Made by a program: the position numbers and the translations under genes. Under the pieces are notes generated by a model, which did no database searches, was not told where the DNA came from, and was given only the letters and a program-made list of their open reading frames with translations. Positions 1 through 64,000 of a stretch of DNA of 64,000 nucleotides are shown in pieces; within the stretch, counting starts at the first letter, position 1, and each line of letters opens with the position of its first letter. The stretch comes from Diadema antillarum (Eukaryota), in contig NW_027271973.1 in NCBI RefSeq assembly GCF_040938485.1, positions 1 to 64,000 on the forward strand, written 5' to 3'.

Positions 1-1069
1 TAATTCTTTACCTATACCATATCTGCGATTAAATGTTGAGAATATAATTTTCATCACTCATGATGATGAAAGTATAAGTATTTAAGACGAAGATACCAAA
101 ACAGTGTAAGGATCATAATGAAAATAAAGATCTATAGAATGAAAATTATTAACACGCTATAATGGTGATCATGATCTAAATAGAGCCAGAAAATGGATGT
201 GAATTAAAGATTCCAGAAACAATGCGATGATCACGAAGAAAAGAAGGATTCCTACTGAACTTCACACATAAAATGTTGTTAAAAAGAGAGATATTCTGAT
301 TTAAATAGTAATTATCATGATGATGATATTAAGCATGAAACTTGATCCAAACCTAAAAATAGAAATAAAAGTGATTACAACGTTTATAACAGATTGGGCA
401 TGAGTAATAGAATAATGGACTTAGTGAAAATGAGTGGAAGTGGATTTACAAATTACCTTTTGTATGTTTATCAGATACAAAGAGGAAGACTTTTCAATAT
501 AAAGTCCATAAAAGATCATGGTTGACAAATAAAATGTTACGTAAAATGATATATTGATATACAGCGTGATACTGAATTATGCGCTTTATCATACATTTTT
601 ATTGAAGTTGGAAAACAGATCGTTCATTCGCTTATCACATTTTAAAATTTATGTTAAAAGAATAGATTTCGTTTTATAGACTTGTAGAAAGCAATGTGTG
701 TGGCGCGCTTGAAAGGATTAACCCGATACGTCTGAATTCCACTCTGGTTCCACGTGATGCTTGATTAATTCATTCACTCGATTGCACATGAAGAATTAAG
801 CATTTTCTAAACTTACGTGTGTATGTACGTCCATCCTCACCATAAACTGAGCCTCCCCTATAAAAAGTTTGTCGAAAGGTTAATGGTTGTGTCCTTCGTA
901 TATGCAAGCAAACATGATTATAAAGCACCTCCGTTTAAACCGGGCATTGTTTATGGACATGTTTTTTTGTTTGAGGTGTGAGTTTTATTCATTTTTGTCT
1001 CCCTTTATACTTAATTATTATGTTTAATAATCTCTCGCTTTCAGGTTTATGTTTGCACACTATATCCGT

Positions 1070-1171
1070 TATACAATGATATCTGAGCTCAGTATCTGTA
1101 CAAAGAATATCTTTATTCAGTATACAATGATATCTGAGCTCAGTATCTGTACAAAGAATATCTTTATTCAG
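1070..1171. repeat. Perfect tandem duplication, 2 x 51 bp
   Basis: TATACAATGATATCTGAGCTCAG...CTTTATTCAG occurs at 1070-1120 and again identically at 1121-1171. Confidence 0.9.
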
Positions 1172-1455
1172 TAGGCCCTATATATATCATATTAAGTTGT
1201 ACAGTATTTCTATGCTCAGCTCTAAGCTTCGTGTTCTGCGGATTCTTGCAATCCTTTCTCCGAAAATCAGATTCTGACGCTGTCACTGACATTGTAAACA
1301 TCGGTAATGGTAGTAATGACAAAGTCAATCCCATATAAACTTTGTGGATTGATTTCGTCCCCAAAGCTGTGGTCTCTCTCCTGACCGCTCTATCAAACTG
1401 TCGAGTGCACTGCACGTGCGCTGAAGTTTCAACAGCAGCTTGTTTGTTACGATTG

Positions 1456-1490
1456 TTCAATTCAATTCAATTCAATTCAATTCAATTCAA
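1456..1490 (-). repeat. (TTCAA)7 microsatellite, possibly the 3' tail of a minus-strand LINE/SINE extending to about 1790
   Basis: Seven TTCAA units; on the minus strand AATAAA lies just before the (TTGAA)n run, as at non-LTR element 3' ends. Confidence 0.7.
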
Positions 1491-3313
1491 TTTCGGTTTT
1501 ATTAAAAAACACCAAATAAAAGTCCGAAGACTAACCATATTTGGTTTACATCAAACTTTACAGCTTTACAACAGGGAGACATAAAGAAAAGAAACAAAAC
1601 AAACAATTTTACACAACTGATTCATGTGGACACCCCCCGAAAAAAAAGAGACAAACTATATACTCACACTAACATAAAAATTGATAGCACCAATAATAAC
1701 AACAAAGATAAGGCATCAACTGAAGAGAAATTGCACACACCCTCATATACAATATACCTATGATAACATTCATTATATATTGTAAACGTTGTTTCGGCTT
1801 ACAGCGTTGTGTCATATAGGTTAAAACGGGCTATATCTTGCAGATTTCGCGTTGTTCATTGCGGGGAATCTCTTTTGTTATGGCAATCGGCATTTTTATT
1901 GCCGATGAGTCCCATTTCTAAGCTGACGAGGTCATGATGCTTGAAAATGTTTGCAACCTCTAAAACAGCGAGGAAAATGAATTTTTCTTATAGAGAAGAT
2001 CAAAATCATTAAAATTTATCATACTTTTGATTTGACCTCTATTCATAAAACAAAAGTTGTTTTCAAAATTCCCCAATTCGGTGCTGCATCGTTATCTTTT
2101 GTACATCGTTACAGTATCACATGCTTTTGCATAAGGAATCTTATTATTTCAGCTTCACTTACAAAGATATAAAAAAAGAGAAAAAGTGCGTTGCTTTATG
2201 ATCATATATCGATAACATGAGATCTTCGTGGGTATACTTTTACACGGGCGGGATGTAAGAGACTAAATTCTTCAGTGGAAATTGGTGTCATGTTCCAATT
2301 TACTAGACTTTCGTCTTTTTATGGGACTACAAAAACCTGGCCAAGCTGAACTTTCGTCACTTTACCCAGTGAAGTTTTGTCAGTAGTGACGTCACAATAA
2401 TCGAAGTCCGAACAAACAAGAGATTTTGTTCTGTGAGAACAAGTTCTTAGTAAAGGAATTTGTGACGAATTTACACGCACGTTCCTCTTTACGATCACAA
2501 GCCGAATCCCCCAAAATAGAAACTTACGTATTCAATACAATGATAGTCTTTTCATTCACCAAAATTCAGGCAGTATGCATCTTTTGGTAGTACTTCTTGA
2601 TCAGTAAATCTTCATTGTGAAGTTTATGTGTTAATACACATTAATTTCAATAATATTACAGAATAAAAGACAAGCCTATTACCTACAGAAAATCATTTGT
2701 AAGGAATCCTGGCTAATACTGTCATATTCATATCTCATTGCAGACTAGAAAAAGACTAGTTTCTCTTTTGTAAACAGAAAAGCACGACCAGCTCGATCCT
2801 CACTTGGCTGCCTACTCATTCACCTTCGTACATTGTACCTGCCCTGGCTAGCACTTAGTACAGACAGGGTTTCAACGTAAACATCTCAGCATAAGCAGTG
2901 CAGTACAGTGCAGTGGAGATTGTGGTGAAAAATCCATTCGTGTGACACCGATTGGATACTGAGGACGCGTTGACCACTGCTGTCCTTTTCTGCTACTCCC
3001 TGTTTCCCTACCTTTCGTCATCACTAGTCGGTGAGACAAAAAACAGAAGACAGAGGACTGATCAGAATTCGTTTGTGACACTCGGCGTCTCGGGTTTACG
3101 TTTATTCGACTCATTTTCACGTCAACCCATTCATAGGGAAACCCCTCGCCTCGCCAGCAGTGCACCAGGCATACATACCAGCATTGGACTGTCTTGAAGC
3201 GTCAGGGGAGTGGTGCGCAGTGGTGGTGATCCATTGTTAACTTGGAACTATTCTACATTTTGCCCAAGTTTTTGTGGCACTGTTTGTGAAGCAGGAGTTT
3301 AATTGCGTTGAGT

Positions 3314-6300
3314 ATGCCTCTGTTTGGAAAGTCAAAAAGTAAGCAAGCCTGATTTCGATAGAGGAAATTAAGAGTTGACTAAATGTAAATTTAACTTCGT
3401 TACTTTATGTGGCAGTTGCATGTAAATTTATATAAATTTAGTTCCAAAAGTACTTGATGGTATGGCAATCTCCACAGTGTAAATTTATATGAAAAACGTA
3501 CATTAAGACTGCAGAGGTGGATCCAGGAAAACCGTAAAGGGGGGCGTGCCTTTGCAAAATTAAAGGGGGAACACAAGCGATGCCTCCTATTTTTCTTTTT
3601 ATTTCTTTTAACAAAAAAAGGGGTACACCCATACCTGGATCCACCACTGAGACTGTCATTTCAAAAACAGTAAATGATGCAGTTTGCTTGAAGCAAAGAT
3701 GTCTGTCATTAAGTGCATGTTCACTACATGTAATAATGTACCAAATTGCTAATTTGCTGATTGTTTCCTCCCGCTACTACTGTATGTACATAGTACTTGC
3801 GTACATTCCTTGTATCAAGTTTTTGTCATACACCATTGACAGTGTGATACACACTGTAAGTCAAGTCGCTATCCCATACGTTCTCTTCATTGTGTCTATT
3901 AAATGCAGACAATCCCTGTGCTATACAACTGTATATGTATGTATCGTTGTAAGATCTCATCTTTGTAATTATGTCTTTAAAGTTTAAGTTTTGGTTGATG
4001 GTGTGCTTATAAAGTGTAGAAGTGAACTCTGGACATATTGGAACAGTAAATGTATTTCTGCCATCGAGGGACTATTTGAGGTACTGTACATGTAGTTATA
4101 CACAGCACTGTCACAAAGCTACAGTGCCACATGTAAACATTATTCATGGACATGGTTAACAAATGGCAACTATCCGGGAGCTGTACCTTTGATGGATACC
4201 TACCTATGGAAGATTCTGAAGGCAGGCTGAGCTTCTATATTCAGATCCAGGTTTGGTCCTCGAGATGAACTGGGTCATGGCCAGGTGGAGTGGCGTGAAA
4301 CTTAAATTTTATGGGTTCGTTGTCCCAGAATTTATCCAAACCAACTTCAAAACTGAAGACCTTCATAACCACTCAAAAGAAATTGTAATGATTTTAAAAT
4401 GTCAGTCACCATAAATTTTGTCGTGGTAACAAACAATTAAAGGACAAGTTCACCTTTATAAACATAAGGATTGAGAGAATGTAGCAATATTAGTAGAACA
4501 CATCATTGAAAGTTTGAGGAAAATCGGACAATCCGTTCAAAAGTTATGAATTGTTGAAGTTTTTGTGCAGTAACCGCTGGATGAGAAGACTACTGCAGTG
4601 TGTGAATAACTTAGATGTCACATGCGTACAACAATATAAGGAAAATATAAAGAGAATTTCACAAAATTTCATCTTTTGAAAAAAATACACTTTCCCCCCC
4701 GACTCGTTACGGACAAATGTTATGGGTAATATTATTCCCCCTGCCTTCAGAAAGAGGCAAGTAAAGTGCTCTTTTATTATGCGCAAAAAGTGAAAATATG
4801 TTGAATTTTCTTTACATTTTCTTTATACTGTTGTACGCATATGACTCACAAGCTGTAGTAGTCCCCTCATCCAGCGGTTCCAACACAAAAATTTTAAAAA
4901 TTCATAACTTTTGCATCGATTGTCCAATTTTCCTCAAACTTTCACTGATGTGTTCTACTAATATTGTTGCATTCTCTCAATCCTTATGTTCATGAAGGTG
5001 AACTTGTCCTTTAAAAGAAGTGTCTACAACTCTCCTGAATGTGGTATTTGTAAATGGTTGATGACAGTCCACACTCACCCTGGGGCGCTCCATTGTACAG
5101 TTGTAAACTGTGGGCACACTTCAGGCTGGTCGTAGTTAAGTCCACACAAGAATACAACATACAGCTTGTACTGTATGTGGTACAGTAGGTCATATCCTTG
5201 TATACAGAGGTGTGAATTTGTACATTCATGAGTTTGTGATCGAGAAAGAGTAATAATAATAATTACCGGTGTAACGAAATTTTTATAACGCATATAACAA
5301 ATGAATGTTCCCTAAGCGCTTTACAATCTCATCACAAAACATACTGTAATTAACAATTTACTTTCAATACACACACATGTAAGAGTAAATATTACATTTT
5401 CAACATTTTATTTGTCCTATAGAGAATGATGGCAAGAAGCCCTACCCAACCCAAGGGGCATCCTACCCTACCCAACAACCAGCATACCCTACCCAAGGCC
5501 AGTACCAGTACCCGGCACAGCCTCAGATAGCACCAGTCCAGAGCCAACAAATGTACGCTGCTCCACCACCAGGTGCCGGCGGCTACCCATCTGCTCCACC
5601 TCCATACTCGGCCACAGCCCCACCTCCGGGTCCGGTAAGATATTATCAGAGACTCCAACTCTCCCGTTTTCGACGGGAGATCTCCCGCCGAAAGCCCATT
5701 TTTGCACAATCTCCCGTTCTCCCGTTTGAGATTTGATTTCTCCCGCCCTGGCTCTGTGTCTCCCGGTGGAAAGGATTTCTTACTTATTTCTATCGTATGT
5801 TGAAAAAAATAAGCCTTAGATAGCACCAGAGAACATCTAGAATCCTAGGAACTTCGCGCTTATTCGCACACATCAACTTGGAGTCTCCCGTTTGCTAGGG
5901 GTTTCGGGCGGGAGAATCTCCAGATCAGAAGGTGCTTGGGGTTGGAGTCTCTGTATTATCTACAGTGTACCTAGTACTAGTTTATGATATGGAAAGGAAT
6001 TATGTGTGAAAACTCCTTATGTTCATTTCATTTGCAACCAGTACTTCACACTAGGCCTACATTTGTGCTTGTGTACCTTTGCTGAGCACATGCTGGAAAT
6101 ATATTTAGTATTTAGTTACACCAGTTCCCATGAAATGAAGCCCAATTCAAAAAGGAATTTATAGAAATTTCATTTTTTTTTTTGTGCCTACAGTATTTCA
6201 GAGCTTTTCTGCAAAAGAAAAATTAACATTTCATACATTTCCAGTGATGTGGGAAATTAATGTTCAGAAGAGGCATGCCTATACATATTGACTTTGGCTA

Positions 6301-7201
6301 TTCTAAGTATTTCTGTCATTAGTTTTCATTGTGTGTTTCATGTGAGATGCTTGGTGATTTGTGATAGATATACGTTGTACCGTACATCATGCAGCCATTT
6401 AAAAGAAAATTCAGTCATGTAGATCTGAGATCACACTATACTGTGATATAGGCTTTAAATAAAATTGCAAACTTTCCAAGCATGCTCAGAGAGGCACTTG
6501 AATAGATGTTTTTTTCACTGATGGTTGACTGTAAATTGTTTTTCTTCTAGTCATAGTCCCATGCTTGTTTTCTATGTGCAGGCAACATACAACCCAGGCT
6601 ATCCTGTGGCAGCAGCTCCCCCACCACGGCAGCCCCAGTCTGTAGTTGTCCAGGGTGGCTTTGATGCTGGTGCACGGTTTGATGGAAGGACGCCTCCCTC
6701 TATTCCTGTGAGTATTAATCCATCACCATCATGATAACTTAACTACCAGTTTGTATGTTTCTATTTTGCAGTTGTAAGCATTTATATGCCCGAGAGAACC
6801 AAGCAGACTACAACTTTGTACTTCAGTGATTGTGAACAGAGGATGTTATAGATTCTTTACACCATGTATGTGGATGAAGTCATTTTGAAACATGTAATGT
6901 CTGAAGTTAAGATTTTGGCAGAATTTTAGGAGGAGATGAGCAGTTTGTTACTTTTTGTAGATAATACTCTTCAAAATTTATTGATGTACATGTCATGTAT
7001 TTGAAGTAGTGACTTCAGATCATGACTGTAGAAGATAATTGACTCGCTGCCCTCTCCTCCCCCTCCCTTTAGCCTCCCCCACCAGGCTGCGCTCCAAATG
7101 CAGCCCAGATGGCTTCCCAGCACGGACAAAACGTTGTGGTCACTCAGCGGCCAAGCAATTGGATGACAGGAGGCTCAGATGGTGGCTACACGATGTGGTA
7201 G
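3314..7201 (+). CDS. DAZAP2: DAZ-associated protein 2; join(3314..3338,5423..5634,6582..6707,7073..7201), 163 aa
   Basis: P/Y/Q-rich N-terminus, then VVVQGGFDAGARFDG..IP|PPPPGCAPNAAQMA...NVVVTQRPSNWMTGGSDGGYTMW*, matching the DAZAP2 C-terminal signature (GGYDAGARF, PPPPGCPPNAAQ, GGSDGGYTIW). All introns are GT-AG with phases 1,0,0. Exon 1 (MPLFGKSK, donor A|GTAAGC) is the least certain. Confidence 0.92.
3512..3649. mobile_element. Short hAT-like MITE, 138 bp, in DAZAP2 intron 1
   Basis: TIRs CAGAGGTGGATCCAGG / CCTGGATCCACCACTG; flanking direct repeat AGACTG. Confidence 0.75.
4441..5010. mobile_element. Kolobok/T2-type MITE, 570 bp, TTAA target
   Basis: TTAA|AGGACAAGTTCACC ... GGTGAACTTGTCCT|TTAA with long imperfect TIRs; near-identical inverted copy at 19598-20165. 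Confidence 0.9.
5647..5953. mobile_element. hAT-like MITE, 307 bp, 12 nt downstream of the DAZAP2 exon 2 donor
   Basis: Perfect 13-bp TIR CAGAGACTCCAAC / GTTGGAGTCTCTG; subterminal CTCCCG repeats; flanking direct repeat TATTAT. Confidence 0.85.
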
Positions 7202-9323
7202 GTGAATTCTGCCAGCTTGGCTGTGCACGAGAGCAAAAAAATGGCATCCAACCTCACTGGCGACATCACCTGTTTGAAACGTAGGTTGTGTGTGATTATG
7301 TTTGTAGAGTTGATGCTGCCACATTTGGGACATGAAACAACTGGCATGATTGTAGTTGTCTGGTGTATGTACTGCAGTAATGTTATCTTTGCTAATTTGA
7401 CTAGTGTACATTTTATGAGTCAAGCCTTTTTCAACCACTGTTTTCAACTGTGCCTATGGAAAAATTTTACTTCTTAGACTTTGTACTGTTGTCCTCTCCT
7501 GGTGAAGTTAAGTACCAAGGTGACATGTACCTCTGTTATGACCATGGCCAACTACTCTGCATACAATGTCTATGGTGTTTTGAGGAAGCTGAGCTGAGAG
7601 GGTTAGATTTAAACCATGAGCTCTCATTATGTAAAAGTTGATATAAATCAGTGTAATATGAATGAATATTCTTCAGGAATATGATGATCATCATCGCGCA
7701 CAGACTAAGGAAGACATGTGGCTCCAAGCAAATTTGTATACAGATGTTCCAAGCCATTGGAGACATGTGAAAATTTCAGTATATTACTGCATTTGTATAG
7801 TGTATGCAGGGAGGTGGAAGAGAGAACTCTTTTTCCATCTCCGTGCTATGGTGGAACCTGTGTTCATAAATTTGACCTGTGATGTAATGAATCCCAGAAG
7901 TGCCCTGTGAAGCTTCTTTTTAAGCAGAGTAAACGGCATCAGAAAATTGATGAGCATTGATTTTGTATTCTCACTCACTGGTTCCTGTGCCCTTGGAATA
8001 CCTTCGACAATCAGACAACACGGGATACATGTAGACAAGTGTAGTGTCATATCAACTCTAAAACTATCTTTAAATACCAGAATGTCAGAAGGGATAATTG
8101 TTCTAACAGTTCAACCTTACAGTGTTACATTGTATATGTCAATGCCTTCTGCTCCAGTCAAGGAAAAGCACTGTAAATTCTTAACACTTCACAAATTGAA
8201 CTGTGAGAATAGGTTTAATGTAGTGTTCTTAATTAATTTCGTTACCACCCCTGTTAGTCTTTTTGTCCTGTCATATTTTAAAAAAATTTCAGCATCTATA
8301 GGATATTAGAGTATAACCCACGACAGTGACTTATGTACACATATACCAATTTTGAATTCAAAACCTTTGCAAGGTGACATTTGTATTTCCACACAATGCC
8401 TTCAATGTTAGCAGACATCATGTATATATGTATTTAACTATTTAGCCATTACACAGAAGATTGAACTATGGCTGTAATCAGGGAGGCGAGATGCTGTAAT
8501 GCTCTCTTTCAAATTTTAACTTCTTGTAGGACAGAGGAGACACAGAGTATGTTTTAGCGTGATTGAGTGATTGGCAAGTCTCTGTCTTGTGTGTGATAAC
8601 CATATGTTAAATGTATGTTGATCTCTGAATGTGGCAGCTTGTATCCTATTTCACCACGTAGCTGAATATTTTCTTGTAAGCTTTTACTATTAAGTACATC
8701 TAGGATGGTTGTCTAGCACATTTGATTATTCAGTTAGCAGATGGTGTAAACTGGCGATGGATTGACTACCGTAATGTTAAGCCCAGATTTCAGTCATAAA
8801 TACACAATTCTGCACTAGACATTTTTTTCTCCTTTTGTTTTGTTTTCCAAGCCAACTGGGACTGAGTCGATTATTACCATCTTTCCTGCATTAAAAACTG
8901 ACTTCCTTACAGGATTTTTGCATCTACGGGGTATTGCGACCTTTACAAAGTGGTGCATGACATGTATTTGGCAGTGATGTCTAGTGGGAAGTTGATCTCT
9001 TAGTCACACTTAGACACACTCCAGCTGTGTTGTTGCATATTGCACAACAGGCTAGAAATCTGGGCCTGGATGTCTTGTTTGAACATGTCCCTTTTCTCCT
9101 TGTTTTTTTTTTGCTATTCCTTTAGTTTTTAAAGCAAATAACTTTCCCGTTTCTGATAGTTGCAATGACTAGAGCATGGATGATAGGGTCAAGGGTAACG
9201 TGATTCACAGGATGTCAAATTATAGGACCGTTGTGCAGTGCTTGTGGCGTAAGGACAGTAACAATCATGATACCGAGCATTTTGATTCAGTAACTAGCCC
9301 CTATTGTAGCCAGGCCTGCCTGC

Positions 9324-9354
<31 letters not shown>

Positions 9355-10562
9355 AGAAAAAAAAAGAATGAAGATACTGGTTGAAAGGTGGACTTTTATC
9401 GGAATTGTTAGTTATTTCCATTAGTAGCATTGTCTGCTGCCTCCCCCCCCCCCCCCCATGGCATATTATCCATTACCCTTTGCTTCCATTTTTTAATCTA
9501 ATGTAATCAATATTATCATACAATATTGGTGGAAATAATTTCTGTAACGTATGATAATTTACATATAGATCAATACAACATTATTGGCACTTTCTGTCAT
9601 GTGGGATGTACATGTATCTTCTCAACATCAGGTGACTTATTTACCATTTACAGTATTCAATTTGCTCTTTTAAACTAATGGCAACACTAAGGTCCATGGA
9701 GGTAAAAGTCAGCTTTATTGTGTATCTGACACTAGTGTATATAATTTGTGCAACTGGATCGACTTGAATGGCTGTTTCAAAATCTGCAACACAAAAAAAT
9801 ATTACAAATCTTTTTCTCAATAGATATTGATGTACACACAATACAGTGATTTCATAATTGATTAAAGTATAATATCATTCCTTGACTTCTTCATTTACAA
9901 TATACTGTGGGCAATATTCATACATATTCATATGAATAATGCTCGTAGCTACATGTAAATGGTGTTATTCAAATATACATGTATTTTGTTTAGTTATGTA
10001 TGTAACCTTTCATTCATGTAAGTACTGGAAAAGAGTGATTATGATTGTACAAAGTTTATCATTAAAGGAATCAGTTATGATTGATTTTTTATATCTGTAC
10101 AGTGATTGTCTTGAAATTGTATTGGGTGCCATTGTTAGTGGAAAAGAAAAGATTGAGAGATGTGAGGAGAGGAAAAGGATTATCAGGATGAAAAGTAAAC
10201 ACTTAAATACTGTATGCAGACCTGCATAGTCTTCCAGATTCTTTAGGATGATTCCTGAAAACTGAGATTTATCTTTTGTGTCCTGACAATGAAATACAAA
10301 ATCCTCTGTGATTCAGATATCCAATTGGTCTTTCGAAATGAATGTAATACACAGGTGTCTTCCTGATTGCCCGTTGAAATCACCCAGATTTTGATGTAGG
10401 GATTGTTACAGCCCTGTACATGCCTACAATTTTCATGAATTTTCACCAAGGAATTTAGCAGATATATCATGTACTTTCTTATAATGAGCATTCATATATG
10501 CTATGGTGTTTCTTATCTTTCTCTTCACTCATTGCTATGTTCACTGCATATACTTGTCCAAA

Positions 10563-10598
<36 letters not shown>

Positions 10599-10712
10599 AC
10601 CAGTTTTTAGTCCATGCATCCAGTTAAATCTTCTATTTTCAGTTCTTGATCACACTCTCCTGCATGGTATTTCTTCTGTAATCTCTCATAAGCAAATTCT
10701 AAAATCGATTAA

Positions 10713-11100
10713 AGGGACTGTACAGTACTGGTTGAGGTGGGGATTCATGTTTTGAACATTCCTAAGTGAGATAATGAAAAATCTCTTATGAAATATGAAA
10801 GAGCATGTAATTTTAAGAGAAATTTAATGTTTATTTAGTGAAAATTGGTTTTCAAATGGCTGAGATATCCAAAAAAGTGATATTAAATAATAAAAGGCGA
10901 CAGGCCACGCCCTTTTTTAGGATATCTTTGTTTCACCTTGTTTTTGGATATCTTGGCGATTTCAAAATCGATTTTCACCAAATAAAGTTTCGATACCCTT
11001 TAAAATGGCATGCTCTTTGACATCTTATAGAGTGGTTTCTGAACATCTCTCAAAACGTTGAAAGCTAAATCCTCACCTCATCCAGAACTGTACAAATCGA
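10713..11100. mobile_element. Kolobok-type MITE with an altered right tip
   Basis: TTAA|AGGGACTGTACAGTACTGGTTGAGGTG ... CACCTCATCCAGAACTGTACA; body shares AAAATGGCTGAGATATCCAAAAA with the copy at 31130. Confidence 0.8.
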
Positions 11101-11639
11101 TTAAGGAAAACAATTTTAGTGATGGACAACCATGGCATTACTGCAATGAATTACACACTTCCTGTCTTATTTCTAAGAAAGATTTGCATAGAGAGCACAG
11201 CTTGTGTAGCAATATGGTGAAATGCTGGTGAGTGAAACGATTCTATGGGATGTGAGTAATTGTTCACCAGCGTCAGCAGCAGGTACCACTTATCAGGAAA
11301 TTGCAAAGATGTCACTGACAAGAGGCCTCGAATGGAGGTGAACAACAAACAACATTTCCTTCAACCTCAGACTCAATTGAAATAAGTTCCGAAGTACGTA
11401 AACAACATATGTCTCTCCAAAGCTGTAGTATTGTTTCCGTTATCAGTGTAGCTTGATGATAAGTACAGGGTGTGCATTGCAATCTGAGAAAAGGTATGAT
11501 GGATTCACATAACATGAACATACAAGCCTGCACAGACAGTAGATATACACAGACACCATGTATGGCATATTTTAACAGATAAACAGCTAGTACACAAATA
11601 CTGTAGAATACATTGACAGGCCTATTTCTGTTGTTGGTA

Positions 11640-12098
11640 CAGTGCACTCCCGTTACAACGAACACGGTTATAACGAAATTTCGTTATAACGAAGTAATTT
11701 TTCTGGTCCCAAAATTATCACCATTGAAGTCTATGGTACAAAATTCGCTTATACACGAACACGAAGTCTTTTACAGCGAAATTTCCGTTATAACGAAATG
11801 CGAATTGCTTTCGAAAATACGTAGCGGAACAAGCATGTATAGCGTCTCTGCATGGGTGAACGCTTCACACAACTGTGTGTTTACTCCTTGTGTCACGCAC
11901 AGTTTCTGAGGGGAACTTGTGTTTATTATTGTAATACTTGCAGTTATTCCCATCACATTTCACATAGCTTTTCCAGTATATACGTGGTTCCTTGATTTCG
12001 TTATACTGTATATTGTATTTGTTCGGTTATAACGAAATTTCGTTATAACGAAAGAAAACTGCCGGTCCCGAGCATTTCGTTATAACGGGAGTGCACTG
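11640..12098. mobile_element. Tc1/mariner (Tigger-like) MITE, TA target
   Basis: TA|CAGTGCACTCCCGTT ... AACGGGAGTGCACTG|TA; repeated CGTTATAACGAA binding-site-like motif. Confidence 0.9.
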
Positions 12099-12563
12099 TA
12101 TGTGTCTGATATTTTGTCAAGCAATCTGCACATTTCTGTATAATATGTGACGACCAGTTCATGCACCTATAGTCTTCTGGAATGTGTCCGACATCTTCTC
12201 ATTTCTGTTAATACAATTTTTACATGCATCCACAGTCTTCTGGAATCTTCCGAGTCCAGGAAAAGAGGAAGAGAAGGAGAGGGAATGAGAGAAGGGCAGA
12301 AAGAGAGGGTGAGATAGTAAAGTCACCCTCCATTTAGGTCGTAGAATGCATATACGTATTGGCTATTCCTTCACCCTTTCCACCTCCAGCTAGTAGGCTA
12401 TATACTACACAGTGTAGGTATTTAATGTATGATGTCAGGCACCAAAGACAGCCTTGAGGTGATATATTTACCCATTGTTCACATTTTTTTTTTTGGGTTA
12501 TTTATTGAAGCTATTTACTTGTATTGAATAAAGCAGACCTCCAACCCTGCCATTTTAATCTCA

Positions 12564-12699
12564 NNNNNNNNNNNNNNNNNNNNNNNNNNNNNNNNNNNNN
12601 NNNNNNNNNNNNNNNNNNNNNNNNNNNNNNNNNNNNNNNNNNNNNNNNNNNNNNNNNNNNNNNNNNNNNNNNNNNNNNNNNNNNNNNNNNNNNNNNNNN
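12564..12699. other. Assembly gap (136 N)
   Basis: Run of N. Confidence 1.
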
Positions 12700-13321
12700 C
12701 TGTAGTGCTGACTTACTGGAAGTCAACACAATATGCAGCAGTAACTGTTGTGCTATTTGTCACGAGATTCATGAAGAGTTAATTTTTAACCCAGAGTGTC
12801 CTTCGGGAATTTTGCAGCAGAACTTATCATGTTGTCATTAAATTGGTACCTCGGAATTCACATCATATGTTATATGGGAGAGAGATTAAATGCAGCTGGC
12901 TAACTACGTCAAATCTACATAAAATCAGAGAGATTTTAAGAAAAAATATGAAAAAATGTGTGTTGCCCCTAAGAATCAGAAATTTAGCAACTAGAGAGGC
13001 TTTTGAAAATTCTGCAACAGAAGCAAATATATATGAATATATATGAACCAAAAAAAAAGCTAATATGAAAGAGAACATTTTACTCTACCTCTTGAAATGC
13101 TAGCATGTAATGGTTAAAATCCTAATAAATATAAGGAGCATCAACCATGCAGAGAAATACAGTAGGCCATATGCTTTCTGGGACTTGGAAAGGGGAAAAC
13201 CCCTGTGTGAGACCCATGAGTTACATGTACATCCACCGCAAAGGCTGTTGATTCCAATTATTGTTCACAACTGTCATTTCTCTGCGGCACAAATTAATGT
13301 GTCGATTCTCTCGTTCAGTGT

Positions 13322-13322
<1 letters not shown>

Positions 13323-13377
<55 letters not shown>
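13323..13377. repeat. (GT)n microsatellite
   Basis: Uninterrupted GT dinucleotide run. Confidence 0.95.
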
Positions 13378-13382
<5 letters not shown>

Positions 13383-14637
13383 GTGTTAGCTTTCACAGAG
13401 ATGCTCCCACTCATGGTTGTGCCTGCATATCTGTGCTTGGTGTTTCTGTTTGCCCGTATGAAAGCTGTGTGTACAGGATAGCAAGTAGAAACATGTTGAT
13501 TTATTTCCCTTACGAGGAAGAATATCAGTGAAGGTATCGATCATGGTCAAATGGTAAAATGCTTGACTTTAGATTTGTGCAACAATCAATTCCATAATCT
13601 TATATTAATGTAAGATCATTTACAAAGAGCTTCATTCCTGTCAACATTTTATGTAACCCATCATATTACAATCAAAATTGAAGACATTTGGGGGGGGGGC
13701 AAACTAATAGCTGTGCTCTTATCAGGCAAACATTTGGTAAAAAATTGGACAAATGAGAAGTGCAATCATTTCATATAACCCAACATAACGGTTCAGAAGC
13801 CTATATGTACAATATTCCACTTTGCTGGATTTCAAATCAATTTGCTCTTGAAGTCAAACTGAGCTATACAGGAGGCTATTTACATGTGTGTGTTGCATAT
13901 TATGACGCACAGATCGACAGATTTGATCCATTTGTTATCTATGTGGACTTTGGCCTCTAGATCTGTATCTCTTTATGTTGATGCCCACACTGGCAAGTTG
14001 TAGGTTGATAAGAATGGTATTAGGAGGTCAGAGTTTGAACGGTCAGCTCAAAATTGGCACGGGGTTCCTATGTTCTCCTTTAATTAGTATTACATGTACT
14101 GGCAATATTCAATATTCAATATTTGGCATGTGGTGGAAGGGCCAGATTATTGTTGTTATTTTTTTCCTCCAGTCAGTATTTTATTTTGTACTCAAAATAC
14201 AGCATTAATTATTGAAGTGATCACATATGACAGTACATGACAATGAATGGATTGTTGTTTGGCTTAGTAAATTATTATGCATTCACATTTTGGTCGACTG
14301 TGTGAATGTATAATGGAAAGAATGTAAGAGAGCAAAGTCGAAAAGGCATGAAAATGATAGACACCCTCTTAAAAACATGCCAAAGTCTGGTCTGTATGCC
14401 AAATACATGGTAAGCATACATAATTGTCAAAGGTGACTGCACATCCTTGCAATAACTATGGGGATGAGGCATACAATGTACATTATATAACCGTTATCCA
14501 TGCCGCTGAGTGCAGGTTCCCTTTAGTATACTGTGTTTCAATATTTGGCATTTATAGTGGGAAGGGCCAGATTCTTGGTTTGTCTTAAGACTGTTATGAG
14601 ATAAAATTACAACAACTACATGTCAAACATCTCATTT

Positions 14638-14666
14638 GCATCATCATCATCATCATCATCATCATC

Positions 14667-14697
<31 letters not shown>

Positions 14698-14770
14698 TAA
14701 TAATGATAATAATATGAAATATTTATAAAGCCGTTAATACAATGTTTCGAAGCGCTTTACAATTATCAAA
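14638..14770 (-). mobile_element. SINE 3' end remnant with (CAT)n/(AAT)n tail
   Basis: Minus strand reads TGTAAAGCGCTTCGAAAC...TTTATAAATATT...(TAT)n; a similar remnant lies at about 5240-5340. Confidence 0.55.
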
Positions 14771-14781
14771 ACAAACAAACA

Positions 14782-14819
<38 letters not shown>

Positions 14820-14865
14820 GTGTATGTGTGGGGGGGGGGGGTTGTTTTATGTGTATCGGTTATTA

Positions 14866-15062
14866 CGATGCACTCTATAACAAACACAGTCATGTACAAA
14901 ATTCTTGTTACAATCAAGTAAAAATTCATCTCCCCAAAATCATCATCTGCATATCTATGTACACCGTAGGCCTACTTACTGTTCAGTTATAACAGAATTT
15001 TGATAAAATGAAAGAAAACCGCCAGTCCAGAGAACTTTGTTACAAATGGGAATTGCGTGTAT
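14866..15062. mobile_element. Degenerate, internally deleted copy of the 11640 Tigger-like MITE
   Basis: TGCACTCTATAACAAACACAG...CCCAAAAT and GTTCAGTTATAACAGAATTT...GAAAGAAAACCGCCAGTCC align by eye to both ends of 11640-12098. Confidence 0.6.
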
Positions 15063-15464
15063 GATCAGACTTGAAAGGAGGAAACAGACATGATATGCAC
15101 TCGACAAGCATTCTATGTATTCTTCCATCATAATCTATGGTTCTAAACTTAATTATTTGAAACAGAAACAGCAAGTCCCAAAGCAAAACCTATCAAAATC
15201 AGGAAGTTATTTCAAATGTAAAGTACAATGTATCAAGTTCTTGACAAATCTGTACATACTTTGAGAATGACAATACAGTCCTGCTATTATATGTAATATA
15301 ACAAACACACACACACATATGGACATTTTCATGGATTTTGTGTAACCAGAAATTAGGGCATTAAATGAAAGAATGTGAATATTTTTGCTCGTTATATGTA
15401 AAAGACTATTTCATGTTAAACATATGAAATTCATCTTGCCTGGCCAAGAGCAAATATATAGATA

Positions 15465-16015
15465 CAGTCAAACCTGCCTTAGCGGCCACCTGTCTATAGC
15501 GGCCACCTGTCTATAGCGGCCACTGCAAAATCCCCCCGAGAGAAAAGCCCTGTTAAAGACCCTGTGTATAGCGGCCACCTCTCTAACGCGGCCAGCGGCC
15601 ACAAATTTTGTTTCCCGCGGGAGATATTAACCTGTCTATAGCGGCCAAAAACCCAATGGAGCCGTAGCCAAGCCGATAATTCAGCGTATTTTTCTGTTTT
15701 AGTAGCCGTGCGAGCAACGTTCAGTGATCACCACCACTGCATTCATCCCTCATTCAGTCATAATAATGCACGATTCTTCACGACAATAAAAATGCTACTG
15801 TGCAACAATTTCATATACACCGGCATGGTTAAATGCATGAAACACACGGTGTGTTCATACGTACACACACACATGTACATGTAAGGATATAACGATGATA
15901 CGTGTACATGTAAGCAATGCACACAAAGTTAGATTACCTGTCTATAGCGGCCACCTGTCTATAACGGCCACTTTTTCCGTCTCCCTTGGGTGGCCGCTAT
16001 AGACAGGTTTGACTG
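15465..16015. mobile_element. Tc1/mariner (pogo-like) MITE, TA target
   Basis: TA|CAGTCAAACCTG ... CAGGTTTGACTG|TA; repeated GCGGCCACCTGTCTATA subterminal motif. Confidence 0.92.
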
Positions 16016-16327
16016 TATATACAAATTATATATACGTGTATATTCATTCATTTATTTATAACTAGAGCAAATATTGACACTTTTACAGTAAATTGTATAT
16101 CAACCATGGATTATTCTCTTGGCCTTCCGTGGTATGTGTAATTACTTTCATGTGTCTCATTCAAAAACATTGTTGATATTTCATAGCTAAGAAAGCAACA
16201 TCACAACCATGTGCACATATAGCTATGCAGTTCCTTGATTAACCCATGGAACACAATCCTAATTTGTAAACTGTCATTCATATGGCAGTATATGTGCTTT
16301 TCAGGCTTCTCAGATTTTATGTTGATT

Positions 16328-16543
16328 NNNNNNNNNNNNNNNNNNNNNNNNNNNNNNNNNNNNNNNNNNNNNNNNNNNNNNNNNNNNNNNNNNNNNNNNN
16401 NNNNNNNNNNNNNNNNNNNNNNNNNNNNNNNNNNNNNNNNNNNNNNNNNNNNNNNNNNNNNNNNNNNNNNNNNNNNNNNNNNNNNNNNNNNNNNNNNNNN
16501 NNNNNNNNNNNNNNNNNNNNNNNNNNNNNNNNNNNNNNNNNNN
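16328..16543. other. Assembly gap (216 N)
   Basis: Run of N. Confidence 1.
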
Positions 16544-17729
16544 ACTGAATTATGAACCAAACATTTTGATTTCAGCAATTTCTGGCAGAGGTGACACTCA
16601 ATTCTTTCCTTTTCTCCCTCTTTTCACTTATATTACCTGTCGCTTTCCCCTTGCAACTCATAAGCTCAAGTGTTGATGTTACATTGTACATTGTAGTGTT
16701 GTATCATTTTGGCCACTCTCACCTAGCTATGAGATTTTAACCTAATCTTGGTGTCATTGTTCCTTTACCAAGTTCACTTGAAATTTGACACAAACATTGG
16801 TGAAAGCACATAAAATTTGCTGCACTATGCGTTTAATAGAAAAAGTTAAATGCATTGTACGTGTACTCCTCAGAGAATGCAGGATTGAATAGTACATTAG
16901 AAAATTGTACATCACAGTCTAAGAGCATACAACACTTTGATCATTTGTGTGACAACAGTATGAGCAGTACTGTACTTGGCATATGTCAATGGGCAGAAAC
17001 AGGTACTATGAAGAGTATACACAACATAGGTACTGTAATACATGCATTTATCTCATTTGGATACATTATCATAATAAAGTCACATACTGGTATTAAGAGC
17101 AAATGTAGAGATAAAACTGTTATTAATGAATTGTACTCAGCCTCATTACACAAAGAATTCAAATGAGTAGTAATGCAGTTTCTTCAATCTGGAGAATCTA
17201 CAACAATGTATGCAGGCCTAAATCATCATGTACAATGTGAACAGCAACACAATGTCACAGTGAATCCATTTTCTTTTCTTTTTTTTTAAGCAATGAGCTA
17301 TTCATAGTTAAAGACAAGAACATTGAAACAATAGTAAATATACATTTCATTTTACCCTTCAGTTCATAGCATTACATGTATCAGTGTACGAGCAATGCTC
17401 AAGCTGAGGGTCAATGTCAGGTACCCATTGACACACCAGGGTCAATAGAGATATGAACGTGAAATATTTGCTTCATGGATGAAATCATTATTCAAGAACC
17501 TCACAAGAGATTTTATGAGTCCCGAGCAATCTATAACTGTTCCAGGACTCCACAGACAACACTTTCGGTGTACTTTTCCTCTGTAAAACTGAACAAATTG
17601 TATTCTACCCATATTTTTACAGTCTCACAGGTACGGACCATTGTCAATAAACCCACTCATCGAATTGCAACAACAGTCCCCATTTGTCAACTTGGTACTT
17701 ACTGCTTATGAGGCAGCTTCACTAGAGAA

Positions 17730-17952
17730 GAAGATATTTACAGATTCCTTAATTTGGGAGCCCAGGGGGATATGGTACCTATTTGGATAAATTCAGATGC
17801 TATCATCCAAGGGATGCTATCCATCAAATTTGGTGAAAATCTGTCACGAGACTTTTAAGAAGAAGCTGAAAATGTGGAAAAAAAAATTAATACAGCTCAC
17901 TTGTATCATGCACATAGCTCACCTGTGCCTTTGGCTCAGGTGAGCTAAAAAA
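17730..17952 (+). mobile_element. 3' part of a Helentron-associated non-autonomous element (HINE / pearl-like)
   Basis: Terminal hairpin TAGCTCACCTG (17915-17925) / CAGGTGAGCTA (17937-17947) followed by an A-run; upstream AAATTTGGTGAAAATC...GAAGAAGCTGAAAATGT core. The 5' boundary is approximate. Confidence 0.6.
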
Positions 17953-18097
17953 AAACCCACACAATACATGTATGTACAAAACAAAATTGCAAGTAGCACC
18001 ACATATTTTTAGCACAAAAATATCAGAAATATCTGGCAATAATCCTCTTGCCAACCCCCTGCATTACTCTTCAGTACCCTTTCTAGCACAGAGCATA

Positions 18098-18350
18098 GCG
18101 TCGATGGGGTGACAAGACCTTGTATCTCAAAAATGTCACTTTTTTTTTTTTTTTTTTGGCTTAATGGTCAAATAATGGGTCAAGTGATGTCTTGGCCAAA
18201 TCCCAACTGTCTTACTCCAAAAATGAAGCCACCATGACATGTCAAAGGAAAGGCTTTCCCATTCACTACAGTGCTTTGGCCGCCATGTTTTTTTGCTCTC
18301 CTAAACATTTGTCATTTTTGAGATACGAGGTCTTGTCACCCCAGCGACGA
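18098..18350. mobile_element. MITE with about 40-bp TIRs, TA target
   Basis: TA|GCGTCGATGGGGTGACAAGACCTTGTATCTCAAAAATG ... CATTTTTGAGATACGAGGTCTTGTCACCCCAGCGACGA|TA. Confidence 0.85.
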
Positions 18351-19597
18351 TAGGTACTTTACGAACAGCTATTTCTACCTCCTTCCATGAATAATCAGGC
18401 AGCTTGCCGTGTCCGGGTTTTCAATTTGTGACACTAAAGAATCCTACATTTTAGCTTAATCTTTAATTCATATGACTTATTCCTTATTGTTTATATATAC
18501 AGTACCTACTGGAAATTATTACAAGCTTGTTTGATCTTCTTTCATCTGGTTGAATCTATGAATTATTACTGTTCTCAGTAAAAATGAAGAGCGATATATT
18601 ATGCACATATACAGTGTACATGTACATATATTTGAACATTTACATATTTGCACCACTGACAGTTGAAGATTTGGAAATACATTATCAGATTTGCTCGTAA
18701 TAGTTTTCTTCTGAGTTGCACATCTGAAAAAAAAAAAATCACTTGTGGCCATGAATTGAATATCAGGTAGATCTTCAACCATTATCTGAAGTTCATAATC
18801 AATTTAATCACTGGCTCTTTGAATATGTGCTTGGCAAGTTTGGTCATAATTCCATTCTGTCAATGACAAAAGTAAGTCTAGCTCTGACTTAATATCAAAA
18901 AATGGACCAGATTTATATGTGATAGTCTGCTTCTTTTTCTTATTTTTTCAGATCCTGAACCAGTTCTGTTCTCTAATACTTGCTGAGACTACATATTTTG
19001 TAGATGTAAAACACTTGTAGATGATAATTTCCAAATGCCATTTTACAGTACTGTACATGTAGGCTAGTAGCTTGTCCACTTGCAGATGAGTCCAATAAAG
19101 CACTCATACACTGGAATCCATCATCCCTTCATTATGAACAGAATTATTAAAATAAGGACCAGCCATGACTCACATAACATCACTCAAAGTCTACAGCGTA
19201 TATGGCAAGGCAATAACAACTCTGTCAGCAGTAAACATCAAAAACCTTGGTTCATCAACACTTAGCACCAGAACAAAAAGGGTTATTCCTACCAGGCATT
19301 ATATGTTTATGCATTGTATAAGAACATGATTACCAGTATATAAGAGCCCTCATAATACTGTCTTACTTGTTACTGACTGACAAGCTTTGAAATTTGATTT
19401 ATCCTATTCAAATAAATTCTACTCTTCACCAACAAAATACTAAGAATGAATACTGGGGGAAACCCAGGCGAATACAGTCAAAAGAAGTCATTGCACAGTG
19501 ATTCCAGCATTCAGGAAGAAATGTAATATTCATACAACTTGCAATCTGCATACTGTAAACACAATATAGCAGCACAGCTGTTGGCTGGCTTGTTTAA

Positions 19598-20165
19598 AGG
19601 ACAAGTTCACCTTCATAAACATAAGGATTGAGAGAATGCAACAATATTAGTAGAACACATCAGTGAAAGTTTGAGGAAAATTGGACAATCGATGCAAAAG
19701 TTATGAATTTTTAAAATTTTTGTGTTGGAACCGCTGGATGAGGAGACTACTACAGCTTGTGAGCCATATGCGTACAACAGTACAAAGATAATGTAAAGAA
19801 AATTCAACATATTTTCACTTTTTGCGCATAATAAAAGAGCACTTCACTTGCCTCTTTCTAAAGGCAGGGGGAATAATATTACCCATAACATTTGTCGGTA
19901 ACGAGTCGGGGGAATGTGTACTTTTTTCAAAAGATGAAATTTTGTGAAATTCTCTTTATATTTTCCTTATATTGTTGTACGCATGTGACATCTAAGTTAT
20001 TCACACACTGCAGTAGTCTTCTCATCCAGCGGTTACTGCATAAAAACTTCAAAAATTCGTAACTTTTGAACGGATTGTCCGATTTTCCTCAAACTTTCAA
20101 TGATGTGTTCTACTAATATTGCTACATTCTCTCAATCCTTATGTTTATGAAGGTGAACTTGACCT
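19598..20165. mobile_element. Kolobok/T2-type MITE, inverted sister of 4441-5010
   Basis: TTAA|AGGACAAGTTCACC ... GGTGAACTTGACCT|TTAA; the sequence is close to the reverse complement of 4441-5010. Confidence 0.9.
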
Positions 20166-20546
20166 TTAAAATCCACGTCAGATCACGCGGTGTGAAAGCT
20201 TAAAAGGTATTATTCAGTACATTGCCTTTAAAGAGGATTTTAGAATTTGGTTTATTCAGTTTCACTATCTGTTCCTCGTAATATACAATTTTGATTTTCC
20301 ACAAGCTAAATGTTGAGTTGCAAGAGGCCTCCTATTGGATATATTAGAGCACTCATTGTACATTCATTATACTGCTAGTCTTCTACGCAGTTTTGCCAAT
20401 TTTATACTTGTGAACACATGCATGCACACACAAATGCTTTATGCATTTACAAGTGCAATACCTCATGATCAAGATATGCCATACTTTATTTACATGTAGG
20501 TGGTGTGCATGCTCTCTAGTGTTGCACCTCATAGCTATCCTGGATA

Positions 20547-23091
20547 ATGGATTTTAAGTGTTTTGTCTGCAATTTGATTTTACAGGGACTATTGAAGCTT
20601 TTCTCACATCTGCATTGTGCGCATGCACTCTTTGATGGACCAGGACTAATTCTACAGTGTGGTCAAGGAGGATGCCCTCAAACTTTCTTCACATTCAATT
20701 CACTCAGGAAACATTTATTGAATACACATGGGAATAATGAAGCTGACCAGTTGATTCCTGGCAATCCTCAAAATGATCATGAAGGTAACCAAGAGCATGC
20801 TGACATACATGTACATCATGTGTATGATGATGCTGTATATGAAGAAAACAATGCAGTAAAAGAAAATGATGCTGATGAAGATCTTGAAAGAGGTGCTGAT
20901 TTACAGCTTCAGAAACGGGCTGCACTTTTCATCACTGCTTTACTCTCGCAACCTAACGTAACCTATGCTACTGTCCATAGAGTTGTCGAACAATCGTCGT
21001 CTTTAATTGATGACAATAGTTACTTCCTTAGAGCACAAGACTGCAGATTTCTTACAAACATTGGATGTAGACCCATGTTCACCTGCATACCAAGCATTGA
21101 CTGCATCTTTTCATGATACTAAGAAACCATTTTCTACATTGCAATCTCGCTATCAACAAGAGTAGTATTTTCAAGAGGAACTTGTTCTGGGAAATCCTTT
21201 TGACACTAGAGTGGGTAAATCTACTGGCCTTTCCAGGCAAGTCCTTGTGCAAGATACCTTTCAGTATGTGTCATTAAAGGAAACACTTGGAGTAGTCCTG
21301 AATAATCCTAAAGTAGTAGCAGATATGGCTACAATTTCTCCTTCAACTGACGGTGTGAAGAGATACTACTGTGATGGTGCGCAGTTTAGATCACATCCGC
21401 TATTTGAAGTATGTCCAGATGCCCTGCAAATTTCATTATTTTTTGATGACTTTGAGGTAACAAATCCAATTGGATCAAAGCGAGGAGTGCGTAAGTTAGG
21501 AGCTTTGTATTACACATTGCAAAACATCCCTTCAAGACTGAATTCTACTCTACCTCATATACATTTGCTTGGCTTGTTTCATAGCTTGGATCGTGACAAG
21601 TATGGATTTAACTCCATACTTGAACCATTTATGGAGGAGTTGGCTGAATTGGAACCTAACGAGGGAATGGAATTAACACTCAGTGGTGGAGTCGTGAGGA
21701 AAAGAGGTACATTGATTCAAGCAGCAGCCGACAACTTAGGTGCTAACACTTTAGGTGGTTTTGTAGAAAGTTTTGGTGCAAACTATCCATGTAGAACCTG
21801 TATGACATCAAGACCAGATATGCAATTTTGCTTTGCAGATGACCAGTGTGAAAAGAGAAATCCAGAAAACCATGCAATACATGTGCAATCTGTTATGCAC
21901 AATCCGCGGTCAGTCTCTGATCATGGAGTAAAGAGTGAATGTATCTTAAACAAATCAAAGTATTTTCATATCACAAGAAACTATTCTCCAGATATCATGC
22001 ATGATATTCTTGAAGGTGTTGGAAAAGTGGAGTGCAAATTGATCCTCAATCATCTATTCTAAGTAGAAAATTTGTTCACACTCGATCTGTTGAATTTGGT
22101 GAGAGATTGTCTAACTTCTCTTATGGTTTTGTTGATATCAAAAATAAACCATCAGTAATCAATGCAAGTACCTTACAGAATGATGATAGTACATGTAACT
22201 TTAAGAATACTGCATCGCAGATGTGGTGCCTCTTGCGATGTTTACCAATTTTGATTGGTGATAAAGTTCCCAAAGGCAAACTGTATTGGGAACTGCTGAT
22301 TCTCCTCAGACAGGTAATGGACATTGCATTTGCTAGGGAGATAACTGACACAATGATTGCTCACTTGCGTTGCCACATTGAGGACCACCATACTCTATTC
22401 AAGAGATTATTTCCAGGACATAATTTCAAACCAAAGCATCATTTTCTCGTCCACTACCCCTTCATGTGCAAGCAAGTTGGCCCTCTCATTAACTCTTGGT
22501 GTATGAGGTATGAAGCAAAGCATGCCATTGGCAAACGTATGGCGAATGTTGTCTATAATTTTAAGGACATTGCACAAACAATTGCAGAAAGACAGCAAAT
22601 CAGTCAATGTCGTAGATGGTTCACACATGGAGTTGAACAGAAGCCTGTAGTACAGCATGTTGATAAGAAGCCTGTCTGAGAAACTGGATGAGGGATGTGC
22701 CCTACTACTTGAGAAATTCCCAACTCTGTGTAGAGATGATGAAGTAATGGTAACAAAGAGTTTGACTCTATCTGGCACAGAGTACAGATCAGGCATGAGT
22801 GTTGCCATTGGTGCACATGATTGCATGCCTACTTTTGGAAAGGTGATAGCTGCTTACTGTGTTGGAAGCCAATTTTATTTGTATGGAACAGTCTGGGAAA
22901 CACAGGGCTTTGAGGATCATGTTTATGCATATGAGGTTTTGCCTAAATTTCCACAAGAGTATTTCCTTCTTCAGCAGAATGAATTGAGGAGTTATCTTCC
23001 TCTTCAGGCATACAATTTGTATGATGAGCGACAGGATATGGACCCCATCATGTACGTTTCACTGAGAAGTGCCATTATTCTGACAGGTTAG
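20547..23091 (+). pseudogene. EnSpm/CACTA (CMC) transposase remnant with an N-terminal C2H2-like finger; frameshifts and a stop
   Basis: ORF pieces 20547-21116, 21211-22062, 22032-22679 and 22657-23091 carry DGAQFRSHPLF, LFFDDFEVTNPIGS, ADNLGAN..GGFVESF...YPCRTC, PDIMHDILEGV, KPKHHFLVHYP and WCMRYEAKH, motifs of animal EnSpm transposases. In-frame TAG near 21163. No terminal repeats were found. Confidence 0.85.
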
Positions 23092-23808
23092 AAAGAAAAC
23101 ATGCTTATGCAGTTCGATGGAAGAAAAGCAGGCAAAATATGAAAGTGAATATCAAATACAATTTACACAAAATTTATGAATTTCTTACATTTTATGTAAT
23201 TCTCCCATGAATTGATAAGTCTATTTGATTGTTGTTGTTTTTTTATTTATTTATTTTTTTTTTTTTTATTTCAAAATGTGCTACAAAAGTAGGATATTCT
23301 TTCATGTTCATAGTTTTATCAGCCATTCAAAACAAACACCCCATTGGAACTTACTACATAAGATCCTGGCAATTAATTGATGAGGGACTACCAGTATATT
23401 ACACTGGACTGTCATGTGACAATAATGTCAGGAGAAACATGCCAAAATGTATAAATTTGTGATTACATATGTACATGTACATGTGAATCTTGCATCCAAA
23501 TAAAACCACTTGTGTCAAATTGCAGGCATTTCCTATTTAACATACTGTACACTTAATTGCTTAATTAATGTTTTGTATTCGTTGCATTTATGATCATTAC
23601 ATTTCTAAAATTTTAATTTGAAGTGAATTTGATAGTTTCTGTATCTATAAAAATCAAATTGATTAATTTCTCCTTTGAATACCAATATTGCATTCAGTTA
23701 ATTTCAGAGGGAAAAGACAAACAAATTTACTTTTATGTGTACATATGTGTATACATTTGTAGTTTCACTCTAAACATGTGTATGTATGTCTTTAATTTCA
23801 GATTAAAA

Positions 23809-24860
23809 ATGGCGAATGAACAGGGCTGTGCTAGTTTCTGTGTGACCTACAAGCAGAAGACAAAATTGATGACATGCAGCGTTTCTTCTTCTGATTAACT
23901 ATTTCAGAATTTATGGGTAAAGATTGCGCAAAAGTTTAAACTGGCAACAGACGAATACCTCGTAAAACTAAAAGTTGATAAATTTAATTCATATGTGGAC
24001 ATCGATTGTGAGGATCCAGAAGACCTGGAACTTTTAAGGAATGGAGGTGCAATCTTAGTAGAGCCAGCTTGTCTATCACCACAAGGATCTTCGCCAAGTT
24101 CTCAACTCAACCAAAGTCCAGAGAGATTGCCTACATCCCCAGCACGTACACTCGAACCCCACAGCTTATTCACCACACCCTCATCAGACAAGAATGTGGA
24201 TGAACTCACAAAATCACCTCTTAGCGGTGTTGGCACCAGTGGTCCTCAATCCCAGTGCACACATGCATCGCCTTCTGGTAAAGCAAAGGTAATGGCATAG
24301 CTACAATTGATATTTGCAAAACAAATTGCAGCGAATTAGAATTGAAAGAAGCAGGTGTACAGAATAGTTCATCACTGTAGAAATGTTTGGTTGGAAACAC
24401 GTACTGACGTACATGTATGGATTTGAATATATTAATTGGTCAATTTGTCGGATGTCTAAATACAGCAATTCAGGGCAATATGCAAATGTTTCTTCCAACC
24501 TTTTTTCCCTGCCAAATAATGTGATTCTCTCTCTCTCTCTCTCTCTTCCATTCTTCAGTTGAAGAAGTGATTAACTTATTGTCCCGCATCAGTTGATGGA
24601 ATATTGCATTATTGTTTATAGATATCAATTAAACCTTTTCTTTACATTCTCTTTTCAAAGCAAACATATAACTGACTTATTTGAATCTAAACTTGTACTA
24701 TTAACTTTGATAAAATCAATCGTAATTGTACCCATTAATTCATCTGCAGTGCTTTGATGTGAGAGAAATTGTAAAGAATCACCCACGTGGAATGCTAGTG
24801 GAGAAGGAGTATGAGAAGAACAGGACCCTAACAACAGAATCCCGCCATCTCCTTACTTCA
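23809..24860 (+). pseudogene. Probable second (accessory) gene of the EnSpm element, spliced, disrupted and truncated
   Basis: MANEQGCASFCVTYKQKTKLM..., DKFNSYVDID, an S/P-rich linker, donor near 24289, then an exon FDVREIVKNHPRGMLVEKEYEKNRTLTTESRHLL. Resemblance to EnSpm accessory ORFs is from memory only. Confidence 0.5.
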
Positions 24861-24879
24861 ATGAGGCTACTGCTGATGA

Positions 24880-26260
24880 GATTTGTGAAGACAGCATTTC
24901 CCCAAGAAATCTGCCTCATTGCCCAGTGCATTCAAAAGGTTGTTCAGGATAAAGCACAGGGCATTCTAGTTACTCCAAACAGACCCACACTCGGGTGTGA
25001 TTCATTCTTCTCTCAGATGAAATTGTGGGAGAACCACTGGTTATCCATAGTTATCAGCAATTACTCACTCAACCTGTTTAAAAGACCCCTCACCCTCTTC
25101 AGGATTGTATTGATTTATCTGTCTGCATAGTTTCAGGGACAATTTGAATAGAAGAGAGAATTGTCCAAGGGAACAGTAGACATACTCTCAGTGGCATGAC
25201 ATGAGGGAACTAAGAAACAATATGCATCACATGTGAAACGGTGGAAGGACTAATATTGAAGAAGACAGCTGAATTACAGATGAGAATGGGGGGGGGGGGG
25301 GGGGTTGGTATGTGTTACTCATGGGTGTGGGGGCTAGTGAGCCATCCTAGCTTGCATCTTCAACATGCTTTAATAGACTTATTTGAAAGTAACAGTAAAT
25401 TAATACGGCCAGGTTGGCACAAAGTGTCAAATTCTATACCAATCATCTTAATGGTAATACTTGTACCATAAAAAGTTTACATTGAGAGCCATTTTGTCGT
25501 TGGAATATTGTAACGCAAAAAAAGTTTTCCACAGAATTTTTAGCCTCATTGAGTTTTTTACCTCCATTTTCTTACCCTGGGCCAAGGAATGTCTGTTTGT
25601 GTAAACACAAAAGCGCACAAGCAGTCCTTTAATGTGTCATGATTTTAGAATAAAAACAATGGCTGGTTCTAGTCCTTGGGCGAGCTGTCCTCCAAAGTAC
25701 GCAAATACTTTTTGATATGGTATAATGCTATGACTGACGGCCAATGGAGAAAATTAAAAACCTTCTGCTCTGATCATCATCTATGGGATGTACACATGGC
25801 AGAATTCACATCTGCTTTGAACTAGAGTTGTCACAATGCTCTCCGAGTGGAGCCTGCTTTCCCTAAGTCTCGGATGTTGCTGTTGTATTGAATTTATCTG
25901 AGAAAATGTGCACCAGCAAAAACATTGTCAATGAATCAACTAATGCACAAAGTTGTTGTGCTTATTTCAATTCAGCATGCACAAGCTTTGCACAAACTTT
26001 GAGTGGACAAGTGTGCCAAGGATCAAAGCAGGCTAGGAAACAGAGGATTTAAACTGAAATACCCAGTATATCCTCCTTGAAGAAGATTGTGCTTCGTTAT
26101 GTATCTCAAAAGATTCATAGAAATGACTCAGCCATTGAGAGAACAGGAAAAAGCTCTCCAATTAACCTACAAGAAGCCATATATTGAGGTGACCACACTA
26201 ATCATAATCGAGATGGATAAAACTTATCCTCCATTCTGTGGATGTGGACACAGCTTTATC
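24880..26260 (+). pseudogene. DIRS-type tyrosine-recombinase retrotransposon remnant (end of the RT/RNaseH ORF plus most of the YR ORF)
   Basis: AFP..CLIAQCIQKVVQDKAQGILVTPNRPT; TVDILSVA*HEGTKKQYASHVKRW; LCFVMYLKRFIEMTQPLREQEKALQLTYKKPYIEVTT; (frameshift) SRWIKLILHSVDVDT. Many stops and frameshifts. Confidence 0.75.
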
Positions 26261-26262
26261 TC

Positions 26263-38299: not shown

Positions 38300-38770
38300 A
38301 CTCACTGAGAGTCAAGTGAAAGTTCAGCTAAAACCTACTTGACCAGTGGACTGCAAGCTGCACAGATGTCTTAATACTTTACGAGGCTGTCAACATTTAT
38401 ACACGTCGTAAAGCAGGCTAAACGAGCCCGAAGTTACAACAAGGTCTGATTCCGCTTGAACGCGTTGGATCCGATCTCCAGGACCTCCGGATCCTGCCCG
38501 TGCCGATGCCCTGTAGCTATACTGTGGCTGTTGTGTGTGTCGCTGTCGGGCGGGCCTTCTTGACATGAGACGGGACTCCCCCAATTCCCCCAAGCTCCGG
38601 CTCGCTGAGCTGCACGCACACGACAGAGCAAGACGTGCCTATGCATGCCGTGCTTATTAGTATTTTTCATAGCACATGAGAACATCACGCGAACGAGCCT
38701 GAATGATATATCGAAAATGGCGCCTTTCATGGCTGTTCTTTGAAGTGTCTCTTTCGACGAAAGGAGCTGG
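38300..38770. promoter_or_regulatory. Probable bidirectional promoter and non-coding first exons of ISPD (-) and the HDGFL2-like gene (+)
   Basis: GC/CpG-rich island between divergent genes; YY1-type AAAATGGCG at 38714-38722; + donor CTG|GTAAAT at 38769; candidate - donor near 38305. Both genes have an acceptor upstream of their ATG (35720 and 42682), so upstream exons are required. Confidence 0.55.
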
Positions 38771-39161
38771 TAAATTTATTTTTTCTCGTCATATATCTGG
38801 TTTTTGTGATGGAATGTGTGTGTAATGTATCGATGAATAAGATATTGTGTAAGAACTTTAGCAGAATTTACCACTTTTCAATTATTCGTGGATAACTAGG
38901 TGTTTTTCCATCGTAAGAAGGTAGAGCTAGCTCGAGATAGCGAGTCTGTGATTTTGATATGATGGTGCACTGGGTAGTGCGTGTGCCTTTCCCCCGTGAA
39001 GGGCCGTGTGCGCGGTGCGTGTGTCGTTTTTCCTCCCATGTGTGTGTGTTGTGTGTGTGAATATGTGCCTTTTTTTGGGCCCTTGCCATGTAAACTATGT
39101 AACATGTTATGGTTGGACCTACTTCTCATCGACCGCCTAATGTTTATTTGCTTGATAAGAA

Positions 39162-39314
39162 GGCATTTAGCCATTATCGTGATATAGTCCCCACCTAGAT
39201 CCCCACCAAAGTGCGCGTGCACCCGTGCGTTTTTAGGGTAGGTTTCTATAGGGTTAGGGTTTTATTTATTTTAGTACGGACACGCAGCGGTGGGGACTAT
39301 ATCACGATTATGCC
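39162..39314. mobile_element. Same 8-bp-TSD family, short copy B in the opposite orientation
   Basis: GATAAGAA|GGC ... GCC|GATAAGAA; 20-bp internal inverted repeat ATCGTGATATAGTCCCCACC; TAGGGTTAGGG tract; shares GTGCGCGTGCACCCGTGCGTT and TTAGTACGGACACGCAG with copy A. Confidence 0.85.
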
Positions 39315-39859
39315 GATAAGAATATTTAACACTGAAATTCACGTAAAAAAACTTGACCTATGTGATTGAGAAAATCCAGCACTATCAAATGCCGTTGTTC
39401 CCTTTTCGATTCGATTCAAGGTTTCAGTGCAAAAATATCGGCGTCGAACTTGCGTGGCCTCGTTTCAGCTCCCCACGGTAACGCTCCTCATTGAGATGGA
39501 CCGCTGTTTTTGCATTGACAATGCACGCAAACCAAGTTGTATTGAACACCGTGTTGTACGGAGCTTTTTAGAAACTTCCATAGACATTACATTACGATTC
39601 GGTGAAAATATTCATTCGAAATTTTGTCCTTGATTAAAACCATTAATGAACCGTGAATTTTCGCGTCTTCCCACACCATCCTCATCAATCAACAGTCAAA
39701 GCCAATCCATTTTTATGTGCTTTGCGCGCAGTGAAGTACGTACTAAGCGTTCTGTGCGCCAATTAATACGCGGTCGGTTTAAAAAAGGGTGGTCGATAAA
39801 TAGTGGGCTACCATATACCTAACTTAGTTAGGATCTACATGTACTTCCTAAAAGGAACC

Positions 39860-40046
39860 TAATGTCCCTCGACTGATTTAATCATAGAATTCTAAATACA
39901 ACCCTAACCTAACCCTTAACCTAACCTCCTTGGCTTGGCCTTGCTTAGTCAAATTATTGTTTAATATTACGATTGTCTATGTTAACACTTTGAATAGTCG
40001 GATGCACGCGCACTACTATTTATAGGGCCAATTTTATGATTTTGCC
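39860..40046. mobile_element. Same family, partial copy C (left end not found)
   Basis: GTCCCTCGACT...TAAATACAACCCTAACCTAACCC...TGCACGCGCACT...GATTTTGCC, collinear with copy A. Confidence 0.65.
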
Positions 40047-40789
40047 GATCGTTACATTTCATTTGTCATTTTCGTTTGTGGGCATTTCTAATTCTACATC
40101 TGATTTGGCACTCCGTACCCCATGGTACCATTTGTAGCTTGGGATAGGCCTACGCCGTTGCGTATCACCGTCTCGTCTGGATCTGGATCTGGATCTGTTA
40201 CTCTGAAAAGCTCAGGTTGAGCATAACTACAATAGATCTAACTAGACTCTATGTAGAATCTAACATTAGTTGTGCAATTGCTGTTGTCATGGCGGCTATT
40301 TTCTCATCATTAGCGCTGGCATAAATCGGTGTGGCAAAAATGTCCACACACGTGATCATTCATTCACTCAATGCAAGCACATTGACTGTTACTGAAAGAA
40401 ACTGACACTGTCTTAGAATGGATAATAAATCAAATTTAATTTCCAATCTCATTCAAAGTCAACATAATAAAATCAGCACTTTAATACAATAACATGTAGA
40501 CATATTAATTGTGAAGATTTACAACTGAGCATGTAAATGAGAAAAAAGTTATTATTACATGCACTACCGGGTAATTGTTGCATAATCACAAACAGAAAAA
40601 TATTTTTGATCATAATAATACTAAAAATTATTTTTACACATTCTAAGGTAACCCAGGGTATAGCGCTGAAAAAAAAGTAATAATTCAACAAAATACAACG
40701 TAGTGAATTTTCATTTGGTACCCCAGGGTACCATTAAATTGCATCATTTGTGGGTTTAACACTTAGCACTCTTTTTTAGATGAAGCTTG

Positions 40790-40985
40790 CAAAAAGGGAC
40801 TTGTTTTGAGCGAGGACATGAAATTTGACGTCAATATCAATGCTTCTTAATATCCGACTTGGTTATAGATTTATATGAGTTTTGGGAATGAGCTAGTAAG
40901 TATCCGACTTCCTGTGGTTTTAGTGCAATCTGAGTTCTCAGAGTTCAAGATATCAACATGGATATTAAAGTACACCAAGCATGTA
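40790..40985. mobile_element. One-arm remnant of the 35925 MITE family
   Basis: TTGTTTTGAGCGAGGACATGAAA...GATATCAACATGGATATTAAAGTAC resembles the right arm at 36520-36720. Confidence 0.5.
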
Positions 40986-41091
40986 CATACCAATAAGCAC
41001 TGAATTGCCTACCAGTACTGAAGTAGACCATCTAGATTACAATACTTTAAAACTCCTTTAGATAACTATGTCAGTTACTACCAATACATTT

Positions 41092-41839
41092 CAGTTCGGG
41101 AAACCCACTCACAAGGGGGGCCCCTCCTTATAAGTAACCCGTCCCCCTTATAAGTAACCCCGTCCCCCTTATAAGTAACCCCCGGGGCACCCCTTATAAG
41201 GAGTCTCCACGCTTTTTTGCAATGCAACGCGAAAATGAAAGGACTGCGGCAATTCGCTTGATTATGTCCATAAAGCTTCACAAGTTTCCTAGTTACTCAC
41301 GAAATTTGAGCAAAATCGGTTTGAGGCATCATATCTAAAATCATGGATTTAAATGCAATGTCAAACGACCCATGCGAATGCTGAAATGCGAGCGATTACT
41401 GGCGTGAGTGTCGCCAGGCGCGGCGGCGCGGCAATGCTTGAGTGCAGACGTGGCGACTGAGTACATGTACTGAGTCGCCACGTCTGCACTCAAGCATTGC
41501 CGCGCCGCCGCGCCTGGCGACACTCGCGCCAGTAATCGCTCGCATTTCAGCATCCGCATGGGTCGTTTGACATCGCATTTAAATCCATGATTTTAGATAT
41601 GATGCCTCAAACCGATTTTGCTCAAATTTCGTGAGTAACTAGGAAACTTGTGAAGCTTTATGGACATAATCAAGCGAATTGCCGCAGTCCTTTCATTTTC
41701 GCGTTGCATTGCGAAAAAGCGTGGAGACTCCTTATAAGGGGTGCCCCGGGGGTTACTTATAAGGGGGACGGGGTTACTTATAAGGGGGACGGGTTACTTA
41801 TAAGGAGGGGCCCCCCTTGTGAGTGGGTTTCCCGAACTG
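41092..41839. mobile_element. 748-bp spacerless palindromic (foldback) element with 4-bp TSD ATTT
   Basis: ATTT|CAGTTCGGGAAACCC ... GGGTTTCCCGAACTG|ATTT; two 374-bp arms with 5 mismatches; centre GTACA|TGTAC between 41465 and 41466. Confidence 0.9.
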
Positions 41840-42721
41840 ATTTTGCCCATACATTGTACTTCTATAGTAGAAGTCTTACAACCTGAGTCTAGTTGTTACC
41901 ATTCATTAAATGTCAGCCAAATAGTAATGAACTTTGGAAGAATCCATCAGACATTATGCTACAGTCTAGATTTTTATGGATTGTTTGAAAAACCCTCTCA
42001 AAAACCCAGGGAAATGCTGCTATGCTGCAATAAGTCATTTAGCTGCCAAGATCTCTTCTAGTTTAATACAGTATATCCCCCTGAGTGAATTGATTTAAAA
42101 TATCTTATGTCAATCAACCAGGTGACTGTGAACTTTGTATGGAAGAAGGCATTACTCCCATTACAAGTGAAACTACAGTCTAGATTTTATAGATTATTCT
42201 ACATCCTTTCACAAAAACCAGGGATGTGCTATACCTGGTTATAATTATGGCTATATACCTGCCAAAAGATCTATACTTTGGAAGAATATAGAAATGATGC
42301 TACGGTCCAGATTTTTCAAGGTTTTTTTTTTCCCCCTACATTCTTTCACAACCAGAGCTGTGATGTGATTCAAGCTGCCAAAATATCTTGCAGTTGTACA
42401 TATCCCCCCGCAATTAGTTGATTTAATGTGGAGTATATTAGTACTTTAACAAGATTCGGCAAAATGTTTTTAGTTTGTCACCACTCCACAGTGTTATTTT
42501 GTAAACTTGGCTCATGATACTTTTGATAAAGTAGTGTCAAAGTTATTACTGTGAGTACTCTATTGGACCAATAACATCATGAAGATCATTCAAACCTTCC
42601 AAGATCTATCTTTTTTAATCATTGTCTTCTGATATCATATAACGTTCTGACTTACATGTATTATTTTTTACTTCGACCTCAGCCTGTGGGAAGTGTGGTC
42701 TCAAGGGGAAAAAAAATCACC

Positions 42722-45700
42722 ATGTCACGCCCAAAGCAGTACGAACCAGGAGATAAAGTCTTTGCGAAGATGAAAGGATGGCCATTTTGGCCAGCAAGGG
42801 TAAGGAAATCAATATTTCTTTTTGCTATACTAAATGATACTGTTTAATCGATCAGGAAAGTACTTCACTTAACTCTTTCCGTAATTGTAAAAAGTAAAAA
42901 GTTACTTCACTGAGTATTCTATCATTTGACGATGCAAATCACTGTTACTTTTACAATATATTCTTCTTTTGTTTGCAGTTTTAATGTTCTTAAATGAATC
43001 TTTGTCGTATTTTATGATGGACACGTTTGATATTGAATATTAATGAATATGGATGATTAGGTTTAGAGACAAAGCAAAGAACATCATGTTCAAATATAGC
43101 TTTGCACATGGTGAGGCTGTCTTACACTAACTCAGGGACTCAGTACCATGTATAGTTAGTACTTGTGTTTATCTGTCTTTCTAATGCTACCTCATGTCTT
43201 TCTCTCTCACTCTCTCTGCATGTTAGGTGGATGATGTTCCTGAAGGAGGGGTGAAGCCACCTCCAAATAAATATCCCATCTTCTTCTTTGGCACACATGA
43301 AACGTAAGCATGGCTTATGTGTCCTTTCTTTCTGTTGTCGCCATTTGCGCTACCATGTACAATATGTTGCCAGTACAGTAATCATGTTTGTTCAAATGAG
43401 AAAAAGGCTGGAAAAAAGAATGAAAAAGATGTGTTTAATGTTGTACATGACTTCTAATATCTCAAAGAGTTCTCATGTATTTTTGTTTTTGTTTGTTTTT
43501 TTCTCTTCTTTTCTAGTGAGTCTTAACCATTAATATGTAAATAAGTTTCAGACTGCTAATCTGAAGTAAGAATTAAATATAAAAGTCATGTATCTTGTGA
43601 TTGAACCACAGAATGCAATATGTTCATGAAGGTGTAGTGATACAGAGTAATTTGATTCAGCATTGAATGTGATGCGCCTTTTTTGTAAATTGAATGCCAT
43701 ACGGTGATGATAATGTCTATGTGATGATATACAGCTTAATTTGTCTTGTCTCATTTAAATTGTGCAGTGGCAGTGCAAGATAACTCAATAAAGTATTGTG
43801 CTGTTCTTTGATACAATATTTCAGGGCATTTATGGGTGTGAAAGACTTGTACCCATATGCACAATTCAAGGAGAAATATGGAAAAGCACACAGAAGATAT
43901 GAGGCCTTCAACATTGGCTTGTGGGAGATCGAAAACAACCCCAATGTCAAGTTTCATGGAGTGGTAAGTATTAAAAGCTCAAAGGGAATTCTTACTTTGT
44001 TAAAATGAAAGAAAAATAGACAAAGTAATATCGTGATTATATTTCTATTAAGTAGTATGATTCCAAATTTTAAAAGAATCTGAGAGAAGATACAAATATC
44101 TCTTTATGTGTATGTGTGTGTATCCTGCTCAATAGAATGTTGCTAAAAGTAGCTAGAAACATTGATGATTTACTGTTGACATGAAACCACTCTCGGATAC
44201 TAACAGCTGTTTCAGAGCAGATGGTGTGTTCATTACCAATGACAGTCTTGTCATATATCCTACAAAGGAGTGTCATGGGCTAGCATTTATATCTCAGTTT
44301 ATGAGAAGAACAGTGTTCAGTTGATGAGAAAAAACAAGTGATAGTCTAAAGCCATAAATGAAACAAATTTGTTCACAGATGTGCCTGCTCCTCTGGAGTT
44401 AAATGAGCACACATGAAAATGTTTGGGTGCCAAGTAGTTGCTGTGCTAAAGATGGTTTTATGTGTTGATCATCCAGTATGGGGTTGCCTTTCTTCCACCA
44501 GCATCCCGGTTCTTCCACTGATGAGGAAACTGGAGGAAGTGCTGTGAAGACAGAAGAAGAGGTGGAGGAGGAGGAGGATGAAGGAGCTGAGATAGCTGAA
44601 AAGGAGCCAGACTCTGATGACTCGGACGGCGGGTTGGTGATCGATGAAGGAGGCAAGAAGCCGAAGAGCAAGGTGATTACAGACAAGACTGGCAGAACTT
44701 GTGGATTTTGTCATTCTTGATGGAATTTGCGAATTTCTGAACGTACATTTCTATTTGTTTAATTTGGTTTCTTTGTTTGGTCATTTGGGTGTCCGTAAAA
44801 GGATCTGAATGTTAGTTACTCCATTTCTTAGCTGTCATGTATTGAAATGAACGAAATATCCTCAGTGAAGTGAAATGCAGTCACAATAGCAATAAAAGCA
44901 TTAACATATATTTTTGAGCTTGAAAAAAAACCACCAAGTCATAAACACTAAAAGTAAATAAATAAAATCTTTCTCTCTTTTTTTTTTGGGGGGGGAGGGG
45001 TTAAATGATGTTATTTGTCAACAAAATACCACAAGGAGATGGGTGTTCAGGGATAGTTTGCTAGGTGTTGTACTGTCTTTATTCTTTAGTAAGTCGGCAC
45101 TCATCGTTTTATTTTATAATTATTACAGGAAAAGAAACCACCAAAGCCAAGAAAGAGGAAAGCCAGTGCAGAAAGTAGTAAGGTAAGTGCCAAATTATGT
45201 CAATTTATTGTCCGTGTGAAAAGTTGAATTTTGTAATGCCTGTTGCAACATTTTCTCTGCATCTGTTTTCAAATGCTTAGAAAAAAAAAAGTCAATATGG
45301 GCAGTAATTTCAGTTGTCTCTGGAACTTTCCTATTTTCGCAAGATTCCATTATACATTCATTTGTAAACATATTTGAAAAGTCTTATTTTTTTCACTAAA
45401 TAAAACGAGCTTCGTAGATGTAAACCAAACCCTACAGTGTGATAACCACACACATTTTATCAGGTCAGTCCAGGATTTATTTTGATTTTGACTTGTGTAG
45501 AGTTGACTTTGCATTGTAACCATAGATTGAATTAAGAACGCATGCTCTACGTTGATGCAGTCAGTCAAAGCTGGAGGCTTTGATTTCTGCAGTATCTTAT
45601 CAACAGTTATGGAAATTCTTGATTCGTGTGGTAATTTTGAATTGTATGAAGTGGATATCTAGCCAAGTGTAAAAATGTAGCACTTGATTGTGTATACCTC

Positions 45701-48700
45701 ATTTCTTCTCACTTTTAGAACTACACTCAGCTTCTTCTTTTTTTTTCCTTCTAACCCTTTTGAAGTCCTCTTTAACATTGTTTTAGAGATGATGGTAAAG
45801 AAATACTGTGAACTCTATTTTCACACTGTTGTCCAGTTGTGTAACACATAGTTATTTCTTTCTGCCCAGCCCAAGTCAAAGCAGGGGAGACGTTCTTCAG
45901 GGGGGCCCCAGGTTCGAGGATCTGACGATGATGAGACCGACTATGATGCAACTCCAAGTGCTACAGAAAGCAGTGGGGAGGTATGGAAGCAGTGATGCCT
46001 ACAGCCATGCAGGCAAATTCGGGAGACATTGTCGATACTTCCAGACCTAGTGTTCATGAAATATTTCATACTGTGATATGGCGAACCAGTCAGTTTCTGG
46101 TTTCTCTTTCCCAGAAATAACCACTTTCTCATGCAAAAAACCTACTATGAGTTTTTTTTTTTTAAATGAAAATGTGCTTAATGTTTTGCATCATACCCTT
46201 AAATCACAGCACTATATTTGTAGGAAAGTGGACTCCCATTATAATCAAGTCCTCGGGACTGACAGTTTTCTTTCGTTATATCAAAATTTCGTTGTGACTG
46301 AACAAATAAACAACTAGAAAAGCACTCTGAGAGCGCAGACCTCCGCCAAGAAGCTACTTTCCACCGATGATCTTGTTCTTCCATAGAGATCAGTGATTTC
46401 CACCCACTGAAAAATCGCCCGATTTCCCAATATAGAAGCCTTTGTTACGTCATAAACCCTCAGCTGCGCGGCGCACCTAACCCTAGCAGAAACTAGAGCA
46501 TGCACTTAAGTGCGCGTATGAAAACCTCAAAAATGTGCAGCTTGAACTCCCAAGTTCATTGACCCTACCTGGCAAAATATTGAAAATCCTTCATAAAATC
46601 CATAACAATTTCTGGATCACTACCAAGATTTAGTCATCTGTTCCTTGTGTCATTCTCAACCTTTCCTGCAAGTTTCATACGAATCCGTGCACAACTTTTT
46701 GAGTTATTTTGCACACGGACAAACAAACAAACAAACAAACCAATGGTAATGAAAACATAACCTCCTCCCTTGGCGGAGGTAATAAAAATACATAGAGTGG
46801 ATAATGTTGCGGCCTAAATTTTTACTTCATTGTAACCGGAATTTCATTATAACCGTGTTCGTTATAATGGGAGTGCACTGTAGCAGTATGTTCACTGCAT
46901 TGCATTCAGACATAAATAATGGATTACTTTGCAGGAGTTTGCACCAGCGAAGAAAAAGGCTCGGCAGGGCAAAGGGAGCGGCTCTTCAAGCAAGGCCAGG
47001 CGCAAGTCCAAAGTCAGTGCCGATTCTGACGAGGAGATGGATGATGAGGATGATGACGATGCAAAGCCGGCCGTGGACTCGGAGGATGAGGAAGAAAAAG
47101 TTGTCAAGCCCAAGAAGACGAAGAAGACCCCGCCAAAAAAGCAAACACCGAAGGGTGAGTGACTCAAATGTATTTATATATCAAATTTCTCCTTCCTCTT
47201 GCTGTCTTATGAATGCAAAAAGTGTGGCAAGAAACTGAGTCTCGCATAGTCTCGCATATGTAAGATGAAAACTGCTGGAAAGGAAACTGAAGAGAGAGAA
47301 AAACTTACATGTTATCTTGCTATTAGTAATCCCCATATTTTATGCCTGAACACCAACATTGCTGATAACATTATGATTTTGTAGTTGCAAGTGTCTGTTG
47401 TTCCATCTAGTGTGTGCAATGAGATGAAGTAAGACAGCGGCAATCACGGAGATTAGAGTGTGTGTGTGTGTGTGTGTGTTGATGGTAGGGATCGAACAAA
47501 TGACAGGAGTTACAATTGAATTTAAAATTGTATTTTTCATGCAACAACTGAAGAAATAATGAATGCTACTTGTAATGATGCATCATTACTGTATGACTGC
47601 ACTGAATTGACAAGTGAAGTCTGGTAGAGCTAGGGGGTTGATGGTCCAAGTCAAGAATTTTTGTCTAAATGCTGATCTAAAAGATTCAAGCAAAATTTGG
47701 AATTGATACTGGAATTTGTTGTAATCACAATTATAATGTCATCGTTTTGTTTGCCTTTGCAGAGAAGAAAGCAAAACAGACACCCCGGTCCAGCACAAAG
47801 AAAGCAAAGGCTCAGAAACCCGTGGTGACTACACCCCTGTCTAGTGACAGTATATCAAGGTACGTCCATTCTTTTAATGTTATGCAACACCGAGGAGCAT
47901 TCATTGTCATGAATACAGGTGTCTTACTCGTTTGTAAACTGTAAAAGCAGAAGTGAATTCCTTCAGTTGACTCTGCTCAGATGTAATGGCATCTGGCAGT
48001 CAGTGAAGTATGCTTTTACTTTTAGTAATGGCCAAACCAGTAATTTAGAGTAATTGAGTTTGTGTTTTTCCCTTACTATAAATAGAATGAATTGCAGCTC
48101 ATTTCAGCAGAAAGGTTACAAAAGATGAATTACTGATTAGAGCTTCAGCTGAGATTCAGCTCACAGGCTAGGAGATTTGAAGGTTTAGGTTAAGGTTAGA
48201 AGGAAGGTCACACCCAACTAGAAATAACTCATGACGTACTTGCCACAGTTGGACCAAATACAACACAAGTATCACACTCAAAACCACTAGCCACTGGACA
48301 AGAAGTATAAATTCAGCATATGTACAGAGTGAAATGAGGGAAACATTATCTCACCAAGGGACGGGTAGGGATATTTGTGATGACAGTTCCAGTAAAAAAA
48401 CAAAGCAAAAACAAAAACGAATAAACAAACAAACATTACCTTTTTAGTTTTTTTCTTTTCTTTAATGGCTGCTGCACTGTCATTTCTTCTAAAATAAAAT
48501 GTTGATATTAAATTATTCAAATGATATAACACATGATTCTTACTGGCTTCTGGTGATTGCAGTGATGATGACTCTGATGTCCACATGTCCTGGAAGGAGA
48601 GAGATCAGGAGAAGAAGCGCAAAATGGAAGAGGCCCGCAGGAAACAGGAAGAGGAGCAAATCAAGCAGATGAGGGAGCGGGAGAGGGAAGAGGAGAAGAA

Positions 48701-51700
48701 GGAAAAGTTAGAAAAGGCCAAAAAGAAGAATGAGAAGAAGAGGAAAAAGAGGGAGTCTTCTGAACAGGAGGAGGCCAAGGCAGAGAAGCAGGAAGCTGAA
48801 GTAGGAGAGACAGAAGAACAGAATCAGGTGAAAGTGAAAGATGAGCATGTATCAAGTGATGAGGATGCAGCCAGAGAAGAGACACCAGAGAAAACTTCAA
48901 AACGAGAGAGGAGGAAGAGCGAGGTGAAGGAAGAAGACTCTGATGCCGCCGTCGACGACGACGACGACAAACAGGCCGTCGCCGAAGACGAGAAGGAGGA
49001 CTCTAAGGCCGACAAGGCAAAGAGGAAGGAGGAGAAGGAGAAGGAGAAGGAACGAAAACGTCTCGAGAAGGAGAAGAGGAAACAGGAAGAGAAGGAGAAA
49101 AAGAAAGAGGAAAAGTTGAAGAAGAAGCAAGAGGAGAGGAGGAAGGAGTTAGAGATGAAAAAGAAACAGGAGGAGGAGGCAAGAAAGAAGAAGGAGGAAG
49201 CCAAGAGAAAGGCAGAAGAACGACAGAAACTTGAGGCCAAGAAAAAGCAAGAGGAAGAAAAAAGGAAAGAGGAAGAAGTGAGTAAAAAAAGTGATCACAG
49301 TTATGATTTGCAATTGATTTTATTTCACTTGTCAAATGTAGTGAAAATGTCTCTAAATTATGTTTAAAGTGTATGCTTGTTTAATGTTTTCAAAATAGGT
49401 GACAAACCTAAGTTGACCGTGCTGCCTAAATTCATGCATATTTTGTCATCAAAATTTGACCAATATGCAAGCTTTTTGATTTCCTGTTTAGCCAATACTC
49501 AATACTTGATTATGCAGTGTTTGTAATCAATTACAGAACATTTCTATCAAAAGTCAGTGTCATGAACGAGTATTATGGGAAGGTGTTTGAATGAATGCTT
49601 TATTACTGAGATTTCGAAAGAGGGACAGCTAAGTTGAATTCCTGTCTTGACTACTGAACACCCCCCCCCCCAATAAAAAACAACAAGTGAAATACAAATT
49701 TGCATATTGAATTCAAGAATATGGATCTTGAATGTTTGTCTCTGCAGAGGAGGAAAAAAGAGCTTGCTGCCCTTAAAGCGAAGGAACTGGCCAAGAAGAA
49801 AGCCAGAGAAGGGTAAGTGTGACATAAAATATGGTAATGTGATCATCTTACTGACTTGCCTAATCAAGCATTAGGCTAACTGGTAAATATGAATTTAGTA
49901 ATCTGACCTGAAGGTCAATTGGGAGCTTGTGAATCTAGCAACAATCTTTTCCTTGTGAATACAGACTGTTTGCAATTTTATGAGGAAATATCTCTGTGTA
50001 TAGCGACATGTTGGTAAATATCTCGTGTGTCCAACCATATTTAACATGCTTTCTTGCCCAAATGCGTAGAGCCTTCATCATTTTATTGACCAAGTGGTGC
50101 CAGTGTTGTGGGAAAAATATAAATGAAGTGTCAGATATCATTTGCATGTGACAATTTTTATAATGTGGAGATTTGTGTGATTCAGACTCGAGTGTAACTT
50201 TAACCCGTTGAGGACGAGTTGATTTTGCTATAACACACATTTCCCATAGACACCTGCTTGGGTATACTTGAGACTAGTCTTCAACGGGTTAACCCACTGT
50301 GACATGGTAAAGCTGGACTTAATGTTGATCTATGAGACTGAACTAGATACATATAGATGAGATCTTAGGTCAGTCAACATTCAGAACAATGGTCAGTGCT
50401 TACAGAATACTGCATGTTGTGTCAGTCTTGGCTCAGGTTGATTTAAAAAAAAAAGGAGTTTTGTGAGAAGCATTGTCAATATTAAAGTCTTACATCATCC
50501 AAAACTGGTGACATGAAACATATTCAGTAATCAGTCGTATTTGTCTTTTTCTTGTATTTCTAGAATGATGAAGGACAAAAGCAAAGGTGAGTCTCTTCTC
50601 ATTCTGTCAGTTCTGTCTAGTACATATCTATTCTTTATCAATCTTCTTACTGACAGGATGATAAAGGCAAGATGTTTGCGTATATGTCCGATTGCCCTCA
50701 AACTGTTAAATGCCCGTACATTTGCTCTCATTATGTGATGGCTGAGAAACCTCTGAAATAGTTTGTATTAAGATGTTTGCAGTGATGGTTGAAGGTCTGA
50801 TCTTTGTTGATTGCATGCAAACTCTGGAATTTTACTGTACTGTGATGGGTCATTTAAACTTAAAGATCTGTAAGTGGTGATTGCATGCCTACTGTTACTT
50901 CAATCAAATTTTGTAAAAGGAAGTGAACCTTCCCTTAGAATTACATTCTGTCTGCGCTTCAATAGTTTACTATGATAATGGAAATTTGCGCGCAAGCATT
51001 TTTTGGAGCTTGACTTTGGAAAGATGAATTTCGCAAACTGTTTATAATAATTGCGTAAGCACTTCAAACAGCTCACCACTGCCACAGTGGCTAATGCTTT
51101 TGGTAGCACAAACTACGTGACAATGTAACTTGTCTGCATTACGACAGCAATTTCACCCACGTTTCAGGACTAGCAAACATGAAGAAAATTACAGAGAACA
51201 TGCAGTCATGCCCTTACAATATACCTCCTGTGAAATTAAAGTTATAGAATAACATTGTTTATAACAAGCAAAACATTTGAGCACTTTTATTTTCGCACTG
51301 AGATTTCTTCTTTTACAGTATATGAAACATTTAGTGGCATGTCAAACAAACATGTGGCCTGATTTTCTTTAACCTCATATCATTATCTAAATGAGAAACT
51401 AAAGTATAATTGAGTAAAGTAATTGAGAAACTGATAAAAGAGAAAGCAAGACTGTAGGAGTTTGTGTTCTTACGCTCCCAAATTTTGGTGGACATGAGTG
51501 AGCAAGCTGTCTCGTGACCTTTGATCCCTAACAGAAATTGCTGAGCAGATTGAGCGTCTCCATGTGGGCCTCAAGCAGTCACTTGCCTTGGATAACCCTG
51601 TGAGTTCATCGCCATAGATTATTTCTAATGTGAACGATGAAATGTAAGCAACATTTTGTTGTTGATAAAGTTACTGACTCTTCATGGCAAGAGAAATGTA

Positions 51701-54700
51701 AGAAATTCGAAAAAAAAGTAAAGCACAGCATTTGCTTATTTTGATTGAAGAATTATGAGGAATACATTCGTGTTATTGCTGGAGAAGTTGAAACTTGTTT
51801 GTCATGCAGTGTGAACATATTATTGGTATTTCTTTTCTTTTTTTTTTCATGTTGCTGATATGAGCATGAGAGAGGTAAAGTGATTGTGAAATCTGTTGTC
51901 AGCATGAACTGTTGTTATCTTGATTTTGAAAAAAAAAAAGTATTGTAACTCTATAATTGACCTTCAGTTTTATGCTAGTGGGAGACATGCAGGAGATGGT
52001 ATGTGTGAATGTGATGGGTCATCTTTGTTTACTTGACAGGAGCCGGTCAAAAGCTTACAGATCATGACCAGCATAGATCAGATGATTGACAGCCTGACCC
52101 CAAGCTTCCTCAAGAAACATGTGGACTTTGTCCAGACCATCAAGAAGGTACTGAGTCTTCCACAGTAATAGTGACATGCATGTGTGAAGAGATTTATCTA
52201 ATATCTTGTTGATCTCCATTAGTTCTGTATCTGACCTTACTCAAACAAATGGACATGTGTTAATCTCACTTTATTTTTTGTGGTGTTGTTTCAACAGTAC
52301 CATCTATGGTGCTGAAGGGGGGTCGGTAGGCCTCTTTTGACCCTCAAATTGATCGTTGTGAGCAGAATTTTGATTGTACACTTGTGCTTTGACCCCCTCA
52401 AAAGGGAGTTGTGATCTGTCTGGGCTTTCACCAAGGAGATGTAGGATTCAGGCCCTGCTACGTAAGGTGTCCTTGAGTTTATTAAGACACTCATCCTCCC
52501 TACCCAGCTGTACAAATTTGAGTTACCAAGAGGAAACTAAACCATAATTGTGAATGAATATAGCACTTTTGTGCCATGAAGTGGCAGCCCAGCTGGAATG
52601 GTCCCTAGATGGGTGCAAGTTTGAATCCAGTGACAGGTGGTATGTTGTGAGCCGTATTAGCACAACAATGTTGTGAAAACTGAGAAATCAGCATGTTATT
52701 ACTGCTGTTAGTATTGTGATCATTATAAGTTGTAATTTTATCATTGTTATTATTGTTACTACTGCTGTTGTTGTTATTGTTGTTACTCCCTGCCAAAGGT
52801 GCGAAAATACAAGTCCAATGACACAGTGCGGAAGAAGGCGGAGTACTTGTACAACAAACTCAAGCTGGTCTTCCTTATGCAAGATTCAGAGAGTGCTGCT
52901 CAGCTCAAGATGGAGATGGAAGCAGAGGACAAGAAGGCTGCGGAGCAACCTAAAATGGGTAAAAGGGACATTCTCACTGCTCATACAGGCCCCTGGTTTT
53001 GAGTAACAGTGATAGAACAAAGCCCAGTAGTGTTGTCTTTCTCTTCTCCCCACCCCCACTAAGTTAATCATTTTCCCTGTGGAGTACTGTTATAAAGATT
53101 TAAGTAGCCGCAAGTTTTACAAAGACTTAATAACACTGTCTTGCATTGTAAGGGATTTCATTGCTCCAACTGAACTTTATCAGAGAAGACTTCACTTATG
53201 TATGGTTCAAGATGACAGAGGAAACACACAAATAGACATTTTCTCTCACATTTAAAAGATTTATATGCCCTGTGTATGGACCATAGCTGTCACTGGGTGT
53301 GGTTCCTCTCTTCTCCACTTGAATTTTGTTTCTTCCCTTTCATTCCGGTAGAGGAAGTTGCATTGTGGGCTGAAGTATGAACCAAGAACGAGCTGTACGA
53401 TTAAAGTAGCACTTGCTTGATATATAGAGACTAAGCCCTCATTATTTGCGAATGCAGAGACTCAGGCATTTTAGGTAATACTCATTAAAGCTTGTGTTCT
53501 CATGTTTCCTGCTCACATGCAGAAGACAAGGAGAACCGAGTGGATGAAAGTGCCAGTGTCGGGGTGACAACCGAGAAAGATGAGAAAGATCCATCACAGA
53601 AAGAGCAGGTGGATGGTCCTGCAGAACAAATTGTTGAGAAACAGGCGGAGAAGCCGGTAGAAAATGGTGAGAGGGACAGTCAAAAGGAAGCTGCTAAACA
53701 GGAGGATGAAGTGGGGAATCTCCTGGAAGCTGTTCAGAACTCGTTATCAGATACTGCTCTCACAGACAATAAAACTAATTCTGTTGATGTTGCCAAACAA
53801 GACAACCTGCAATCAGTAAAAGAGAATGTGCCAAGATTACAGGAGGATGTCCCACAAACTGATGATGGTGTTATTAAAGAGGATCAAGACATTCCAGATA
53901 AAGAGAATGTAGTCACTGAGAGAAGCCAGACACCGGAAGAGGGGAGCGGGTCACCGGAGGGCGGGCTCATGGGAGCGGACCTCTTTGCTGGGTCCAGTGT
54001 CACCAAGGATCTACTGAAACGAGCTGCAGAGGAAGGACTGATGAGGCTAGATGATGAGCCTAAAAGTGAGGAGCAGGAGGAGGAAGAGGAAGAAGACCAA
54101 GGGGAAGCAGATATGGCACTAGCCACTCCAGACAGTGATGGTGATAGTGTGGTGCTCAATAATCCTGAAGACGTCCACAAAAAGGAAGAACAATCTAAGG
54201 AGGAGGTGAAAGAAACAAAAGCAGCAACGCCAGAACCTGAAGAAGAAGAGGAGGAGGAGGAGGAAGAGGAGGAATCCAGGTTGGGTGAGGATTGGTTTGA
54301 ACGGGCAAGGTCACTTCTACAGTCACGTCAAGGTTTTGAGGGAATTAAACAGAGTAGGCACAGGAAGGGTCCTCGCACCCCTCCCCCACCGCCAGAATCC
54401 TCATCCAGCAGCAGGCACAGCAGGCAGCCTCAGAGCTCAAGATGGGGTGGCTCACAATCGGAGTCCTCGTCGGCATCGTCCGGGCACAGAGTCTCCCAGT
54501 CTCACGCTCCAGTTCCCCAAGAGTATGGCCGAGCTCACAGGAGGGAGGCCAAGGATGCTTCAGTGGAGTATGGAAGGGCAGCTTGGAGGCCAAGGGAGAG
54601 CAGAGAAGTTCCCACAGAGTATGGACAGGCTTACAGAGGTGGCTTCAATATCATTCCACCTGAGTATGGGACAGCCACAGGACAAGGCCCCGAGGAGGAT

Positions 54701-57700
54701 GAGGATGATGGCATCGATGATGATGATATACCTCCAGAGTACGGAAAGGCGTACCGTCAGCAGTCGTCAAGCCAGCCCAACCCTGCTCCTCCGGTCGGCC
54801 AGCGCATCCCCACATTGGGCTCCAGTGCCAATCTCCCCGCAGACATTCAGAGGATTCCGGTGCTGGGGTCCTCCTACCAACCTATGGGACAGCAGCAGCA
54901 GCCTCCAGGACCACCAGGAATGGCTCGGCCCATTGATGACATGGATATATCAGATGGAGAACAGGGAACTCACAGGTGAGTCTCAGATTTCATTTGGACT
55001 GTTCAGAAATTTCTCCGATGTGCTCTTTGCAGTTATCATGGATAGACTTCTTTCTCAGAAAAGTGTCAATACCTGTATTGTCTGCAGAAATATATAATCA
55101 GCTCTTAGCTAAGAAGGTACACATCTGCATAATAGTAAGATGTGCACTATGCTTCTAAATGATTAAATTGCTTTGCTTTTGTAACTTTCCAAGTATGTGT
55201 TCAGCTTTGTAGTTAGCAATTTGATTTTTTTTTCACATTTTATGGAATGAGCTCAAGTTTTTTATGTACGTGTAGTTGTAAACATACAGTCAACCTCGCT
55301 AACCTCGATGTCGGATAAGCCAAATATCACTTACCAGATTTTTCGTTTGGAGTTTCTGTGTGTTACGACTCGCATAGCTCGAAAAACTTATACAAAGTTT
55401 CGTTACCTCGGAGGGAAGTCTAATGTCCCAATCTTAATTAACTTATTGTTTTTCCCAGCGTGTTGCTCGAAGCGAAATGCAAACATCACTCAGCATCTCC
55501 CCCCAATTAAGCGCGCGTAGACAGCGAAGACATGTCATAAATCTTTCCACACTTGATTGTAAATATTTAGAGACCAGAACGATCGTGGGCCCAAAGCAAT
55601 ACACAGCTGGCAAGAAAAATCCCCCACACCTACCTACACACGTGCACGGTATGCACATAGCACCCATGCCAATGGAGTGCTTACAGAAGCACTGCGCTCT
55701 GCCCCATCAACTTCTTTTCTTTAACCACTGTGTTCTGATTTGTGATTGTTATAGTCATGCCATGGGCAGAGATTTCTCAACCGTCGTGGTGCACCTGCTT
55801 AGTTGTTGACAGTTATGCTGTCCAAACATCAATCTCCTGCATAGTGCTTTTTTAACTTTTTTGTTTCATGAGGTTTGTTTCATTATTATTCTCCGCCGAG
55901 AACATAAGCACTGAATACTCTTTTTGTGGTACATGATCTGGAAGTAGGCCAAGCATAACAAAGAATAGATATGATTTAACAACAGTTTATTCAGATAAAT
56001 TTCGATGTTACAGAAGGATACGCTGTAAGATTTTTCAGGCAAATATCTGGAGTAACTTCTTCGCTGAGAAAGCCATCAAATTCCAGTTAGCATGATGATA
56101 TTCTATATGCCATATTTAACTTGTAATAATGCAAAATTCAATGTATACTAAGAGCACTCAAGGAGGTACTACAGTAGTCAAGCTCGCTCAGTACCTCTTG
56201 GAACAATTGATACAAAGTTGCCCATCGACCCCACATGCCCCTAAATGAAAATAGACGTCCGCCGCGAATAGCAAGAATGTGAATTGCATAACTTCAATGT
56301 CCAAATTGTGAAGAAAACTGGGTACAAACTCCTGGCAATAGACCTCTCTGCCATTATCCTTCTGTAGGTCGAAGAGAGCAGCACGTCTATCACTTTCAAG
56401 CATGGCAACGAAGCGAAAATTGAACGTAAAATCGTATCAGGAAAAATACTCAATCCTCACTTTCATGGATGAAAATCCAACATGGAAGAAAAAAGATGTT
56501 GCGGCAAAGTTTAATGTGAAGACCAATACACTGTCGGGCGTGATAAAAAACCGCCACAAAATTGTGCAAGCAGTTGAAAATCCATGTGATGCACGGAAGG
56601 GCATCAAGAGAATGAGGCAGATGGCATTCGACAATGTGGATGCGGCTTTGATCACGTGGTTTCGGCAAAAGGAATCTCTGCCTGATCTCCGGCTAGATGG
56701 GGAGATGCTGCTTGAAAAAGCCAAATACTTTGCCAAAGAATTTGGTCACGAGACAGCTCCTTCACTGAGCTGGGTAAGTCGTTTCAAGAAACGATATGGA
56801 ATAGGCTACATCAAAGAGGCTGGAGAATCTGCTGGGGTGGATGAAGAGCTTATCCAAGGCTGGAAAGATGGAAAGCTGACAGATATTCTGAGGCGTTATG
56901 ACCCGAAGGATATCTACATTGCTGATGAAACTGGTTTATTTTGGCAGATGTTACCAGAGAAGTCGCTCCGTTTTCTTGGCACTACCTTCCATGGAGGTAA
57001 ACAGCAGAATACACGTGTCACTGTTCTAGTGTGCGCTAATATGGATGGCAGCAACAAACTCCCCCTCTTTGTCGTCGGGAAGAGCAAGCGACCACCCGCA
57101 TTTAAGAACGTGAAAAATCTGCCAGTTGCCTACAAAGCCAACAAGAAAGCCTGGATGACAGGGGCATTGTTTGAGGAATGGCTGAGGAAACTTGATGGCA
57201 AAATGGAAGGGAGAAAGATTGCTATGGTCATCAATAACTGTCCGGCTCATCCTCATATTAAGCTGGAGAACATTAAACTTGTGTTTCTGCCACCAAATAC
57301 TACCAGCTTGACCCAGCCAGTGGATGGTGGTGTCATCAGAAATTTGAAACAACACTATCGGCACATCCTGGCATTCAGACGACTTGCAGCGGCAGATGGG
57401 GGAGTTCCCTTCAAATGGGACCTTCTTGACGCTATCATCGCTTTGAAGACGGCATGGAACAGGGTGTCCCAACAGACAATAGCTCATGTATACAGGAATG
57501 TGGGACTTGCTCTTCTGTGTGAGCAAGTAGAGGAAGATGGAGATCGCGGTGAAGAGGGAGGTGTTGATGATGCACAACAATTTCGCGGCATCTGGGAGAG
57601 GTTGGCCGACCTCTTCCCGCTACCTGCCATGGACGAATATGTAGACGTGGATGCAACTGACACAGGTGTCAATCTCTTAACGGATGACCAGATTGTTGAA

Positions 57701-59830
57701 ATCACAGGAGTCAAAGAAGACGGCGAGAGCGATGACGAGAACAGTAATGGTGAAACCAGTAGCCAACAGGGGGAGGATTGTGTGCGCACACCACCTTCGA
57801 TCAGTGAAGTGTGTCAAGCTCTCAACGTGATCAGGCAGTTTGACATCTTTCAGCAAACACCAGCTGAGCTGCAATTGCTTGTGGAGAATTATGAGTTGTA
57901 TCTCATGAGTAATTATAAAAACCATCAGTGACACTTCGCTGTTAAGCATGTTTCCAACGAACTTCTAAATGTTTCATTCCTATTACTGAAGTTATCTAGG
58001 TACTGATCGTGCAAAACCTGTTCTGTTCTTAAAATCAAACAACTTTTTTTATGACTTCCCTTCCATTACTATACACTTTTCAGTGTTCTGACATATCAAT
58101 TAAATACGACAGAAAAATATAAATCTGTAATGTTGGAGTTGAAAGTTTGTTTTCATTGTACAATCTGCTGTCTCATACTTAAAGTAAGGCATGGCTTTAG
58201 TGGTGACTTCATGAAAGAACAGACCATGCAAATGCCCAAACTTGTTTGAACGTACAACTCAATCTTTGGGTTTCATTGATTTCAGTTCTTGCCTGATAAG
58301 TGATCAATGATTATTGTCTCATACTTAAAGAAAGACATGGCTCTATATGTATGATAATTTGTAGTGGTGACTTTGTGAAACAACAGACCTATTAAGAATG
58401 TATGCAGATACCCAAAGTTGTTTGAACATACAACTCAACCTTTGGGTTTCATTGATTTCAGTTCTTACCTGATAAGTGATCAATGATTATTGTCTCATAC
58501 TTAAAGTAAGGCATGGCTTCGCATGTGGTAATTTTAAGTGGTTATTCATGAAACAACAGACCTATGAAGAATATATGCAGATAACCAAAGTTGTTTGAAC
58601 GTACAATTCAACCTTTGGGTTTCATTGATTTCAGTTCTTGCCTGACAAGTGATCAATGACTATTTGTCATAATACTGTACATTTATGATACAAAATTCTT
58701 CAACCTCACCCTACTTGTATGAACTTGAGAGCTAGGTATATGAATAGGCAGAGTACTGATTCTAATTAATGATGACCTCAAAACTATCAACCATTTTCAG
58801 TCCCGACTAATTTGAGGTATGCGAGGTTGACTGTATATTGCAATGATATGTCTTCCATGAATGCAACTGTGATGGAAATGGGACAGTGATATGTCTGGGT
58901 GTTGCTACACTCTTAAAGTAAACATGCCTTGAGGTGCATTTTCGATCACAATACATGTATATTACATTTTTGCTCTTTTGGAAATCAAGCATTAAGAAAT
59001 TCAACAGTCCCTAGTACTTGATATTTGTTGGTTGAAAGTTGAGCTGTTCTTCATGTGTGCATGTGATATCTCAGGAGAACTAAGTCCATTGATAGAAAGT
59101 AGTAAAAACATGAGCACTGTATTTCAGCAAAATGAACGAATTGTCCCCCCTCCCCCCCCCCCAAAAAAAAAAAATGCATCTGGAATTGCTTTAAGTCATC
59201 AAATTTGCCAGCCTGTTCACCATTTCAGATATTTGATGGTGATATTGCTTGTATGTTACTCCTCATTTTCAGGTTTCAGAAATGATATTAACCTCAAATT
59301 GTCAGAACAAAATTCTGACAAACCTCATTCTCTCGTACAGTGGCACATCTTTCCTGAGAACATTCTGTGAGGCTCAATTCACAACTACATGAATTGTAGA
59401 CTAGTGCCTTTGTGATTTTGCTCTTGTGAACATATATTTCCTTGTCTATAATGCATTTACGCAAAAATTTGACAGATGTTGGCATATTTTCTAAAATGAC
59501 TGTCATCTACTGTAAAAGTGGAAATTTTCGCGGTGTTGAAATTTTCGCGCATTTCGCGCAATCAGAAACTAGCGCGAAAATAAAAGCATGCGAATATTTT
59601 TGCTTGCCATATGTTCCTGTGCGTGATGTCTTGATTCCGCGGAATTAAAAACACGCGAAACTCTTCTCACCCGGCCAAGCGCGAAAAATTAGTCGCGCGA
59701 AAATATTCACTTTTACAGTATGCCAGACATGTGCTATATTTGGGTTTGATTCTTCTACACACACAGAGCTAAAACCGATCAAGGTGACCAGGCCTTTAGT
59801 GACGACTGCATGGACCTCGACTCAGACTGA
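42722..59830 (+). CDS. HDGFL2: HDGF-related protein 2 / LEDGF-family chromatin reader (PWWP, K/E coiled coil, IBD); join(42722..42799,43227..43303,43825..43963,44502..44672,45129..45182,45870..45980,46935..47154,47763..47859,48563..49277,49748..49812,50564..50586,51535..51599,52040..52147,52799..52958,53523..54975,59767..59830), 1199 aa
   Basis: [18 protein letters not shown]|VDD...[12 protein letters not shown]|AF...LYPY..KEKYGK...[12 protein letters not shown] is an HDGF-type PWWP domain. [14 protein letters not shown]|..FVQTIKK|[22 protein letters not shown] is an IBD. The 16 GT-AG exons sum to 3600 nt in one open frame. HDGFL2 versus PSIP1 orthology cannot be resolved; this is likely their pro-ortholog. 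Confidence 0.88.
46225..46880. mobile_element. Tigger-like MITE (11640 family) split by a HINE insertion
   Basis: Left piece GTGGACTCCCATTATAATC...TTTCGTTATATCAAAATTTCG and right piece CGTGTTCGTTATAATGGGAGTGCACTG|TA match the two ends of 11640-12098. Confidence 0.7.
46310..46785 (+). mobile_element. Helentron-associated non-autonomous element (HINE / DINE-1-like)
   Basis: 5' AACAACTAGAAAAGCACTCTGAGAGCGCAGACCTCCGCCAAG; (ACAA)n microsatellite; 3' CTTGGCGGAGGT complementary subTIR with a short hairpin ACCTCC..GGAGGT. Confidence 0.8.
50204..50288. mobile_element. 85-bp piggyBac-like miniature element
   Basis: TTAA|CCCGTTGAGGAC ... GTCTTCAACGGG|TTAA. Confidence 0.8.
52400..52785 (+). mobile_element. 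Degenerate SINE with a (TAT/TGT)n tail abutting a splice acceptor
   Basis: TGTCCTTGAG...AAGACACT...CCCAGCTGTACAAAT core-like segment and a simple-repeat tail. Confidence 0.5.
56402..57931 (+). CDS. pogo/Tigger (TIGD4/6-like) transposase, 509 aa; second catalytic Asp replaced by Asn
   Basis: CENP-B-type HTH domains ([11 protein letters not shown]; [13 protein letters not shown]); ADETGLFW (D175), INNCPAH (N278), QPVDGGVI (D308); DD29D spacing. Confidence 0.92.
   Translation: MATKRKLNVKSYQEKYSILTFMDENPTWKKKDVAAKFNVKTNTLSGVIKNRHKIVQAVENPCDARKGIKRMRQMAFDNVDAALITWFRQKESLPDLRLDGEMLLEKAKYFAKEFGHETAPSLSWVSRFKKRYGIGYIKEAGESAGVDEELIQGWKDGKLTDILRRYDPKDIYIADETGLFWQMLPEKSLRFLGTTFHGGKQQNTRVTVLVCANMDGSNKLPLFVVGKSKRPPAFKNVKNLPVAYKANKKAWMTGALFEEWLRKLDGKMEGRKIAMVINNCPAHPHIKLENIKLVFLPPNTTSLTQPVDGGVIRNLKQHYRHILAFRRLAAADGGVPFKWDLLDAIIALKTAWNRVSQQTIAHVYRNVGLALLCEQVEEDGDRGEEGGVDDAQQFRGIWERLADLFPLPAMDEYVDVDATDTGVNLLTDDQIVEITGVKEDGESDDENSNGETSSQQGEDCVRTPPSISEVCQALNVIRQFDIFQQTPAELQLLVENYELYLMSNYKNHQ
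58169..58665. repeat. Three imperfect tandem units (146, 176, about 175 bp) inside the Tigger 3' region
   Basis: Units start TGTCTCATACTTAAAG at 58169, 58315 and 58491 and share CTTTGGGTTTCATTGATTTCAGTTCTT. Confidence 0.9.
59510..59718. mobile_element. TA-target MITE (CTGTAAAA termini)
   Basis: TA|CTGTAAAAGTG ... CACTTTTACAG|TA; many TTCGCG/CGCGAA repeats. Confidence 0.88.

Positions 59831-64000: not shown

What the first reader, a model, noticed from the sequence alone, without database searches (positions are those of the whole stretch)
41088..41843. 748-bp perfect palindrome with zero spacer, 4-bp TSD and eight CTTATAAG boxes
Two 374-bp arms meet directly at GTACA|TGTAC and are flanked by ATTT on both sides, so the whole palindrome appears to have inserted as a unit. 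Each arm has four copies of the self-complementary 8-mer CTTATAAG (partly in a 20-21 bp tandem) and a very GC-rich core near the centre. Spacerless palindromes this long are normally unstable (cruciform extrusion and cleavage), yet this one has persisted long enough to gain 5 mismatches. It probably lies in intron 1 of the HDGFL2-like gene, so the pre-mRNA would form a 374-bp dsRNA, a substrate for ADAR or Dicer. An AWWT target is reminiscent of Sola1, but CAG termini do not clearly fit a superfamily I can name. It may be an undescribed hairpin-type element that arose by fold-back replication of one transposon end.
Basis: partly seen in the sequence, partly recalled or inferred. Interest (0 to 1): 0.75.

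Follow-up and report, generated by a model that had tools for sequence, protein, structure and literature searches.

The report
Hemizygous copy of a palindromic MITE
The 748-base spacerless palindrome is real, but it is one recently inserted copy of a non-coding jumping-gene family with about 800 copies' worth of ends in this assembly; the kind is ordinary, though its many young copies show how long palindromes decay and are made symmetric again.

Summary
In detail: two 374-nt arms, no spacer, 5 mismatches, ATTT on both sides, eight CTTATAAG boxes. It is not unique. The exact 25-nt end occurs 809+818 times in the 1.75-Gb two-haplotype assembly. Of 51 copies examined, 49 have exact 4-bp duplications (A-W-W-T-like, ATAT commonest). 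None codes for a protein.

The sister-haplotype contig and contigs of two read sets carry the precise empty site with a single ATTT. This copy is therefore a recent, hemizygous insertion and not an assembly artefact.

About 38% of copies with intact inner arms are spacerless; the rest keep 1, 10 or 12 nt. The 10-nt spacer is the relic of a ~240-nt inner segment that survives at about 37 loci. At only 0.6% divergence, more than half of the copies are structurally damaged, mostly by loss of one arm from the centre outwards.

Two of the five mismatches here recur together in another copy, and two more recur elsewhere, so most were probably inherited. Eleven substitutions are mirrored in both arms of single copies (0.07 expected by chance), so arms get re-symmetrised.

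No autonomous partner was found, and the element is Sola-like only by its target site. It is a foldback-type MITE, an ordinary kind. Other first-stage notes report similar palindromes elsewhere in this genome.

The parts
41088..41091 (.). left copy of the 4-bp target-site duplication ATTT
   Evidence: the allelic contig and read contigs have a single ATTT at the empty site
41092..41465 (+). left arm (374 nt), starts CAGTTCGGGAAACCC; 1 difference from the family consensus (position 266 G>A)
41466..41839 (-). right arm (374 nt), inverted copy of the left; 4 differences from the consensus (127, 286, 314, 368), of which 286, 314 and 368 recur in other copies
41840..41843 (.). right copy of the TSD ATTT
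41117..41208 (+). subterminal repeat block of the left arm: four CTTATAAG boxes in C-rich 20-21-nt units (41127, 41147, 41168, 41193); inferred transposase-binding sites
   Evidence: the function is inferred only
41723..41814 (-). mirror subterminal repeat block of the right arm (boxes at 41731, 41756, 41777, 41797)
41398..41431 (+). GC-rich core of the left arm (79% G+C); its mirror is at 41500-41533
41461..41470 (.). centre GTACA|TGTAC with no spacer, flanked by the asymmetric TGAG/TGAG variant (a G/C mismatch 7 nt from the axis, arm position 368)
   Evidence: 80 sites in the genome have the GTACATGTAC centre, and at least 5 other loci have the same flanking variant
42758..42838 (+). context: first coding exon of a PWWP (HDGF-family) gene, [26 protein letters not shown], 919 bp downstream of the element
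   Evidence: (PF00855, E 5e-4 on 27 aa)

Best explanation
The palindrome is one copy of a young, high-copy, non-autonomous cut-and-paste DNA transposon of foldback (whole-element inverted repeat) type, in effect a 0.75-kb MITE. It encodes nothing.

Inferred mechanism: a transposase supplied in trans recognises the CAGTTCGGG... ends, and probably the CTTATAAG-containing subterminal repeats. It makes 4-nt staggered cuts at A-W-W-T-like targets, with ATAT the optimum inside Y-ATAT-R. This is the target signature reported for Sola1/Sola2 transposons.

Shown: this copy landed at an ATTT 0.9 kb upstream of the start codon of a PWWP gene on one haplotype only. It carries mismatches that recur in other copies and were probably mostly inherited from its donor.

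The palindromic structure is not protected. Across the family the centre is remodelled (0, 1, 2, 10 or 12 nt, or short duplications), one arm is often lost from the centre outwards, and substitutions are sometimes copied from one arm to the other.
For: Shown:
- Multicopy: the exact 25-nt end occurs 809 times forward and 818 reverse, with the control at 0. The first-look search gave 537 candidates at 98-100% identity.
- TSD: 49 of 51 copies have identical 4-bp flanks. Position 1 is A in 39/49 and position 4 is T in 43/49. ATAT occurs 13 times and TTAA 0 times.
- Empty site: the allelic contig C276 has a 4-nt overlap of the flanks. Contigs of runs X1 and X2 show the joint 41087->41840. X2, from a different sample and study, shows only the empty allele.
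- Non-coding: the longest open frame is 83 codons.
- Youth: mean 0.59% substitutions against the consensus.
- Asymmetric variants are inherited by many loci. The TGTG, CCTA and TGAG centre-flank variants each occur at several loci, so the whole duplex palindrome is what moves.
- Spacerless copies are common: 80 GTACATGTAC centres, and 19 of the first 50 centre-intact sites are spacerless.

From the literature: an AWWT 4-bp target is a hallmark of Sola1 (PMC3845634) and is also seen in Sola2 (PMC3627910).

Inferred: the transposase-binding role of the CTTATAAG repeats, and the superfamily.
Against: - No autonomous partner or transposase was found. All 16 unpaired ends in contigs C1-C30 are deletion derivatives, diverged ends or a nested insertion. 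Only 7 sites have the terminal 15-mer followed by anything other than the family sequence.
- The ends (CAG...) do not resemble the insect Sola1 TIR listed in PMC3845634, and only 37% of TSDs are strictly AWWT.
- Plain cut-and-paste does not by itself explain the mirrored substitutions.
- Hemizygosity at other loci is only suggested and could not be made precise.
Confidence: 0.85

Rival explanations
1. Self-symmetrising foldback element. Palindromic copies are repeatedly regenerated by snap-back (template-switch) DNA synthesis, for instance during gap repair after excision or at stalled forks. One arm is then copied from the other, so spacerless palindromes are 'born perfect'. This adds to the best explanation and does not exclude it.
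For: - In 15 cleanly aligned, order-sampled copies, 11 substitutions are present at the mirror position of both arms, against 0.07 expected by chance, alongside 42 single-arm ones.
- Four copies carry mirrored changes seen in no other copy: L057 at 281, L058 at 105, L059 at 209, L064 at 150/151.
- Two mirrored variants (231 T>C, 294 A>C) each mark three copies at different loci.
- The centre is hypervariable, with more than 20 configurations among about 40 copies, including inverted or tandem duplications of the inner 24-74 nt.
- About 37 loci carry a longer inner segment, often as inverted duplicates of unequal length.
Against: - Asymmetric variants are faithfully inherited by many loci, so symmetrisation is occasional and does not happen at every transposition.
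- Arm-to-arm gene conversion in a hairpin or cruciform would also give mirrored changes.
- Assembly or polishing of a palindrome could in principle symmetrise arms. Raw long reads were not available, because the laid runs are contigs.
- The sample is small, 15 copies out of about 800.
Confidence: 0.3
2. The family belongs to a superfamily other than Sola that also makes 3-4-bp duplications (Academ, the Chapaev branch of CMC, or an undescribed one). The AWWT-like target would then be a coincidence of AT-rich site preference.
For: - No transposase was found, so the assignment rests on the TSD alone.
- Only 18/49 TSDs are strictly AWWT.
- The ends are unlike the documented insect Sola1 TIR (PMC3845634).
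- Sola, Academ and Kolobok lack Pfam models (PMC5751038), so no family scan was possible.
Against: - Positions 1 (A, 80%) and 4 (T, 88%) are strongly constrained and the target is palindromic, as reported for Sola1 (AWWT/AWDT, PMC3845634).
- Ginger is excluded by its TGTNR ends and its RTATAY or CCGG targets (PMC2836005).
- piggyBac and Kolobok are excluded because no TSD is TTAA.
- hAT and Mutator are excluded by TSD length.
Confidence: 0.4
3. Assembly artefact: a fold-back chimera of a long read or a mis-join.
For: Spacerless palindromes are a known chimera signature, and short-read contigs do not span the centre.
Against: - The same structure sits at dozens of examined loci with unique flanks on both sides and exact TSDs.
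- The locus has a precise empty allele.
- The element is present at high depth in independent runs and in another organism.
Confidence: 0.01
4. A host-selected hairpin gene or regulatory element, for example a source of small RNAs or a promoter module of the PWWP gene.
For: It lies 0.9 kb upstream of the PWWP start codon. Rfam miRNA-precursor models give sub-threshold hits on the centre.
Against: - The insertion is absent from the sister haplotype and from a second individual.
- The Rfam hits are below the gathering score, as expected for any perfect hairpin.
- No RNA evidence was available.
Confidence: 0.03

Closest known systems
Sola1/Sola2 non-autonomous elements (e.g. the Sola1_NA MITEs of Bombyx and Rhodnius, PMC3845634; Sola2 elements of dictyostelids, PMC3627910)
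   Same: 4-bp TSD with an A-W-W-T-type target; short, non-coding, homogeneous, tens to hundreds of copies; presumably mobilised in trans.
   Different: The ends are unrelated in sequence (GGACCG... there, CAGTTCGGG... here). Those MITEs have 28-36-bp TIRs around a unique middle, whereas here the whole element is the inverted repeat. No Sola transposase is linked to this family.
Classical foldback transposons (Drosophila FB, Tetris; the sea-urchin TU elements cited in PMC4079207)
   Same: The arms make up nearly the whole element. There are subterminal short repeats, no coding capacity, and the autonomous partner is usually not found.
   Different: Those have 8-10-bp TSDs and are assigned to Mutator (PMC4079207). 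Their arms are long, variable arrays of tandem repeats around a middle domain. Here the TSD is 4 bp, the arms are uniform mostly unique sequence, and the middle domain is 0-12 nt.
Ginger2/TDD transposons (PMC2836005)
   Same: 4-bp TSD in an AT-rich palindromic target.
   Different: Ginger ends are TGTNR and the target is RTATAY. Here the ends are CAG and the target is Y-ATAT-R.
Centre-directed revision of long palindromes in yeast and mammalian cells (my own knowledge of the 'centre-break' and replication-slippage literature, not checked here)
   Same: Small insertions and deletions at the symmetry axis, and deletions that start at the centre and remove part of one arm.
   Different: Here it is seen as standing variation among hundreds of germ-line transposon copies, not in an engineered locus. 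In 12 of 12 centre-anchored truncations the other arm aligns to within about 7 nt of its inner end.

Membership tests
MITE / non-autonomous TIR transposon | terminal inverted repeats flanked by a target-site duplication of fixed length | tested here: met
   49/51 copies have exact 4-bp flanking repeats; the empty allele has a single ATTT
MITE / non-autonomous TIR transposon | short, non-coding, high copy number, homogeneous | tested here: met
   748 bp; longest open frame 83 codons; 809+818 exact ends; 0.59% mean divergence
Sola (Sola1/Sola2) | 4-bp TSD with AWWT-type target preference | tested here: met
   A 39/49, W 37/49, W 39/49, T 43/49; strict AWWT 18/49 against about 4% expected from base composition (my estimate); the criterion is from PMC3845634 and PMC3627910
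Sola (Sola1/Sola2) | autonomous relative encoding a Sola-type DDE transposase | tested here: inconclusive
   No long relative among 59 elements/ends of contigs C1-C30. ORFs near solo arms are a LINE, a Crypton-like recombinase and a host acidic exon. There is no Pfam model for Sola (PMC5751038).
Sola (Sola1/Sola2) | termini like those of described Sola elements | tested here: inconclusive
   Only the insect Sola1 TIR printed in PMC3845634 could be compared, and it shows no resemblance. Bao et al. 2009 is not held.
Foldback elements of FB/TU/Tetris type (Mutator-related) | inverted arms forming almost the whole element | tested here: met
   374+374 nt with 0 spacer
Foldback elements of FB/TU/Tetris type (Mutator-related) | 8-10-bp TSD | tested here: not met
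   The TSD is 4 bp; the criterion is from PMC4079207
Ginger1/Ginger2 | TGTNR termini; CCGG or RTATAY target | tested here: not met
   The ends are CAGTT; the target is Y-ATAT-R; the criterion is from PMC2836005
hAT | 8-bp TSD (CAG-type ends are common) | tested here: not met
   CAG ends are present, but the TSD is 4 bp; the criterion is from my own knowledge
piggyBac / Kolobok | TTAA target duplication | tested here: not met
   0 of 49 TSDs are TTAA

The most novel reading that the evidence does not exclude
The family is a self-symmetrising foldback transposon. Copies are occasionally rebuilt by snap-back synthesis from one arm. That would explain three things together: the mirrored private substitutions, the hypervariable centres, and the truncations in which one arm stays whole up to the axis. 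Its roughly 800 young copies would then be a natural germ-line assay of how an animal genome makes, tolerates and destroys long perfect palindromes, driven by a Sola-like transposase not yet linked to any foldback element.
Probability: 0.3. Interest if true: 0.55.

Novelty: new member of a known kind. Interest (0 to 1): 0.3.

Why it matters
For annotation, this and similar 'mystery palindromes' reported in the same genome are transposon copies and should be masked as one family. They are polymorphic between haplotypes, so they can break short-read assemblies and mimic structural variants.

For biology, the kind is known: foldback structure has evolved in several superfamilies. This family combines three useful properties: very recent activity, hundreds of nearly identical perfect palindromes, and a two-haplotype assembly. 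Rates and patterns of palindrome decay, such as centre remodelling, one-sided arm loss and arm-to-arm copying, can therefore be read directly.

If a Sola-type partner is found, it would link the foldback architecture to a superfamily other than Mutator or P.

Tried and rejected
1. Autonomous partner. All unpaired exact ends in contigs C1-C30 were fetched. They are solo arms that share nothing beyond the arm, truncated copies, or copies with a diverged end. The one pair 10.2 kb apart (L031/L032) is a family copy split by a nested 9.5-kb element with its own 64-bp TIRs and no ORF of 150 aa or more.
2. The 526-aa ORF near the solo arm L033 has no Pfam or Atlas hit. It is an acidic low-complexity frame that I take for a host exon, not a transposase.
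3. The terminal 15-mer followed by a non-family base gave only 7 sites, one of them the L036 deletion derivative. That derivative's junction is unique in the genome, so there is no evidence that it transposed.
4. Whole-locus queries meant to find alleles were swamped by family copies. Flank-plus-60-nt queries show allelic contigs that stop at or before the element at 3 loci. The right-flank checks were ambiguous: there is a structural difference at L014, and another repeat floods L005.
5. Rfam gave only sub-threshold miRNA-hairpin hits on the centre.
6. A metagenome scan with the inner-segment 29-mer found nothing.
7. A literature search for the terminal 15-mer found nothing. Bao et al. 2009 is not held.
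8. The 818-bp extra insertion on the sister haplotype, 225 bp to the right of this element, does not start with this family's end next to the expected flank.
Long relatives seen only as coordinates could therefore not be inspected.

Full report
**1. The observation**

The sequence is as described. The repeat finder gives a 375-nt inverted repeat, 99% complementary, with no base between the arms. With the outermost T/A pair removed, the element is 41092-41839, CAG...CTG, 748 bp, with ATTT on both sides. The arms differ at five mirror positions: 127, 266, 286, 314 and 368 counted from the outer end.

CTTATAAG occurs eight times in the element. There are nine in the whole 64-kb window, where 1.2 are expected, and none of 100 shuffles reaches nine. 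The boxes are spaced 20, 21 and 25 nt apart. A 34-nt stretch of 79% G+C lies at arm positions 307-340. As single-stranded DNA the element folds into one hairpin of -505.8 kcal/mol. No frame is open for more than 83 codons.

**2. It is a family, not a singular object**

A search of the window's own 1.75-Gb assembly with one arm gave 537 first-look candidates, and the scored ones were 98-100% identical. The exact 25-nt end occurs 809 times forward and 818 times in reverse, with the reversed control at zero.

I examined 51 copies that have both ends:
- 30 were picked by similarity.
- About 20 were taken in contig order, which is unbiased with respect to sequence.

Of the 51, 49 are flanked by an identical 4-bp repeat. 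Position 1 is A in 39/49 and position 4 is T in 43/49. The middle positions are mostly T then A. ATAT is the commonest TSD (13), TTAA never occurs, and the neighbouring bases give Y-ATAT-R. Mean divergence from the family consensus is 0.59%.

**3. The empty site**

The assembly holds both haplotypes. The 700 nt to the left of the element match contig C276 at 100% down to base 154048. The right flank matches from base 154051 on the same (minus) strand. The two flanks therefore overlap by exactly four bases, a single ATTT.

Independent confirmation comes from public runs. Contigs of X1 and X2 (same organism, different samples and studies) join 41087 to 41840 with four shared letters. In X2 this is the only form seen at that place.

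So the element inserted as a unit, made a 4-bp duplication, is hemizygous in the assembled individual and is absent from a second one. That disposes of the fold-back-chimera artefact, even though short-read contigs cannot span the centre.

At three other loci the allelic contigs match the flank but not the first 60 nt of the element. Checks of the right flanks were ambiguous. General hemizygosity is therefore suggested, not shown.

**4. Are other copies spacerless?**

Partly. A pattern that requires both inner arm anchors, with 0-12 nt between the two GTACs, finds 349 sites. Eighty of them have the window's GTACATGTAC centre.

The first 50 sites in contig order break down as follows:

| Centre type | Sites |
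|---|---|
| GTACATGTAC (spacerless) | 10 |
| GTACGTAC (spacerless) | 9 |
| a single central base | 8 |
| 10-nt spacer GAAAGTCTCC or a point variant | 14 |
| 12 nt | 4 |
| other short insertions or duplications | 5 |

In the copies I hold there are more than 20 centre configurations among about 40 copies. They include duplications of the inner 24-74 nt of an arm.

Each main type sits at many loci with different TSDs, so spacerless copies themselves transpose. Asymmetric variants next to the centre are also inherited. TGTG/CTCA, CCTA/TGAG and the window's TGAG/TGAG each occur at several loci. This indicates that the whole duplex palindrome is what moves.

**5. The five mismatches**

The family consensus at the five positions is T, G, A, T, G. 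The left arm departs once (266) and the right arm four times. Three of these recur elsewhere:
- 286 A>G, 314 T>C and 368 G>C each recur in other copies.
- L009 has 286 and 368 together.
- The centre-flank variant is shared with at least five loci.

With flanks identical between the filled and empty alleles, most of the mismatches were probably inherited from the donor copy rather than gained here.

**6. The palindromes are unstable**

I classified 38 elements sampled through their ends in contig order:

| State | Copies |
|---|---|
| both arms intact | 16 |
| inner part of one arm lost | 12 |
| solo arm | 7 |
| outer end lost | 3 |

In all 12 copies that lost the inner part of one arm, the other arm aligns to within about 7 nt of its inner end. 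At 0.6% sequence divergence, well over half of the copies are therefore structurally damaged, and the damage is centred on the axis. This is what is expected of long palindromes from my own knowledge of the centre-break and slippage literature.

**7. A longer relative**

The junctions of several 'truncated' copies continue the 10-nt spacer into a common sequence. L055 and L062 share about 237 nt of it at 99% identity. A search with this segment finds about 37 loci, often as inverted duplicates of unequal length.

The 10-nt spacer is thus the relic of a longer inner segment. The 748-bp forms are the most successful short derivatives of a larger foldback element. The direction of change (central deletion or fold-back) stays open.

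**8. Mirrored substitutions**

In 15 cleanly aligned, order-sampled copies, 11 substitutions are present at the mirror position of both arms. Chance predicts 0.07, and 42 substitutions are in one arm only.
- Some mirrored changes are private to one copy: L057 at 281, L058 at 105 (which destroys box 4 in both arms), L059 at 209, and L064 at 150/151.
- Two mark small subfamilies: 231 T>C and 294 A>C.

Arms are therefore sometimes copied from one another, either by conversion within a hairpin or cruciform, or by snap-back re-synthesis. This is the one result that plain cut-and-paste does not explain. An assembly artefact that symmetrises arms cannot be excluded without raw long reads.

**9. What moves it**

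No partner was found. Unpaired ends are deletion derivatives. The only distant pair is a copy split by an unrelated 9.5-kb non-coding TIR element. ORFs near solo arms are a LINE, a Crypton-like recombinase and an acidic frame that I take for a host exon. The terminal 15-mer is almost never followed by foreign sequence.

Classification therefore rests on the target. A 4-bp AWWT preference is called a hallmark of Sola1 (PMC3845634) and is seen in Sola2 (PMC3627910). The other candidates are excluded as follows:
- Ginger, by its TGTNR ends and different target (PMC2836005).
- piggyBac and Kolobok, by the absence of TTAA.
- hAT and Mutator-type foldbacks, by TSD length (PMC4079207).

Sola has no Pfam model (PMC5751038), so I could not scan for it. 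I put Sola at about 0.4 to 0.5 and leave Academ, CMC-Chapaev or an unknown superfamily open.

**10. Gene context**

The only HDGF-type PWWP exon, [26 protein letters not shown], starts at 42758 on the plus strand. That is 919 bp downstream of the element. A pyrimidine tract ending in CAG lies 39 nt before the ATG, so a 5'-UTR intron containing the element is possible.

An IspD/CRPPA-like gene runs the other way, with its first coding exon near 35.7 kb. The element may therefore equally lie in a shared upstream region. No RNA run holds the stretch, so the dsRNA/ADAR/Dicer idea is untested.

**11. Other organisms**

The element, but not its unique flanks, is present at very high depth in a run of a second organism. 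An internally deleted copy with the GAAAGT centre is present in a third organism, and parts occur in marine metagenomes. Names are coded, so vertical descent and transfer cannot be told apart. Earlier notes of this scan call the genome a sea urchin's. I did not verify that.

**12. Verdict**

This is a real, recently inserted, hemizygous copy of a foldback-type MITE with a Sola-like target. It is a new member of a known kind. The family-level patterns of palindrome decay and arm symmetrisation are the interesting part.

Noticed in passing
window 56402-57931 (+): Intact 509-aa ORF of a pogo/Tigger-type transposase (DDE_1 E 3e-43, HTH_Tnp_Tc5, CENP-B_N). It could be an active or domesticated copy.
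   Followed up: partly
window 42064-42068 versus sister contig C276:153005-153822: The other haplotype carries an extra ~818 bp here, with a 5-nt overlap of the flanks (TAATA), only 225 bp from the palindrome. A pattern test for this family's end next to the flank found nothing, so it is probably another element.
   Followed up: partly
window 34141-34494 and ~35679 (-): Exons of an IspD/CRPPA-like cytidylyltransferase gene (PF01128, E 5e-11), transcribed away from the PWWP gene. The palindrome lies in the 7-kb region between the two start codons.
   Followed up: partly
L031:319-9819 (G000:C29:1009719-1019219): A 9.5-kb non-coding element with 64-bp TIRs (94% complementary) is inserted in a family copy at arm position 106-108, with a 3-bp duplication.
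   Followed up: partly
about 37 loci listed (e.g. G000:C707:635456-635927, C2874:11558-11897): Longer relatives carry a ~240-nt inner segment, often as inverted duplicates of unequal length. They may correspond to the 1.4-kb palindromes noted by other first-stage readers in this genome. They could not be fetched.
   Followed up: partly
window 40392-40760: An older dispersed repeat (511 first-look candidates, 75-83% identity) lies directly left of the insertion site.
   Followed up: no
L005:2719-2948 (G000:C849:639142-639371): Another very young repeat: a 230-nt stretch with more than 40 copies at 97-100% identity, some of them tandemly spaced about 3.3 kb apart on C693, C574, C721 and C28.
   Followed up: no
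L042:4275-7820 (+); L039:3523-4707 (-): A 1182-aa LINE ORF (endonuclease, RT, PHD finger) and a Crypton-like tyrosine-recombinase ORF (DUF3504 + Phage_integrase) lie near family copies and are unrelated to them.
   Followed up: no
runs X5, X14 and marine metagenomes: The family is present at 95-100% identity in at least two other coded organisms and in marine metagenome runs. This points to close relatives or horizontal transfer.
   Followed up: no
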